Shown: piece by piece, positions 1 through 64,000 of the stretch
Layout: each line of letters opens with the position of its first letter
Numbering within the stretch: the first letter of the stretch is position 1
Source of the DNA: Clostridia bacterium
Lineage (GTDB): Bacteria > Bacillota > Clostridia > RGIG6154
Reading direction: 5' to 3'
DNA length: 64,000 nucleotides
Assembly: GCA_017626145.1 (NCBI GenBank)
Contig: JAGAJK010000044.1
Span: 24,424 to 88,423 of the forward strand
Position numbers and translations under genes: made by a program
The notes under the pieces: generated by a model
The model's database searches: none
What the model was told of the DNA's origin: nothing
The model's input: the letters and a program-made list of their open reading frames with translations, nothing else

Positions 1-416
1 TTAAAAAACTGCATAAGCTCGTCAAGAGAAAGCTTTCTTAAAATTTTACCCACTCTTGTTATACGGGGGTCGTCCTTTATTTTAAACACAGGTCCGTCCA
101 TTTCGTTCTGTTTTGCAAGCTGCTCAATCATCTGATCCGCATTGGCACGCATAGTTCTGAACTTGTACATATAAAATTCTTTTCCGTGACGACCTACTCT
201 TATCTGTTTATAAAATGGTCCTGCACTATGGTCATCAATAACGATAACAATAGAAATAACAATCATTAACGGCAGGAAAAACAGCAAAATCAATGTGGCA
301 AAGAATATATCGAAAAGTCTTTTATGCCGCCAGAAGGTGGAATATGATTTTTCAATAATTGATTCAAGCTTTTCTCTCGTTCTTGCATCAACCTTGTCCT
401 GGTCAATATAAGGCAT
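1..416 (-). CDS. Priming sugar transferase (Bac_transf/CpsE-WcaJ family), 3' end runs off the window
   Basis: Manual translation from ATG at 416 gives ...RHKRLFDIFFA...GPFYKQIRVGRHGKEFYMYKFRTM...NEMDGPVFKIKDDPRITRVGKILRKLSLDEL, the family signature. The start overlaps the upstream stop (TAATG). Confidence 0.9.
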   Translation of the reverse strand, partial: MPYIDQDKVDARTREKLESIIEKSYSTFWRHKRLFDIFFATLILLFFLPLMIVISIVIVIDDHSAGPFYKQIRVGRHGKEFYMYKFRTMRANADQMIEQLAKQNEMDGPVFKIKDDPRITRVGKILRKLSLDELMQFF

Positions 417-1282
417 TACAACACACTTCTTTCTGATAATTTTATTACAGAATCAAATTCCGTTTTTCTGTTGTCTGATAAATAAAATTTTTCAAACACT
501 ATATTATTATTTTTAAAATCAATTTCATTTTTCTCAATATAACCGGGATGGAATAATATTTCTATATCCATACCGTTTTTCTGTGCTCGTTTTATATACC
601 CGGGTAAAAGCTTTTTTACTCTGTTTTCGTCCATTTTACCAGAAAACAGTATTCCGAAAAAATTTGCTGTGGGTATTTTATTTTTCTTAACATACTTTTG
701 GTTGCACAGCCAAAGCAGCTTAAGTAGCCATTGCTTGATGATATTTACCATATTGTAGGTAAAATACAGCGACGGCTTTTTAATAAAGGGCACCAAAGGC
801 TCGGAGGGTATTCTGATATATTCCAAAGCTATTTTTTCATCATCCAGCACCTTAACCAATGCTTTGAATACTGCAGGAATCATATGCGTATGCTGATGAC
901 TGTCTACACAAAACGGCACACTCTCCGGCAAAATATTTTTCCAGAATAAAACCTGTGCTTTAATTTCTTTATAAAGCTGAGCTTCAAGCTCTTTTCTATG
1001 GAATAAACAAAGCTTGAATAATCCACCGAAGGTATATTTGAAATTACCGTTTTTATGAGCAATCAGGCTTACTTCATCTGCTTTTGCCATACACTTGCCT
1101 TCCACAAGATTAAGGTGCAGAGAAAGCCGTACACTATTATTATCCGATAATTTACTTAAATCAACCTTGCCGAGGTTTGGAAATACGCTTACCTTGTTTA
1201 GCACACCCTCTTCTATACATTGCTGTATATGTATATTTGCGCTGTCACAAAGTCCGTAATCGTCGGCACAAAAATATATCAC
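416..1282 (-). CDS. ChbG/HpnK (YdjC) family carbohydrate deacetylase
   Basis: ADDYG, LHLNLVEG, DSHQHTH and EILFHPG motifs. Confidence 0.9.
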   Translation of the reverse strand: MIYFCADDYGLCDSANIHIQQCIEEGVLNKVSVFPNLGKVDLSKLSDNNSVRLSLHLNLVEGKCMAKADEVSLIAHKNGNFKYTFGGLFKLCLFHRKELEAQLYKEIKAQVLFWKNILPESVPFCVDSHQHTHMIPAVFKALVKVLDDEKIALEYIRIPSEPLVPFIKKPSLYFTYNMVNIIKQWLLKLLWLCNQKYVKKNKIPTANFFGILFSGKMDENRVKKLLPGYIKRAQKNGMDIEILFHPGYIEKNEIDFKNNNIVFEKFYLSDNRKTEFDSVIKLSERSVL

Positions 1283-2851
1283 TTAAAATTCACCTTCTGT
1301 ACCAAGCTTAATAACTATTATATTATCTGTAACCATAATACAATCTTCATATGGCCACACATTCATAGCCTTTATATCTTCTCTTTGAGAGATTGCTTTC
1401 TTTTCATCACCGCTTACGAATTTATAATTCTTATCACAGTAATCGTTAAGGGCACTGCATAATACACTTTGTCCTACCGTCTCATCATCTGCACGAATTA
1501 TGTAACCGTCTGTTATTCCTGTAATATCAGGTGGCAGATTGACGCTGTAGGACTCGCTGTTTTCCAGGTGACCGATTACAAGAATTCTGTCACAGGCTTC
1601 AGCCTCCTTAGTCTGCTCTATACGGTCTGCTATACGTACCAGAGTGCCGTAGGATTTTTCGTAAGCAATTTGTGCCTTATGGTAACTTACGTTTGCTATA
1701 ACAATCTGATTTAAAATAACTGCAGCACTTACAAGTAATACCGTCCAGCATTTGACTGCAGAATATCTCTCATTCTTTTCATTTCCTCTTTCGTAAATAA
1801 GAATGAAAAATATATAAAATATACTATAACCCATAAGCATTAAGTTATGGTAATCAACAAAAGGATTTATAAATGCAAGTGCTCCCGCTCCGAATACCAG
1901 CAGAACACTCAACACAATAATCATCATAATACTTAAAGGCTTTTTATAAAGCTTGTTCTTAATTACACATTTGATATAATACAAAACGGTAAAAATCATA
2001 ACAAGGAAATTAAGTACAGCATATACGCTTACGCCATCCGATAAATCGAAGAAGTATTTTAAAAATGTTTCCTTAACAATGTAAAGGGATGCAAATAAAT
2101 TAATATTTGATAAAGAAGCTGTATTTCCCATTCCCTGATAATCAAGTAATTCAACTGAAAAAATACTGAGAAGTATTTTGAGCACAATACCGTACAGCAA
2201 TACGCCAATAACACCTGCTATAAGCATATACAAGGCTTTTTTCAGAAGCACACCGAAAGGTACGCTTTTGTTAACAGCTTCATCAATCAGCTTAAGCAAA
2301 ACAAGCATTATCGTAACTGTTATATATGCCTGATAAATACCGACAGATAAAGCAATCAGCAAAGCAGAAATACGGTGTGACGGTTTTTCCCTTGTCATAT
2401 AAAATGCGGCTAATACCGAAAGAAAAAATGCTACAGCATAACCGTCAGCAACATAGTTGTACATCATAACCGAAGTAACTGCCGGGAATGACGCTACAAG
2501 TGCACCCACAAGACCTGCGGTTATTTTTTTATTTACATTAAGTATTCTGCATATATACACTGCACCAAGTGCATGGAATACAATTGAAATAATCCCGTTT
2601 AAAAATGGTAAATCGTAAAATGAGCTAAAGGAGCAGACAACGGGTAAAAACCATCTTCCGAGAGCAATCATATTCTGAGAATCATATCTAAATACCAACG
2701 AATCCCAGTTAGGAAGCCAGTTTGTTATTTTATACAAGTGAGCAAGCAGACCTGCTGTCAATGCCATTAAAAAACAAGCTTTCCACTGAGGTAAAATATA
2801 TGTATTAAGTTTTTTTAATACTTTTTCTGGCAAAACTACCACTCCAGCCAT
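1283..2851 (-). CDS. Polytopic membrane glycosyltransferase, GtrII-like (GT-C)
   Basis: About 11 hydrophobic helices, with LGRW and GIYQAY motifs typical of Glucos_trans_II proteins; lies in a polysaccharide locus. Confidence 0.75.
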   Translation of the reverse strand: MAGVVVLPEKVLKKLNTYILPQWKACFLMALTAGLLAHLYKITNWLPNWDSLVFRYDSQNMIALGRWFLPVVCSFSSFYDLPFLNGIISIVFHALGAVYICRILNVNKKITAGLVGALVASFPAVTSVMMYNYVADGYAVAFFLSVLAAFYMTREKPSHRISALLIALSVGIYQAYITVTIMLVLLKLIDEAVNKSVPFGVLLKKALYMLIAGVIGVLLYGIVLKILLSIFSVELLDYQGMGNTASLSNINLFASLYIVKETFLKYFFDLSDGVSVYAVLNFLVMIFTVLYYIKCVIKNKLYKKPLSIMMIIVLSVLLVFGAGALAFINPFVDYHNLMLMGYSIFYIFFILIYERGNEKNERYSAVKCWTVLLVSAAVILNQIVIANVSYHKAQIAYEKSYGTLVRIADRIEQTKEAEACDRILVIGHLENSESYSVNLPPDITGITDGYIIRADDETVGQSVLCSALNDYCDKNYKFVSGDEKKAISQREDIKAMNVWPYEDCIMVTDNIIVIKLGTEGEF

Positions 2852-3570
2852 TTAAATTTATGTAAAAATTTTCCATACAATTTATCGTACAGCTTTACAC
2901 CAACAAGCCTTTTGACAAACAACGTCCTCTTAGCTGTTTTCGATGTCCACGAAGCACAAAAATGATGGATTGAATAAGTGTTCTCAGTTATTACTTTTTT
3001 CCCTGTATAATATTTTACAGGACAAAGATAATCCTCAGGCAGCATATGAATTCCCATAAATACCTGGTTTTTATTATTCAGCTCCAGACCGAGACTTACC
3101 ATAATTTTAGTATTTCTGTCGGGACAGGGAGTCATATCGTAGCTCCCGTCGGGAAGAACAAACGATATATCGTCATAATCCTCAATCAAGGCTTTCACCA
3201 GAGGATTTCCCTTTTCGCAGGCAAAACCGAGACCGGTTGAAATGACACCGTTATCATCGAAGCCCATAAAACCGCCTTCTCCAATAAGGTCGTCAAGTGG
3301 TTTTATAAGCTCAACATCTGTATCAAGGTAAATACCGCCCTCATCATACAACACCTTCAGTCTTACATAGTCGCTGACAAAAGCCCACTTTCCTGCTTCA
3401 TAAGCTTGCTTTGCGTATCTGTTCTCCGTTATATCAAAATTATCTTCATTGTGACAAATTATTTTATATTGAGGACAGTACTTTTCCCAGCTTTTTATGC
3501 ATTTTTCTGCAAGTGGAGGCATTTTCCCTTTACCAAACCAGCAATAGTGAATCACTTTTGGAATACTCAT
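2836..3570 (-). CDS. Glycosyltransferase family 32 (DXD, capsular polysaccharide synthesis)
   Basis: IPKVIHYCWFG, AFVSDYVR and GGIYLDTDVE motifs; start placed at the ATGA overlap at 3570. Confidence 0.92.
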   Translation of the reverse strand: MSIPKVIHYCWFGKGKMPPLAEKCIKSWEKYCPQYKIICHNEDNFDITENRYAKQAYEAGKWAFVSDYVRLKVLYDEGGIYLDTDVELIKPLDDLIGEGGFMGFDDNGVISTGLGFACEKGNPLVKALIEDYDDISFVLPDGSYDMTPCPDRNTKIMVSLGLELNNKNQVFMGIHMLPEDYLCPVKYYTGKKVITENTYSIHHFCASWTSKTAKRTLFVKRLVGVKLYDKLYGKFLHKFKWLEW

Positions 3571-5072
3571 TGATTTTTCTTCCCCCTGCAAAGTTCAAAA
3601 ATAGTTTTAAATGCAGCTCTGTTAAATACAAAATTTACAAGCAGGTACAACGCCGCAATCCATATTGAGTGGATTATTCCGTTCAGTAACAGCTTTAAAA
3701 ATGAGAAATTGCTGAATGTATCCACAAAAAACACCGCCATAATTACAGCGAAAACTGCAAAATTGGTAACCAGTATTTTGTATGTATGCCACATACTTCT
3801 CTTTAGAATCTTTTTATTGGAGTAGTAAATTGTTACTATTCCACGGTATATAAGAGCCGCTATTGTTCCTAAAATGGCACCGCATATTCCTATATATATA
3901 ATGGCAACAACGGAAAAAGTAATATTTATAATCATTTCCCATACCGCAAAGGAACGGGTTTTTTTAAAGTCACCCGAATACTCAATAACCCCATTGGCAG
4001 GAAGCTTGAAGCCGGCAATTAAGTTCATTATCACGAAAAGCAGTACAAGAAATGTATTTGTATACTCCGCATCGTTTATTCCGCTTGTATATATCTGTAT
4101 AAGCGGAAGTAAAAATACTGCCATTAAAGTATAAACAATACAGTTTGCCATTACATAAAAGGTTTCATATGCATTAAACAGCTTATCAAACCTTTCCCTG
4201 TCGGTGTGAAACATCTGTCCCAATGCAAAGGTAAAGGATGAAACTATACTTGTTATAAAATTCTGAACCTGAGAAAAGAACATATTGTATATTGCATAAA
4301 TACTTGCCGCCTTAAAATCACAAAGAACGGAAATAAGCAATACGTCCGTATTATTAAATACCATCCCCGAAAGCTGATGTACAAGAACCGAATTTTTCTG
4401 GGATATAGCTTCAAAGTCAGGCTTTGCTTTCAAATTAAGCCACTTATATCTGCGTTTTGCATAAAAATATAAAAATGCAAGCTGAATAAGTGCAATTATA
4501 CAGTACACAAGCTGAATAAGAATAAGACTGTCAGTTAAAAGCAGTACAAGTATTTTCCCTATATTTGATGCAAGCTGAAGCAGAGTTTCGGAATTATTTA
4601 TTACATACTTTCTGCCGTCAACCTCCATAAGAATTCTGTATTTTGCCTGAATAAAATAACTGAAAAGTGAAGGCAAAGCATTTAATATAACTATAAAAAA
4701 CAAAATATTGCTGTCGATGGAAGTAGGTATCAGATAAGCATATACTAATGCAATAACAAGCACAATAGCAGAATATATTACACCCGTTTTAATATAATAA
4801 GAATTGGTTGCTGACAGAACTTCGCTTGCACTCTTATAATCCTTTTCACCTATTCTCTTATACAGAGCCTGCGTTGTAGCAAGACCTACACCCGCTTCCA
4901 AAAGACACATATATGTAAAAATCTGCTTTATGGTTGAAAGTACGCCATTGACCTCAGAACCGAAATTTTCAAGATAAAGTCTCGGCAAAAGGAAGCTAAG
5001 AGATATAAGAACAACCTGATAGATAAGTGAAGATATCAGATTATGCTTTATTCTTGAATCTTTATTAGTCAA
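3567..5072 (-). CDS. Polysaccharide flippase (Wzx/MOP superfamily)
   Basis: 501 aa with 12-14 TM segments, LLEAGVG and NNTD motifs; locus context. Confidence 0.85.
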   Translation of the reverse strand: MTNKDSRIKHNLISSLIYQVVLISLSFLLPRLYLENFGSEVNGVLSTIKQIFTYMCLLEAGVGLATTQALYKRIGEKDYKSASEVLSATNSYYIKTGVIYSAIVLVIALVYAYLIPTSIDSNILFFIVILNALPSLFSYFIQAKYRILMEVDGRKYVINNSETLLQLASNIGKILVLLLTDSLILIQLVYCIIALIQLAFLYFYAKRRYKWLNLKAKPDFEAISQKNSVLVHQLSGMVFNNTDVLLISVLCDFKAASIYAIYNMFFSQVQNFITSIVSSFTFALGQMFHTDRERFDKLFNAYETFYVMANCIVYTLMAVFLLPLIQIYTSGINDAEYTNTFLVLLFVIMNLIAGFKLPANGVIEYSGDFKKTRSFAVWEMIINITFSVVAIIYIGICGAILGTIAALIYRGIVTIYYSNKKILKRSMWHTYKILVTNFAVFAVIMAVFFVDTFSNFSFLKLLLNGIIHSIWIAALYLLVNFVFNRAAFKTIFELCRGKKNQ

Positions 5073-5113
5073 TACGTCACCTCAATCCTTTAAAAAGTTG
5101 TTTTTAAAAGCTG

Positions 5114-5656
5114 TCATACACGGTTGCAGACATAATCTGCAGTAGCATTTTCCTTTGAAATTATTCTTCCCGGATTACCTATAACCACACTATGGTCAGG
5201 AACATCAAAATTAACGTAGGTAAGCGGTGCAATCAATACATCGCTGCCTATTTTTACGTTTCCGACTATAACGGCATTTGTTCCAATCCAGCAATTATCC
5301 CCAAGCTGAGGCGTGCCCTTTCTTTTTCCCCGGTTTTCCATACCTATGGTAACACCTGTACCGATATTTATGTTTTTACCAAGCTTTGCATCGGGATGAA
5401 TTATAATACGACCCAGATGCCCGATGTAAAAGCCCTCACCTATACTTGTTCTTGCAGGAATCTGAATTTGTGTTCTGTGTGACAGATACATAAGCTTTAA
5501 CATATAAAAAAGCTTTAACGGCAGAAAAGAACACATATTTGCTTTTCTGAATACAGATATATATTTGATTTCAAGAGGACGGAAAATCCTTTTTAAAAAG
5601 GGCTCTCCTTTTTCGCCGTAATACCGGTACAAATCTTTTTTAAAAACTCTGTTCAT
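5114..5656 (-). CDS. Serine O-acetyltransferase-like (left-handed beta-helix) polysaccharide acetyltransferase
   Basis: Hexapeptide repeats IGEGFYIGH, LGKNINIGTGVTIG, LGDNCWIG and a VIGNPG end motif. Confidence 0.85.
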   Translation of the reverse strand: MNRVFKKDLYRYYGEKGEPFLKRIFRPLEIKYISVFRKANMCSFLPLKLFYMLKLMYLSHRTQIQIPARTSIGEGFYIGHLGRIIIHPDAKLGKNINIGTGVTIGMENRGKRKGTPQLGDNCWIGTNAVIVGNVKIGSDVLIAPLTYVNFDVPDHSVVIGNPGRIISKENATADYVCNRV

Positions 5657-5669
5657 AGCTTTTTCTCTC

Positions 5670-6044
5670 TCATTTTTCTTCAAGAAATATTTTTCTTGTT
5701 ATAAAATTGTAAACAGGAACAATTACCATAGCAATAAATTTTACTACCAGATAGTATACGGATGTAAAATTAACGCCAATCCATAAAATAAGCTGATTCA
5801 GACACAATCCGCCGATGCTTAGTAATACAAACACAATAAATTCCTTTATCTTGTTTTGGTTTTTACTTTTGAATACAAATGCCATACTTAAAATATAGTT
5901 TGCGGTAACAGAAACACAAAAGGATATCATTGATGCAAGCAACACATCCATATGTAACAGCTCTTTTAATATAACAAGAACGCCTACGTCAAGAACAGCG
6001 GCAATGACACCTACTATTCCAAACCTGATCAGCTGAACAATCAC
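5670..6044 (-). CDS. GtrA family flippase-like protein
   Basis: 124 aa, 4 TM, QLIRFGIVG...NYILS...YNFITRK. Confidence 0.9.
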   Translation of the reverse strand: MIVQLIRFGIVGVIAAVLDVGVLVILKELLHMDVLLASMISFCVSVTANYILSMAFVFKSKNQNKIKEFIVFVLLSIGGLCLNQLILWIGVNFTSVYYLVVKFIAMVIVPVYNFITRKIFLEEK

Positions 6045-6058
6045 TTACAATTCCTCCG

Positions 6059-8359
6059 TTACTCTCTTGCAAATACCCAAAGGGTTTCTTTTACATTTTC
6101 ATTATCATCAGTTAAATTGTATACACTAAGGATTACAGTTTCGCCATTTACTTTTTTGTATGTAATTGACGGTGTTTTCCCTTCCGATATCTGACGTTTT
6201 ATTGCATCATAATTTAGAAAGCTTGTAACTGCTCTGTGAAAATCGGGATGTATAATGTCATTGATATATCTTACAAGTAACTTGGAGAAGTTTTCCTCAT
6301 CCTCCTTATAGCCGAGATAAGCGGGCATAAGGATTCTGTGAGCATTATCCGAATCAAGTGATACTCTGTATATACCGTTGTAATGCTCCTTAAGAACAGA
6401 AATCAATGTATCGATTTCTCTGATACCTGTTTTTAACTGACTGTAGCTCTTTTCTGTATCCTCAGATATATTGATTTGCTCTTTATTCTGATAATACTGA
6501 GCCTTTGATTCATACATTCTTATTTCTGCCTCACGAACCATTTCCTCGCAGTTTGTATTCGTAGTTCTGTATGACATACCGATAGCTACGTGATATCCCA
6601 TAGGATTCAACTGCTCAACAAAGGCATCTATCTTCTGCTTAACAATCGCCTGTTCGGTTTTTTCCGCAAATACCAGGAATTCATCTCCGCCCATACGGTA
6701 AATGTGCTGACCGAAGAACACTTCCTTTAACGAATTTGCAATATAGATAAGCATTTCATCGCCGGCGGCGTGTCCGTACTTATTATTTCTGATATGAAGC
6801 TCGTTAACATCAACATAAATACAAGAGAATTCTTCAGGCTTTTCTTCGTCAAAAACAAGAATATCCTTTTTATACGCTACACGGTTCAATGCTCCTGTTA
6901 ATGAATCCGTTGTTGCGGCAAGCTCAGTTCTGTTAAGATGCTTTCTGTTGTATATAGCAATTGTAAAGCAAACAGAAATATCTTCAATAAGCTTTCGTAC
7001 CACAATGCTCTTTTTAGGATTAATAGCTCCAAGTATACTTACGTGGTTGTTCTTGTCTGTAATAATTACAAATGATACTTCTCTTATACCGTGATTAAAC
7101 AAGAAATGATAGAATTCGGGATTCGTTTTCAAAAGATGGGTATCAGGAGTAATTTGCATAAAGTTAATCATAAGCTCGCTGACAGTATGAATATCCGCAG
7201 CATATCTGAAAAGCTCACTCTGAAAATACTTTCTGTCTTCACCCAACAAAAGCTCTTCTTTCAAGGATGGCTTGATATATACAAAATCCTCACCGTCCGT
7301 ATCTGCAAAAAACGCAGAGCGTGAGCCCGAAAACTCCTTAATGTGTTTTAATGCTTCTACAACATTGGTATATTGCTGATTAACCTCAAGAAGAAGTTTT
7401 CTTATATGAGAAGACTCCGAATGTAATCTTGCTCTGGTTTTCTCACTTCTCAATATCAACTCAAGGTATGCTAATATAATCAAAATGGTTAAACCAAACA
7501 TAATAATCAGATTTTTAGATATTTTATGGGTTTCCGCAAATACCTGAGTTTCATAACGTGCGAGCATAATACCCCAGTTGAAATCCTCAATCGTTGAATA
7601 ATGAACATACAAATCCTCGCCGGTACGTATCGATTCAAATGACGAATATCCCTTGTCGCCGCTTGCCATTTGCTCGTATGAATAGTCGCCGTTGTATTTT
7701 CTGCTCTTCAGGGCCGACAGCTCACCGGGTGGGTCATTTATTGTATCAATAATAAACTTTCCTGTTTCTTTATCATAAACGAAAAGCTGAGCATCCAGCT
7801 CTCTTGCCATATTGATATACTTTTCACCAATAACATCGAGAGGAATTACGCCGTATAAAATACCAACGGTTTCATTGTTTACCTTAATTGGAACTGCACT
7901 TCTTACAAGCTCATCAACACCACCTGTCAGATCAGGAACTCTGCCACTTATGTATTCACCGCACGCAGCTTCTTCCTCAAAAGAAATTTTCCCATTCAGG
8001 TCAACAGAGCCCATTTTAGTCATAAAAGTGTTGTCAGCATTTAATATACCTATGTTCGCTATCAATCCGATAGGCTTGAAGGATTCAAACATAATATCAT
8101 AGCTTTCACCATCGGCATAAAGCTTAGCGGCAAAGTTTGCCATAGTAATAAGATTTTCCCTGTCAGATTTTAACTGCAGAGTCAAATCATCCTTTATTTG
8201 TTTTGTCTGTATGTGAAGCATTTCATACGCATCATTTTCGGCCTTAATATAAAAAGACATAACCGTAGTAAGGAAAACTGCACATATCAAAATTGCCGTA
8301 ATAACCGTATATAAAATATTACTTTGTTTCTTTCTTTTACGCTCATACGTTATTGCCAC
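6059..8359 (-). CDS. Membrane-anchored sensor diguanylate cyclase (Cache-like + GGDEF)
   Basis: Two TM helices flank an extracellular domain; DSLTGALNR, DVNEL..NNKYGHAAGD and RMGGDEF motifs. Confidence 0.9.
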   Translation of the reverse strand: MAITYERKRKKQSNILYTVITAILICAVFLTTVMSFYIKAENDAYEMLHIQTKQIKDDLTLQLKSDRENLITMANFAAKLYADGESYDIMFESFKPIGLIANIGILNADNTFMTKMGSVDLNGKISFEEEAACGEYISGRVPDLTGGVDELVRSAVPIKVNNETVGILYGVIPLDVIGEKYINMARELDAQLFVYDKETGKFIIDTINDPPGELSALKSRKYNGDYSYEQMASGDKGYSSFESIRTGEDLYVHYSTIEDFNWGIMLARYETQVFAETHKISKNLIIMFGLTILIILAYLELILRSEKTRARLHSESSHIRKLLLEVNQQYTNVVEALKHIKEFSGSRSAFFADTDGEDFVYIKPSLKEELLLGEDRKYFQSELFRYAADIHTVSELMINFMQITPDTHLLKTNPEFYHFLFNHGIREVSFVIITDKNNHVSILGAINPKKSIVVRKLIEDISVCFTIAIYNRKHLNRTELAATTDSLTGALNRVAYKKDILVFDEEKPEEFSCIYVDVNELHIRNNKYGHAAGDEMLIYIANSLKEVFFGQHIYRMGGDEFLVFAEKTEQAIVKQKIDAFVEQLNPMGYHVAIGMSYRTTNTNCEEMVREAEIRMYESKAQYYQNKEQINISEDTEKSYSQLKTGIREIDTLISVLKEHYNGIYRVSLDSDNAHRILMPAYLGYKEDEENFSKLLVRYINDIIHPDFHRAVTSFLNYDAIKRQISEGKTPSITYKKVNGETVILSVYNLTDDNENVKETLWVFARE

Positions 8360-8550
8360 TTATTTACATCTTCTTTCATAAAAAAATAATATTGAAATTT
8401 GATTTTTCAGTATATCTGATCTGCTCATTAGTATCATTTTTGACACTATATTTTATTGTATCACATAATAGGAAAAAAATCAAGGAATCAGAGGCCTTTT
8501 GAGGGAATTTTACTTCATTATACTTAAATTATCAAATTTCACGCATAAAA

Positions 8551-8579
8551 GCAACCGGCAATTCATCTTTGCCGGTTGC
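8551..8579 (-). terminator. Rho-independent terminator after the GH127 gene
   Basis: GCAACCGGCAA/TTGCCGGTTGC inverted repeat with a U-tract on the minus strand. Confidence 0.75.
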
Positions 8580-8593
8580 TATGAACGTAATAA

Positions 8594-10543
8594 TTATTTA
8601 CATTTTATCCACACAGACACCTTTGATTTCCAGTCTTTTCCTGCTGAAGCATAGTCTGTAAGTGTTATGTTACCGCCGTCTTTCAGCCCCACCTCGGCTT
8701 CTACGATATTTGCAAACGAAGTCTTACTAATTTCAGAAATATTTACATCTGCAAAACCATCCGAAATTTCTATATCCGCATTGGTATTCAGATTACACAC
8801 CCTTTCATCTTGCGCAAGAACTATAGGCCCACGCATTAAAGCAACACGTCCCTTAGCATCTTCATCCTGCAAAGAATCTTCAAATTCCATCGGAAACAAC
8901 CTTCCCATCCACTTTGTTCTTATCTGTATTTTATCATAAATAAGAGGTCTTATAACTCTTGTTCTCATATCAAGATTAAGTTCGATTTCGTCGCCATTCG
9001 TTATTTTTTCAAGCTTTATATATCCGTCATTAACCTTTATCTGTTTTCCGTTAAGAGATAACGTTGTATTTTTGCTCCATTCAGGGTTTCTGATAAACAA
9101 TCCAAAGGATTCTTCATTCTTCGTTTCAACTGTTATTTTTACTTTCCCGTATTTAGGATATTCGGTTGATATTTTAAAATTTACTTCATTTCCGTTATCA
9201 AGATATGCTCTCGTTTCACCGTCTGTAAACAGATTCAGCACAAACCCATCTTTTGTTTTAAGAAGTGCCATCTGATTTATAAGACCACATCCTGCAGAAC
9301 CAATGCAGGCACAGCAACCATAATATGTATTATCGCTCATAACTAAAAGTCCGCCAATTCCGTTACCTCTTTTTTCGCTTACAAGGGGACTGTAGCTGTC
9401 AAAAGGAAGAGGAACCTTTTGGCAATTTTTTAACACTTCTGCGTTATACGCAAACTCACCTATTGCCTTTTCGGTATTTACCGCACCAAAGTACGCATTA
9501 TATAACGAGCGCTCAAAAGCATCTGCGTATTTTGCGTTTCCCGTAAGTAAAGTAACCTGAAACAGAAACTTCATAAGCGTTACGGTAACGCAGGTTTCCT
9601 GAGCTGTTTCTCCGTTAGTTGAATTTGCCTGACGTGCCGTTGAATAATCAAAAAACTCGTGGAAGCAGCAGCTTGAACCGGTTACGGTAAATTCCGTTTT
9701 TAAAAGCTTGTCTGCAAATTTAATTACAGCTTCCTTATGTTTTTCAATCCCCGTTACTCTGTAATATTCTAAAAGTCCCTCAAAGCAGGAAATCATTTCA
9801 TATGCTTTTGTTACAGGCAGTTGATATGGGTATATATTTTCATCGTGAATAAGTTCAAAAATATTTCCGTACCTTGAACCGCCGCAATCTACTATATGGG
9901 TTGCAAAATTAAGATATTTTTTATCTTGCGTAAGATTGTAAAATCTTACAACCGGTTCAAGGATTGAAGAAGAGTTAAGTGCTCCAAAGAACTCGGAGGT
10001 TTCGGTAATCGGAGTTTTCCCATCCTCTTTACTTCCGATTTTACTTATAATATAGTCAAGCTGACCTTTTATACAATTTTTGATTTTTTCTGTTAAAGCA
10101 TCGTCTTTGCATATTTCAATAAAATATTCCATTGAAAGAATCACGTATTTTCTGCACCACATATCCCAGCCAAAAAACTCTTTATCCGCTGAATAGGTGC
10201 TGATTCTGCCTAAATCATCCTGATAATTCATAATATAATAAATCGTTTTTTCTAAACTGTTATAAAGCTTTTCATTTTTAGTATACTGATACACAAAACA
10301 CGCACCGCGAAGCATTTTTCCCCAATACTCCCCTCGCCAGTTTCCGTCCGAATCGCTATCAGTTTTAAACTGGTCTGCAAATCGTGCCCACATTTCCTCA
10401 TCAAGAAGTTGAAACTCCTCAACGAATCTTATTATTTCGTCAATATAGCCGTTAAACCTGTTAACGGTCTTTCTGTCTGAAAAAAATATATCTGTTTTAA
10501 GTCTTGGATAATTAACATCAAGCTTTTGATACATATCGCTCAC
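8594..10543 (-). CDS. Glycoside hydrolase family 127 (beta-L-arabinofuranosidase-like)
   Basis: WRGEYWGK, KAYEM, ETCVT, YGCCAC and RGPIVLA motifs. Confidence 0.85.
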   Translation of the reverse strand: MSDMYQKLDVNYPRLKTDIFFSDRKTVNRFNGYIDEIIRFVEEFQLLDEEMWARFADQFKTDSDSDGNWRGEYWGKMLRGACFVYQYTKNEKLYNSLEKTIYYIMNYQDDLGRISTYSADKEFFGWDMWCRKYVILSMEYFIEICKDDALTEKIKNCIKGQLDYIISKIGSKEDGKTPITETSEFFGALNSSSILEPVVRFYNLTQDKKYLNFATHIVDCGGSRYGNIFELIHDENIYPYQLPVTKAYEMISCFEGLLEYYRVTGIEKHKEAVIKFADKLLKTEFTVTGSSCCFHEFFDYSTARQANSTNGETAQETCVTVTLMKFLFQVTLLTGNAKYADAFERSLYNAYFGAVNTEKAIGEFAYNAEVLKNCQKVPLPFDSYSPLVSEKRGNGIGGLLVMSDNTYYGCCACIGSAGCGLINQMALLKTKDGFVLNLFTDGETRAYLDNGNEVNFKISTEYPKYGKVKITVETKNEESFGLFIRNPEWSKNTTLSLNGKQIKVNDGYIKLEKITNGDEIELNLDMRTRVIRPLIYDKIQIRTKWMGRLFPMEFEDSLQDEDAKGRVALMRGPIVLAQDERVCNLNTNADIEISDGFADVNISEISKTSFANIVEAEVGLKDGGNITLTDYASAGKDWKSKVSVWIKCK

Positions 10544-10687
10544 CTCTTTAATTTTTATAACCCGAGTATATCATATTAAAAAAATTACTGCTACTAAAAA
10601 AGGTATTAAAATTCATTTACGCACCTAAAAAAAGTATCATTATATAAAATAAAGGACTGTAAAAAATCATCGATTTTTTACAGTCCC

Positions 10688-11148
10688 TTTCGAGTGCAGC
10701 GATATTTGCTGTTACAAGTTGCTCAGTCGGTTTCGCACCACATACTAAAAAACAGTACAAACACAAATAATGCACCGAAGGTGCATATCGTAAAAAGGTG
10801 GTAGCGACTGCGAAACGTGGTGAGGGCGCTTGCAACCGAACAGTTGAGCCAAGCGTGCCTTTTTACGATAGAGGAGCAGCAATAAAGCATACGAAAAACA
10901 CCCACTCTTCTGAGTGGGTGTTTCGAGTGCAGCGATATTTGCTGCGACGATGGAGCTATTGACGAGAATCGAACTCGTGACAAACACACTACCAATGTGG
11001 TTTACTCTTGCGGTGCCCGACAAAAAGCTTCCTTGGTGCGTCGCTTTTTTGTCGACCGCGGCGCCTTTTCGCCCCTCGCTCCTTCTGCCACCGGCAGCGC
11101 TCGGGCGAAAACTACCGACGAGCCGCTCAGTCGGTTTCGCACCACATT
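10688..11148. repeat. Mosaic of tRNA-Thr fragments and GC-rich palindromic (REP/MITE-like) modules
   Basis: Identical 24-mer at 10688-10711 and 10921-10944; identical 23-mer at 10721-10743 and 11125-11147; 13-bp inverted repeat 10786-10798/10858-10870; several internal hairpins. Confidence 0.8.
10951..11001 (-). pseudogene. Duplicated 3' two-thirds of tRNA-Thr(GGT), att-like fragment
   Basis: 48 of 51 nt identical to 11189-11239, including the anticodon loop and CCA end. Confidence 0.85.
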
Positions 11149-11149
11149 C

Positions 11150-11188
11150 AAAAAAGAACGACCATTCTTTCGAATAGTCGTTCTTTTT
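11150..11188 (-). terminator. Terminator directly after tRNA-Thr
   Basis: AAAAAAGAACGAC...GTCGTTCTTTTTT inverted repeat. Confidence 0.8.
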
Positions 11189-11264
11189 TGGAGCTATTGA
11201 CGAGAATCGAACTCGTGACCTCCACACTACCAATGTGGTGCTCTACCGACTGAGCTACAATAGC
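11189..11264 (-). tRNA. tRNA-Thr (GGT)
   Basis: GCTATTGTAGCTCAGTCGGTAGAGCACCACATT-GGT-AGTGTGGAGGTCACGAGTTCGATTCTCGTCAATAGCTCCA forms a full cloverleaf. Confidence 0.97.
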
Positions 11265-11269
11265 AAATA

Positions 11270-11360
11270 AAAAGCTGCTGAAACACGTTCGTGGTGACTC
11301 GCTTTCACACGTTCATATCTTAGCAGGCTTTCATTCTCCGGAGTATGATGGAACTCCGCT
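11270..11360 (-). ncRNA. Candidate structured RNA in the tRNA spacer
   Basis: Long hairpin CTGCT-AGATATG-AA-CGTG-TGA / TCA-CACG-AA-CGTGTTT-AGCAG plus a 5' GGAGT/ACTCC stem. Confidence 0.45.
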
Positions 11361-11376
11361 CTTGCATAAATGCAAG

Positions 11377-11453
11377 TGGCGACCCGGAAGAGACTCGAAC
11401 TCTCGACCTCCTGCGTGACAGGCAGGCGTTCTAACCAACTGAACTACCGGGCC
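11377..11453 (-). tRNA. tRNA-Asp (GTC)
   Basis: GGCCCGGTAGTTCAGTTGGTTAGAACGCCTGCCT-GTC-ACGCAGGAGGTCGAGAGTTCGAGTCTCTTCCGGGTCGCCA. Confidence 0.97.
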
Positions 11454-11471
11454 GTATTCGTCAACATTAGG

Positions 11472-11500
11472 ATTATATCATAAAACGACCTATCTTGCAA
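11472..11500 (-). promoter_or_regulatory. Sigma-A promoter of the tRNA operon
   Basis: TTGCAA-N17-TATAAT with an extended -10 TG. Confidence 0.8.
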
Positions 11501-11528
11501 GCTTTTTTTCAAAAAAACTTAATTTTTT

Positions 11529-12392
11529 TTAGATTTTCATATAAGATGGCTTGGAAGCCGTGATTGTTACAGGCTTTTTGGTTACAGGATGGTTGAATTT
11601 AATTTCCGCACAATGAAGCATAAATGCTTCATCTCCTGTCTGAGTTCCGTAAAGAAAATCATTTTTAAGAGGGTAACCAATATACGAAAAATGCACTCTT
11701 ATCTGATGAGTTCTGCCCGTTAAAAGATTTACCCTTACAAGGGCGTTTTTGCCGTTTTCCTCTAACACCTCATACTGCGTTATTGCCGTTTTACCATCCT
11801 CTGCCACAATTCTTTTTATTATGCTTTCCTTTTCACGGCGGATAGGTGCATTGATTTCACCCGCTCTTGGCTCCGGAACACCGTCGGTTATACAAAGATA
11901 AGTTTTCTTAAAAATTCCCTTTTGCATCTGCAGGCTTAAATTATGGCTTGCCTGAGGAGTTTTGGCAACTATTACTACTCCCGTTGTATCACGGTCAAGA
12001 CGGTTTACCGCCCTGAACACAAAGTTCTTATCCTTATAGTAATACATAACTGCATTGCCGAGAGTATTGTCAAAATTATTAAGTGACGGATGTACAGGCA
12101 TATCCTGAGGTTTGTTCACCGCTAAAATATCCTCATCCTCATAAAGTATTTCAAGAGGCATTTTAACAGGAATTACGTTAGGAGATTTATTTTCAGGCAT
12201 AGTAACCTTAAGCTCATCACCCATTTTAGCGACACCTCTCACGGTTACGTGTTCACCGTTTAAGAGGATGCCGTTTGGATCCTGCTTTAATTTGGTTATA
12301 AGCCTTTTCGATAGCTTGAAATGATTAACCAAAAGCCAGCCTACCGTTTTATTTACCTGTTCAACATCTATAATTAATTTAAATTCTCTCAT
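11529..12392 (-). CDS. RluA family pseudouridine synthase
   Basis: NKP, NRLDRDTTG, TGRTHQIRVH and LH motifs. Confidence 0.93.
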   Translation of the reverse strand: MREFKLIIDVEQVNKTVGWLLVNHFKLSKRLITKLKQDPNGILLNGEHVTVRGVAKMGDELKVTMPENKSPNVIPVKMPLEILYEDEDILAVNKPQDMPVHPSLNNFDNTLGNAVMYYYKDKNFVFRAVNRLDRDTTGVVIVAKTPQASHNLSLQMQKGIFKKTYLCITDGVPEPRAGEINAPIRREKESIIKRIVAEDGKTAITQYEVLEENGKNALVRVNLLTGRTHQIRVHFSYIGYPLKNDFLYGTQTGDEAFMLHCAEIKFNHPVTKKPVTITASKPSYMKI

Positions 12393-12476
12393 AAATATAT
12401 TTTACCAAAAATCTATTGTAAATACAAGTAAAATTTGTTATAATTACTGTGACCATCATATTAGGAGGTATTTACC

Positions 12477-13841
12477 ATGGAAAATTTAAAAAAAGAAATT
12501 TTTGACGGCGTAAAAATAGTAACTTATACAAAGAATGACTGCGTTGACGTAACAAAATACGCACATCTTGCAGAAAATGATATATGGGACAAAGCTATAA
12601 ACACAGCACTGCAGGAAAATAAAAGAGTTTATATTCCGGATATGGGTAAGGAAATCTTTCTTGATTCAAGCATTGTTATGGACGATGACTATGTTTTAAT
12701 TGTTGAAAAGAATCAGGTAATCACTGTGACAGAAACAAACACGCTCTGCATGGTTATAAATTCCCGTGCTAAAACAGGAGCTTTCCACACTGTTGACAGA
12801 ACAGACTGCAATAAAAACATTTACATAGAAGGCGGTATATGGAGCCCTAACAGACACAGCAAGGTTCATCATCTTACCAACTCAAATGAAAATCCGTTCA
12901 AGGGTGTTTTTGCAGTAATGTTTCTTACCAACATTGAAAACCTCACTGTTAGAAACTGCGTTTACGAAGGCTCCGAAAGCTACGCAACACAAGTTTCAAA
13001 CGTGAAAGGATTTTTAATTGAAAACATTAAATACATTGACTATAAAAAGGACGGAGTTCACTTAAACGGACCTTCAGAGTACGGCATTATAAGAAATCTT
13101 GAGGGTGAAAATATGCTTGACGATTTAGTTGCCTTTAATGCCTGGGACTGGGACCTCTCTGCCACAACCTTTGGTACTCTTGACCATATTTTCGTAGAAA
13201 ACGTTAAAAGTAATAACAACGAAATCCGTCTTCTTCCGGGAAGAAAGACTTACGAGAACGCACCTTCAAATGACTGTGATATTACAAACTGTATTTTCAA
13301 GGACATCACAGGTGTTTATACGTTTAAAATGTACTGTCAGAAAAACTGGAGAGAGGCATTTATGCCCGATTATGTCGACCATTCCGAAACGGTTGGAAAC
13401 ATTGACAATGTTTATTTTGAAAACATTTGCTTTGACAAGGTTCGTGCAGACGGTTTTTCATCAATTCCGGTAAATGGGTTATTTGACTGCTGTTCTTATT
13501 CAAGCAATATTCACTTTAATAATATTTCGATTAATATGGATAAGGCTGAATTTGATAAAACAGGACTTAAGTTATTCTCCGTTGGACCTCTTACATACAC
13601 ATGGAAAAATCATTATCCCGATGAACCTGAAAAGTGGGGCGAATTATTTGAGCCTGACAGAATTTGTGAAGCCCAAAACATTACATTCAAAAATATCACC
13701 TTTAGGGGTGAAAAAATGACAAGCCTTGACGATGTTATGGGAGAAATTCATCTTTCTGTAAATCCCGATTACCCCAACACAACACCAAGAGGCGGAACAG
13801 GCTACGGAACTATTATAAAGGAAAGCTGCAGCATAGAATGA
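12477..13841 (+). CDS. Uncharacterized right-handed beta-helix (pectin-lyase-fold) carbohydrate enzyme
   Basis: AINTAL, IYIEGGIW, DGVHLNG...DDLVAFNA and repeated I-x-F-x-N-I strands; no signal peptide. Confidence 0.6.
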   Translation: MENLKKEIFDGVKIVTYTKNDCVDVTKYAHLAENDIWDKAINTALQENKRVYIPDMGKEIFLDSSIVMDDDYVLIVEKNQVITVTETNTLCMVINSRAKTGAFHTVDRTDCNKNIYIEGGIWSPNRHSKVHHLTNSNENPFKGVFAVMFLTNIENLTVRNCVYEGSESYATQVSNVKGFLIENIKYIDYKKDGVHLNGPSEYGIIRNLEGENMLDDLVAFNAWDWDLSATTFGTLDHIFVENVKSNNNEIRLLPGRKTYENAPSNDCDITNCIFKDITGVYTFKMYCQKNWREAFMPDYVDHSETVGNIDNVYFENICFDKVRADGFSSIPVNGLFDCCSYSSNIHFNNISINMDKAEFDKTGLKLFSVGPLTYTWKNHYPDEPEKWGELFEPDRICEAQNITFKNITFRGEKMTSLDDVMGEIHLSVNPDYPNTTPRGGTGYGTIIKESCSIE

Positions 13842-14398
13842 AAAGAATAATACTTGCATCGGGCTCACCGAGAAGAAAAGAATTAATGACACTTACACGA
13901 CTACCTTTTGAGGTAATTGTTACAGACGCAGATGAATCGGTAGCTGATAATTTAACGCCTTCTGAAACCGTGGAAATTCTTTCAAGAAGAAAAGCAGAAG
14001 CCATTAAGGAAAATGGGATAGTTATAGGCTCTGACACAGTTGTTGCTATAAATGGCGAAATTCTCGGAAAACCCGAAGATAAAGAGGACGCAAAAAGAAT
14101 ACTTAGAATGCTGTCAGGAAATGTTCATCAGGTTTACACGGGTGTAACGATTATCGACGGCAAAAATATTGATACCTTTAGCGTTAAAACAGATGTTGAA
14201 TTTTATGATTTAACAGAAAAGGAAATAGATGAATATATTTCTCTTCCCGAATGCTACGATAAAGCAGGTGCTTACGGCATTCAGGGGATGGGCGGTTTAT
14301 TCGTTAAGTCAATTACAGGTGACTACAACAATGTTGTGGGGCTGCCTATTGCAGAAGTTTACAGGAAAATTAAAGTGCTGAAAGGAGAATTTGTATGA
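13838..14398 (+). CDS. maf: Maf nucleotide pyrophosphatase
   Basis: ILASGSPRRKEL, GSDTVV, DKAGAYGIQG and NVVGLP motifs. Confidence 0.95.
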   Translation: MKRIILASGSPRRKELMTLTRLPFEVIVTDADESVADNLTPSETVEILSRRKAEAIKENGIVIGSDTVVAINGEILGKPEDKEDAKRILRMLSGNVHQVYTGVTIIDGKNIDTFSVKTDVEFYDLTEKEIDEYISLPECYDKAGAYGIQGMGGLFVKSITGDYNNVVGLPIAEVYRKIKVLKGEFV

Positions 14399-17300
14399 GA
14401 TTTTTAGATGAAAAAGCTCAAAAAACCGTATGGATGCTGGAGAGTCTTATTGTAAAGGATTCTGTTTATCCTGACGGTTTTAAAATGAAAAGATGTGAAG
14501 CAAAAACAAATAATATTATTCCCGAAATTGACGACACATGGGAAGATTTAAAGGAATTCGTTGAATTTAATGAATGGGATATTCATTTCTGGATTCGCGG
14601 CACAATAAAAACGCCAAAGGCGTATGACGGACTTTATTATGCTGTTGATTTCAAGCAGGAATACAGCGGTGTAATTCATACCATTATATATTTAAACGGT
14701 GAAATGACACAAGGTCTTGACGCAAATCATACAAGAACAGTTTTAGAGCCTGACACAACTTATGATGTAGCGTTTTACTGCTACGTAAGTCCTGTTTACT
14801 CACCAAGAAAACATGTTATTTCAACAACAATGCCGAAGCTTGTTACAATCTGCCAAAAAACAGAAACTTTGTATTTTGACTTTTCAACGCCCTTTCAGGC
14901 GTCGGAAGCAATTGACAAAACAAGTGACGATTATCGGATTATAATTAATCATCTTGAGCTTGCGGCAAATTTAATTGATTTCAGAGAACCGTATTCAAAA
15001 GAATACTACAAATCGGTTGATGAAGCTATTAAATATCTTGCCGATGAGTTTTACGGCAAGGAATGCGGCCAAAGTGATATTACCGTTAACTGCCTGGGTC
15101 ATTCCCATATTGACATTGCGTGGCGCTGGCCTGTAAGACAGACAGTTGAAAAGGTACAAAGAAGCTTTTCAACCGTGCTTTACCTTATGGAGCATTACCC
15201 CGAATATATTTTTATGATGACATCACCTCAGATGTACGAATTTATGAAGGACCAGGCACCCGAACAGTATGAAAAAATCAAGCAGAAGGTTAAGGAGGGG
15301 AAATGGGAAGTTGACGGTGCAATGTGGCTTGAAGCGGACGGCAATCTGCCGTCGGGTGAAAGCTTTATCCGTCAGGTAATTTACGGAAAGAAGTTTTTCA
15401 AAGATGAATTTGGTGTAAACAGCCGTACCCTTTGGATTCCCGACGTGTTCGGATATTCTGCCGCTCTTCCTCAGATTCTTAAAAAATCGGGGGTTGACAG
15501 ATTTGTTACGGGCAAGATAAGCTGGAACGACACCGACCGAATGCCAAACGATACTTTCTATTGGAAGGGTATTGACGGAAGTGAAGTATTTACTCAGTTT
15601 TTAACAAGTCAGGACTTTGTAAATCCCGATAAATCGAGAATATTTGTTATGCTTAACGGTATGCTTGACGCCCGTGAAGTAAAGAGTACATGGGATATTT
15701 ACAGAAATAAAGAATATAATGACCAGACAATTCACACCTTCGGTTACGGTGACGGCGGTGGCGGCCCTACATATCAGATGCTGGAGCGTCAAAGACGTTT
15801 TGCAAAAGGCATTCCCGGTATCCCAAAAACAAAAATGAATACTCTTGATAATTACCTTAATAAGTCTAAGGAAAATTTTGATAAGGCTTGTGAAAAATAC
15901 GGACGCACTCCAAGATGGTCAGGTGAATTATATCTTCAATATCACAGAGGCACATATACATCAGTAGCAAAAACAAAGAAAGCTAACCGTGAATGTGAAT
16001 TTATTCTTGCCAAAACCGAGGCTTTGTCTGTTTTCGATATGTTATTTAATAATTCGGCTTACCCTAAAGACGATTTTGACGTTATGTGGAAACAAATGCT
16101 TCTTAACCAGTTCCACGATATTATCCCGGGAAGCTGTATAAAAGAGGTTTCTGATACCGCAGAAGTTGGCTACAATATGGTTAAAGCGACCTGTAAGGAT
16201 ATTTCCGACAAGGCTTACAGCAAAATTATTTCAAACATTTCGTCAGATGACGGAATGGTTGTATTTAACCATAATTCCTTTATTTCAAGCGATATTGTTG
16301 AAACCAAAAACGGTTTTGCTTATGCAAAAGATGTACCTGCTCACGGATATAAAGTATTCAGTAAGCTTGATTACACAAATAAAGCAACAGTTTCACAAAA
16401 TGGTATTTCAAACAGATATTTTGATATTATATTCAACGAAAACGGTGATATTTTTTCGATTTATGATAAAGAAAACGACAGATATGTAACTAATGGCGTT
16501 GCAAACGAGTTTGTAGCTTACGAGGACAGACCGAAATTTTACGATGCGTGGGAGCTTACTCACTACTATAAGCAGAAACCTTACAAATTAGAGGGACTTG
16601 TTTCAATCCTTCCTTATGAAAATGGTGCCAAAAAGGGTGTTACCGTAACAAGAAAGTTTATGAATTCTTCTGTAAAACAAAATATTATTGTTTACGATAA
16701 CATAAGAAGAATAGATTTTGAAACGGAAATTGACTGGAAGGAAGACCACCTTATTTTAAAAACACTCTTTCCTATTAACGTATTTACAAACAAGGTAACA
16801 GCGGAAATACAGATGGGTCACGTTGAAAGAACAACCCACAAAAACAGAAGCTGGGATGAAGCGCAGTTTGAAATGTGTATGCACAAGTGGATTGACATTT
16901 CGGACAACAGCTATGGCGTAAGCTTTATAAATGACTGTAAGTACGGCTACTCATGTGATGAAAATGTAGTAGGACTTACAATTTTAAAGTGTGCAACAGA
17001 CCCCGACCCCGAAGCAGATAAATGCATTCATAATTTTACGTATTCAATCTACACTCACGAAAACACCCCCTGCAACGGAAAAACTGTCCAGATGGCTTAC
17101 TGTCTGAATCAAAAAATGACAGCAATTGATAAAATTTCGTCAAGCGGTACATTACCTGCAGAATTTTCACTTGTTTCCGTTAATAAGGAAAACATAATTA
17201 TTGAAACCGTTAAAAAAGCGGAAAACGACAATGCTGTAATTGTCCGTATGTATGATTCATATAATATGGTAACAAATGCAAAAATCAAATTCGGCTTTGA

Positions 17301-17424
17301 TGTTAAGAAAGCATATACCTGTGACCTTAACGAAAACGTTCTTGAAGAGCTTGAAGTTACCGACAACTCGGTTACAACAAAGATTAAGAACTTTGAAATT
17401 GTTACATTAAAGCTTGAAATATAA
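14395..17424 (+). CDS. Alpha-mannosidase, GH38
   Basis: GHSHIDIAWRW, WIPDVFGYS, GYGDGGGGP, HRGTYTS and NQFHDIIPG motifs. Confidence 0.93.
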   Translation: MRFLDEKAQKTVWMLESLIVKDSVYPDGFKMKRCEAKTNNIIPEIDDTWEDLKEFVEFNEWDIHFWIRGTIKTPKAYDGLYYAVDFKQEYSGVIHTIIYLNGEMTQGLDANHTRTVLEPDTTYDVAFYCYVSPVYSPRKHVISTTMPKLVTICQKTETLYFDFSTPFQASEAIDKTSDDYRIIINHLELAANLIDFREPYSKEYYKSVDEAIKYLADEFYGKECGQSDITVNCLGHSHIDIAWRWPVRQTVEKVQRSFSTVLYLMEHYPEYIFMMTSPQMYEFMKDQAPEQYEKIKQKVKEGKWEVDGAMWLEADGNLPSGESFIRQVIYGKKFFKDEFGVNSRTLWIPDVFGYSAALPQILKKSGVDRFVTGKISWNDTDRMPNDTFYWKGIDGSEVFTQFLTSQDFVNPDKSRIFVMLNGMLDAREVKSTWDIYRNKEYNDQTIHTFGYGDGGGGPTYQMLERQRRFAKGIPGIPKTKMNTLDNYLNKSKENFDKACEKYGRTPRWSGELYLQYHRGTYTSVAKTKKANRECEFILAKTEALSVFDMLFNNSAYPKDDFDVMWKQMLLNQFHDIIPGSCIKEVSDTAEVGYNMVKATCKDISDKAYSKIISNISSDDGMVVFNHNSFISSDIVETKNGFAYAKDVPAHGYKVFSKLDYTNKATVSQNGISNRYFDIIFNENGDIFSIYDKENDRYVTNGVANEFVAYEDRPKFYDAWELTHYYKQKPYKLEGLVSILPYENGAKKGVTVTRKFMNSSVKQNIIVYDNIRRIDFETEIDWKEDHLILKTLFPINVFTNKVTAEIQMGHVERTTHKNRSWDEAQFEMCMHKWIDISDNSYGVSFINDCKYGYSCDENVVGLTILKCATDPDPEADKCIHNFTYSIYTHENTPCNGKTVQMAYCLNQKMTAIDKISSSGTLPAEFSLVSVNKENIIIETVKKAENDNAVIVRMYDSYNMVTNAKIKFGFDVKKAYTCDLNENVLEELEVTDNSVTTKIKNFEIVTLKLEI

Positions 17425-17503
17425 CTACAGACTGTCTTAATAAACATTTCTTATGTATAACTATCTGAAAAACTGCAGTAAAGTTAAGTAAAGGAGAATT
17501 TTT

Positions 17504-18343
17504 ATGAGTTTTATTGAGTTCTTAAAAACTTTCATACTTGGTGTTATAGAGGGAATTACCGAATGGCTTCCTGTTTCAAGCACGGGGCATATGATAATTG
17601 CCGAGGATTTTCTTAAGCTTAATGTATCAGAAAGCTTTTGGGAGATGTTTCTTGTTGTAATACAACTGGGTGCGATACTTGCAGTTATTTGTATGTATTT
17701 TAATAAATTAAACCCTTTCTCTCCTAAAAAAAGCAAAACTCAGAGAAGAGCAACCTGGGATATATGGGGAAAAGTAATAGTTGGTGTTCTGCCCGCCGCA
17801 GCTTTAGGCTTCTTACTTGACGACTGGATGGATGATCATCTTTACAATTCCTTTACTGTAGCAACAACACTTATTTTGTACGGTGTTTTGTTTATAGTAA
17901 TTGAAAATATTAACAAAAACAAACAGTTTTCAACGAAAAGCTTTAAGCATTTATCCTATAAAAAAGCATTGGCTATAGGTTGTTTTCAGACCCTCTCTCT
18001 TGTGCCGGGAACATCACGTTCAGGTTCAACTATTTTAGGTGCAATGCTGATGGGCACATCAAGAGAAATTGCCGCCGAATACTCTTTCTTTTTAGCAATT
18101 CCCGTTATGTTTGGAGCAAGTCTTTTAAAGATAGCAAAATTCATACTGAAATCAGAGATTGCAATTGCACCAAACGAAATTTCGGTTTTAATTGTAGGTA
18201 TAATTACTTCCTTTGTTGTTTCTCTTTTTGCCATTAAATTTCTTGTGGGTTTTGTTAAAAAATACGATTTCAAGGTGTTCGGATGGTACCGTATAGCCCT
18301 TGGTATAATTGTTATTTTACTTGGCATTTTCAAAATAATATAA
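17504..18343 (+). CDS. uppP: Undecaprenyl-diphosphate phosphatase
   Basis: EGITEWLPVSSTGH and PGTSRSGSTI motifs. Confidence 0.95.
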   Translation: MSFIEFLKTFILGVIEGITEWLPVSSTGHMIIAEDFLKLNVSESFWEMFLVVIQLGAILAVICMYFNKLNPFSPKKSKTQRRATWDIWGKVIVGVLPAAALGFLLDDWMDDHLYNSFTVATTLILYGVLFIVIENINKNKQFSTKSFKHLSYKKALAIGCFQTLSLVPGTSRSGSTILGAMLMGTSREIAAEYSFFLAIPVMFGASLLKIAKFILKSEIAIAPNEISVLIVGIITSFVVSLFAIKFLVGFVKKYDFKVFGWYRIALGIIVILLGIFKII

Positions 18344-18347
18344 TATA

Positions 18348-18389
18348 AAAATCAAGGTTGCAGTTCATATAAACTGCAACCTTGATTTT
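18348..18389. terminator. Bidirectional terminator between uppP and the lipoprotein gene
   Basis: 18-bp perfect inverted repeat AAAATCAAGGTTGCAGTT. Confidence 0.8.
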
Positions 18390-18804
18390 ATCTGTAAAGG
18401 TACAAGCCCTCAAGAACATGAACAGCTTCTTCATTAACAAATTCAAGTCTGATTGTTGGTTCACCTTCCTTATCTTCTGTTAGATATGCTTTCATAATTA
18501 TTTCACCGTAATCATTGTTTATTGTTTCAAGTCCCGTTAAAACATTCTGTTCATCTGCCTGCATTGTCTTTACAACACTTATATCCACACCGCCGTTGAA
18601 GTCCTTTATTTCTACAGCATAATTCTTATCCCCTTGATAAGAAATTTCAAAATCACCTATTGAAACGTCCCTGTACACGGGCGATGTGTAAATTTTCCAT
18701 TCTCCCATATATTCTGCATTTAAGGCCTTTGATTTCTGTATTGTGTCTGAACAACCACACAGTAAAAACGCACAAATCAGTAATAAGCATAATATTTTTC
18801 TCAT
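18388..18804 (-). CDS. Hypothetical lipoprotein
   Basis: MRKILCLLLICAFLLCG-C lipobox; GGAG ribosome binding site. Confidence 0.75.
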   Translation of the reverse strand: MRKILCLLLICAFLLCGCSDTIQKSKALNAEYMGEWKIYTSPVYRDVSIGDFEISYQGDKNYAVEIKDFNGGVDISVVKTMQADEQNVLTGLETINNDYGEIIMKAYLTEDKEGEPTIRLEFVNEEAVHVLEGLYLYR

Positions 18805-18814
18805 AACATATCTC

Positions 18815-19639
18815 CTATTTTATTCCCACAGCTACACGGTCATTACCGCTGTAGTCTTTTATTATTTCAACATCTTTGAAGCCCTGAGCTTCTAAAATCT
18901 CAGTTAAATCTGCACCCTGGTCAAAGCCTGTTTCAAACATTACTGCACCACCATTATTTAAGCTGTCAAAAGCGATTTTTGAAATTTTTCTGTAAAACAC
19001 AAGACCGTCTTCGCCTCCGTCAAGAGCGATAAAGGGCTCGGCACATTTAACGGTTACATCAAGCTTTTCTATTTCTTTTGTTCTTATGTAGGGTGGATTT
19101 GAAAGAATTAAATCCGCTCCCGAAAAATCAATTTTAGTGTTTAAAATATCATCCGCAACAAAAGCTACATCTGCCATATTTCTTTCTGCATTTATTTTGG
19201 CGATACTAAGTGCTTTTTCACTTATATCCACAGCCGCAACCTTAACCTTTGCCATTTTTGATACCGAAACCGCAATACAACCTGAACCTGTACATATATC
19301 GTAAACAACCGGATTTTTTTTATCTTTTAAAAAATCAAGTGCTCTTTCCACAAGAATTTCTGTATCCTGACGGGGAATAAGAACATTTTCGTTTACATAA
19401 AATTCAAGTCCCATAAATTCAGCACTTTCAGTGATATACTGAACAGGAATACCCGAAATTCTTTTTTGAACAAGTTCAAAAAAAGATTCGCTTACCTCAT
19501 CCTTCTGACGAAGAATATACTCTGTTGAATTACAACCAAGAAAATATTGCATCAAAAAACGGGCGTCGGATTTATAATCAACGACGCCATTATTTTTAAA
19601 CATTTCTTCGGTTTTTCTTAATGCCTCGAAAACCTTCAT
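18815..19639 (-). CDS. prmC: Release factor glutamine methyltransferase
   Basis: VLIPRQDTE, DICTGSGCI, SNPPY and ALDGGEDGL motifs. Confidence 0.95.
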   Translation of the reverse strand: MKVFEALRKTEEMFKNNGVVDYKSDARFLMQYFLGCNSTEYILRQKDEVSESFFELVQKRISGIPVQYITESAEFMGLEFYVNENVLIPRQDTEILVERALDFLKDKKNPVVYDICTGSGCIAVSVSKMAKVKVAAVDISEKALSIAKINAERNMADVAFVADDILNTKIDFSGADLILSNPPYIRTKEIEKLDVTVKCAEPFIALDGGEDGLVFYRKISKIAFDSLNNGGAVMFETGFDQGADLTEILEAQGFKDVEIIKDYSGNDRVAVGIK

Positions 19640-20580
19640 TACCATTTATCCTCTTCACTATTCTCGGGAATAACTGCTTTCATAGATGCAATAGCCACTT
19701 CAAGCTGACTGTCATCAGGTTCATTGGTGGTTATTTTCTGAAGCCACATACCCGGAGCACTTATTATTCTTGTAAATTTATTGTCGTGTCTTCCGGCAAA
19801 CTTGATGATTTCGTATGAAATACCTGCCACTACAGGCATAAGTGCAAGACGTGTAACTGTTCTTATTAAAACATTATCCCACTTCAAAAACGAAAAACAT
19901 ATAATACTTACTATCATAACGATAAATAAAAAGCTTGTTCCGCATCTTGGGTGAAGTCTTGTTTTAGTTCTTGCATTTTCAACAGTCAGCTCCTCACCTG
20001 CTTCATAACAGGCAATCGTTTTGTGCTCGGCACCGTGATATTCAAAAACTCTTTTTATATCCTTAAGTCTTGCCGCAAGTGAAAGGTAAATTAAGAATAT
20101 AGCGATTCTTATTACACCCTCCATAAGGCTTTTAACTATAGCTGCAAGTGTGCTTGTCTCCTTGAAGATACTGGTGATTAAGCTTACTATCCACGTAGGA
20201 AGCAATATAAACATACCAATCGAAAGGCACATTGAAAGTATAACGGAAAAATAAATAACTATATCCTTAAGCTTATCTCCGAAAACCTTCTCAAGCCACT
20301 TATCAAATTTTGTAGGCTCTTCCTCTTCAAGGTCAATCTGATCTGCCGAAAACATTAATGCTTTAACTCCCGTCACCATTGAACGGAAAAATCCCACACA
20401 GCCTCTTATAATGGGAACCTTTGCAATTTTACTTTTAGACGCCTTTGATACGGGGCGTACATCCGTTAATATTTCACCGTCCGACTTACGGACTGAAATT
20501 GCCATATTGTCAGGTCCTAACATCATAACACCTTCCATAACCGCCTGACCGCCTATGGAGGTTTTACGTTTACAGCTCAT
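19639..20580 (-). CDS. DUF1385 membrane protein
   Basis: IGGQAVMEGVMM, YHGAEHK and HPRCGTSF motifs; usual position before prmC. Confidence 0.92.
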   Translation of the reverse strand: MSCKRKTSIGGQAVMEGVMMLGPDNMAISVRKSDGEILTDVRPVSKASKSKIAKVPIIRGCVGFFRSMVTGVKALMFSADQIDLEEEEPTKFDKWLEKVFGDKLKDIVIYFSVILSMCLSIGMFILLPTWIVSLITSIFKETSTLAAIVKSLMEGVIRIAIFLIYLSLAARLKDIKRVFEYHGAEHKTIACYEAGEELTVENARTKTRLHPRCGTSFLFIVMIVSIICFSFLKWDNVLIRTVTRLALMPVVAGISYEIIKFAGRHDNKFTRIISAPGMWLQKITTNEPDDSQLEVAIASMKAVIPENSEEDKW

Positions 20581-20659
20581 AATTTTTCTCCTGTATTATT
20601 AATGTGTTTTAAGTATAGCAGATAAATGTGAAAAATTCAAGTTATATAAAAAAAAGGGC

Positions 20660-20753
20660 AAAAAAAACCTGCTTCAACAAGCAGGCAAAAAAAAGATAGG
20701 GATGAATATATAAAAAGATATTAGCGATTTGTAATAAGCTTTCCTTATTACAT
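20660..20753 (-). ncRNA. Candidate small RNA
   Basis: TATAAT at 20759-20764, 5' hairpin TGTAATAAG/CTTATTACA, pyrimidine-rich linker, terminator CCTGCTT/AAGCAGG with a U8 tract; no ORF. Confidence 0.45.
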
Positions 20754-20855
20754 TTATTATTATAGTTTGTATTTGTGAATAAATTGTGTTTATTTTGTAA
20801 ACTTTTCAAAAAACGTAAAAAAAGTTAACCGTTTTTTCAAGAAATTGTCAAAATA

Positions 20856-21386
20856 TTAGCCCCTTAGAAAATATTTAAAAGTAGTTTCTACTGCATTATC
20901 CCTCATCAGGCATTTGCCATAAATGTCCAGAAACCCTTTATTTAAAAGGCTTTTTGTTCCAAATTCCTTTAAAATCCACAAAAAATTTTTTTCTTCATCG
21001 CTGCATTCGCACAATACAAGATAATAATTTTTGTTATAAGTAAAAATGCTTGAAAAACCGCTGAACGAAGCAAAAAAATTATCAAAGACAAAAAATATTT
21101 CTTCAATATCCTCGAATTTGTAAACAAATTCGTCTGTTTGTTCATCTTTTTTTGTAACACTAACCAGTAAATCACCTTCAACTAATGGGAAAATCTGAAA
21201 AATCAGTCTTTCTTTTTCAAGTGAAAGATGGATTTCGTTATTCAATATGGAGATTATGTCATTTATATATGTATTGCATACTTGTTCGTCAATCAGCATT
21301 TTATCAATGTTTATTTTTTCATCAAGGAGTTCTTTATGGGTAAAATACAGGTTAAGTCTCCGATTATTAATTTTTACAAGCTTCAT
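20856..21386 (-). CDS. mecA: MecA-like ClpC adaptor protein
   Basis: MKLVKIN...LTHKEL-type N-terminus, VYKFEDIEE, YYLVL and EFG...YGKCLMRDNAV. Confidence 0.7.
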   Translation of the reverse strand: MKLVKINNRRLNLYFTHKELLDEKINIDKMLIDEQVCNTYINDIISILNNEIHLSLEKERLIFQIFPLVEGDLLVSVTKKDEQTDEFVYKFEDIEEIFFVFDNFFASFSGFSSIFTYNKNYYLVLCECSDEEKNFLWILKEFGTKSLLNKGFLDIYGKCLMRDNAVETTFKYFLRG

Positions 21387-21513
21387 TTTTTCTTCCTCCC
21401 TCATCCCGTAATTAAATTATACATCAAAACAAAACACAAATAAATGCAAAATTATTGTATTATTTTCCATTTTGATATATAATAACAAATAAATGGAAGA
21501 AATGAGGTAGCAT

Positions 21514-22254
21514 ATGAAAATACTTATAACAGGTGCATCGTCAGGAATAGGTATGGCAATGGCTAAGCTTTTATATAAGGATAATGAAATCATTGCTGTT
21601 GCAAGAAGTAAAGAAAAGCTTGACATATTAGAAAAGACAACCGGATGTGTAACCGAAGTCTGCGATGTTTCGGATTTTTCGCAGTGCAGAAAGCTTTTTG
21701 AAAAATATACAGATATTGATGTTTTAATAAACAATGCCGGATTCGGTGATTTAGGTTATCTTAATGATACAGACCTTGATAAAGGCATAAATATGATTAA
21801 TACAAATGTAACGGGTCTTCACGCACTTACAAAAATGTATCTTGATGTGATGGTCAAACGAAATTCGGGTTATATTTTAAACGTAAGCTCAATTGCATCA
21901 TTCTTTCCCGGCCCGTTAATGGCGACCTATTATGCAACAAAAGCATATGTAACACATCTTTCAAAAGCAATTTCCTATGAGCTTAAAAAGCAGAAAAGCA
22001 ATGTCTACATTGGTGTACTTTGCCCGGGGCCCGTTGATACAAATTTCAATAAAGTTGCAAACTGCAAATTCAATTTGAAATCGCAGACAGCCGAAAAGGT
22101 TGCCATAGTTGCAATTAAAAATATGTTTAAAAGAAAAACAGTTATATGCACATCTTTCGGCGTAAAATTGGCACGTATCGGCTCGAAAATTCTGCCGGAC
22201 AGTATTTTAATGAAATTCGCGTATATGTCACAAAGAAAAAAGTATTATAAATAA
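21514..22254 (+). CDS. Short-chain dehydrogenase/reductase
   Basis: TGASSGIG, NNAG and YYATK motifs. Confidence 0.92.
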   Translation: MKILITGASSGIGMAMAKLLYKDNEIIAVARSKEKLDILEKTTGCVTEVCDVSDFSQCRKLFEKYTDIDVLINNAGFGDLGYLNDTDLDKGINMINTNVTGLHALTKMYLDVMVKRNSGYILNVSSIASFFPGPLMATYYATKAYVTHLSKAISYELKKQKSNVYIGVLCPGPVDTNFNKVANCKFNLKSQTAEKVAIVAIKNMFKRKTVICTSFGVKLARIGSKILPDSILMKFAYMSQRKKYYK

Positions 22255-23066
22255 TTATTTAATGATTTTTTGTATTCCACAGGCGTCAAGCCTGTGGTTT
22301 TTTTGAAGAAATTCGAAAAATAATGGCAATCGTTAAAGCCAAGACAATACGCAATTTCGGTCATACTCATAGCAGTTGACTGTATAAGCTCCTTTGCATA
22401 TATCGTCTTTTTGGAAAGAAGGTACTGGTAAGGTGTTATTTTGTATTCTGCTTTAAAGCTACGGATTATATGTGATTTACTGCAGTAAAACTCCGCTATG
22501 ATTTCATCAAAAGTAACACTGTAATCTGTAATCATATCTATTTTTCTCTTAAGGCGGGTTGCAAGTGTTTTGACTGCAGCAGTATTAACTGTATTCACGT
22601 GTTCTGACATTTTCTGCACTATTTTCATAAAAATTGCAGAACACTGCAATTGTGCATTTTTAAAGGAATCGGAATTGCGTGCTGTTTCAACAAATTCCTC
22701 AAAAATATTATTAAGATTCAGATTTTCAATATGATAAATACCTTTAAGAGAATAAACCTCCATAAGTGAATTTACAAGCTTACCGCTTATATTAAACCAT
22801 ATTTTCTCCCACGGTTCGGCATTATCAGAATAGTAAAAATGATTCGTGTTGGCAGGAAGAATATATATATCCCCACTACAAGCAACAAAAGATTCGCTGT
22901 TAACCCAAACAATTCCCTTCCCTTTTCTTATATATTCAATACACCATACAGGTGAATCCGGACGATTAATTTTGTACGTTCCGTCACAATACGATATTCC
23001 GCATATCTGAATATTAAACACATCCTCCCCTGTCACAATCGGGAAATGAACGATATCCTCATACAT
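22245..23066 (-). CDS. AraC family regulator
   Basis: Cupin N-terminus and C-terminal double HTH (IAYCLGFND..YFSNFFKK.TG.TP). Confidence 0.92.
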   Translation of the reverse strand: MYEDIVHFPIVTGEDVFNIQICGISYCDGTYKINRPDSPVWCIEYIRKGKGIVWVNSESFVACSGDIYILPANTNHFYYSDNAEPWEKIWFNISGKLVNSLMEVYSLKGIYHIENLNLNNIFEEFVETARNSDSFKNAQLQCSAIFMKIVQKMSEHVNTVNTAAVKTLATRLKRKIDMITDYSVTFDEIIAEFYCSKSHIIRSFKAEYKITPYQYLLSKKTIYAKELIQSTAMSMTEIAYCLGFNDCHYFSNFFKKTTGLTPVEYKKSLNNYL

Positions 23067-23172
23067 ATCAATATTTCACACCTTAACCTCAATAATTTCT
23101 ATTTATTTTTATATTTTACAATGATATATTATAAATGTCAATGAATTTTGACAGAAAGGTGATTGATGTTAT

Positions 23173-25116
23173 ATGAAAAAATTAAGATATCCTGCGGTGC
23201 CTTTAATTACCGTTGATCCATATTTCTCGGTATGGTCATTCTCGGACCTGCTTTATGACGACACAACAAAGCACTGGACAGGCAGAACACACGGTATCCT
23301 CGGATTAATTACAATCGACGAAGAGGTTTACCGCTTTATGGGGAAAACCGGTGACAAAGATAATTTTTCCGTTATCACTCAAACAGATGTTACAGTTTAT
23401 CCTCTAAGCACGGTTTACACCTTTGAAAATGAAATTATAAGACTTACACTTAAATTTATGACACCTCTTTTATGTGATGATTTGCATCTTTTATCAAGAC
23501 CTGTTTCTTATATTGATTATAAAATTGAAGTACTTGACGGAAAGAATCACACTTTTGAACTTTTCTTCGGATTAAACTGCGAAATGACCGTTAATTCCGA
23601 AAATGAAAAGGTAAGTGCAAAAACCTATGAAAACGGAGTTTTCTGCGGAAGAGGCGATGTTGATGTATTAAAGCCAACAGGCTACAAGGGTGACGTAAAG
23701 CTTGGCGGAGATAACCTTTGCATAAATTACGGATATCTTCACCTTTATTCAAACTGCGACTTTATACCGCATATCATTAAAATTGATACAAGCTCAAAGC
23801 TTAAAGTCACCAAAGAAATCAATGTAACCGAAAATGTTTATATAGCTCTTGAAAAAGACTTTAAAACCGACAAACACGAGAAGGGATTTGTTTGTGTTGC
23901 TTACGACGATATTCATTCAATCGAATATTTCGGAGAACATATTGATGCTTTCTGTAAAAAAGACGGTGACACCTTTGAAGTGATTTGCAAAAAGGCTCTT
24001 GACGAATATGAAGAAATCTGCTCACGGGTTGAAAAATTTGAAACCGATTTACTGAAAACTGCAAAAAAAATAAGCCATGAATATGCGGATATTATATCCC
24101 TTGCCTACCGTCAGGCAATCGGAGCGCATAAGCTGACATACCATAATGGTGAAATTCAGTTTCTTTCAAAGGAATGCTTCAGCAACGGCTGTATCGGCAC
24201 TTTAGATGTTACATATCCATCTATCCCTCTGTTCCTTATGTTAAATCCGACTTTAGTTGAGGGTATGCTTAATCCGTTATTCAGATTTGCACGAAGCTCA
24301 AAGTGGGAATTTGATTTTGCTCCTCACGATGTGGGACAGTACCCCTTTGCAAACGGACAGGTTTACGGTATTGACGATAACGGCAATCAGCTTTTAGTTC
24401 ATCAGATGCCTGTCGAAGAGTCTGCAAATGCGATAATTTGCGTTTATGCAATATGTCATTTTAAAAACGATTTTTCGTATTTTGAAAAAAATAAGGATTT
24501 GCTTGAAATATGGGTTAAATACTTGCTAAAATATGGTCTTGACCCCGAAAACCAACTTTGCACCGATGATTTTGCAGGACATCTTGCTCACAACTGCAAC
24601 CTTTCAGCAAAGGCTATTATGGGTATTTGTGCTTACGGAAAGCTTCTTGAAAATTCAAATGCTGCAGACTTTAAATTTTACATTGATAAGGCAAAAGAAT
24701 ACGCAAAGGAATGGGAAAGAAAATCACTTAGCAATGACCATTACCGTCTTGCTTTCGATAAAGAGGATTCCTGGAGTATTAAGTACAATATTGTATGGGA
24801 TAAATTGTTTAAATGGGGCATTTTTGACGATGATGTATTTGAAAAGGAGGTAAGCTTCTATCTGACACAAATAAAAGAATACGGGCTTCCGCTTGATAAC
24901 AGAAGCGATTACACAAAATCGGACTGGCAGATGTGGTCTGTATGCCTTACAGATAATAAAGAGTACCAAAATAAAATTATTTCGGCAATGTGGAAAATGC
25001 TTGATGAAACGAAAAGCCGTGTCCCCTTTACCGATTGGTATTTTTGCTCCGATGCTCTTCAAAGAGGTTTTCAGAACAGAACCGTTCAGGGTGGTCTTTT
25101 TATGCCACTATTATAA
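23173..25116 (+). CDS. DUF5127/DUF4965/DUF1793 glutaminase-GtaA-like protein, probable glycan-active (alpha/alpha)6 enzyme
   Basis: PAVPLITVDPYFSVWS, SKECFSNG, APHDVGQYP, MPVEE, TDDFAG and TKSDW motifs. Confidence 0.8.
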   Translation: MKKLRYPAVPLITVDPYFSVWSFSDLLYDDTTKHWTGRTHGILGLITIDEEVYRFMGKTGDKDNFSVITQTDVTVYPLSTVYTFENEIIRLTLKFMTPLLCDDLHLLSRPVSYIDYKIEVLDGKNHTFELFFGLNCEMTVNSENEKVSAKTYENGVFCGRGDVDVLKPTGYKGDVKLGGDNLCINYGYLHLYSNCDFIPHIIKIDTSSKLKVTKEINVTENVYIALEKDFKTDKHEKGFVCVAYDDIHSIEYFGEHIDAFCKKDGDTFEVICKKALDEYEEICSRVEKFETDLLKTAKKISHEYADIISLAYRQAIGAHKLTYHNGEIQFLSKECFSNGCIGTLDVTYPSIPLFLMLNPTLVEGMLNPLFRFARSSKWEFDFAPHDVGQYPFANGQVYGIDDNGNQLLVHQMPVEESANAIICVYAICHFKNDFSYFEKNKDLLEIWVKYLLKYGLDPENQLCTDDFAGHLAHNCNLSAKAIMGICAYGKLLENSNAADFKFYIDKAKEYAKEWERKSLSNDHYRLAFDKEDSWSIKYNIVWDKLFKWGIFDDDVFEKEVSFYLTQIKEYGLPLDNRSDYTKSDWQMWSVCLTDNKEYQNKIISAMWKMLDETKSRVPFTDWYFCSDALQRGFQNRTVQGGLFMPLL

Positions 25117-25168
25117 GAAATACAGTGCTGTAAATTTTGCCTTTTGAATTTAAAATGCTGTCTCACAT

Positions 25169-26026
25169 TTAGTGAGACAGCCCCTTTTTATATTCTGTAA
25201 CAGTTTTACCTGTGTGTTTTTTAAATAAACGACAGAAATACTTTTCATCGTCAATGCCGAGTTGTGATGACAATTCTGAAGTATTGATGGTTTTGCTTAA
25301 AAGTATATCAGTAGCTAAATTTATTTTTGTTTTGTTTATATAATTAATGATTGAACAATTGTTAGCTTTTTTGAAGATACGGCAAATGTAACTTTCACTA
25401 AGATTTAAGAAGTTCGCAATATCTTTCAAAGCAATTTTTTTATATATGTTTTCTGAAATATAATTTTTTATTTTTTGGCAATATAAATAATCGGAATGAG
25501 AAATACCCAGTTCTGCCCCGACGTATTTTAGTGAATAATCATTCAGATATGAAAAAAGTTCAAATAAAATTGATGTAACTTTCAGATTGTTTTTTGCGGT
25601 AAAATTATAAATAATATCTTTAATTAAATTTTTACATTCCGCTGATTCTTCAAGAGGTAATGATTCAGATACAATTACAATGTTTTCTTTTTCTGAAAAA
25701 TTTATAATATCACAATCTTCTATAATTTCGATATCAGATAATCCACTTATCCCTACTGTTATATGAGTGTGGGTTGTGTTGCAGGGCATACCATTTAACG
25801 TTTCGTTATATATGTTGCAATTTACTGTTTTTTCTTGGTAAATTCTTTTATCACGATTGGCTTTTTCAAACACAAGAGTTCCTTGTTCTACATAAGTAAA
25901 TTCAGCACAATTACTATTGTGCAATTTGTGGAGCACAATATTGTAATTATTTGTGCTGTATTGGTGTGCAAAAAGAATTTCGGGTATTGAATTTAGTGTA
26001 ATTTTATAAAATTTCATATATATCAC
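25169..26026 (-). CDS. AraC family regulator, divergent from GRE1
   Basis: C-terminal HTH (YICRIFKK, YFCRLFKKHTG). Confidence 0.9.
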   Translation of the reverse strand: MIYMKFYKITLNSIPEILFAHQYSTNNYNIVLHKLHNSNCAEFTYVEQGTLVFEKANRDKRIYQEKTVNCNIYNETLNGMPCNTTHTHITVGISGLSDIEIIEDCDIINFSEKENIVIVSESLPLEESAECKNLIKDIIYNFTAKNNLKVTSILFELFSYLNDYSLKYVGAELGISHSDYLYCQKIKNYISENIYKKIALKDIANFLNLSESYICRIFKKANNCSIINYINKTKINLATDILLSKTINTSELSSQLGIDDEKYFCRLFKKHTGKTVTEYKKGLSH

Positions 26027-26132
26027 CTTTTATATAATATCAAAATAGTCCACTAATGTCAAGCATGTGTGTTTACAAATTCTGAAGTATTATGTATATT
26101 GTTAATACAATCTTAATTAAGGAGGCGCTTTT

Positions 26133-28244
26133 ATGGAAAAACTGGAATTATTAAGAAATGAGCTAACAAATAAATTCAATGGCAAGTATATATCGTTATA
26201 CAATATTAATATGTATGCAGGATTAAAAGAATGTTATAATGATACACCTCTTACGGCTAAAGCAAAAGCAACTGCGAATTTGTTTAGAATTCATAAAAAG
26301 ATAGTTTATGAAAATGATATAATTCTCGGTTCTGTTGGAGGTAAATATGCTAAAGATATTAACGAATATGAACTAAAACAAGCAAGTAACGTCGTTAACA
26401 ATTTTGGTGTAAACACCTTTAACACCAACAAAGACCACTTTGCCCCCGATTATGAATATGTACTTATAAAAGGAGTAGGCGGTATGATTGCCGATATAGA
26501 TTCATCTCTTGAAAAGCATAAGGATGATAGTGATAAGGTTGAATTTCTTACTGCATGTAAAATCACTCTTTCAGGTTTTTCGGATATGATTAAAGATTAT
26601 GCCAATGAAGCAAGACGAATGGGAAAAATGTTGGAAGCTAAGGTGTGTGATAACATTTCTTTTGATGCACCGAAAACGTTTAGGGAAGCCTTACAGCTTG
26701 TATGGTTATGTCATATAAGCTTCAGTTATGAAGATAGAGGTGCTATGGCTCTTGGCAGAATGGACCAATATCTTTACCCTTTTTATAAAAAAGATGTTGA
26801 TAAAAATATTACAAAAGAACAAGTTTGCGAACTTTTGTCCTGTACGCTCTTAAAACTTGTGGAAGGTAAATATTTATCAGAAATAGATACTGTAAACATT
26901 TGTATAGGCGGAACAAAAAAAGATGGAACTGATGCAGTAAATGAGCTTTCTTATCTTATTTTAGAAGCGGTAAAAAATTGCAAGGTATGCGGACCAAATC
27001 TTTCTGCAAGAGTTGGTGAAACCACACCTGATGAGTTTTATGATAAATCTCTTGAAGTTATAGGTACAGGTATTGGTTATCCTGCCCTTATGAACAATGA
27101 AGTAAATATAAAAGCTCTTTCAAGATATGGATACGATTTGGAAGATTGCAATGATTTTTGTATGGTTGGATGTGTAGAAAACTTTTTGCCGGGCAAACAA
27201 CCGGCATGGTCAGATGGTCGTTTCAATTCGCCCAAATATCTTGGATATGCATTAAATAATGGTGTTTGTATGTTAAATGGCATACAAGAGGGTATAATAA
27301 CCGGCGATGTTGATACATTTGATACAATGGATAAATTTCTTGAAGCTTTTAAAAAACAACTTGCTGCAGGGGCAGATAAATATGTTGCGTTCTTTAATAA
27401 TGAGAATGCAAGATATAATTATAGGATGTATTCACAACCATATTTATCTTGTTTTGTACCAAGCTGTATAGAAAGAGGTCTTGATATTAGATGCGGCGGT
27501 ACAAAATACCCATCTGTACACGGTGTATGTGCGATGGGCATAGCAACTGTAGCAGATAGTCTGGCTGCTATTGAAAAAATAGTTTATGACGAAAAAATAT
27601 TAACTCTTTTTGAATTAAGAGATATAATTAAGAATAATTTTGAAGGCAGGGAAGATATACGAAAAAAACTTCTTAATGCGCCTAAATATGGAAATAATTT
27701 AGAGTTTGTGGATAAGTATGCAAAGTGGTTTGTTGAAGTTCACGACGAAATATTTTTCAACAAACGAACACCTGATGGCGGAAGATTTTATATTGGTATA
27801 GCTTCTAATACGGCTAATATAAATATGGGGCTTGAGGTTCCTGCAACCCCTGATGGCAGAAAAAGTCAAACTCCTTTAAGTGATGCGGCTTCCGCTATGA
27901 GAGGAATGGATAAAGACGGGTTAACATCACTTCTGACATCTTTATCAAAACCTGATTATTCAAAATCTGCATTAGGTACTGTTGTTAATGTTAAACTCAG
28001 CAATACAATATTTGAAGACATATCAAAAAGAAATATATTGCGGGAAGTTATAAAAATTTATTTTAAAAACGGAGGTCAGGAAATTCAAACTAATTGTGTA
28101 TCAAGAGAGATGTTGATTGATGCCAAAAAACATCCTGAGAATTATGCTGATTTAGTGGTAAGGGTATCCGGTTTCAGCGCCTTTTATACAACGCTTAGTG
28201 AAATGGTGCAAGATGATATACTTGAGAGGCTGGAACATAAATGA
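26133..28244 (+). CDS. Glycyl radical enzyme 1 (PFL-like superfamily, substrate unknown)
   Basis: Cys loop VGCVE, Gly loop LVVRVSGF, LGRMDQYLYP and ATPDGR motifs. Confidence 0.92.
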   Translation: MEKLELLRNELTNKFNGKYISLYNINMYAGLKECYNDTPLTAKAKATANLFRIHKKIVYENDIILGSVGGKYAKDINEYELKQASNVVNNFGVNTFNTNKDHFAPDYEYVLIKGVGGMIADIDSSLEKHKDDSDKVEFLTACKITLSGFSDMIKDYANEARRMGKMLEAKVCDNISFDAPKTFREALQLVWLCHISFSYEDRGAMALGRMDQYLYPFYKKDVDKNITKEQVCELLSCTLLKLVEGKYLSEIDTVNICIGGTKKDGTDAVNELSYLILEAVKNCKVCGPNLSARVGETTPDEFYDKSLEVIGTGIGYPALMNNEVNIKALSRYGYDLEDCNDFCMVGCVENFLPGKQPAWSDGRFNSPKYLGYALNNGVCMLNGIQEGIITGDVDTFDTMDKFLEAFKKQLAAGADKYVAFFNNENARYNYRMYSQPYLSCFVPSCIERGLDIRCGGTKYPSVHGVCAMGIATVADSLAAIEKIVYDEKILTLFELRDIIKNNFEGREDIRKKLLNAPKYGNNLEFVDKYAKWFVEVHDEIFFNKRTPDGGRFYIGIASNTANINMGLEVPATPDGRKSQTPLSDAASAMRGMDKDGLTSLLTSLSKPDYSKSALGTVVNVKLSNTIFEDISKRNILREVIKIYFKNGGQEIQTNCVSREMLIDAKKHPENYADLVVRVSGFSAFYTTLSEMVQDDILERLEHK

Positions 28245-28313
28245 CACTAATTTAATATTCACCCTTTCTCTGATTGTGAATTGGAAAATACAGCACTACA
28301 GATGAAAATGTGA
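28241..28313 (+). pseudogene. Possible eroded stub of a GRE-activating enzyme
   Basis: ATGA-coupled start gives MTLI*; the shifted frame reads FNIHPFS, like the activase N-terminal IFNIQRFS motif. Confidence 0.3.
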
Positions 28314-28361
28314 ATATAAAAAGTTAAATAACTAATTTGTAATATAAGGAGAAGAAGTGCT

Positions 28362-29468
28362 ATGATTAAAAAATTAAAAGCAGCGATATTTACAGGTGCA
28401 AACAAACCTTTTGAAATTAAAGAGTTTGACATAACACCCCCCAAAAAAGGTATGGCAAGATTAGATCTTGAAGCAAGTGGCGTGTGCGGTACAGACGTAC
28501 ATTTTCACACAGGTAAACTTTTGTTGGAGCCACCAAAAGTTATAGGTCACGAATATGTTGGCCGCGTGGTCGATATATCAGAAGAAGATAGCAAAAAATT
28601 TGGAATAAATGCAGGAGATGTTGCGATAGTTGATATAGCGTGTCCTTGCGGAGAATGTAAACTTTGTAAAAGCGGTGACGATGCGAATTGTGTTAATATG
28701 GCGGTAACAAATGGAGGTAATCCTTATGAAGTTCCGTATTTTCATGGCGGTTTTGCTGAAACTACTTATGCACCAATTGAAAATCTTATAAAACTACCTG
28801 AAAATGTTGACCCGTTGGCAGCGTGTGTTTTTGCTTGTCCCGGGCCTACAGCTATTCATGCATTTAATCTTGCTAAAAAAGCAGGTGTTGATTTGTCTGA
28901 TGTTTCATTGGCGGTTGTTCAGGGAACAGGTCCTGTAGGCTGTATGGCGATAGCTTATTTAAAAGCATTGAATGTTAAAAAAATATTTGCACTTGTTGCG
29001 GATATAACTAACGATAATTTAAATCTTGTTAAAAAACTTGGAGCGGATGATATAATTGATGTTAAAAATAAGTCTGATGCTGAAATAGGAGAATTAATTA
29101 AAAATGCATCTGATGGTCTTGGTGCTGATCTCGTTTTTGAAGCATCAGGAAATCCCAAAGCAATTCCCACCGGGTTTGAAATTCTTAGAAACAGAGGCGT
29201 TTATCTTGTTCCGGGACAATATTCGAACAGTGGCGAAATTAGTATAATGCCGCAACTGATAACATTTAAAGCACTTCATATTATCGGGTCATCCCAGTAC
29301 AATATATGTGACGTTAAAGAATATGTTGATTTTATATCAAAGGATTTTAAACTTCAGGAAATAATAAAAAGCCTTGCAAGTTGTTATACAGTGAGCGATA
29401 TAAATGTTGCTTTTGATGACGCAAAAGCACGAAAAAATATAAAAACTGTTCTTGTGAAGGAGGGGTAA
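28362..29468 (+). CDS. Zinc-dependent alcohol/polyol dehydrogenase (MDR)
   Basis: GVCGTD, GHE, CGECKLCKSGDDANC and GTGPVG motifs. Confidence 0.92.
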   Translation: MIKKLKAAIFTGANKPFEIKEFDITPPKKGMARLDLEASGVCGTDVHFHTGKLLLEPPKVIGHEYVGRVVDISEEDSKKFGINAGDVAIVDIACPCGECKLCKSGDDANCVNMAVTNGGNPYEVPYFHGGFAETTYAPIENLIKLPENVDPLAACVFACPGPTAIHAFNLAKKAGVDLSDVSLAVVQGTGPVGCMAIAYLKALNVKKIFALVADITNDNLNLVKKLGADDIIDVKNKSDAEIGELIKNASDGLGADLVFEASGNPKAIPTGFEILRNRGVYLVPGQYSNSGEISIMPQLITFKALHIIGSSQYNICDVKEYVDFISKDFKLQEIIKSLASCYTVSDINVAFDDAKARKNIKTVLVKEG

Positions 29469-29471
29469 AAG

Positions 29472-30590
29472 ATGAGAACAGAAATAGTCAGATATAAAGA
29501 ATACTACATTTTTAAACTTTTTAATGACGATGAAAAAGAAATATCTCATGCTGCTGTGAAAATTCTTACATCAAGGCTTAATGGTGCAGAAGTAAAATCT
29601 ATTACAGTAGGAGGAGTTTTTACTGACCCCGAATATCGTCGTCTTGGTGCAGTACGAATTATATTTAATGAAATTAATAAATTTGCAGAGAAAGAAAAAT
29701 GCCTTGTAACGTTTCTTCATCCCTTTGCTACAGAATATTATAGAAAATTTGGTTATGAACGAATTTCAAATCATTGTGTTTTGGAATTTCCTATGTCTGC
29801 GCTTGAATTTGCTCCAAGATATAATAATCTTAAACCATATAAGGATACAAAATCAGCAGGTGATTTAGTTGAAATATATAACGAATATGCTAAAAACAGA
29901 AATATAATGCTTGAAAGAACGCCTGAAAGTTATCCAATTCCTGAAGATGATAAAAAGATATACATTCTTTATGATGAAAATGATAAACCTACGGCATATA
30001 TTTACTATTCAGAAGAATATAATTTTGTTATCAATCATAACATTGGTGTAAATTTAAATGTTTACGAAATGTGTTTTGCTTCTTTGGAAGACTTAATAAA
30101 ACTTTTTGGTTTTATCAGAATGTTTGATGGGAATATCGGGAGTGTTAAAATACATGATTGTGCAATGTCACCTGAAGTTGAACTCACGTTAAAACATTAT
30201 GAGCATATGTCAATTTCTCATTATCCTGATATAAGCGCAAGAATAAATAATACGCAAAAGGTCCTTTCTGTTGTGACATATCCTGAAGAAAAAGGTAAGT
30301 TTATCGTAAAGGTAACAGAACCTGAAAAAAGCGAACATAGTCCGGAAAACACGGCTGGAATTTTCAAAGTGGAATACCAAAATAAAAAAAGTGTTGTTAC
30401 AAAGCTTGATGATAATTCAAATTTTGATTTTTCAACAGATATTCAGGGGCTTACTAAGCTAATTTATGGTTTTAATACTTATGGCTACGAAATTTCCAAA
30501 TATATGAGAAACACAAAATTCAACAACGAATGTCCTGATTTCTTTAGAGCATTTCCTAATCGTCCATGCGGTGCTTATGAGCATTTTTAA
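29472..30590 (+). CDS. Eis-like GNAT acetyltransferase
   Basis: GGVFTDPEYRRLG and LHPF..YYRKFGYE motifs; Eis-like length. Confidence 0.85.
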   Translation: MRTEIVRYKEYYIFKLFNDDEKEISHAAVKILTSRLNGAEVKSITVGGVFTDPEYRRLGAVRIIFNEINKFAEKEKCLVTFLHPFATEYYRKFGYERISNHCVLEFPMSALEFAPRYNNLKPYKDTKSAGDLVEIYNEYAKNRNIMLERTPESYPIPEDDKKIYILYDENDKPTAYIYYSEEYNFVINHNIGVNLNVYEMCFASLEDLIKLFGFIRMFDGNIGSVKIHDCAMSPEVELTLKHYEHMSISHYPDISARINNTQKVLSVVTYPEEKGKFIVKVTEPEKSEHSPENTAGIFKVEYQNKKSVVTKLDDNSNFDFSTDIQGLTKLIYGFNTYGYEISKYMRNTKFNNECPDFFRAFPNRPCGAYEHF

Positions 30591-30698
30591 TAAAAGTGAT
30601 GCCGCCGAATTAAGAAACGTGGTCGTTTTCAAAAAAATATCGCATAATCAAGTAAAAATCTGCACACGAAAAGTGTGCGGTTTTTTATATATTGGTAA

Positions 30699-30739
30699 TA
30701 AAATCTTAAATTTGAGAAGTAAAATCTTAAAATTGAGAA
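30699..30739. promoter_or_regulatory. Tandem operator-like repeat with a 21-bp period
   Basis: TAAAATCTTAAATTTGAGAA and TAAAATCTTAAAATTGAGAA upstream of a TGnTATAAT. Confidence 0.5.
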
Positions 30740-30804
30740 TTGTTTTGAATGTGCTTCAATGGTATAATTTTTTGAGAATGTATGTTTGAAATGATGAGAA
30801 TGAG

Positions 30805-31074
30805 GTGAAAAAGTTTTTTGCACTATTTCTTATATTTTGTGTGCTTTTAAACTCAGTTGTATTAGCAAGCGCTGATGAACATATATGGTCAAATGCATCT
30901 GAGTGGGCTGTTGATGAACTGAAAAATGCAGAAATAGCAGGTTTAATTCCCGAAAGTTTTAATGACAAAGATTTGACAAATATGTATGGTATTTACTCAA
31001 TTCCGTATCGGTTACAAAAAATCTCCCGAATTTGCCGCTTATGCAAATTCGGAAGATTTAACAGTTTAAAGTGA
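30805..31074 (+). pseudogene. Truncated S-layer-homology (SLH) surface protein
   Basis: Signal peptide followed by ASEWAVDELKNAEIAGLIP, an SLH-type start. The resemblance stops after KDLT and the ORF runs into the GRE2 terminator. Confidence 0.6.
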
Positions 31075-33177
31075 ATGTTCGGTTCGTGCGATTACCTCTT
31101 GTTGCATATTTGGTTCAAGTGAAACAAAATAATCACTGTATCCGCCTATACGAACAACAAGGTCACGGTATTGTTCGGGATTATCAACCGCTTTTAAAAG
31201 AGTGTCTTTATCAACAACATTTATCTGTATTTCAAAACCGCCTCTGGAAAGGTATGTTTTAACCAGATTTTTCATAGTTTCAACAGAGTTCGGCCCTAAA
31301 GATTTCTTGGAAAACTTCATATTTACGGCAACACCGCCTATTAATTCGTGGTGTTCCCATTTTGTTGAAGATATAATTGATGCAGTAGGTCCCTTCATTT
31401 CTCTTCCCTGACAAGGGCCGGAGCCGTCTCCCAAAGGAAAGCCTGCACGTCTGCCATCAGGCGTTGCTCCTGTTTGTCTGCCGAAGCTTTCGTGTCTTAT
31501 CCAGCAGAATACACTTGGTATAAGATTTGCGTTAGAATGAACGCCTTCATGCTTTTTACATTCCGAAACTATATGCTTTATTATTAAATCAAAATACTTA
31601 TCAACATCATCGTTATCGTTGCCGTATTTGGGAATAGTGTTTAAAATGCGTTGCCTTAAAACTTCGTTGTTTTTAAAATCGTCATCAATAATTTCTTTTA
31701 ATTCTTTTATGGTGAATTCCTTTTTATCAAAAACAAGTTCTTTTATGGCATATAAAGAATCCACAAGATTTGCCATGCCCACAAAACTTGGCATTATCCA
31801 GTTATATCTCGCTCCCCCACGCTCAATATCGAGTCCTCTTTCAAGACAATCGTTAACAAAGCAAGAAAGCAACGGATTTAATGAATTGTTACATCTGTCA
31901 TTTCTTTGATTTATTTCAACCTCTAAATTGTTTTTAATTTTTTCATCAAGAACAGAATAAATTTTTTCTATAAGTTCATCAAAAGAATTATATTCTCGGT
32001 CCATAACATCCAAAAGCAGTTGCGCCATATTGGTATAAGGACTTGCAACCCATACATTTGATGATGCTACAGGCGTTATTTCAACACAGTTGCTGTGAAT
32101 ATAACTGCAGGCTTCTTTTTCGGGAACACCGTAGCTTTTAAGACCTTTTATTATAACATCGTCATTAAAAATTGCAGGATGCGAACGTCCGTGTGTTAAA
32201 ATTTCACAAGCCATTTCTATGTATTCATCATCCATACCTTCAGTGTAACAAAAACCAACCGAAGGATACACCAGTCGAATATCGTCAATCACCTGCATAC
32301 ACATCTTTGTTAAATCGTTTTGAACAATTTCGTTATTTTCGTCACGGCCGCCTACCATATAACCATTGGAAACACCTCCGGCAACATTTCTGTTAATCTG
32401 AATTCCCACACAATCTAAAAGAAGGTGTGCAAACTCTTTGGTTATAACTTTATTTTCTATATCGTTTTTATAATACTTATACAAATAACGGTCGGGATGA
32501 CCTAACTGAAACTGCAATATTGAGTATCTATATGGATTATACCCCAAACAATATGTAATAAAGCTTACCGATTGAACTGCTTCATAAAAGCTTTCTGCAG
32601 GATATTTGGGCACTTTTCTGCAAATTTTCGAAATTGTTTCAAGTTCTTTTTTTCTTTCTTCATTCTTTTCGGATTCAGCAAGTCTTTTTGCTTCATCGGC
32701 ATAATTTTCAGAATGAACAATAACTGCGTCTAAACATTTTTTACAGGATTGATAAAAAGGTATTTTGTCATCAGTTGCAGTTTCTATGTATTTATCTATT
32801 TTTTCTATTATTCCTGCAATACCCAAATTTAAAATAATATCATAGTCTATTGACATATGCGAATCCTGACCGCCACCGGCTTTTTGAGCAGTTTTTTTCC
32901 ATACATCAAGATAAGTTTCATTATATTCCTTTTTTTCCTCTTCATTTAAAAACAAACCGTATTTACCCACAACAAGCTCATCATCACTTATATTGGGACG
33001 CATTTTTGCAAAGGCTTCATAAAATGAATTTGCGTATTTTTCCACATTTGATGTGTCACAATCTGTGCCGAAATTTTTAAAGAAGTAGTAAATAAAATCT
33101 TCTCTGTATATAGGATTTTTTAATAAACTACCTTGTTTCTCAAGTGCAATTTTTCGTAATCTTTCAATTCTTTCCAT
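31066..33177 (-). CDS. Glycyl radical enzyme 2 (PFL-like superfamily, substrate unknown)
   Basis: Cys loop HSNCVE, Gly loop LVVRIGGY, PKYGND and GATPDGR motifs. Confidence 0.92.
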   Translation of the reverse strand: MERIERLRKIALEKQGSLLKNPIYREDFIYYFFKNFGTDCDTSNVEKYANSFYEAFAKMRPNISDDELVVGKYGLFLNEEEKKEYNETYLDVWKKTAQKAGGGQDSHMSIDYDIILNLGIAGIIEKIDKYIETATDDKIPFYQSCKKCLDAVIVHSENYADEAKRLAESEKNEERKKELETISKICRKVPKYPAESFYEAVQSVSFITYCLGYNPYRYSILQFQLGHPDRYLYKYYKNDIENKVITKEFAHLLLDCVGIQINRNVAGGVSNGYMVGGRDENNEIVQNDLTKMCMQVIDDIRLVYPSVGFCYTEGMDDEYIEMACEILTHGRSHPAIFNDDVIIKGLKSYGVPEKEACSYIHSNCVEITPVASSNVWVASPYTNMAQLLLDVMDREYNSFDELIEKIYSVLDEKIKNNLEVEINQRNDRCNNSLNPLLSCFVNDCLERGLDIERGGARYNWIMPSFVGMANLVDSLYAIKELVFDKKEFTIKELKEIIDDDFKNNEVLRQRILNTIPKYGNDNDDVDKYFDLIIKHIVSECKKHEGVHSNANLIPSVFCWIRHESFGRQTGATPDGRRAGFPLGDGSGPCQGREMKGPTASIISSTKWEHHELIGGVAVNMKFSKKSLGPNSVETMKNLVKTYLSRGGFEIQINVVDKDTLLKAVDNPEQYRDLVVRIGGYSDYFVSLEPNMQQEVIARTEHSL

Positions 33178-33349
33178 AAAAATACCCCCTTTTTGGTGTT
33201 AATACTATAACATACTATTACTTAAAAATCAATGAAAATTCAAACTTTTTCTGTATTCTGTAGGCGACATTCCCATATATTTTTTAAAAAGCCTGTTTAT
33301 GCCGATAATTTAAAAAACAAGGAGAGAAAAATCGTTGATTTTTCTCTCC

Positions 33350-33550
33350 TTATTTATTAAAAAGGTTATTTAGTCTGTTTTTCAGATTTTCTTTTCTTTT
33401 TAATGTTTCTTCTTCGTTATAAACAATTTCAATTACCGCTCCTTCACCTGCACCTTCAGGAAGAATTTCGGCAGGTAACTCAATCATTTTCCCGTCTTCT
33501 TTTTCGCAAACAGCAACATTTTCTTCTATTCTATCAATAATCAGCTTCAA
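33350..33550 (-). CDS. DUF3006 family protein
   Basis: LIIDRIEENVAVCE...LPEGAGEG. Confidence 0.85.
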   Translation of the reverse strand: MKLIIDRIEENVAVCEKEDGKMIELPAEILPEGAGEGAVIEIVYNEEETLKRKENLKNRLNNLFNK

Positions 33551-33561
33551 AAAAACTCCTC

Positions 33562-34446
33562 CTATACCAAGTTAATAATGCAAAGAGCTATAAATGCCAA
33601 CACCAAACCTACTGCACTTTTAACAGTTATTTTTTCCTTAAAGGCAACCGATGCCATCACAGCCGAAATCAATAGTGCCGCTCCCTGATTTAGGGGATAT
33701 AATTTTGCTGCATCTATAAGTCCTGCCGCTTTCACCTTGAAAAACGAATTTACAAAAAGACCAACTGCCATAATAATTACATAAATTGCTATTCCTTTCG
33801 TTTTTTCAAGGCTCTTTTGTTTTTCTTTTTGCGTAAGGAACATAATTAAAATTACAAGAAAGCTTACTATGTACGAATAAAAATTAAAAACCGAATTTAT
33901 ACCGTCAGGCTTTAAACGCACAAACAATTTCTGCGACAAGTCCGCCATACCGTTACATATACCTGCGGCTACCAAAACAAAATTTCCAAATACAGTAGTC
34001 TTTCCCACAACGCTTTTATTGTATGAGCTCATAATAAAAACAGCTATAACAAGCACGACAAATCCTATCCACTGCAAAAACTTCACCTGTTCGTCAAAAA
34101 GAACACTGCAAACTACAAGAGGTATTATTGTACCAAGTGTAAGAGAAACCTCTATCATAGTATAAGCACCGCTTCGAACGGCAAAAATCCAGGTTATAAC
34201 AAAAAATGCAGAAAATACGCCCGACATTGCCGAAATTAAAAGTGTTTGTGCATCTACTTTAAAAGCATCAATACCGCCGTCGGCAAAAATTGCAAGAGCA
34301 CCGCCTATAATTATACAAAGAAGCATACGAAGCATATTAAGAGCCATTACTTCGCTTACCGAATTAATAAGAGTACTTGTTTTCTTTCCACAATATGCTT
34401 TTGCTGTTCCGCCAATAAGAGCAATAACTAAAAATAAATATCCCAT
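33562..34446 (-). CDS. EamA/DMT family transporter
   Basis: 10 TM helices in two repeats; FKEKIT motif. Confidence 0.8.
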   Translation of the reverse strand: MGYLFLVIALIGGTAKAYCGKKTSTLINSVSEVMALNMLRMLLCIIIGGALAIFADGGIDAFKVDAQTLLISAMSGVFSAFFVITWIFAVRSGAYTMIEVSLTLGTIIPLVVCSVLFDEQVKFLQWIGFVVLVIAVFIMSSYNKSVVGKTTVFGNFVLVAAGICNGMADLSQKLFVRLKPDGINSVFNFYSYIVSFLVILIMFLTQKEKQKSLEKTKGIAIYVIIMAVGLFVNSFFKVKAAGLIDAAKLYPLNQGAALLISAVMASVAFKEKITVKSAVGLVLAFIALCIINLV

Positions 34447-34456
34447 AAAAATTCAC

Positions 34457-35134
34457 CTACGCGTAAATATTGCTGTCATCAAATTCGCCTGTTATCTCAT
34501 TTATATTTATGTTTTTATATGTAAGAAACCACTTGTAAACTTCAGGGTTTGAGTATGTATCTGTCCAGGCATCGTGCTCATTTTCCGGATAAACTGTAAG
34601 ACGTGCGTTTCCGCCGTTTTTGTTTGTTCTTCTTACCATTTCTTCCGATTCGCTGCATAAAACGATTGGGTCTTTAGCACCGTGAAACGCCCATACGGGA
34701 ACATTTCGCAGACGGTATGTATTCCATGCCATTCCACCACCGCAAACGGGAACAATAGCTGCAAAATACTCGGGCATACTCATAGCCAGACTCCATGTTG
34801 CGTATCCGCCCATACTTGCACCTGTTAAATAAACTCTTTCCTTATCGCAAAAATCCTGTGATGTAATCATTTTGACCCATTCTTCAAGAGTTTCAAATAA
34901 ATCAAGCCAGGAATTTTCCGTGCAATGAGGAGCTGCCAGAATAAAAGGAAACTCTTTGTCACTCTCTGCATACTTATAAGCACCGCCGTTGGTAATTTCC
35001 GATATGTCACATTCTCTTGTTCCTGCACCGTGAAGATATATCAAAACAGGATACTTTTCGCCCGACTGATAGTTTTCAGGGAATCTTATCAAATAATTTA
35101 ATTTTCCAAAGTTTTTCTTTTCCACAATAGTCAC
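34457..35134 (-). CDS. Alpha/beta hydrolase (predicted peptidase/esterase)
   Basis: YLHGAG, GASMGG, FHGAKD and HDAW catalytic-triad motifs. Confidence 0.88.
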   Translation of the reverse strand: MTIVEKKNFGKLNYLIRFPENYQSGEKYPVLIYLHGAGTRECDISEITNGGAYKYAESDKEFPFILAAPHCTENSWLDLFETLEEWVKMITSQDFCDKERVYLTGASMGGYATWSLAMSMPEYFAAIVPVCGGGMAWNTYRLRNVPVWAFHGAKDPIVLCSESEEMVRRTNKNGGNARLTVYPENEHDAWTDTYSNPEVYKWFLTYKNININEITGEFDDSNIYA

Positions 35135-35171
35135 CTATAGTAAAGGGACTGTAATGCACAGTCCCAGATTT

Positions 35172-36362
35172 TTAGTTTGTATAGTTATCAAAGTAACCCT
35201 GAACAAGAACTATTGGTGTTCCCTTATCGCCCGAGCCACTTGTAAGGTCACAAAGCGAACCGATTAAGTCAGTAATTCTTCTTGGAGTTGTTCCCTGAGA
35301 CGCCATACTACCGGCAAGGTCAGCATCCTTTTTACGGATTTTTTCTTCAATTGCTTTCTTTAAAGCTTCGCCCGAAAGGTCTGCAAAATCGTTATCTGCG
35401 AGGTACTTTAGCTTAAGCTCATTAGGGGTACCTTCAAGACCGGATGTATTCGCAACAGAAACGCTTGGATCTGCAAGCTCCCAGATTTTTCCAACGGGGT
35501 CTTTGAATGCACCGTCGCCGTATACCATAGCTTCTATATGCTTACCTGTTTTTTCAAGCATCCTGGATTGAATTTCGAGTACAAGATCCATACATTCATT
35601 AGGGAATAATTTAATAGTATCTTCAGTTGATTTATTTGAACCTAAAAGACCGAACTTTGAATTATAACCACTGCCGTCAACAGACTCTGTTAAAATATCA
35701 TCAAGACCTAAAACAACTTCAGCGCCTGCTTCCTTTAAAATTCTCTTTGTTCTCATTCTTGTATGAATATCACAGGTTAAAACATTTTTAGTATAATCAA
35801 GAATTACTCTTGGGTTGTTTGCAAAAATAATCTCCGCTTCCGCTCCGCATTCACGGATTAAATCGCCGTAATACTCAACATAGTCAACACATGTAAACGG
35901 ATGCTTGTTTACTCCGAATAATTCTCTGTATTTCTTTTCATCCAAAACATCGGAATAAGGATTAACGCCTGCTGCATCAAGCTTGTCCAATGATACAAGC
36001 TCATTACCCACTTCATCGGAAGGATAGCTAAGCATTAAAACAATTTTCTTTGCAGCCTTCGCAATACCTCTTAAGCAGATTGCAAAACGGTTACGTGAAA
36101 GAATAGGAAAAATAACGCCTATGGTTTCGCTTCCGAGCTTTGCCTGAACGTCCTTTGAAATTGCATCAATTGACGCATAATTACCCTGTGCACGTGCAAC
36201 TACCGATTCGGTAACGCAAATTACATCACGGTCATTAAACGAAAAATTATCAGTTTCCGATGCTTCAAGAACGCTTGTTACTACAATCTCCGCAAGATTA
36301 TCACCTTCACGGATGATTGGGCAACGGATGCCTCTTGATGTTGTTCCTACATTTCTTGCCAT
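35172..36362 (-). CDS. F420-0:gamma-glutamyl ligase (CofE)-like protein
   Basis: PIIREGD, TESVVARAQG, GTTPRR and GSGDKGTP motifs. Confidence 0.82.
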   Translation of the reverse strand: MARNVGTTSRGIRCPIIREGDNLAEIVVTSVLEASETDNFSFNDRDVICVTESVVARAQGNYASIDAISKDVQAKLGSETIGVIFPILSRNRFAICLRGIAKAAKKIVLMLSYPSDEVGNELVSLDKLDAAGVNPYSDVLDEKKYRELFGVNKHPFTCVDYVEYYGDLIRECGAEAEIIFANNPRVILDYTKNVLTCDIHTRMRTKRILKEAGAEVVLGLDDILTESVDGSGYNSKFGLLGSNKSTEDTIKLFPNECMDLVLEIQSRMLEKTGKHIEAMVYGDGAFKDPVGKIWELADPSVSVANTSGLEGTPNELKLKYLADNDFADLSGEALKKAIEEKIRKKDADLAGSMASQGTTPRRITDLIGSLCDLTSGSGDKGTPIVLVQGYFDNYTN

Positions 36363-36594
36363 ATATATTCCTCTTTTCTCCGACTAAGAAAGCCGATTTT
36401 AACAAATAAATATACAAAATCTTTACCACACTATATTTTATAACAAAAATTGAATAATTACAATATGTTTTTAAAAAATTTTTAAATTTTTTGCAGGTTT
36501 TTGGTATTGTTCCTGCAATTTTAAAATAAAAAAAGGATTTTTTACAGTTTTGGGGTATTATATAATAAAAGGATGTGATAACGTGAAAGCTACT

Positions 36595-36748
36595 TTCCCG
36601 TTATGCCTCCGGCGGATTTAAATAGCCCGTGCGAAATTTTCTTTGTTTACGCAAAGAAACGCACGTGGGCAAAAAAATCTCTTATCATTCCTTGCCATAC
36701 AGATAAGAGAAATTTCTTCACTATTTATGCCGATGTATGGCGGCGGAA
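36595..36748. repeat. Structured intergenic element (MITE/REP-like or RNA leader)
   Basis: Closing stem CCGTTATGC/GTATGGCGG encloses GCCCGTGCG/CGCACGTGGGC, TTTCTTTG/CAAAGAAA and TCTTATC/GATAAGA hairpins. Confidence 0.5.
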
Positions 36749-36759
36749 CGGAGATTTTT

Positions 36760-37371
36760 ATGTCAACAATTAATAACGAAGCTATATTCAGTCTATCTTA
36801 CGGTCTTTTTGTTCTTACAGCTAAAACCTCAAAGGATAACGGTTGCATTATAAATACCGTTCAGCAGGTTACACAGAATCCTTTAAGAATATCAATTACC
36901 GTAAATAAAAGCAATTATACCCACGATATGATTATGGAAACAAAAAAATTCAACGTTTCTGTACTTACTGAAAGTACGCCCTTCTCCATCTTTGAAAGAT
37001 TCGGTTTTTCAAGCGGAAGAGATACCGATAAATTTGAAGGCTTTGATGATGTGGCAAAAACAGAAAATGAAATTTTGTACCTTACAAAATACACAAATGC
37101 CGTTATTTCAGGTGATGTAATCGAAACCGTAGATTTGGGTACTCACACTCTGTTTATTGCAGATGTAACGGAAGCAATTAAATTAAATGATGAAAAAAGT
37201 GTTACCTACCAATATTATTTTGACAATATAAAGCCAAAGCCTCAGGCTGAAAAGAAAAAAGGTTATGTTTGCAAAATCTGCGGATATGTTTATGAGGGTG
37301 AAACGTTGCCTGACGATTTTGTATGCCCACTTTGTAAGCACGGTGCAGAGGATTTTGAACCACTTTCGTAA
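36760..37371 (+). CDS. Flavin reductase with a C-terminal rubredoxin domain
   Basis: [15 protein letters not shown] and GTHTLF motifs; CKICGY...CPLC at the C-terminus. Confidence 0.92.
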
Positions 37372-37762
37372 CAATACTGAATTTTAAAAATGACTGTAAC
37401 AACCCTGTTGCAGTTATTTTTTTATACACAAATCACTATCCTTATACATATTTATCCTTTTTTGAAAAAGTCAAATGGTAATTTCTGAATTTTTTTAAAT
37501 CTTTTTAAATTTTTCCATACATTAATATTGGCAAACGTGGTATGCTAAAAATATTCAATATGAACTTCAAAGGTGTGCATTCTATGTTAATTTAACATTT
37601 TTTTGTTATCTTCGAACATTTTCCGCTTTCAAAATAATTTTTTTTTGAATTTTTTTAACTTTTTTTAGAAAATATGTTGCAAATTTTAGAAAATTATTGT
37701 AAAATATAATCTCAATATAATTTAGATGGGATTCTGATTTTATTTTTACAGGGGGTATATAT

Positions 37763-38884
37763 ATGTCAGATATTAAAAAAATTGCTATTATGACAGGCGG
37801 CGGAGACTGCCCCGGACTTAATCCTGTTATAAGAGCGGTTGTTAAAACAGCTATTTTAAAGTACGGTCTTGAGGTTGTTGGTATAAGACACGGTTATCAC
37901 GGTCTTTATCACGGAGACTTTGTAAACCTCGGACTCGACGATGTTCAGGAAATTATTTCTAAAGGCGGAACAATCCTTTACAGCTCAAACAAGGATAATT
38001 TATTCAAGTATCCTGTAAGAGATGAAAAGGGCGATATTGTTAAAGATGCCGAAGGAAACATTGTTTACGAGGACGTTTCTGATGTTGGTGTTGAAAACCT
38101 TAAAAAAGCAGGCATCGATGCACTCTTTATTTTAGGCGGTGACGGTACTTTAACATCAGGAAGAGACTTTGCACGTAAGGGTGTTAACGTTATCGGTATT
38201 CCTAAAACAATTGATAACGACCTTGCATTTACAGATTATACCTTTGGTTTTGATACAGCTATCGGTGTTGCAACCGACGGTCTTGACAGAGTAAGAACAA
38301 CAGGTATGTCACATCACAGAATTATGGTTGTTGAAATTATGGGCAGAGGCGCAGGCTGGATGACACTTCATGCAGGTATTGCAGGTGCTGCCGATGTTAT
38401 TCTTATTCCTGAAATTCCTTACGATATCAATAAGGTTGCAGAAAAGATTAAAGAAGACAAAGCAAACGGCAAGGAATTCTCAATCGTTGCTGTTTCTGAA
38501 GGTGCTAAGTCTCTTACAGGTGAACAGGTTATATTAAAGGTTCGTGAAGACAGTCCTGACCCAATCAGACTTGGCGGTGTTGGTTCTGTTGTTGCAGATA
38601 AGCTTGAAGAGCTTGTTGGTTCAGAAGCAAGAGCTACAACACTCGGTCACATTCAGCGTGGTGGCTCACCTACAGTTCACGACAGAGTTCTTTCTTCAAG
38701 ATACGGTTATGCGGCAGTTGAGCTTGCTATGAAGGGCGGCTTCGGCAGAATGGTTGCTCTTCAGGGTGATAAAATCACATCTGTTTCTTTGGAAGATGTT
38801 ATAGGTCAGCAGACTAAAAATGTTACTCCCGATAACGAGCTTGTTACTCTTGCAAAGGCTATGGGCGTTTGCTTCGGTGACTAA
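37763..38884 (+). CDS. pfkA: 6-phosphofructokinase (group III type)
   Basis: GGGDCPG, GGDGT, PKTIDND, MGR and GHIQRGG motifs. Confidence 0.92.
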   Translation: MSDIKKIAIMTGGGDCPGLNPVIRAVVKTAILKYGLEVVGIRHGYHGLYHGDFVNLGLDDVQEIISKGGTILYSSNKDNLFKYPVRDEKGDIVKDAEGNIVYEDVSDVGVENLKKAGIDALFILGGDGTLTSGRDFARKGVNVIGIPKTIDNDLAFTDYTFGFDTAIGVATDGLDRVRTTGMSHHRIMVVEIMGRGAGWMTLHAGIAGAADVILIPEIPYDINKVAEKIKEDKANGKEFSIVAVSEGAKSLTGEQVILKVREDSPDPIRLGGVGSVVADKLEELVGSEARATTLGHIQRGGSPTVHDRVLSSRYGYAAVELAMKGGFGRMVALQGDKITSVSLEDVIGQQTKNVTPDNELVTLAKAMGVCFGD

Positions 38885-38955
38885 TTAAAAAAATTAACGG
38901 CGTGTCTCTTTTATATTGAGATACGCCGTTTTTTATCTGAAATTGTATACTTTTA

Positions 38956-39879
38956 TTACAGACAATCTGTTTTTATAAATTCCTCATCTTCGCTTATCTG
39001 AATAAGGTGATTTCCGATTAATTCAACAGACAACGTCATAGCAAGGCTTGTGCCGAGCTTTTTGTCGTAAATATAATCGTTATGCTCAATTGTAAGGGCA
39101 AATATACCGAATTTTTTTGTAATGCCTGCGTTATAGGTGCTTGTCAATGCCCCTGTAGGATAATACTTTTCTTCGCCCATAAATAAATTGGGAATTTCTG
39201 TAGGGTGCTTTTTATAAAGCTCGCTGTTTATGTGTTTTAATTTATTGGCTATACTTTCAGGCATACCGTCGGAATACGGAAGAAGGTATGCGCCAAGTAC
39301 CACATCGGTTGTTGAATGGCAGTCTATGGCAAAGCAAATATCTTTTGAATACTTTTCTATAAAATTAATTACATTTACCGTTTCTTTTGCTTTCAGTTCA
39401 AAAAAGTCTCGGTTTGCATTAACATGGGCAGCATTATGAGAAAAATTATATCTGTCCTTACTCATCATTTCTTCATATCCGCCTCTTTTACTTATCCCCC
39501 ATATTGAAACCACGGGAACAACCAAAAAACGAACGTTGTCACGAACCTTTGAAAGTCTTTCGTCTTCACGGTTTGCAATCATGGTAAGAACCCTTGCAAG
39601 ACCGAAATACGCATCCGTTTCAATTACGTGAACTCCCGACTGAATGTAGATTGTTTTTGTGTAATTTTCAGGTGCAAATTCATACGCCCACATTTCATAT
39701 TCTCCGCTTGTGTCAAAGCCTATAGAATGTCTTTTTATATAATCGGGATATTTCCTTCTTAACGGTTCATATATTTTTTCAACGAATGTTGGATAATCCC
39801 ACTCAATATTACCAAAGCTACCATCATTACCCAAAATATCAGGCTGAGTTTTTGGTTCCCAAAGCTTGAATTTTTCCAT
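38956..39879 (-). CDS. M14 zinc carboxypeptidase-like hydrolase
   Basis: GVHVIE (HxxE), NANRDF, DCHS and TIE motifs. Confidence 0.7.
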   Translation of the reverse strand: MEKFKLWEPKTQPDILGNDGSFGNIEWDYPTFVEKIYEPLRRKYPDYIKRHSIGFDTSGEYEMWAYEFAPENYTKTIYIQSGVHVIETDAYFGLARVLTMIANREDERLSKVRDNVRFLVVPVVSIWGISKRGGYEEMMSKDRYNFSHNAAHVNANRDFFELKAKETVNVINFIEKYSKDICFAIDCHSTTDVVLGAYLLPYSDGMPESIANKLKHINSELYKKHPTEIPNLFMGEEKYYPTGALTSTYNAGITKKFGIFALTIEHNDYIYDKKLGTSLAMTLSVELIGNHLIQISEDEEFIKTDCL

Positions 39880-40112
39880 TAAAATACCTCCTTTGTAATT
39901 AATTATAAGTATTTTTTATATCAATGTAAACCTATTTTTCGTAACAAAAAGGTAGACTTTTCAAAAGCTTTTATAAATTCTGCAGGTTTTTTCTGTATAC
40001 AGAGGCAGAAACTTTAAATCATTACCTGAAAACAGAGGAATATTTCTTTAAATAATAAAAGTTTCTTTTTATTATTATGAAATAACCGACAAGCAGATGC
40101 TTGTCGGTTATT

Positions 40113-40631
40113 TCATTTGTTCCACAAAACTACTGTATTTTGTTTTAAGGTTTTGGGCATATCTATAAGTCTTTGGTTTTCACTGCCACGGAATTGCAAC
40201 GATATATTTCTTTTTTCCTCTTCATATCTGCCGTCAACAAGGACATCAATAAGTGACAGAATTTCTTCCGTTTCTTTGCAATTTCCACGGCTTTCACCTC
40301 TTAATTCCTCTAACGTAAAACCCGAGAACATCCATATGGTTTTATCAGGATATGTTTCTCTTACACGTTTTAAAAAAGGCAACAATGCTTTCTGATTCTC
40401 AGGTTCAAAGGGTTCACCGCCGAGAACGGTAAGGCCGTGAATATATTCAGGTGCCAAGCTTTCTATTATATCATTTTCAACCGTTTCGTCAAAAACATTG
40501 CCGTAGTCGAAGTCCCACGTAGCCTGATTAAAACAATTTTTGCAATAATTACGGCACCCCGAAACGAACAAAGACACCCTCGTTCCGATACCGTTTGCTA
40601 TATCATACTTTTTTATTTCACCGTAATACAT
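40113..40631 (-). CDS. nrdG: Anaerobic ribonucleotide reductase activating protein
   Basis: DIANGIGTRVSLFVSGCRNYCKNCFN and FRGSENQR motifs; follows nrdD. Confidence 0.95.
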   Translation of the reverse strand: MYYGEIKKYDIANGIGTRVSLFVSGCRNYCKNCFNQATWDFDYGNVFDETVENDIIESLAPEYIHGLTVLGGEPFEPENQKALLPFLKRVRETYPDKTIWMFSGFTLEELRGESRGNCKETEEILSLIDVLVDGRYEEEKRNISLQFRGSENQRLIDMPKTLKQNTVVLWNK

Positions 40632-40646
40632 ATTTTTCTCCATTTG

Positions 40647-40815
40647 TAAGAAGCAAATTGAATTAAACCAAGGATTGCACTAAAATGTTGCAGAATGGAC
40701 GAACCGAATCCCGAAGGCGTATATAGATACGCCGAGTTAGGTGAGGTTCGTACATAACACGCAACAAAACAAAGTTTTGTTGCGTGTGGTCTGGTCATTT
40801 TATGCAATTCTTCTT
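40647..40815. repeat. Structured MITE-like insertion between nrdD and nrdG
   Basis: Terminal inverted repeats AAGAAG..AATTG/CAATT..CTTCTT and TTGCAcTAAAATG/CATTTTATGCAA; hairpins GGCGTAT/ATACGCC and CACGCAACAAAAC/GTTTTGTTGCGTG. Confidence 0.6.
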
Positions 40816-40816
40816 T

Positions 40817-42997
40817 TTATAAGTGTAAAACGCGTTCCTGTATTTCCTGAGTTCTACCCTGATTCCAGTACTGAGTTCCGATATAACCGCAGGTTCTTCT
40901 TGCAACATTCATCTTGGTCTGGTCTGTGTTACCGCAGGAAGGACATTTCCAGATTAATTTTCCGCTTTCGTCCTTTTCGATAACAATTTCTCCATCAAAG
41001 CCGCATTCCTGACAGTAGTCGGATTTGGTGTTAAGCTCTGCGTACATAATGTTATCGTATATAAACTTCATAACATCAAGTACAGCTTCGATATTATTCT
41101 GCATATTAGGTACTTCTACATAGCTTATTGCACCGCCCGGTGAAAGTGCCTGGAACTGAGCTTCAAATGCAAGCTTTGTAAATGCATCAATTTCTTCGGT
41201 TACGTGAACGTGATAGCTGTTTGTTATATAATTCTTATCTGTAATACCTTCGATAATACCGAATCTCTTCTGCAGACATTTTGAGAATTTATATGTTGTT
41301 GACTCAAGAGGTGTACCGTAAAGACTGAAATCAATATTTTCTTTTTCCTTCCAGCTCTTGGTTGCTTTGTTAAGATAATGCATAACCTCTAACGCAAACG
41401 GTGTTGCAGACGGGTCGGTATGTGATTTACCTGTCATATACTTAACGCACTCGTAAAGACCTGCATAGCCAAGTGAAATTGTTGAATATCCGCCGAAGAG
41501 AAGCTTATCGATAGTTTCACCCTTTTCAAGACGTGCAAGTGCACCGTACTGCCACAAAATAGGTGCGGCATCAGAAAGTGTTCCTTTAAGTCTGTTATGA
41601 CGGCACATCAATGCTCTGTAGCAAAGGTCAAGTCTTTCGTCAAATATTTTCCAGAAATTCTGCATATCTCCGCCTGAAGAAAGAGCAATATCAACTAAGT
41701 TAATTGTTACAACGCCCTGGTTGAATCTGCCGTAATATTTCGGCTTGTTTGTTTCAGGGTCAACATAAGGTGTTAAGAATGAACGGCAACCCATACAGGT
41801 ATAGCAATGACCTTCGCCGTTTTTATCAACCTTTAACTTAAGCATCATTTTTTCCGAAATATAATCGGGAACCATTCTTTTTGCGGTACATTTTGCCGCA
41901 AGCTCTGTCAGGTAATAATATTTTGAATCCTTATGAATATTATCCTCTTCAAGAACATAAATAAGCTTTGGGAATGCAGGAGTGATTCTTACGCCTGCTT
42001 CATTTTTAACGCCCTGAATTCTCTGATTGAGCATTTCTTCGATTATCATTGATAAATCGTGACGGAGCTGATCGTTTTCAGCTTCACCCAAATACATATA
42101 AACAGTAACGAAAGGTGCCTGACCGTTGGTTGTCATTAATGTTACAACCTGATACTGAATCATCTGACAGCCTTTTTCAATCTCGCTGCGAAGTCTTTTC
42201 TCAACGATTTCGTTTATAACATCCTCTGAAGGATTGCTTCCCATAAGCTTGATTTCTTCAAGCACGCTTGTACGGATTTTTTTACGGCTTACATCAACAA
42301 ACGGTGCTAAATGCGTAAGTGAAATACTCTGACCGCCGTACTGACTTGATGCAACCTGAGCTATAATCTGAGTTGCAATGTTGCAGGCTGTTGAAAAGCT
42401 GTGAGGTGTTTCAATCATTGTGCCCGAAATAACTGTTCCGTTCTGAAGCATATCCTCTAAATTTACAAGGTCGCAGTTATGCATATGCTGTGCAAAATAG
42501 TCGGCATCGTGAAAATGGATAATACCGCTTTCGTGAGCTTCCACTATATCTTGTGGCAGAAGCACACGCTTCGTTATATCCTTACTTACCTCACCTGCCA
42601 TATAGTCACGCTGAACGCTGTTAACAGTTGGGTTCTTATTGGAATTTTCCTGCTTTACCTCTTCATTGTTACACTCTATTAATGAAAGAATCTGCTCGTC
42701 TGTTGTGTTTGACTTACGAACCAATGCTCTGTTATATCTGTATGTAATATACTTTCTTGCAACATTATATGCGTTTCTCTTCATTATTTCATTTTCTACA
42801 AGGTCCTGAATTTCTTCAACACCAAGTGCACGGTGCATATATCCGCACTTTTCTTCTATTATTGCTGCAATTTCACGTATATCATCAGCTGACAATCTTT
42901 CATTCTCGGCAACACTGTTGTTTGCCTTGGTAATAGCCAGTATAATTTTGCTTATGTCAAAAACTGCTTCTGAACCGCTTCTTTTTATAATTTTCAT
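40817..42997 (-). CDS. nrdD: Anaerobic ribonucleoside-triphosphate reductase
   Basis: N-terminal ATP cone, HNC, MGCRS, YITNS, two CxxC motifs and the RRTCGY glycyl loop. Confidence 0.97.
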   Translation of the reverse strand: MKIIKRSGSEAVFDISKIILAITKANNSVAENERLSADDIREIAAIIEEKCGYMHRALGVEEIQDLVENEIMKRNAYNVARKYITYRYNRALVRKSNTTDEQILSLIECNNEEVKQENSNKNPTVNSVQRDYMAGEVSKDITKRVLLPQDIVEAHESGIIHFHDADYFAQHMHNCDLVNLEDMLQNGTVISGTMIETPHSFSTACNIATQIIAQVASSQYGGQSISLTHLAPFVDVSRKKIRTSVLEEIKLMGSNPSEDVINEIVEKRLRSEIEKGCQMIQYQVVTLMTTNGQAPFVTVYMYLGEAENDQLRHDLSMIIEEMLNQRIQGVKNEAGVRITPAFPKLIYVLEEDNIHKDSKYYYLTELAAKCTAKRMVPDYISEKMMLKLKVDKNGEGHCYTCMGCRSFLTPYVDPETNKPKYYGRFNQGVVTINLVDIALSSGGDMQNFWKIFDERLDLCYRALMCRHNRLKGTLSDAAPILWQYGALARLEKGETIDKLLFGGYSTISLGYAGLYECVKYMTGKSHTDPSATPFALEVMHYLNKATKSWKEKENIDFSLYGTPLESTTYKFSKCLQKRFGIIEGITDKNYITNSYHVHVTEEIDAFTKLAFEAQFQALSPGGAISYVEVPNMQNNIEAVLDVMKFIYDNIMYAELNTKSDYCQECGFDGEIVIEKDESGKLIWKCPSCGNTDQTKMNVARRTCGYIGTQYWNQGRTQEIQERVLHL

Positions 42998-43102
42998 TTT
43001 TCTTCTCCTCTCTTTTTTCCTTTTATTATATATGTAAAAAATAATTTTAGTTTATCATAGGGAACAGAAATAAAAGATTCTGTTCCCTATAGGTGCTTTA
43101 TC

Positions 43103-43131
43103 ATTATAATATGAATCGATATGTTTGTCAA
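43103..43131 (-). promoter_or_regulatory. Sigma-A promoter of nrdD
   Basis: Perfect TTGACA-N17-TATAAT. Confidence 0.85.
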
Positions 43132-43180
43132 CAACTTTTCCACAAAATTTTGTGTTTTTTTGAAAAAACTTTTACTGCAA

Positions 43181-43198
43181 CCACAAGATATAGTTGTG
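43181..43198. promoter_or_regulatory. NrdR box
   Basis: CCACAAGATATAGTTGTG resembles the acaC(A/T)AtATaT(A/T)Gtgt consensus and lies upstream of nrdD. Confidence 0.65.
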
Positions 43199-43338
43199 CC
43201 AAATTTTTCCAATTTGTCTCTAACACTATTCACAATCACGAAAAACAGCTTTTTTTGTCGAAAGTCAAAGAAGGTCAAAATTATTTTAAAAAAAACACTT
43301 GACAAAACTAAAATTACGTTGTATTATATATACAGAAT

Positions 43339-43365
43339 TTAGCACTCACCAACATCGAGTGCTAA
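43339..43365 (+). promoter_or_regulatory. CIRCE element (HrcA operator)
   Basis: Perfect TTAGCACTC-N9-GAGTGCTAA downstream of a TTGACA promoter. Confidence 0.97.
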
Positions 43366-43381
43366 CAAAAGGAAGGTCAGT

Positions 43382-44425
43382 ATGCTTGATAACAGAAAAA
43401 AACAGATTCTGCAGGCAATAGTAGATAATTATATAGATACTGCTGAACCTGTAGGCTCAAGAACAATTGAAAAAAAATATCAGTTAGGGTTAAGCTCTGC
43501 TACAATTCGTAACGAAATGGCTGACCTTGAGGAGCTTGGTTATCTTATGCAGCCTCACACGTCTGCAGGCAGAGTTCCTTCCCTCACAGGGTATCAGCTT
43601 TATGTTGACGAGCTTATGACACAGTACAGCCTTACTTTAGAGGAAATCGGTGTTTTAAAATCCGTTATGGAGGAAAAATTTGATTATCTTGAAAAGATAA
43701 TTTCAAAAGCTTCGGGCATCATGTCCGACCTTACGAATTACACCTCCGTGGTTATGGGGCCTAAGATTAAAAAGGATTCAATAAAAAACATTCGTCTTAT
43801 CCCTGTTGATTCACAAATAATACTTGCTGTCATCGTAACAAATGAAGGTATTATAAAGGATAAGAAAATCAGACTTCGTCACATTTCCGATTTTGAGGGA
43901 ATTGAAAGACTCGAAAAAGCAATAAACTCGCATCTGGCAGGTATTGAATCTACCGAAATAACAATGGACAGAGTTGTTCGTCTTGTTAATGAGGCAAAAG
44001 TGTCTGATGATATTACCATCGCTGTTTTAGAGTTTATTAAGGAATGTATTACATCCCAGTCAAAGGATGATTTATATGTTAACGGCTCGGCAAACATCTT
44101 AGCTTTTCCGGAGTATTCGGATGTTTCAAAAGCAAAAGACTTTTTAAATTTTGTAGGCGATAAGGAAAATATGATGCTTGCCATTTCCCAGAGCGCATCT
44201 GAAGCCGGTGATATTTCAATAAAAATAGGCGGTCAGGACGGAAATGCAGATTACAGCATTATAACTTCAAAATACAAAATCGGAGACAGTATGGAAGGCG
44301 TTATCGGACTGATAGGACCGGTAAGAATGGATTACAAAAAAGCCGTATCGGTAATGAAAAGCGTTACTGATATGATAAATAATAAAATGCTTGAAATAAC
44401 CAAGAAGGAGGATGGTCATGAGTAA
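43382..44425 (+). CDS. hrcA: Heat-inducible transcription repressor
   Basis: EPVGS, SSATIRNEM, PHTSAGRVP and IGPVRMDY motifs. Confidence 0.97.
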   Translation: MLDNRKKQILQAIVDNYIDTAEPVGSRTIEKKYQLGLSSATIRNEMADLEELGYLMQPHTSAGRVPSLTGYQLYVDELMTQYSLTLEEIGVLKSVMEEKFDYLEKIISKASGIMSDLTNYTSVVMGPKIKKDSIKNIRLIPVDSQIILAVIVTNEGIIKDKKIRLRHISDFEGIERLEKAINSHLAGIESTEITMDRVVRLVNEAKVSDDITIAVLEFIKECITSQSKDDLYVNGSANILAFPEYSDVSKAKDFLNFVGDKENMMLAISQSASEAGDISIKIGGQDGNADYSIITSKYKIGDSMEGVIGLIGPVRMDYKKAVSVMKSVTDMINNKMLEITKKEDGHE

Positions 44426-44948
44426 GAAAAAAGCAACTGAAGAGCAGCCCGAAAAGGAAGCAACAGAAGAAATGACAGAAGAGACTGCTAAAGAAACCTC
44501 TGACGAAGCTGCCTGTGTCAAGGAAGAAAAAGATGACTGGCAGGACAAATACTTAAGACTTTTCGCAGAATTTGATAATTATAAAAAAAGAACACAAAAG
44601 GAAACACTCGCCTCCTACGGCAACGGTGTTGCAGATACTGCCGAAAAGCTGCTTGCAATTATCGACAACTTTGAAAGAGCAATTGATGCAATTGAAGAGG
44701 GCGATAATTCACCTTTAGCAGAGGGTGTAAAAATGATTTACAAACAATTCAAAGAAACCTTTACCGGTATGGGTATTTCAGAAATACCTGCACTTGGTGA
44801 ACAGTTTGACCCGAATGTTCACAATGCAGTTATGCATATTGATGATGAAAATTACGGAGAAAACGAAATTGTTGAAGTGTTTATGAAGGGCTACAAATAC
44901 AAGGACAGCAAGGTATTGCGTCACAGTATGGTTAAGGTAGCAAACTAA
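44418..44948 (+). CDS. grpE: Nucleotide exchange factor GrpE
   Basis: AEFDNYKKR, FDPNVHNAV and LRHSMVKV motifs. Confidence 0.97.
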   Translation: MSKKKATEEQPEKEATEEMTEETAKETSDEAACVKEEKDDWQDKYLRLFAEFDNYKKRTQKETLASYGNGVADTAEKLLAIIDNFERAIDAIEEGDNSPLAEGVKMIYKQFKETFTGMGISEIPALGEQFDPNVHNAVMHIDDENYGENEIVEVFMKGYKYKDSKVLRHSMVKVAN

Positions 44949-44977
44949 TGGAATTTAAGAAAGGTTAGGTAAATGTT

Positions 44978-46789
44978 ATGGGTAAAATTATTGGTATTGA
45001 CTTAGGTACAACAAACTCATGTGTAGCTGTTATGGAAGGCGGCGAAGCTACAGTTATAACAAACTCGGAAGGTGCAAGAACAACTCCGTCTGTTGTTGCT
45101 TTCACAAAGGATTCAGAAAGACTTGTAGGTCAGGTTGCTAAGCGTCAGGCTATCACAAATCCAGACAGAACAATTATCTCAATTAAAAGAGATATGGGTA
45201 CAAACAGAAAGGTAACCGTTGACGATAAGCAGTATTCACCTCAGGAAATTTCTGCTATGGTTCTTCAAAAATTAAAGGCTGATGCTGAAAGCTATTTAGG
45301 TGAAACTGTTACAGAAGCAGTTATTACAGTTCCTGCATATTTTTCAGACTCACAGCGTCAGGCAACAAAGGACGCAGGTAAAATTGCAGGTCTTGATGTT
45401 AAGAGAATTATAAATGAACCAACAGCAGCTGCTCTTGCTTACGGTCTTGACAAGGACAACGGCGAAAAGATTATGGTATATGACCTTGGCGGCGGTACCT
45501 TTGATGTGTCAATCTTAGAAATCGGCGACGGTGTATTCGAAGTTCTTGCAACTAACGGTGATACACGTCTCGGCGGTGATGACTTTGATGAAAAGATCAT
45601 AAACTACCTTGCAAACGAATTCAAGAAGGATAACGGAATTGACCTTCTTAATGACAAGATGGCAGTTCAGAGACTTAAGGAAGCTGCAGAAAAAGCTAAA
45701 ATCGAGCTTTCATCAGCAATGACAACAAATGTAAATCTTCCGTTTATTTCTGCTGATGCTACAGGTCCTAAGCATCTGGATGTTACAATTTCAAGAGCTA
45801 AATTTGACGAGCTTACAGCTGACCTTGTTAACAGAACAATTGAACCTACAAAGAACGCATTAAAGGATGCAGGTCTTTCTGCAAGTGATGTTCAGAAGGT
45901 TATCTTAGTAGGTGGTTCTTCAAGAATCCCTGCTGTACAGGAAGCTGTTAAGAATCTTATGGGTAAAGAACCTCACAAGGGCATCAACCCTGACGAATGC
46001 GTTGCAGTAGGTGCTGCAATTCAGGGCGGTGTATTAGGTGGCGACGTTAAGGGTCTTCTTCTCTTAGACGTTACTCCCCTTTCACTTGGTATTGAAACCT
46101 TAGGCGGTGTTTGCACAAAGCTTATTGAAAGAAATACAACCATTCCTACCAAGAAGAGCCAGATTTTCTCAACAGCGGCAGATAATCAGCCTGCAGTTGA
46201 AATTCACGTTCTTCAGGGTGAAAGAGAAATGGCTGCAGACAACAAAACTCTCGGTAACTTCCAGCTTACAGGTATTGCTCCCGCTCCAAGAGGTGTACCA
46301 CAGATTGAAGTTACATTTGATATCGATGCTAACGGTATTGTTAATGTTTCAGCTAAAGACCTTGGCACAGGTGTTGAACAGAAGATTACTATTACGGCTT
46401 CAACAAATCTTTCTGATGAAGACATTGACAAGGCTGTAAAGGAAGCTGAAAAGTTCGCTGAGGAAGACAAGAAGAAAAAAGAAGGCATTGAAGTAAGAAA
46501 TCAGGCAGATTCACTTGTTTATCAGTCAGAAAAGACATTAGGTGAAGTTGGCGACAAATTAACAGATGAAGAAAAAGCTAAAATTCAGGCTGAAATCGAT
46601 AAGCTTAAAGAAGCTTTAAAGGGTACTGATACAGATGCTATCAAGGCTCAGACAGAAGCTGTTACAAAAGCTCTTTATGAGGTATCTTCAAAGATTTACC
46701 AGCAGCCGGGTGCAGAAGGAATGGATCCTAACGCACAGGCAGGCGGAGCACAGACCGAGGCTAATGGCGAAGTAGTTGACGACGAATAA
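44978..46789 (+). CDS. dnaK: Chaperone DnaK
   Basis: [17 protein letters not shown] and LDVTPLSLG motifs. Confidence 0.99.
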
Positions 46790-46862
46790 TTAATACATTT
46801 CTTATCGGGCATACGGGTTTTACTCCTATGCCCGAAAGATGTAATAAGAAAGGCAAAATTTT

Positions 46863-47999
46863 ATGGCAGATAAAAGAGATTGTTACGAAATTCTCGGCGT
46901 AAGCAAGGGTGCAAGCGACGATGAGATAAAAAAAGCCTTCAGACAGCAGGCTAAAAAATACCATCCCGACCTTAACCCTGATAATAAGGAAGCGGAGGAA
47001 AAGTTCAAAGAGGTCAACGAAGCTTATGAAATTCTTTCCGACCCCGAAAAGAAATCGCGTTACGACCAGTTCGGTTATGCAGGTGTAGACCCCTCGTACG
47101 GTCAGGGTCAGGGCGGCTTTGGCGGTGCCGGCGGTTTTGGTGGTTTTGGTGGCGGCTTCGGAGATATTTTCGACACATTCTTCGGCGGTAGCTTTGGCGG
47201 CGGTTCAAACACCAATGCTCCAAGACAGGGCAGTGATATTGAAATTACTGCAGATATCACCTTTGAAGAAGCGGCTTTCGGTGTGAAAAAAGAGCTTAGC
47301 TTTAAACGTATTGAGGTTTGCTCAGAATGTAATGGCAGCGGTGCTGCAAAAGGAACCCAGCCTGAAACCTGTCCCGAATGTCACGGCACAGGTCAGATAA
47401 AAAGAATGCGCCAGACTATGCTTGGTAATATGATGACTCAAAGCCCGTGTACACGATGCGGAGGAAAGGGTAAAATTGTTAAAACTCCCTGCTCAGCCTG
47501 CAACGGTCAGGGCAGAGCTCAGAAAAACAAGAAAATCCGTCTCGATATTCCTGAGGGTATTGACAACGGTCAGTATCTGCAGAAGCGCGGATTCGGTAAT
47601 GCAGGTGCAAACGGCGGTCCTTACGGTGATTTGCTTATCGGCATAAGAATCAAGCCTCACGAGTTGTTTAAAAGAAAAGGTGCAGACGTTTACTGTGAAA
47701 TGCCTATCGATTTTGTTGAAGCGGCTTTGGGTGCTGAAATTGATGTACCTACAATTCACGGTAAAATCAAGCATAAAATTCCCGAAGGCACTCAGTCAGG
47801 AACAAGCTTTATAATTAAAGGTAAGGGCATCAAAAAAATGCTCGGAAAGGGTGACCACATTTTTAAGGTAAATGTAGATGTACCAAGAAACCTTTCTTCA
47901 AAGCAGAAGGATTTGCTCCGTCAGTTCCAGGCTCTTGACGAAGGAAACAACTTAAACAAAAACAACTTTTTTGAAAAAATGAAAAATATATTCAAATAA
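46863..47999 (+). CDS. dnaJ: Chaperone DnaJ
   Basis: HPD motif, G/F-rich linker and four CxxCxGxG repeats. Confidence 0.98.
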
Positions 48000-48061
48000 A
48001 AAACAATAACGGCTGTTGTCTGTAAAATTACAGCCGTTTTTTGCGTGATAAGGAGAAGAAT

Positions 48062-49027
48062 ATGAACTGGACAGAAGTTGCAATAGAAACTAACAGCGAC
48101 GGAATAGAAACCTTAACGGGAAATCTTTTAAATATAGGTATCACAGGTATCAGAATTGAAAATTCCGACGATTTTAACGAGTTTTTAGAGGGTACTGAAA
48201 TTTACTGGGACTACGTTGACGAAAGTCTTATGTATCTTAAGGACGCCCCTACTAAGGTTATTTTATATCTTCCTGAAAATTCACAGGGAATGGATATGAT
48301 GTCTTCCCTTAAAAATGTTCTTGAAGAGCTTAAGAAAGAAGAAAAATACGGTAGTCTTGAAATGACCGTTAACAACGTAAAGGAAGAGGACTGGGAAAAT
48401 AACTGGAAGCAGTTTTTTAAGCCAATAAAAATCGGTGACAGATTTCTTATAAAGCCGTCCTGGGAAAAGACTGATAATCCGGATAACAGGAAAATCCTTG
48501 AAATTGACCCGGGTATGAGCTTTGGAACAGGTACCCACGAAACCACACGTCTCTGTCTTGAGACAATGGAAAAGTTCGACCTTAACAACAAAGAGGTTTT
48601 AGACCTTGGATGCGGAAGCGGTATTTTGTCTATAGGGGCTCTTTTATTAGGTGCAAAGCACGTTAATATGGTTGATATTGACGCTAACAGCACAAGAATA
48701 GCAAAGGAAAACACCTCTCTAAACGGATTTAATGAAAATTGCTACAACGTATACTGTGGTAATATCATCCAGGACAAAGCTCTTTGCGATACTTTAGGCT
48801 ACAAAAAGTATGATGTAATTTTTGCAAACATTGTTGCAGATGTGTTAAAAGCAATGAGCGGTCAGTTTGGTGAATTTTTAAAGGATGACGGAACCTTGAT
48901 TGTTTCGGGAATAATTATAGAAAGGAAGCAGGAGGTTGAAGATGCTATCATCGAAAAGGGCTTCGAGGTTATAAAAAATTACAACGAAGGCTCCTGGGCA
49001 AGCATCAGCTTCAGAAAAAAATTATGA
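48062..49027 (+). CDS. prmA: Ribosomal protein L11 methyltransferase
   Basis: IDPGMSFGTGTHETT and DLGCGSGIL motifs. Confidence 0.96.
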   Translation: MNWTEVAIETNSDGIETLTGNLLNIGITGIRIENSDDFNEFLEGTEIYWDYVDESLMYLKDAPTKVILYLPENSQGMDMMSSLKNVLEELKKEEKYGSLEMTVNNVKEEDWENNWKQFFKPIKIGDRFLIKPSWEKTDNPDNRKILEIDPGMSFGTGTHETTRLCLETMEKFDLNNKEVLDLGCGSGILSIGALLLGAKHVNMVDIDANSTRIAKENTSLNGFNENCYNVYCGNIIQDKALCDTLGYKKYDVIFANIVADVLKAMSGQFGEFLKDDGTLIVSGIIIERKQEVEDAIIEKGFEVIKNYNEGSWASISFRKKL

Positions 49028-49236
49028 AAATAAGAACTATATCGGGAATTTTTAAAATAATACTTGCAATTTTGATTGTTACCGCTTCTTTTGCTTCAAT
49101 CGGACCTCATAGGCCTCTTTCAATATGGGTAGGCTTTGTTGTTGCAGTCCCTGTTGTGTTATGGGGCGTGCTTGATTTTGTTAAAAAGCCTGAAAATACA
49201 GAGGTTGAACAGGAGAATGAAAATGACGGTAAATGA
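49024..49236 (+). CDS. Small two-TM membrane protein
   Basis: ATGA overlap with prmA; two hydrophobic stretches. Confidence 0.65.
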   Translation: MKIRTISGIFKIILAILIVTASFASIGPHRPLSIWVGFVVAVPVVLWGVLDFVKKPENTEVEQENENDGK

Positions 49237-49741
49237 TTTTTATAAACGTGTTTACAGCTTGTTTGACGATGTTACTCCCCTCTCAAAGGATTGCGGAGTT
49301 CTTTGTGACCACGCCTGCTGTAAGGACGGTGACGAGGAAACAGGAATGCTTTTGTTTCCTCACGAGGAAGAATTTTTAAAGAATGCAGACTTTGGCAGAA
49401 TAGAAAATACTGCCTGTGAATACGGTGAAACCCAAAGTTCCAAAATATTCTTTTGCAACAGATGCAACCGCTCACTTCGACCGCTTGCCTGCAGAATTTT
49501 TCCTCTGATGCCTTATAAAAAAGAAGGTAGCCCTTTAAAAATTGTTATGAATCCTATGGCTAAAAGAATGTGTCCACTTGCACGAAGCTTAAAGGTAAAA
49601 CAGCTTGAACCGCAATTTATAAAGAATGTACGAAAAGCTATGAACAATATTTTAAAGCTTGAAGACGGTGAGGATTACATAATAATGCTTTCTGAAATTG
49701 CAGATGAATATAACGATATGCAGAAAAGCTTTTTAAAATAA
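49223..49741 (+). CDS. YkgJ-like cysteine-cluster (Zn/Fe) protein
   Basis: CGVLCDHACC, RPLACRIFP and CPL motifs; AGGAG RBS. Confidence 0.7.
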   Translation: MTVNDFYKRVYSLFDDVTPLSKDCGVLCDHACCKDGDEETGMLLFPHEEEFLKNADFGRIENTACEYGETQSSKIFFCNRCNRSLRPLACRIFPLMPYKKEGSPLKIVMNPMAKRMCPLARSLKVKQLEPQFIKNVRKAMNNILKLEDGEDYIIMLSEIADEYNDMQKSFLK

Positions 49742-49790
49742 ACAAGAGAGCAGCAGCAAAGCGGATTTCGTTTTGCTGCTGCTCTTTTAA

Positions 49791-50618
49791 TTACCATATT
49801 TCGTAATAATATATTTTCGTGTTTTCAATATCGGTACACATAATGTGCAGATATTTACCCTTTTCAAAAACCTTTAAATCTGCCTCTTCAGGAAATGACT
49901 TAATTGTTTTTACAAATCCGTTTTCGGGGCTTAGTATCCTGAGTTCGCATTTTTTATCCTCATGAACCATATAAATAACACTTCCGTCATAAATATACTC
50001 ATCGTAAGAATTGTTGATTGTTGCTGTTACTTCGAGAGTGGTAATATCTTTAATTTCAAGATATTTATTGTTGTGTTCATCAAGCTTATTGAAAATACAG
50101 TAATTGTCAAATACAGCGTAATTAAATCCGCCTAAATATTGCTGTGTATCCGAAATAAGCATAACCTCCTCACCGTCAGACTCACAACGGTAAAGTTTAA
50201 CATACCAATCATTTTCATTTCCTTTATTTACAGAAACTTCAGCCACAATATAATTTTCAAATGAACCTATTAAACGAATATTACACTCTTCTTCAGTTAC
50301 TCCGGCATCCTTTAAAAGAGGTGTATACCACTTATATTCCGTAACGTCCGCTTCCTTTTTGTCCGAAATATTTATAGTATAATCATCTTCTTCCCACTCC
50401 ACATTTTTATCCATTGCTTCTGCTACAAAACGAATTGGAACATAGGTTCTGTCATTATAAATAAACCCTTCTTCACCATCTAAAGGCGTTTTCTCCACTC
50501 CGTTAAATATGTATTTAAGTGGCAATTTTTCAATTGCAATTTCCATATTCTGTGCCAAAACACCTACACAGAAGATTAAAATACCGCCTATCAATAAACC
50601 TGACACAAATTTTTTCAT
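49791..50618 (-). CDS. Secreted protein with a copper-amine-oxidase N-terminal (stalk) domain
   Basis: Signal peptide and FIYNDRTYVPIRFVAEAM..VEW. Confidence 0.8.
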   Translation of the reverse strand: MKKFVSGLLIGGILIFCVGVLAQNMEIAIEKLPLKYIFNGVEKTPLDGEEGFIYNDRTYVPIRFVAEAMDKNVEWEEDDYTINISDKKEADVTEYKWYTPLLKDAGVTEEECNIRLIGSFENYIVAEVSVNKGNENDWYVKLYRCESDGEEVMLISDTQQYLGGFNYAVFDNYCIFNKLDEHNNKYLEIKDITTLEVTATINNSYDEYIYDGSVIYMVHEDKKCELRILSPENGFVKTIKSFPEEADLKVFEKGKYLHIMCTDIENTKIYYYEIW

Positions 50619-50795
50619 AACAAAATCCTCCTTTATACGAATCTGCTCAAGCCGCAGGAACTGTTTCATACCTATTTACAGTATAATTTAATATTTTAAT
50701 TGTGTCAAGGAAAAATAAACACAGACATTTTAAGGTTTATATTGACTTTTTGAGAAACTGTGATATAATATGAATTTGTGTGGAGGTGTGTGGAT

Positions 50796-51566
50796 TTGTT
50801 TGCAAATGAGAGGCAAAATAAAATTTGCGAAATTTTAGATAAAAAAGGAGCTGTTACAACCTCGGCTTTAATGGAAAGATTCAACGTTTCCATAGAGACG
50901 GTAAGACGTGATTTATTACAGCTTGAACAGCAAAAGCTTCTTAAACGTGTTCACGGCGGAGCCGTTGCAAACACACGTATGAAGCCATTTTTTACTTTAG
51001 AGGAAAGAAATAGCGAATTAAACGACGAAAAAAAAGAGCTATCTTTAGCTGCTATTAACTTTATCGAGGAAAATGACTGCATTTTTGTTGACACAGGTTC
51101 TACGGCAATATACTTTTCAGAAGCTTTGAAAGAAATGTTTTCTTCGCTTACGGTGGTAACACATTCTGCAGATGTATTTGACATTTTGAAAAATCACAAG
51201 AATTTTTCAGTAATACTTACAGGCGGTCATTACAATAAGGAAGAAAAAAGCTTTTACGGAACTCTTGCTCTTGATATGCTAAGTAACATTTGCGTAAATA
51301 AAGCGTTTATCTGTCCATCGGCAGTTTCACTTAGTTACGGCATCTGCGATTATGAGCACGAATTATGTACAATTCAGAAATTTGTTATACAGAATACGGA
51401 TTTAGTTTATATTCTTGCAGACAGCAGTAAATTTGAAAAAAAAGCATTAATCAAAACATCGGATATGAAAAAGGAATATATTTATATTACCGACAGCAAC
51501 TTATCGGAAGAAATTAAACGTTTATACAAAGAAAATGATATAAATGTTATAAGTAAGGAGAAATAA
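50796..51566 (+). CDS. DeoR/GlpR family regulator
   Basis: VSIETVRRDL, RVHGGA, DTGST and DSSKF motifs. Confidence 0.93.
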   Translation: MFANERQNKICEILDKKGAVTTSALMERFNVSIETVRRDLLQLEQQKLLKRVHGGAVANTRMKPFFTLEERNSELNDEKKELSLAAINFIEENDCIFVDTGSTAIYFSEALKEMFSSLTVVTHSADVFDILKNHKNFSVILTGGHYNKEEKSFYGTLALDMLSNICVNKAFICPSAVSLSYGICDYEHELCTIQKFVIQNTDLVYILADSSKFEKKALIKTSDMKKEYIYITDSNLSEEIKRLYKENDINVISKEK

Positions 51567-51567
51567 A

Positions 51568-52773
51568 ATGGAACATCTTAAAGAAAAAAGCAAAATAACA
51601 AAAATGATTATTCTGTTTATGATTACCTATATGGTAAGCTATATGACAAGAATAAACTACGGCGCTATTGTAGCTGAAATGGAGGAAGCTACAAAGCTTT
51701 CAAAGGATTTACTTTCAATGGCTCTTACGGGAAGCTTTATAACCTACGGTGCAGGACAGATTATAAGCGGTATTGCAGGCGACAAGTTCTCTCCTAAAAA
51801 TCTGGTTTCATACGGTCTTGGACTTTCAGTTTGTATGAACATCCTTATTCCCTTCTGTTCGTCACCGTATTTGATGCTTGCAGTCTGGTGCGTAAACGGT
51901 TTTGCACAGGCATTTATGTGGCCTCCTATTGTAAAGCTTATGACTGCTTTATTTTCTCAGGAGGATTATAAGGAAGCTTCTGTTAAAATTTCCTGGGGCA
52001 GCTCCTTCGGAAGAATTGTTATTTTCCTTATCGCACCTGTTATAATCTGGTTTGCAAGCTGGGAATATGTATTCTTCTTTTCTGCACTATTCGGTATTGT
52101 TATGATTTTCTTATGGAACATATTCTGTATAGATGTCCCTAAAGAAGCAGTAGTTAAAAAAGAAACAAAAAAAGCATCAATCAAAGGCTTTTTCTCGCCT
52201 CTTATTATTGGAATTATGACCGCTATTATTCTTCAGGGTATGCTTCGTGACGGTGTTGGAACCTGGATGCCTTCATATATCAAGGATACATACAAATTAG
52301 GTGCAGAGGCATCTATTCTGACGGGCGTTGTTTTGCCGCTTTTCAGTATTGCCTGCTTTAATATTGCATCTTCTCTTTACAGAAAGAAATTCACCAATCC
52401 TCTTACATGTGCAGGCGTTATCTTTGCATTTGGTGCTGTTTCTGCTTTGATGCTTTATATCACAACAGGAAGAAATACTGTTTTATCAGTTATTTTTACA
52501 GCACTTCTTGAAGGCAGTATGCACGGTGTTAATTTGATTCTTATTTGTATGATACCACCCTTTTTCCAGAAAACAGGAAATGTTTCTACCGTTTCCGGAC
52601 TGCTTAACTGCTGTACATATATAGGAAGTGCCATCTCTACATACGGTATTGCACTTCTTACCGAATTATATGACTGGAAGCTTACACTTCTTGTGTGGCT
52701 TATAATTGCAATTTTAGGCACCATAATGTGTTTAATCTGCGTAAAGCCGTGGAAAAAAGCTCACGAAAATTAA
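51568..52773 (+). CDS. MFS transporter (sugar-phosphate/OPA-like)
   Basis: 12 TM helices, SYMTRINY and GIAGDKFSPK motifs. Confidence 0.85.
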   Translation: MEHLKEKSKITKMIILFMITYMVSYMTRINYGAIVAEMEEATKLSKDLLSMALTGSFITYGAGQIISGIAGDKFSPKNLVSYGLGLSVCMNILIPFCSSPYLMLAVWCVNGFAQAFMWPPIVKLMTALFSQEDYKEASVKISWGSSFGRIVIFLIAPVIIWFASWEYVFFFSALFGIVMIFLWNIFCIDVPKEAVVKKETKKASIKGFFSPLIIGIMTAIILQGMLRDGVGTWMPSYIKDTYKLGAEASILTGVVLPLFSIACFNIASSLYRKKFTNPLTCAGVIFAFGAVSALMLYITTGRNTVLSVIFTALLEGSMHGVNLILICMIPPFFQKTGNVSTVSGLLNCCTYIGSAISTYGIALLTELYDWKLTLLVWLIIAILGTIMCLICVKPWKKAHEN

Positions 52774-52812
52774 AAATTTAAAAGCTTTTATACACCGATT
52801 ATTCGGTGTATT

Positions 52813-53061
52813 CAGTGTGTCGATAAACCTGTCGACACACTGACAGACAAGGAAAAAGAAAGTTATATTTTTGCGAACGGGTTGCAGACAGTACGATGGT
52901 ACGGCAATAACCCGTTCGCAAAGAAGCAAGCAAAATGCCTATAAACTCGATGTTTATAGGCATTTTTTAGTAGTATTACTAAATTTGAATGATAAAAACT
53001 ACAAATTAGTATAATTTAAAAACAACTCTGCTTGCGGTAGAACAACTTTTTCGACAGTCTG
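52813..53061. mobile_element. Non-autonomous MITE with IS1182-like ends and a 24-bp flanking direct repeat
   Basis: Ends CAGTGTGTCGATAAA and CAGACTGTCGAAAAA (12 of 15 match); identical TATACACCGATTATTCGGTGTATT at 52789-52812 and 53062-53085; no transposase. Confidence 0.78.
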
Positions 53062-53132
53062 TATACACCGATTATTCGGTGTATTTTTTTTATATTTATG
53101 GATAAAAATAATACAAAAGGAGCGATATAATA

Positions 53133-53570
53133 TTGAATAATCACGAATATAAAAAATACGCACAGCAAAAGGTTTCTCCATCACCTATGGGAAAGAATCT
53201 GTTTTTTGCATTTCTTATAGGCGGACTTATATGCACCTTAGGTCAGGCACTTCTTGATTTGTTTTCCTTTTGGGGCTTTGAGAAGAAAATATGTTTTACT
53301 CTCACAAGCATCACTCTTGTTTTTCTAAGTGCACTTGCTACGGGTATCGGAAAATATGACGACCTTGCAAAATATGCAGGAGCAGGAACCTTAGTACCTA
53401 TTACGGGGTTTGCAAATGCTGTTGTATCCCCTGCCATTGAATTTAAAGACGAGGGCTTTGTTATGGGAGTAGGTGCAAATATGTTCAAAATTGCAGGACC
53501 TGTCATTGCTTACGGTGTAAGTGCAAGCATCGTCGGTGGAATTATTACTTACGTTATTTCAATACTGTGA
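53133..53570 (+). CDS. spoVAC: Stage V sporulation protein AC
   Basis: AFLIGGLICTLGQ, GAGTLVPITGFAN and MFKIAGPVI motifs. Confidence 0.95.
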   Translation: MNNHEYKKYAQQKVSPSPMGKNLFFAFLIGGLICTLGQALLDLFSFWGFEKKICFTLTSITLVFLSALATGIGKYDDLAKYAGAGTLVPITGFANAVVSPAIEFKDEGFVMGVGANMFKIAGPVIAYGVSASIVGGIITYVISIL

Positions 53571-53579
53571 GGTGTATGT

Positions 53580-54587
53580 ATGAGCAAAAAGAAAGGAAGT
53601 ACCGTATTTCTCGAAAACAAACCGAGAATACTTGAAACGGCATCAATAGCAGGTCAAAAGGAATCAGAAGGTCCTTTAGGCTGCTATTTTGACTGTGTTA
53701 TAACAGATGGGAGATTCAATGAAAAATCATGGGAAAAAGCAGAAAGCAAAATGCAGCGTCAGGCGGTGGGAATACTTCTTGAAAAAACAAAAAAAGCAAA
53801 TAGTGATATTGATTTTATATTTGGCGGAGATTTACTTAATCAATGCGTAGGAACAAGCTTCGGGCTTCTTGATTACAGTATCCCGTTTTTCGGTCTGTAC
53901 GGTGCTTGTTCAACCTTTTGTGAGGGCTTGTGTTTATCTGCAATGGCAGTTGACGGCGGTTTTGCCCATAATGTTATAGCCGTAACCTCAAGTCATTTCT
54001 GCAGCAGCGAAAGACAGTTTCGTTTCCCACTTGAATACGGCGGTCAGCGCACTCCATCTGCTCAATGGACGGTAACAGCATCGGGTGCGGCTATGGTTTG
54101 TGCCGATGAAGGTAATTTTGCAATTACCGCAATAACTCCGGGCAAAATTGTAGATAAGGGCATTAAGGACGCAAATAATATGGGTGCAGCTATGGCTCCT
54201 GCTGCGGTAGATACTCTGATAAAGCATTTTACCGACAGACAGATAGATGAAAATTATTACGATCTGGTAATAACAGGAGATCTGGGAGTTGTGGGCAGTA
54301 GTATTGTTTCGGAGCAGCTGGAAAATGCCGGTTTGGTTTTAGGTAACCGTTATACCGACTGTGGGAAGGAAATTTTTGATATAGAAAAACAAGACGTACA
54401 CGCAGGTGGCTCAGGCTGTGGTTGCTGTGCAAGTGTTTTTTCAGGATATATTTTCAAGAAAATGCAGGAAGGTAACCTAAACAAGGTTTTAGTATGCGCA
54501 ACAGGTGCATTGATGAGTACAACAAGCACCTTTCAGGGTGACAGCATTCCCGGTGTTGCTCATGCAGTTGCAGTAGAAAGGATTTAA
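53580..54587 (+). CDS. spoVAD: Stage V sporulation protein AD
   Basis: GDLLNQC, YGACST, ERQFRFPLEYG and GGSGCGC motifs. Confidence 0.97.
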   Translation: MSKKKGSTVFLENKPRILETASIAGQKESEGPLGCYFDCVITDGRFNEKSWEKAESKMQRQAVGILLEKTKKANSDIDFIFGGDLLNQCVGTSFGLLDYSIPFFGLYGACSTFCEGLCLSAMAVDGGFAHNVIAVTSSHFCSSERQFRFPLEYGGQRTPSAQWTVTASGAAMVCADEGNFAITAITPGKIVDKGIKDANNMGAAMAPAAVDTLIKHFTDRQIDENYYDLVITGDLGVVGSSIVSEQLENAGLVLGNRYTDCGKEIFDIEKQDVHAGGSGCGCCASVFSGYIFKKMQEGNLNKVLVCATGALMSTTSTFQGDSIPGVAHAVAVERI

Positions 54588-54591
54588 CATT

Positions 54592-54945
54592 ATGATGTAT
54601 TTAAAAGCATTTATTGTCGGCGGCACTTTATGTGCAATAGGTCAGATATTAATAGATAAAACAAAGCTCACACCTGCCAGAATACTCGTTTCTTACGTTG
54701 TTGCAGGCGTGATTTTAGGCTTTTTCGGAGTATATGACAAGCTTATTGATTTTGCCGGAGCAGGAGCATCGGTGCCGTTAACGGGTTTTGGGAATACTCT
54801 GGCAAACGGAGTTAAGGAAGCTATTGCCAAAGATGGATTAACCGGTATTTTCACAGGTGGTCTTACTGCCTCTGCCGGAGGTATCGGTGCCGCAATTTTC
54901 TTCGGTCTTATTGCTTCTGTTTTCGGAAGATCCTCAGAAAAATAA
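54592..54945 (+). CDS. spoVAE: Stage V sporulation protein AE(b)
   Basis: AFIVGG..CAIGQILID.TKLTPARILV and GAGASVPLTGFG motifs. Confidence 0.95.
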   Translation: MMYLKAFIVGGTLCAIGQILIDKTKLTPARILVSYVVAGVILGFFGVYDKLIDFAGAGASVPLTGFGNTLANGVKEAIAKDGLTGIFTGGLTASAGGIGAAIFFGLIASVFGRSSEK

Positions 54946-54961
54946 AACAGGAGTTGATTTA

Positions 54962-55240
54962 GTGTCAAATGCCGTATTTGTAGGTAATCACGAAAATATT
55001 TACGCCTATAGTCTCGTCGGTTTTAAAACGGTTGAAGTGAAAAATAAAAATGAAGCTGAAAATGCAATACATCAGCTTCTTGGTGAAGATATTTCGTTTA
55101 TTTTTGTTGATGGCAAGCTTTTTGACAGCTCTGCAATTACTTTAAACAGTAAAAACATCCACGTGATTCCCATACCATTTGCACACAAAAACGCAAGTAA
55201 CAGTATTGAATCAGATAAATCTGATTCAAACTGTTATTAA
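54962..55240 (+). CDS. V-type ATPase subunit F-like orphan protein
   Basis: GTG start after AGGAG; AVFVG...YSLVGF...EAENAIHQL...FIFV...VIPIP matches the subunit F pattern. Confidence 0.55.
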   Translation: MSNAVFVGNHENIYAYSLVGFKTVEVKNKNEAENAIHQLLGEDISFIFVDGKLFDSSAITLNSKNIHVIPIPFAHKNASNSIESDKSDSNCY

Positions 55241-55285
55241 TATAAAAAAGGTGCTGTCTCCGCAAAGGAAACAGCACCTTGTAAA

Positions 55286-57073
55286 TTACTTGGAAATTTT
55301 CTTTATTACAAACATAGTTGCAATAGTGATAATTGCCATTAACGGAAGAACTATCATCCAGTTTGTAACAAAGCCTGCGATTATGTAACCGACAAAGCTG
55401 ATTGCCGCAACGGTAAAGGCATAAGGCAGCTGTGTGTTAACGTGGTTTACGTGGTTACACTGTGCTCCTGCCGATGCCATAATGGTAGTATCCGAAATAG
55501 GTGAACAATGGTCACCGCATACAGCACCTGCCATACAAGCTGACATACCGATAATTGACATTGTTTGATCATTTGCAAATACTGCAAGAACAATAGGAAT
55601 AAGAATACCGAATGTTCCCCATGATGTACCTGTTGCAAATGAAAGACCAATAGCAACAAGGAATATAATTGCAGGAAGGAAGTTTACAAATGCACTTGCT
55701 GAAGAGTTAACAAAGTCTGCAATAAATACCTTTGCACCAATGCTGTCTGTCATACCCTTAAGTGTCCATGCACAGGTAAGAATAAGGATAGCAGGAACCA
55801 TTGCCTTAAAGCCTTCTGGAATACATCCCATAAGCTCTGTAAACTTAACAACGCCGTGTCTGAACACAATAAAATAAACAGTTACAAGAACAATTGCCGC
55901 AAATGAACCAAGTGCAAGACCAACTGACGCATCACAGTTAGAGAATGCATTTACAAAGCTTTCACCTGAGAAGAATCCGCCTGAGTAAATCATACCGATA
56001 ATACAGCAGACAATAAGAATAACTACAGGTAAAACAAGGTCGATAACCTTACCCTTATGATTAGCCTGTTCGTCCTGAACGGATTTTGCTGTTTCGTCAA
56101 GAGTTGTGAATAAATCACCCTTTTCTTCAGCATTCTTTTCATGGATTTTCATAGGACCGAAATCAAATTTAAGAATTGCTACAGTTACCATCATAACAAT
56201 TGTAAGAATTGCATAGAAGTTAAATGGGATTGCTTTGATAAATAAGCTCAGACCCTGACCTTCAGGAGCAAAGCCTGCAACTGCTGCTGCCCATGAAGAA
56301 ATAGGAGCTATGATACAAACAGGTGCTGCTGTTGCATCGATTAAGTATGCCAGCTTAGCTCGTGAAATCTTCTTTGCATCAGCAACAGGTCTCATAACAG
56401 AGCCAACTGTAAGACAGTTAAAGTAGTCATCAACGAAGATAAGGACACCAAGAAGTATTGTAGCAAGCTGTGCGCCTACTCTTGACTTAATATGTGTGCT
56501 TGCCCATCTTCCGAAGGCCGCAGAACCGCCTGCCTTGTTCATCATGGCAACCAATGTACCTAAAAGAACAAGGAATATAAGAATGCCTACATTGTATGAA
56601 TCTGCAAGACTTGCAACGAATCCATCTGTTACAACGTGAGTAATTGTTGTTTCAAAATTGAAGTTTGCATAAAGCAAACCGCCTGCAACAATACCTACAA
56701 AAAGTGAAGAATAAACTTCTTTTGTGATAAGTGCAAGAACAATAGCAATAAGTGCAGGAACTATAGACCAGATTGTTGCGTAGAAAGGAGTTACCTCTTT
56801 TCTTACTTCCTTAACAGCCTCTTTTATGTTAGTGTCTACATCCGGGTCATCCTGGATAGCGTCTGCGTATGAATCAATATATTCATATGCATAATCAAGA
56901 TTTGCAGCATCTTCCTTTTCGCCTACGTACTGTGCGTAACCGGGAAGTGCTTCTGCCATTTTCGCATCTGTTTCCGCAGGTGCCGCAAATACCAATGTGC
57001 TCATTGAACACATAAGACAAACAAGCACCAGAATCAACGTAAATACAGAAGCGATTCTTTTGTTTCTTTTCAT
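55286..57073 (-). CDS. NhaC-family transporter, probable lysine transporter (LysW-like)
   Basis: FVDDYFN, IDATAAP, TGTSWGTF and GDHCSPISDTTI motifs; preceded by a lysine riboswitch. Confidence 0.88.
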   Translation of the reverse strand: MKRNKRIASVFTLILVLVCLMCSMSTLVFAAPAETDAKMAEALPGYAQYVGEKEDAANLDYAYEYIDSYADAIQDDPDVDTNIKEAVKEVRKEVTPFYATIWSIVPALIAIVLALITKEVYSSLFVGIVAGGLLYANFNFETTITHVVTDGFVASLADSYNVGILIFLVLLGTLVAMMNKAGGSAAFGRWASTHIKSRVGAQLATILLGVLIFVDDYFNCLTVGSVMRPVADAKKISRAKLAYLIDATAAPVCIIAPISSWAAAVAGFAPEGQGLSLFIKAIPFNFYAILTIVMMVTVAILKFDFGPMKIHEKNAEEKGDLFTTLDETAKSVQDEQANHKGKVIDLVLPVVILIVCCIIGMIYSGGFFSGESFVNAFSNCDASVGLALGSFAAIVLVTVYFIVFRHGVVKFTELMGCIPEGFKAMVPAILILTCAWTLKGMTDSIGAKVFIADFVNSSASAFVNFLPAIIFLVAIGLSFATGTSWGTFGILIPIVLAVFANDQTMSIIGMSACMAGAVCGDHCSPISDTTIMASAGAQCNHVNHVNTQLPYAFTVAAISFVGYIIAGFVTNWMIVLPLMAIITIATMFVIKKISK

Positions 57074-57147
57074 TTTTACAACCCTTTCTTTCTTAGAAAA
57101 TAAATAGACCGCAAACGCAGAGTGCATTTACGGCCGTTGTTTACCTT

Positions 57148-57313
57148 AACGTATGATAGCTCTCCACATTTGTGACAGTATGCAAAGTATTTCCCTGCAT
57201 CCCAACATATAAGGTCCGGAAAAACCTTATACGTTTCGGCAAACTTCCCTTTCAGACAGACATATTTCCGTTTTTTCTGCCATACTTATGAAATCTGCAC
57301 CTCTACCTAAGTT
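57148..57313 (-). promoter_or_regulatory. Lysine riboswitch (L-box)
   Basis: AGAGGTGC...AGTA...GAAAGG...GCCGAA...TGGG...ACTGTCAC...GTGGAGAGCTA; TTGACG-N17-TATACT promoter upstream; terminator-like hairpin near 57102-57138. Confidence 0.92.
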
Positions 57314-57354
57314 AAAGTATATCTTGTTTTTGTTGTTTCGTCAAGTATTTTGTT

Positions 57355-58074
57355 TTAATTTGTAAAAATTTGCGTCCAATAATAACCGCCACCGTTGTCG
57401 GATGCCGTACCTAATCCCATTTTACCGAAATTTGAATTAAGGATATTTGCACGGTGTCCCGATGAATTCATCCAGCCTGAAACTACCTGCTGAGGTGTTT
57501 TCTGTCCCATAGCTATGTTTTCTCCTGCTGTTTTGTACGAAATTCCCGCATTTTTAAGACGGTCAAAGGGTGAAAGCCCGTTTAAATTTGTATGGCTGAA
57601 ATAGTTGTTACGTGCCATATCAACAGAATGGCTTTCTGCTACCTTCGAAAGAGATGAGTCAAGTGTAAGCAAAGAAAGACCTGCTGCCGCTCTTTCTTTA
57701 TTTACCAGCTCCAGTACCTCTAATGCCATATTATAAGAATTTCCAAAGCCGGGGGCTTCGGTTTCCGGAACATTGTTTTCATTCTCCGGTAAATCGGTAT
57801 CGGGCTGAGGAATATTGGTATCAGGCAATGAAACATCAGTATCGGTATCTGTTTCAGGCAACTCTTCCTCCACACATGGCGGCAGCGACAGATTGTACTG
57901 TTTTAAAAATTCACATAATTTTCTGTACCGTAAATCAGGACTGAAGCTTTTGGCATAAACGCACTTTGCGGTCACTGCATCTGAAAGGCTGTCGGTTTTT
58001 TTAATTTCCGCAGCTGACGCAACAGTTGTTAAAATAAGTGACGAAACAAGTAATGATGTTACTGCTTTTTTCAT
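57355..58074 (-). CDS. Secreted CAP/SCP-domain protein (YkwD-like)
   Basis: Signal peptide, P/D/T-rich linker, LVNKER, YFSH, GENIA, WMNSSGHRANIL and YWTQIF motifs. Confidence 0.9.
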   Translation of the reverse strand: MKKAVTSLLVSSLILTTVASAAEIKKTDSLSDAVTAKCVYAKSFSPDLRYRKLCEFLKQYNLSLPPCVEEELPETDTDTDVSLPDTNIPQPDTDLPENENNVPETEAPGFGNSYNMALEVLELVNKERAAAGLSLLTLDSSLSKVAESHSVDMARNNYFSHTNLNGLSPFDRLKNAGISYKTAGENIAMGQKTPQQVVSGWMNSSGHRANILNSNFGKMGLGTASDNGGGYYWTQIFTN

Positions 58075-58235
58075 TTTTCTCAATCCTTTCCGTGGTAAAA
58101 ATACCACCCGTTTATAATATCACAGGTTTTTTCCATAATCAATGTAAATTCTTTGCAAAGATGTCATTGAATGTCATATGGATATACTGATATAATGTAT
58201 CTGCCGCAACAAATATATAAAGAAAGGAGAAAAAA

Positions 58236-58880
58236 GTGCAAATTAAATACAACATTACGCCGCGCACCAATAAAATTAAGTTTATTGTAATTCACGACAC
58301 AGCAAATAAAAGTGACGGTGCAAATGCACGTGCTCACTACAATTATTTCAACAGCGGAAACCGCAATTCCTCAGCAGACTGCTTTATAGACAGCAAGGAA
58401 ATACTTTGGGTAAATGACTTTACAAAATATTACACCTGGCATTGCGGTGACGGTAAGGGTAAAAACGGAATAATCAATAACAATTCCATAGGTATCGAGC
58501 TTTGCATAAACGCTGACGGCGATTATGAAAAAGCCCTGAATAATTTAATTGATGAAACAGCCCGTATTGCAAAAATGCTATCCATCAGCCACGACCACAT
58601 TCTGCGTCACTTTGACGTGTCAGGGAAAAACTGTCCCTCCTCTATGCAGAAAAACAATTGGGAAGTATGGAAATTCTTCAAAAATGAGGTGAAACATAAA
58701 ATGAAAGTTAACACTTTTAAAGATATTGAAAATCATTATGCCAGAAAACACATTGAAAAGCTTTTAAACTACGGAATTGTAAATGGTGACGGAAACGGCA
58801 ATTTCAACCCCGACTTACCTTTAACACGTGCCGATGCGGCAATAATGATTGCAAACGCACTTACAGTTGCAGGAAAATGA
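58236..58880 (+). CDS. N-acetylmuramoyl-L-alanine amidase (Amidase_2) with a C-terminal SLH domain
   Basis: IVIHDT, WHCG, NSIGIE and RHFDVSGKNCP motifs; SLH-type FKDI..HYA...GIVNG...FNPD..LTRA. Confidence 0.9.
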   Translation: MQIKYNITPRTNKIKFIVIHDTANKSDGANARAHYNYFNSGNRNSSADCFIDSKEILWVNDFTKYYTWHCGDGKGKNGIINNNSIGIELCINADGDYEKALNNLIDETARIAKMLSISHDHILRHFDVSGKNCPSSMQKNNWEVWKFFKNEVKHKMKVNTFKDIENHYARKHIEKLLNYGIVNGDGNGNFNPDLPLTRADAAIMIANALTVAGK

Positions 58881-59275
58881 TTAATAATTTTTCAAATTGG
58901 ATAAAGCTGTTTTTCGGAACATTAATCACTTTAAGCTCACAAATATTCGGCGGCTTTGACCTGATGTTCAAAGCCCTTATATTCTGTATGGTAGCAGATT
59001 ACATAACAGGAATTCTTTGTGCTCTTTACCAGAAAAAGCTGAATTCCAAAACAGGCTTTAAGGGAATAATAAAGAAAACAGTTATTTTAATTATTGTTTC
59101 TCTTGCTGTTGTAGCAGGAAAAGCTGCAAATTTCAGTGGTCTGCGTGATATGGTAATAGGCTTTTACATTGCAAACGAAAGTCTTTCCATACTGGAAAAT
59201 GCCGCAAAAATGAATATTCCCGTTGTAAAGAAGCTTGAAACAGTTCTGGAGCAGTTAAAAAATAGTGATAACTAA
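58877..59275 (+). CDS. Phage holin family 4 (TcdE/UtxB-like)
   Basis: FGGFD, DYITG, LNSKTGFKGIIKK and NESLSILEN motifs. Confidence 0.92.
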   Translation: MINNFSNWIKLFFGTLITLSSQIFGGFDLMFKALIFCMVADYITGILCALYQKKLNSKTGFKGIIKKTVILIIVSLAVVAGKAANFSGLRDMVIGFYIANESLSILENAAKMNIPVVKKLETVLEQLKNSDN

Positions 59276-59359
59276 ATAAGTATTGCAAAAGCTGCATAAT
59301 TATGCTAAAATAAAATTGGGAGAATTTGAATATTATGTGCAACAGAAAGGATAAAACAT

Positions 59360-61129
59360 ATGGAAAAATTTGATGTTTTCTCAATTTTAACTCTTTTAGG
59401 CGGACTTGCATTATTCCTTTACGGAATGGAATTAATGGGTGACGGCTTAAAACGTCTTGCAGGCGGAAAGCTTGAATCCATTCTTTCAAAGCTCACGGCA
59501 AATAAATTCAAGGGCTTTTTACTTGGTTTCGTCGTAACAGCTATAATTCAGTCAAGCTCGGCAACAACAGTTATGCTTGTAGGCTTTGTTAACTCAGGCA
59601 TTATGAAATTAGGACAGGTAATAAGCATTGTTCTTGGTGCAAATATCGGTACAACTGTTACCGCATGGCTCCTAAGTTCATCGGAAATCAGCGGTACATT
59701 ATGGTGGACAAAGCTTTTTAAGCCCGATACATTTACACCTATTCTTACCGCAATCGGCGTTGTTATCATAATGATGTCAAAATCCGATAAGAAAAAGAAT
59801 ATTGCATCTATTTTACTTGGTTTTGGTATTTTAATGTTCGGTATGGATGCAATGAGCGGAGCAGTTAACGGTCTTAAGGATATGCCCCAGTTCCAGAATC
59901 TTCTCGTATTCTTCGGCAACAACCCTGTTATGGGTATTCTTGTGGGAACATTACTTACTGCTGTCATTCAGTCATCTTCCGCTTCAGTTGGTATTTTGCA
60001 GGCAATGTCTCTTACCGGTGCTATCCCTTTTACAACTGCAATTCCTATCATTTTAGGTCAGAATATCGGCACAACAATAACACCTGTTGTTTCTGCAATT
60101 ACAGGTAATACAGACTCAAAAAGAGTTGCTGCAATCTGTGTATATACAAAAATAATCGGTGTTATAATTGTTGCAACTGTATTTTATATACTTAATGCAA
60201 TTATGGACTTTGCGTTTATGAGTCAGGCAGTAACTCCTGTAACCATTGCTTTTGTTCACACATTGTTCAATATAATTTCAACAGTAGTCCTCTTTCCGTT
60301 CCTCGGACTTATTGAAAAGCTTGCAATTAAAACAATTAAAGGCAAAAAGAAGGAAGAAACAAACGAATTTGCTACCCTTGATAAACGTTTCCTTGATATG
60401 CCGGAATTCGCTGTTGAACAGTGTCACGATATAGTAAATAAAATGGCACTTATAACAAAAGACTGCATTATCGACTCTATAAGTCTTATTGATAACGGCT
60501 ATAACGAAGCACTTATCAAAAAAATCAGAAACACAGAAGATACTGTTGACCAATACGAAGATAAAACAAGCACATACCTCGTCAAACTCGGTTCAACTCA
60601 GTTAAGCGCACAGAAGAGTAAAGAAGTCAGCGAGCTTTTACATGTTGTAGGTGACGTTGAAAGAATTTCCGACCACTCTGTTAATATCTGTGATGTTGCT
60701 GAAGAAATACACAATAAAGGTATTGAATTTTCTGAACAGGCACAAAAGGATATTATGGTTATTTCAAGAGCTGTACGCGATATTATCAACTTAACCTTCA
60801 GCGCTCTTGAGCTTGAGGATTTGTCACTTGCCAAAAAGGTTGAACCACTTGAACAGGTTATTGACAGACTTAAGAGAAAAATCAAAGCAGGTCATATTGA
60901 AAGACTTAAGGAGGGTAACTGTACTGTTGAACTTGGTTTCGTTCTTTCCGACCTTTTAACAAACTATGAAAGAGTAGCAGACCATTGTTCAAACATTGCG
61001 GTTTGTCTTCTTGAGATTGCAAACGGCAGCTTTGATACTCACGAATACTTAAATCACGTTAAAAACGACGGTGAAAATGACTTTGCACTCTTCTACGAAG
61101 CATACAAAGCAAAATATCCGTTAAACTGA
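59360..61129 (+). CDS. Na/Pi cotransporter with PhoU domains
   Basis: Two QSSS / NIGTT repeats and C-terminal ERISDH/ERVADH motifs. Confidence 0.93.
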   Translation: MEKFDVFSILTLLGGLALFLYGMELMGDGLKRLAGGKLESILSKLTANKFKGFLLGFVVTAIIQSSSATTVMLVGFVNSGIMKLGQVISIVLGANIGTTVTAWLLSSSEISGTLWWTKLFKPDTFTPILTAIGVVIIMMSKSDKKKNIASILLGFGILMFGMDAMSGAVNGLKDMPQFQNLLVFFGNNPVMGILVGTLLTAVIQSSSASVGILQAMSLTGAIPFTTAIPIILGQNIGTTITPVVSAITGNTDSKRVAAICVYTKIIGVIIVATVFYILNAIMDFAFMSQAVTPVTIAFVHTLFNIISTVVLFPFLGLIEKLAIKTIKGKKKEETNEFATLDKRFLDMPEFAVEQCHDIVNKMALITKDCIIDSISLIDNGYNEALIKKIRNTEDTVDQYEDKTSTYLVKLGSTQLSAQKSKEVSELLHVVGDVERISDHSVNICDVAEEIHNKGIEFSEQAQKDIMVISRAVRDIINLTFSALELEDLSLAKKVEPLEQVIDRLKRKIKAGHIERLKEGNCTVELGFVLSDLLTNYERVADHCSNIAVCLLEIANGSFDTHEYLNHVKNDGENDFALFYEAYKAKYPLN

Positions 61130-61196
61130 TAAGAAAAAATGAACCGGCACATTATTTGCTGTCCGGTTCATTTTCGTGTTTTCAAAGGAGTTTAAA

Positions 61197-62009
61197 ATGA
61201 AAATTCAACATGAATCACATAACAGAATTATGGTTTTTTGGCCCGAATTCAAATCATCCGAAAAATCCACTTATTTTCATTGGCACGAAAACATTGAATT
61301 CATATATGTTTTAAGTGACAGCTTTAAAATACTTATTGACAGTACGACCTATGAAGCTAAAAAAGGTGATTTAATTTTTATCGGTGAGCATTGTGTGCAC
61401 TTGTTTTTAAGTAGTGGCACTATGTATCTTGGTCAGTTTTCTGTTTCTTTACTTCTTGGTGGTCATCAGTCCTTAAAACCTGTAAAGCCTCACATAACAG
61501 CAGAGGAAATTGCAAACGACCCTGTTTTGGCGAATCGTTTAAACCACCTTTTTGAACTTATGAAAACTACAAATATTGTTGAAAAAAATGATAAAAACAT
61601 TTTTGCTCAAAATATTTTTTCAGCTTTTTACTTTGCAGTGGCAGAAAAATTCCCTCAGGAAGAACAGAAAAGCAGCTCAAAAAAGGAAAGAAAAGACTTC
61701 TACGGAATAGTTAACTTTATAAACGAACATTTCTCAGAAAATATAACTGTTACGAATATCGCCAAAAGCTTATATATGGACAGAGGTAAGTTATCAAAGC
61801 TGTTTACTAAGTATTCGGCAATGTCTGTCAGCGACTACATTAATAATCTTCGCATCACCAAAGCTAAGGAATTGCTTGAAAACGGATATTCTGTTACACA
61901 AGCCGCTCTTGAAAGCGGATTTCAATCGGTAAGAACATTTAACAACATATACAAAAACATAACAGGCACAACACCATCGCAACGCAAACAAAAAAACCAC
62001 TTCGATTAA
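61197..62009 (+). CDS. AraC family regulator
   Basis: HWHENIE cupin motif and SGFQSVRTFN HTH. Confidence 0.92.
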   Translation: MKIQHESHNRIMVFWPEFKSSEKSTYFHWHENIEFIYVLSDSFKILIDSTTYEAKKGDLIFIGEHCVHLFLSSGTMYLGQFSVSLLLGGHQSLKPVKPHITAEEIANDPVLANRLNHLFELMKTTNIVEKNDKNIFAQNIFSAFYFAVAEKFPQEEQKSSSKKERKDFYGIVNFINEHFSENITVTNIAKSLYMDRGKLSKLFTKYSAMSVSDYINNLRITKAKELLENGYSVTQAALESGFQSVRTFNNIYKNITGTTPSQRKQKNHFD

Positions 62010-62035
62010 CAATGATGAAGTGGTTTTCTTTATAT

Positions 62036-63094
62036 TTAAAATTCAACAGCTTTGCCTGTTTCTGCAGATTTATATATTGCATTTAATATTTCAACAAGAA
62101 TTATTGCATCGTCAGCTCTGCATATACATTCGGTTTTGTTTATGCAGCAATCAACAAAATGGTTTATTTCCTCTTCAAAAACATCGACATCATCGATTAG
62201 CGGTGTAGATTTGTTAAAATAACAATCTTCGGTCAGTTCAAGAATTTCAAGCTTTTTGTCATTTGAAAAAGGCTCCATTCTTGCTCCTGCCTTTTCTCCG
62301 CCGATGTCTATATGAAATGTCATATCCGGATAAAGAAATACTGAACTTGACTTGATATCAATACATGCTCCATTATCAAGTATTATGTGAGCACTTGCAA
62401 AGCTTTCAACCGTTTTGTCATAGCTGTTATTGTCAAGAGAATTGTATCCGGTTGTGCCGCCTTTGATTTTATCGGGTAAATCTCCATTCACATCGCTTGT
62501 AAATCCCTGAACGCTTTTCGGCTTTGGGTATCCCATAAGATAAAGCAGTAAATCAAGCTCGTGAATAGCTACATCAAATAAAATACCTCCCGACTTCGTC
62601 TTGTCTATAAACCATCCGTTGCGTTGTGAACAGCGAGATAATCTTGAGCTTTCCGCATATACAAAGTCGCCCATTTTACCATTGTCAATATATCTTTTAA
62701 GATACTGCACCTGAGACCTGAATCTGCACACAAAGCCATACATTAAAAGCTTACCCGTTTCTTTTGCGGTTGCAACACATTTTCTCACATCATCGGCAGT
62801 AAGCGCCGGCGGTTTTTCGCAAAGCACATTTTTCCCTTTTTTTAAGGCATCAATAACGATTTCTGTATGAGTAAATGTGGGCGTTACAATGCTTACGGCA
62901 TCTATTTCTTTATCCGCAAGTAATTCTTTATAGTCCGAATAAACTTTTTCTATTCCGTATTCTTGAGCCCTCTGGTTTGCAAGAGAAAAATTAACATCAG
63001 TAATAGCAACGATTTTACATTTATCGTTCTTTTTATATGAAGCGAGATGACTGTTTGAAATTGCTCCTGCTCCAATTATGCCAATTCTTAACAT
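62036..63094 (-). CDS. Gfo/Idh/MocA oxidoreductase
   Basis: GIIGAG, CEKP and GGILFDVAIHELD motifs. Confidence 0.93.
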   Translation of the reverse strand: MLRIGIIGAGAISNSHLASYKKNDKCKIVAITDVNFSLANQRAQEYGIEKVYSDYKELLADKEIDAVSIVTPTFTHTEIVIDALKKGKNVLCEKPPALTADDVRKCVATAKETGKLLMYGFVCRFRSQVQYLKRYIDNGKMGDFVYAESSRLSRCSQRNGWFIDKTKSGGILFDVAIHELDLLLYLMGYPKPKSVQGFTSDVNGDLPDKIKGGTTGYNSLDNNSYDKTVESFASAHIILDNGACIDIKSSSVFLYPDMTFHIDIGGEKAGARMEPFSNDKKLEILELTEDCYFNKSTPLIDDVDVFEEEINHFVDCCINKTECICRADDAIILVEILNAIYKSAETGKAVEF

Positions 63095-63099
63095 TAACC

Positions 63100-63969
63100 T
63101 TACCTCGAGTTAGTTCTTTCGTTATGCCATTCATTGAATACGCTGACATTTTCGGTTAGCTGGTCGTGGTACTTTGAAAATACACCTGCTACCGCAATAT
63201 CGTTTGGTTTAAGAGTGGTAAAAATCGTATCATAAGTGTTCTTTATAAGTGCTCTTCGTTCTTCCTCGTTATGCTGAACAAGCATCTGTCCGCCTGCAAA
63301 AATCTTAAATGCAATTATCGGCTTTTCAATATTCTTAAGAACATTAAGCATAACAGGTCTGTCTTCGGGGACAATTACAATACCCGACTTGCTTTTTCCT
63401 GTAATAAATCCGCTTTCCTCACCTTCACGCTGTCTGCGGAGATTATACATACAAGCCATATAAAAGTCAACATCCCAACCTTCTTTTTCACATAATTCAA
63501 CAAGTTCAGGATGATGTGTACCAAACCCGACAGGAACACCGCTTTCCTTTAATTTTCCAAGCATGGCAACGATTTCATCGTTTCTTCCCGTTTCAAATCT
63601 TACATCGTTATATGTGCCTGAAAGATATAAACCTATAGGGTCAACCGACATCATCTGCTGAATGGTTATGTCAGCAGTCTGAAGAGATGTCATCAAAGGT
63701 CCCCAGGTCTGGAAAATAAAATTCATTTTTCCGCCACTATTTCTGTAACGCTGAAGAATTCTTATAATATACGGGTCTGCCAGAGGAAGCATTGTATTAA
63801 TACCAAGTTCCTCCATTTTATGCATTTCTTCAAGTATTTTTTCTTCGGTATAATAATTACGCATATCCGCACCCGGAACAAAATCCGTTATGTAGGAATG
63901 TCCGTTAAACGGATTATCGCCTATAATAAGCTTTGATACCTTATGGCCTAAAAAGTTAACATATTCCAT
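63100..63969 (-). CDS. Uncharacterized aldo/keto-reductase-like protein
   Basis: VSKLIIGDNPF N-terminus, GFGTH and IAFKIFAGG motifs; operonic with the Gfo gene. Confidence 0.6.
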   Translation of the reverse strand: MEYVNFLGHKVSKLIIGDNPFNGHSYITDFVPGADMRNYYTEEKILEEMHKMEELGINTMLPLADPYIIRILQRYRNSGGKMNFIFQTWGPLMTSLQTADITIQQMMSVDPIGLYLSGTYNDVRFETGRNDEIVAMLGKLKESGVPVGFGTHHPELVELCEKEGWDVDFYMACMYNLRRQREGEESGFITGKSKSGIVIVPEDRPVMLNVLKNIEKPIIAFKIFAGGQMLVQHNEEERRALIKNTYDTIFTTLKPNDIAVAGVFSKYHDQLTENVSVFNEWHNERTNSR

Positions 63970-64000
63970 ATCTTGTTCCTCCTTTAAGGATTCGTTTTTG

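Follow-up and report, generated by a model that had tools for sequence, protein, structure and literature searches.

The window analysed here, a stretch of 64,000 nucleotides from the metagenome-assembled genome of a Clostridia bacterium, contains two intact glycyl radical enzymes (GREs) of 703 aa each, GRE1 and GRE2, which are convergent (tail to tail) and share 28% mutual identity (Table 1). The gene layout given in a preliminary description of this DNA agrees with the open reading frames and the Pfam domains: both GRE frames (26133-28244, plus strand; 31066-33177, minus strand) are intact, and GRE1 is followed by a Zn-dehydrogenase and an Eis-like GNAT acetyltransferase behind a divergent AraC gene. 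The two GRE domains were found with E values of 1e-131 and 1e-109 (PF02901) and of 2e-24 and 7e-25 (PF01228) for GRE1 and GRE2, respectively. The GCVE/RVSGF and NCVE/RIGGY motifs described earlier are seen in the translations, as ...MVGCVENF... and ...VVRVSGFSAFY... in GRE1 and as ...HSNCVEIT... and ...VVRIGGYSDYF... in GRE2, without a Cys-Cys pair.

Table 1. Features of the GRE1-GRE2 region (positions in the window).
Feature	Position	Strand	Remarks
AraC-family regulator	25169..26026	-	divergent from GRE1; PF00165 and PF12833
GRE1, compact 703-aa GRE	26133..28244	+	Cys loop GCVE (C347, E349); Gly loop RVSGF (G680); His102 and Asp361 conserved
GRE1-dehydrogenase spacer, 117 bp	28245..28361	.	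position of the activase gene in 43/72 assessable related loci; no activase similarity
Zn-dependent medium-chain dehydrogenase	28362..29468	+	PF08240 and PF00107; conserved GRE1 partner
Eis-type GNAT acetyltransferase	29472..30590	+	PF13527 and PF17668; occasional GRE1-operon accessory
Terminator-like hairpin 3' of the GNAT gene, readable on both strands	30660..30680	.	
GRE2, compact 703-aa GRE	31066..33177	-	Cys loop NCVE (C364, E366); Gly loop RIGGY (G679); His107 conserved; Ala378 where GRE1 has Asp361
Sigma-70-like promoter site TTGATT-17-TATAGT, TG-extended, before GRE2	33204..33232	-	pattern match only
26-codon open stretch ending ...LFKKYMGMSPTEYRKSLNFH*	33229..33306	-	similar to the C-terminal end of AraC-family regulators
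Strong terminator-like hairpin, 19-bp stem	33315..33355	-	sets GRE2 apart from upstream DUF3006 and EamA genes

GRE1, the dehydrogenase and the GNAT form an intact operon with ribosome-binding and promoter-like sites, and the 106-bp gap between the AraC gene and GRE1 has promoter-like sites in both directions. The nearest NCBIfam models of the dehydrogenase are idonate and threonine dehydrogenases, both far short of the cut-off. The two GNAT domains form an Eis-type architecture, to which orthologues add a PF13530 SCP2 domain. Contigs from four independent DNA runs cover GRE1, the dehydrogenase and the GNAT with short near-identical sequences, and the junction without activase (28245..28361) was bridged in two of these runs (X5 record 4, X7 record 19). 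Cover of GRE2 in the same runs was little or nil in X5-X7 and diverged in X8, gaps that carry no inference.

The promoter-like site claimed for GRE2 is present (33232-33204, minus strand) and favourably placed, 27 nt 5' of the start and directly after the terminator with the 19-bp stem, although as a pattern it is at chance level: the region has 37 promoter-like sites, against 35 +/- 6.3 in shuffled sequences. The translation of the 26-codon stretch further upstream was matched by eye to the C-terminal tails of AraC regulators, and the stretch is probably a rearrangement scar. It was also considered as a remnant of the canonical GRE2 regulator described below, but it has no match to those regulators.

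Catalytic residues, fold and class

All characterised GRE eliminases and isomerases retain a Cys-x-Glu motif according to sections 5.6 and 5.7 of a 2026 review (PMC13450708), which also describes Glu435 and His164 of glycerol dehydratase as catalytically active. His164 is proposed to protonate the departing hydroxyl. Both GREs contain this motif, as GCVE in GRE1 and NCVE in GRE2, with the Glu invariant in each family, and by alignment the His164 equivalents are H102 and H107, again invariant in both families. In alignments of 30 sequences per family, GRE1 has kept all family-invariant residues, including H102, C347, E349, D361 and G680, and so has GRE2, including H107, C364, E366 and G679. The two proteins diverge at Asp447 and Ser282 of glycerol dehydratase, which we take to be its diol-binding residues: the Ser282 and Asp447 positions are Ala204 and D361 in GRE1, and Gln and Ala378 in GRE2.

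The AF2 models are confident (pLDDT 89.6 and pTM 0.90 for GRE1; 82.6 and 0.87 for GRE2) and have the GRE fold, with TMq values of 0.77-0.92 against the listed solved GREs. The top fold match of both is glycerol dehydratase 1r8w (GRE1, TMq 0.91, 28% identity; GRE2, TMq 0.86, 26% identity), and identities to solved GREs were 22-29% among the matches listed. Scores with TIGR01774, the glycerol/propanediol dehydratase subfamily, were 438.8 bits for GRE1 and 433.5 bits for GRE2 and did not reach the cut-off of 678.2. With the NCBIfam equivalogs for CutC, HypD, HpsG/HpfG, HPAD and IAD, the best score of either GRE was 382 bits against cut-offs of 1000-1150 (CutC, 382 against 1050; HypD, 376 against 1100). 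Pyruvate formate-lyase does not fit either, each GRE having a single Cys and no adjacent Cys-Cys pair, with TIGR01255 scores of 116 and 112 bits against 994. Judged by these profile scores and identities, GRE1 and GRE2 fall outside every characterised GRE class, as the preliminary description had supposed.

Related loci in other genomes

Both proteins belong to large, unnamed Clostridia families of about 700 aa, with 374 relatives of GRE1 and 286 of GRE2 in species-representative genomes. A literature search at abstract level and in parts of PMC13450708 gave nothing on either compact clade or on orphan GREs. Family loci were collected with alignment queries; the GRE1 sequence alone as query gave a single locus. 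The usual GRE1-family operon consists of a divergent AraC gene, the GRE, an activase, sometimes an SGNH esterase, the Zn-dehydrogenase and sometimes an Eis-type GNAT, with AraC, GRE, activase and dehydrogenase as conserved core. Of 81 loci with GRE1 relatives, 36 have a divergent AraC gene and 48 the dehydrogenase, at 45-65% identity; among 84 loci surveyed for the GNAT, 7 contain it. In the GRE2 family, a divergent cupin-AraC regulator precedes the GRE and its activase. This regulator has no clear counterpart in the present genome, where the top tblastn match was 29% identical. Among the family-locus neighbours there was no conserved kinase, aldolase or transporter and no recurrent glycoside hydrolase family.

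An activase gene lies immediately downstream of the GRE in 43 of 72 assessable GRE1-family loci and in 32 of 61 assessable GRE2-family loci. Among the GRE1-family loci with an activase are those of two cultured species, Hydrogeniiclostridium mannosilyticum (L027) and Fumia xinanensis (L062), and L022 and L054 are further orthologous loci of this kind. The idea that absence of an activase is a family trait is ruled out by these linked genes. The locus lacks an activase in 26 of the 72 assessable GRE1 relatives and in 29 GRE2-family loci, all from other assemblies. Activase linkage switched 11 times across the GRE1 tree and 12 times across that of GRE2. In either tree, well-supported branches require at least six such switches, and these repeated changes indicate that the activase-less state in the present genome is secondary and recurrent. 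In this genome, the linked activase has disappeared from both loci, and from the GRE2 locus the regulator as well.

Activases in the genome

The earlier statement that no activase lies nearby was borne out by profile search, tblastn and a scan of the open reading frames. The only activase-type gene among the frames scanned in the window was nrdG (40113-40643, PF13353), beside nrdD; of 23 genomic matches to the PF04055 profile, none falls on the contig of the window; and the eight TIGR02494-type activase-like genes are all on other contigs. When 17 activase proteins were compared by tblastn with the three intergenic stretches (28200-28400, 30500-31150 and 33150-33600), only noise was found (best E 0.04), so not even an activase remnant appears there.

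The genome (98 contigs, 95% complete) has 11 PF02901 GREs against these eight activases, which form seven adjacent pairs and leave four orphan GREs and one orphan activase. The genome-wide count suggested at the outset thus shows that other activases exist. The orphan GREs are 24-28% identical to each other, except for a pair on contig C43 (63%), and their glycine loops differ (RVSGFSA, RIGGYSD and R[IV]CGFSA). The canonical dehydratase-type GRE of this genome (C70:49553-52087, 844 aa, TIGR01774 798 bits) has an adjoining activase and is 31-33% identical to the window GREs.

The genome has other activases, one of them unpaired, which makes trans activation the natural interpretation, and this part of the initial proposal of a shared trans-acting activase stands. 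A single activase serving several GREs is too simple, since the orphan activase matches GRE2-linked activases, the two C43 GREs point to another activase that is already paired, and the GRE1-type activase clade was not found in the genome.

The orphan activase (G000:C50:134360-135289) lies on another contig, behind a PFOR and a patatin gene. It has the attributes of a GRE-activating enzyme, with a TIGR02494 score of 356 bits (cut-off 174.35), a CPLNCIWC radical-SAM motif (CxxxCxxC) in the N-terminus and matches to the PF04055, PF13353 and Fer4 families. Among the eight activases of the genome, it was the best match for 38 of 39 activase ORFs from GRE2-family loci, at 46-61% identity. In a quick tree, it and 30 GRE2-linked activases made up a clade of 31 rows with a support of 88, which is below 95, inside a 38-row clade with a support of 95. 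A second resident activase, C50:78988, also falls within the wider clade. Since the orphan activase groups with activases that adjoin GRE2 in other genomes, it is the probable partner of GRE2 in trans. In the congener G001, the WYL-PFOR-patatin-activase order is conserved, the activase is 80% identical and the GRE2-like gene is again on a separate contig; a GRE2-like gene and activase are likewise unlinked in G053.

For GRE1, the 43 linked activases formed one clade (support 99, quick tree) that contains none of the eight activases of the genome. GRE1 would therefore need cross-activation, or an activase of this type could be encoded in the portion of the genome that the assembly (95% complete, 98 contigs) does not include. 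Our best guess for a cross-activator, made from shared loop sequence, is C50:87395-88225, whose neighbouring GRE has the same RVSGFS glycine loop as GRE1. The review describes control of activase specificity by the glycine-loop sequence, a mostly narrow specificity (section 2.5) and cross-reactivity only between near-identical glycine loops (PMC13450708). Narrow specificity argues against easy cross-activation of GRE1.

Interpretation

The explanation that we favour, and consider fairly probable, is that GRE1 and GRE2 are two independent, intact Cys-x-Glu GREs of the 1,2-eliminase/isomerase class, from large, compact and experimentally unstudied Clostridia families, which have lost their linked activases, are activated in trans or by cross-activation, and carry out elimination chemistry. 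The orphan activase would install the glycyl radical of GRE2 in trans, whereas GRE1 would be cross-activated by a resident enzyme, perhaps C50:87395-88225. Each GRE would then abstract a hydrogen beside a hydroxyl group, the glutamate would deprotonate that hydroxyl, and the adjoining leaving group would be expelled. By analogy to glycerol dehydratase and 1,3-propanediol dehydrogenase, the adjacent Zn-dehydrogenase may reduce the carbonyl product of GRE1 or supply its substrate. The models nearest to this dehydrogenase describe polyol and threonine dehydrogenases, not aldehyde reductases. For GRE2, which has no partner enzyme, the chemistry is constrained by the Cys-x-Glu and His residues alone.

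On another account, GRE1 would have known chemistry, as a short B12-independent glycerol/1,2-propanediol dehydratase with a 1,3-propanediol or propanol dehydrogenase beside it. Its top sequence and fold matches are indeed glycerol dehydratase 1r8w and propanediol dehydratases 9rco and 5i2g, its family has invariant equivalents of His164, Cys433, Glu435 and Asp447, and the GRE-activase-dehydrogenase core resembles the dhaB1-dhaB2-dhaT order, the arrangement of GRE, activase and dehydrogenase in the glycerol dehydratase system. However, identity is a mere 28%, the TIGR01774 score stays at 439 against 678, position 282 (Ser in glycerol dehydratase) is an invariant Ala204, and about 62 residues ahead of the barrel are absent. 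Moreover, a canonical 844-aa enzyme of this type (TIGR01774 798) is already present in the genome with its activase, and the GRE1 partner is a Zn polyol-type dehydrogenase and not an Fe-type enzyme such as DhaT, which makes the dehydratase assignment unlikely. The preliminary description's reading, with GRE elimination coupled to redox and acetyl transfer, would have GRE1, GRE2, the dehydrogenase and the GNAT act together in the breakdown of a sugar-derived compound. Such a single pathway is not supported and is very unlikely. The two families are adjacent in L073 (GRE2-activase-GRE1-GNAT), GRE2-activase is convergent with dehydrogenase-GRE1 in L120 and L137, several metagenome-assembled genomes carry both families on different contigs, and glycoside hydrolases are frequent near such loci. 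Yet adjacency was seen in only 3 of 164 loci examined, two being near-duplicates, and in a 400-genome sample of the class, with a GRE1 relative in 20 genomes and a GRE2 relative in 11, the present genome alone had both. The GNAT is also infrequent (7/84), and neither a particular glycoside hydrolase family nor a kinase, aldolase or transporter recurs. Since the nearby glycan genes are not conserved neighbours, the sugar-derived substrate remains a guess.

Two further readings concern the missing activases. An assembly or binning artefact would be conceivable in a metagenome-assembled genome of 98 contigs and 95% completeness, but one continuous contig spans both GRE genes, the junction between GRE1 and the dehydrogenase was bridged without an activase in two independent runs, and the same layout recurs in the 26 GRE1 and 29 GRE2 loci of other assemblies, which leaves this most improbable. 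That GRE1 is stranded and functionally dead, its cognate activase lost and no resident substitute at hand, we regard as rather unlikely. The absence of all eight resident activases from the GRE1-linked clade speaks for it, as does the restriction of cross-reactivity to near-identical glycine loops described in PMC13450708. On the other hand, the reading frame is intact with every family-invariant residue kept, the operon with dehydrogenase and GNAT retains its ribosome-binding and promoter-like sites, the GRE1-dehydrogenase junction recurs in other samples, and one resident GRE with an RVSGFS loop has its own activase. The 26 of 72 relatives that also lack an activase in the locus, together with at least six linkage changes, show that the activase-less state persists in evolution.

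Beyond the favoured explanation of two eliminases activated in trans or by cross-activation, one may speculate that in GRE-rich gut Clostridia the one-activase-per-GRE rule breaks down. A few activases would serve many unrelated GREs, one of them standing alone behind the gene for PFOR (pyruvate:ferredoxin oxidoreductase), the source of its reductant; both families would keep shedding linked activases because broad-specificity trans activation works; and the eliminations would act on substrates new for any GRE. We hold this extension to be tentative and somewhat doubtful.

The review describes two bottlenecks in the GRE field: entire clades lack an assigned function, and a working activase is hard to find (PMC13450708, section 7). 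It also calls activase specificity poorly studied. The locus bears on both bottlenecks. It defines two large compact clades and their common operons. GRE2 with the orphan activase is a concrete proposed enzyme-activase pairing that cannot be read from gene adjacency, and the repeated unlinking in both families bears on the real specificity of GRE activases. If cross-activation is common, a gut genome can have unequal numbers of GREs and activases, and uncharacterised GREs may prove easier to activate heterologously than assumed.

Comparison with known systems

The closest characterised system is glycerol dehydratase of Clostridium butyricum (1r8w/1r9d), the top sequence match of both GREs (E 5e-103 for GRE1 and 6e-96 for GRE2). 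Shared features are the Cys-x-Glu motif and the His164 equivalent in both proteins, the Asp447 equivalent in GRE1 only, and the logic of the GRE1-family core operon, which combines a GRE gene with those of an activase and a dehydrogenase. In contrast, identity is 26-28%, the window GREs are about 85 residues shorter, mainly ahead of the barrel, Ser282 is replaced by Ala in GRE1 and Asp447 by Ala in GRE2, and here the dehydrogenase is of the Zn type, an AraC regulator is present and no activase is linked. The 1,2-propanediol dehydratases (Roseburia inulinivorans 5i2a/5i2g; 9rco-9rcr) gave near-equal scores in fold and sequence and belong to the same Cys-x-Glu eliminase class, but have 816-843 aa, and the genome's own canonical homologue is C70:49553-52087.

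With respect to activation, E. coli PflA serves PflB, TdcE and GrcA, i.e., one activase acts on several glycyl radical proteins (PMC13450708, section 2.5), which is a precedent for trans activation of unlinked GREs. Its targets share an identical RVSGYAV loop and close homology, whereas the orphan GREs of the present genome diverge in loop and sequence. The GRE isomerases YbiW/PflD and HplG differ in sequence (22-24% identity), and aldolase or sugar-phosphate genes are not found beside GRE2 relatives. On the other hand, these isomerases keep the Cys-x-Glu motif (PMC13450708, section 5.7), and by analogy a partnerless GRE2 would suit an isomerase with a product that is metabolised directly.

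Gene content and place among characterised enzymes

The five genes at window positions 25169-33177 include two glycyl radical enzymes (GREs), GRE1 and GRE2, which are listed with nearby features in the table. The translations confirmed the motifs of the preliminary description: GRE1 has GCVE with RVSGF, GRE2 has NCVE with RIGGY, and neither contains the Cys-Cys pair of pyruvate formate-lyase (PFL). With 28% identity across 620 residues, the two are distant paralogues and not the result of a recent duplication.

Features of the GRE region and of its surroundings (window positions)
Feature	Position	Strand	Basis
AraC-type regulator	25169-26026	-	ORF call
GRE1, 703 aa	26133-28244	+	PF02901 + PF01228
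Zn-dependent medium-chain dehydrogenase	28362-29468	+	ORF call
Two-domain Eis-type GNAT	29472-30590	+	ORF call
89-aa ORF	30805-31074	+	
GRE2, 703 aa	31066-33177	-	PF02901 + PF01228
Promoter-like site	33232-33204	-	
26-codon open stretch	33229-33306	-	
396-aa protein	35172-36362	-	PF01996, full-length
Amidase with SLH domain	58236-59275	+	

The 89-aa ORF between the GNAT and GRE2 genes, which begins much like a signal peptide, matched no Pfam family and shares its last 9 nt with the stop end of GRE2; a gene fragment and a small secreted protein are both conceivable. The 396-aa protein is a full-length match to F420-0:gamma-glutamyl ligase in a Clostridia genome, scoring far under the NCBIfam CofE cut-offs. 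Further along, the N-acetylmuramoyl-L-alanine amidase is followed by a phage-type holin, and together they resemble a lysis cassette with no obvious prophage around it.

Both enzymes had been described as of unknown chemistry, and the comparisons place them outside the characterised GRE classes. In NCBIfam, GRE1 and GRE2 matched only the broad subfamily model TIGR01774, with 439 and 434 bits against a cut-off of 678, and stayed far under the 1000-1150-bit cut-offs of the equivalog models (CutC, HypD, HpsG, HpfG, PFL, HPAD and IAD). AlphaFold models built from 30-sequence alignments were confident (pLDDT 89.6 and pTM 0.90 for GRE1, 82.6 and 0.87 for GRE2) and superposed on essentially all PFL-like GRE structures among the matches listed (TMq 0.77-0.92, identity 19-29%); eliminases ranked first among these matches, and none of the classes stood apart. 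Of the solved structures, B12-independent glycerol dehydratase 1r8w is closest to both (E 5e-103 for GRE1, 6e-96 for GRE2). The dehydratase is longer, residue 80 of GRE1 aligning with its residue 142, and the compactness of both enzymes is mainly due to about 60 residues absent ahead of the barrel. Cys-x-Glu and the equivalent of His164 are kept in both, whereas the equivalent of Asp447 is kept in GRE1 and is an invariant alanine in GRE2; Asp447 and Ser282 are diol-binding residues of the dehydratase. A search of titles and abstracts found no publications on these compact clades. A June 2026 review describes whole GRE clades as still without assignment, and gives Cys-x-Glu as common to all characterised eliminases (GD, PD, HpfG, HypD, HpyG, HpzG, CutC, IslA/IseG and HpsG) and isomerases (HplG, YbiW and PflD) (PMC13450708).

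Two families, two modules

Relatives of GRE1 number in the hundreds (700-725 aa, 52-59% identity) and carry only hypothetical or PFL-family source labels; the GRE2 family is tighter (about 696 aa, 61-67% identity). Alignment-based scans with one genome per species gave 374 relatives of GRE1 and 286 of GRE2. We examined 80 loci per family and four further GRE1 loci, assigning neighbours by clustering and Pfam; the resulting fractions are floors, as many contigs end near the gene. The most frequent neighbour of GRE1 relatives (81 loci) is a Zn-dehydrogenase (48), followed by a radical-SAM activase (45) and a divergently oriented AraC gene (36), and 12 loci have an SGNH/GDSL hydrolase some 330 aa long; an Eis-type GNAT was found by BLAST with the window's GNAT in seven of 84. 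Around GRE2 relatives (73 loci), the only recurrent neighbours are a divergently oriented cupin-AraC regulator, about 284 aa long (44), and an activase (35). Transporters, kinases and aldolases did not recur beside either family, nor did any particular glycoside hydrolase. The glycan genes of the window (GH38, GH127 and a GtaA-like hairpin protein) are not conserved neighbours of the GREs, and the sugar-derived substrate proposed from them is a conjecture.

A single pathway joining both GREs, as initially proposed, would agree with locus L073, where the order is GRE2-activase-GRE1-GNAT, with the near-duplicate loci L120 and L137, where GRE2-activase converges with dehydrogenase-GRE1, and with several MAGs carrying both families on separate contigs. 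However, among an even set of 400 genomes of the class (E <= 1e-150), GRE1 relatives occurred in 20 and GRE2 relatives in 11, and this genome alone had both. None of 15 same-family genomes had GRE1, and one, the congener, had a GRE2 relative. From these sequence distributions we infer that GRE1 and GRE2 form separate modules, brought together only now and then.

Loss of activase linkage

No GRE activase is encoded in the window, as first described: a genome search with PF04055 gave 23 hits, none on this contig, nrdG adjoins nrdD (40113-42997), and tblastn with 17 activase proteins turned up no relic of one in the three intergenic stretches concerned. Mis-assembly would also explain such an absence, but two independent sequencing runs each yielded a contig that spans the junction of GRE1 and dehydrogenase without an activase (X5 record 4, 27189-28506; X7 record 19, 28150-28859). 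The linkage counts are restricted to loci whose downstream sequence extends for 1.1 kb or more. Among these, the activase follows immediately in 43 of 72 GRE1-family loci, lies elsewhere in three and is lacking from 26; for the GRE2 family the counts are 32, 0 and 29 of 61. In FastTree enzyme trees the linked state switches 11 times over 68 GRE1 rows and 12 times over 59 GRE2 rows, and well-supported branches force at least six changes in each tree. The activase-less state is thus recurrent. Since the window GRE1 is sister to the activase-bearing locus L054 (support 99), its loss is an event of its own. Judged from these trees and counts, lack of an adjacent activase is neither a defining trait of the families nor peculiar to this genome.

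For GRE2, both halves of the canonical unit, regulator and activase, are missing from the locus, and a genome search for the cupin-AraC regulator gave no clear counterpart (best match 29% identical). The promoter reported for GRE2 is present as a site 27 nt ahead of the start, and a terminator-like hairpin (19-bp stem) precedes it, but such patterns are no commoner than expected by chance (37 sites against 35 +/- 6.3 in shuffles). Abutting this site and overlapping its -35 element, directly upstream of GRE2, is the 26-codon open stretch ending ...LFKKYMGMSPTEYRKSLNFH*, which resembles C-terminal tails of AraC regulators, with no likeness to those of canonical GRE2-family regulators. It is probably a rearrangement scar.

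Activases elsewhere in the genome

The genome (2.78 Mb, 98 contigs, 95% complete) encodes 11 PF02901 proteins and eight matches to the GRE-activase model TIGR02494 (E <= 1e-35), seven of them above its cut-off. This count, proposed as a check, shows that other activases exist, one of them unpaired. Seven GREs have an adjacent activase; the four orphans are GRE1, GRE2 and a pair of divergent genes on contig C43. Just two of the 11, PFL and a dehydratase-type enzyme of 844 aa on contig C70, pass any NCBIfam cut-off, leaving nine GREs of unknown class.

Three GRE-activase pairs stand in tandem within 11 kb (C50:76931-88225, locus L186). Their GREs, 680, 762 and 710 aa long, come nowhere near any NCBIfam cut-off, and one has the unusual Cys loop SACCTF. 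The C43 pair (C43:1118-7393, locus L183; 749 and 750 aa, 63% identical to each other) lacks Cys-x-Glu, the Cys loops being GCWD and GCWA, has an AraC gene for each GRE and no activase, and is 98% conserved in the congener. The true PFL gene (C50:189975-193103; L188:3976-7104) scores 1105 bits with TIGR01255 over profile positions 1-664 of 744 only; its glycine-radical domain (...RVSGYAVNF...) lies just downstream in another frame, ahead of the PFL activase. A frameshift or an assembly error could account for this, or else the PFL is naturally split and a small separate protein supplies the radical domain.

The orphan activase (C50:134360-135289, 309 aa) stands apart from any GRE and follows genes for a 1167-aa pyruvate:ferredoxin oxidoreductase (PFOR) and a patatin-like protein on the same strand. 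It was the best match among the genome's eight for 38 of 39 activase ORFs from GRE2-family loci (46-61% identity). In a quick IQ-TREE phylogeny of 87 activases it fell beside 30 GRE2-linked activases in a 31-row clade (support 88), inside a 38-row clade (support 95) that also holds a second activase of the genome, C50:78988. The congener conserves the order WYL-PFOR-patatin-activase (PFOR 97%, activase 80% identical) and has a GRE2-like gene (63% identical) on another contig, where no activase was found. The GRE2-type gene and activase are unlinked in genome G053 too and adjacent in G066, G258 and G279. In G066 the activase adjoining the GRE2 relative (67% identical to GRE2) has one in-frame TAA (G066:C5:1183-2076, minus strand). 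The phylogeny suggests that the orphan activase probably acts on GRE2 in trans.

For GRE1 the picture differs. In the quick tree all 43 GRE1-linked activases group in a single clade (support 99) that includes none of the genome's eight, so GRE1 is without a cognate-lineage activase in the assembled 95%. Our best guess is C50:87395, because the GRE it adjoins has the glycine loop RVSGFSD, whose first six residues match RVSGFSA of GRE1, and this loop is described as governing activase specificity (PMC13450708). Chances appear even that GRE1 is active by cross-activation, and a stranded, inactive GRE1 seems unlikely. C50:87395 was also the best match for activases neighbouring C43-pair relatives (61-88% identity, the top values being partial hits at locus ends), while the activase of a distant relative (L206) best matches the orphan activase. 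One activase shared in trans by several paralogues, as originally envisaged, is an oversimplification: an unpaired activase exists but probably pairs with GRE2, the C43 pair points to C50:87395, and no member of the GRE1-linked activase clade was found here.

Proposed chemistry and relation to known systems

GRE1 and GRE2 quite probably perform radical 1,2-eliminase or isomerase chemistry on a hydroxylated substrate; glycerol or propanediol specificity of the known kind is improbable for GRE1. The thiyl radical would take a hydrogen atom off the carbinol carbon, the glutamate of the Cys loop would deprotonate the substrate hydroxyl, and the vicinal group would leave, with the histidine as proton donor if that group is a hydroxyl. 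The conserved Zn-dehydrogenase might reduce the carbonyl product of GRE1 or else make its substrate, and the two could form a compact redox-sink module under AraC control.

What is new here is the genome-wide GRE and activase inventory, the stand-alone activase paired with GRE2 by phylogeny, the missing GRE1-clade activase and an estimate of the frequency of linkage loss. Activation in trans is already known from E. coli PflA, which activates both PflB and TdcE (PMC13450708).
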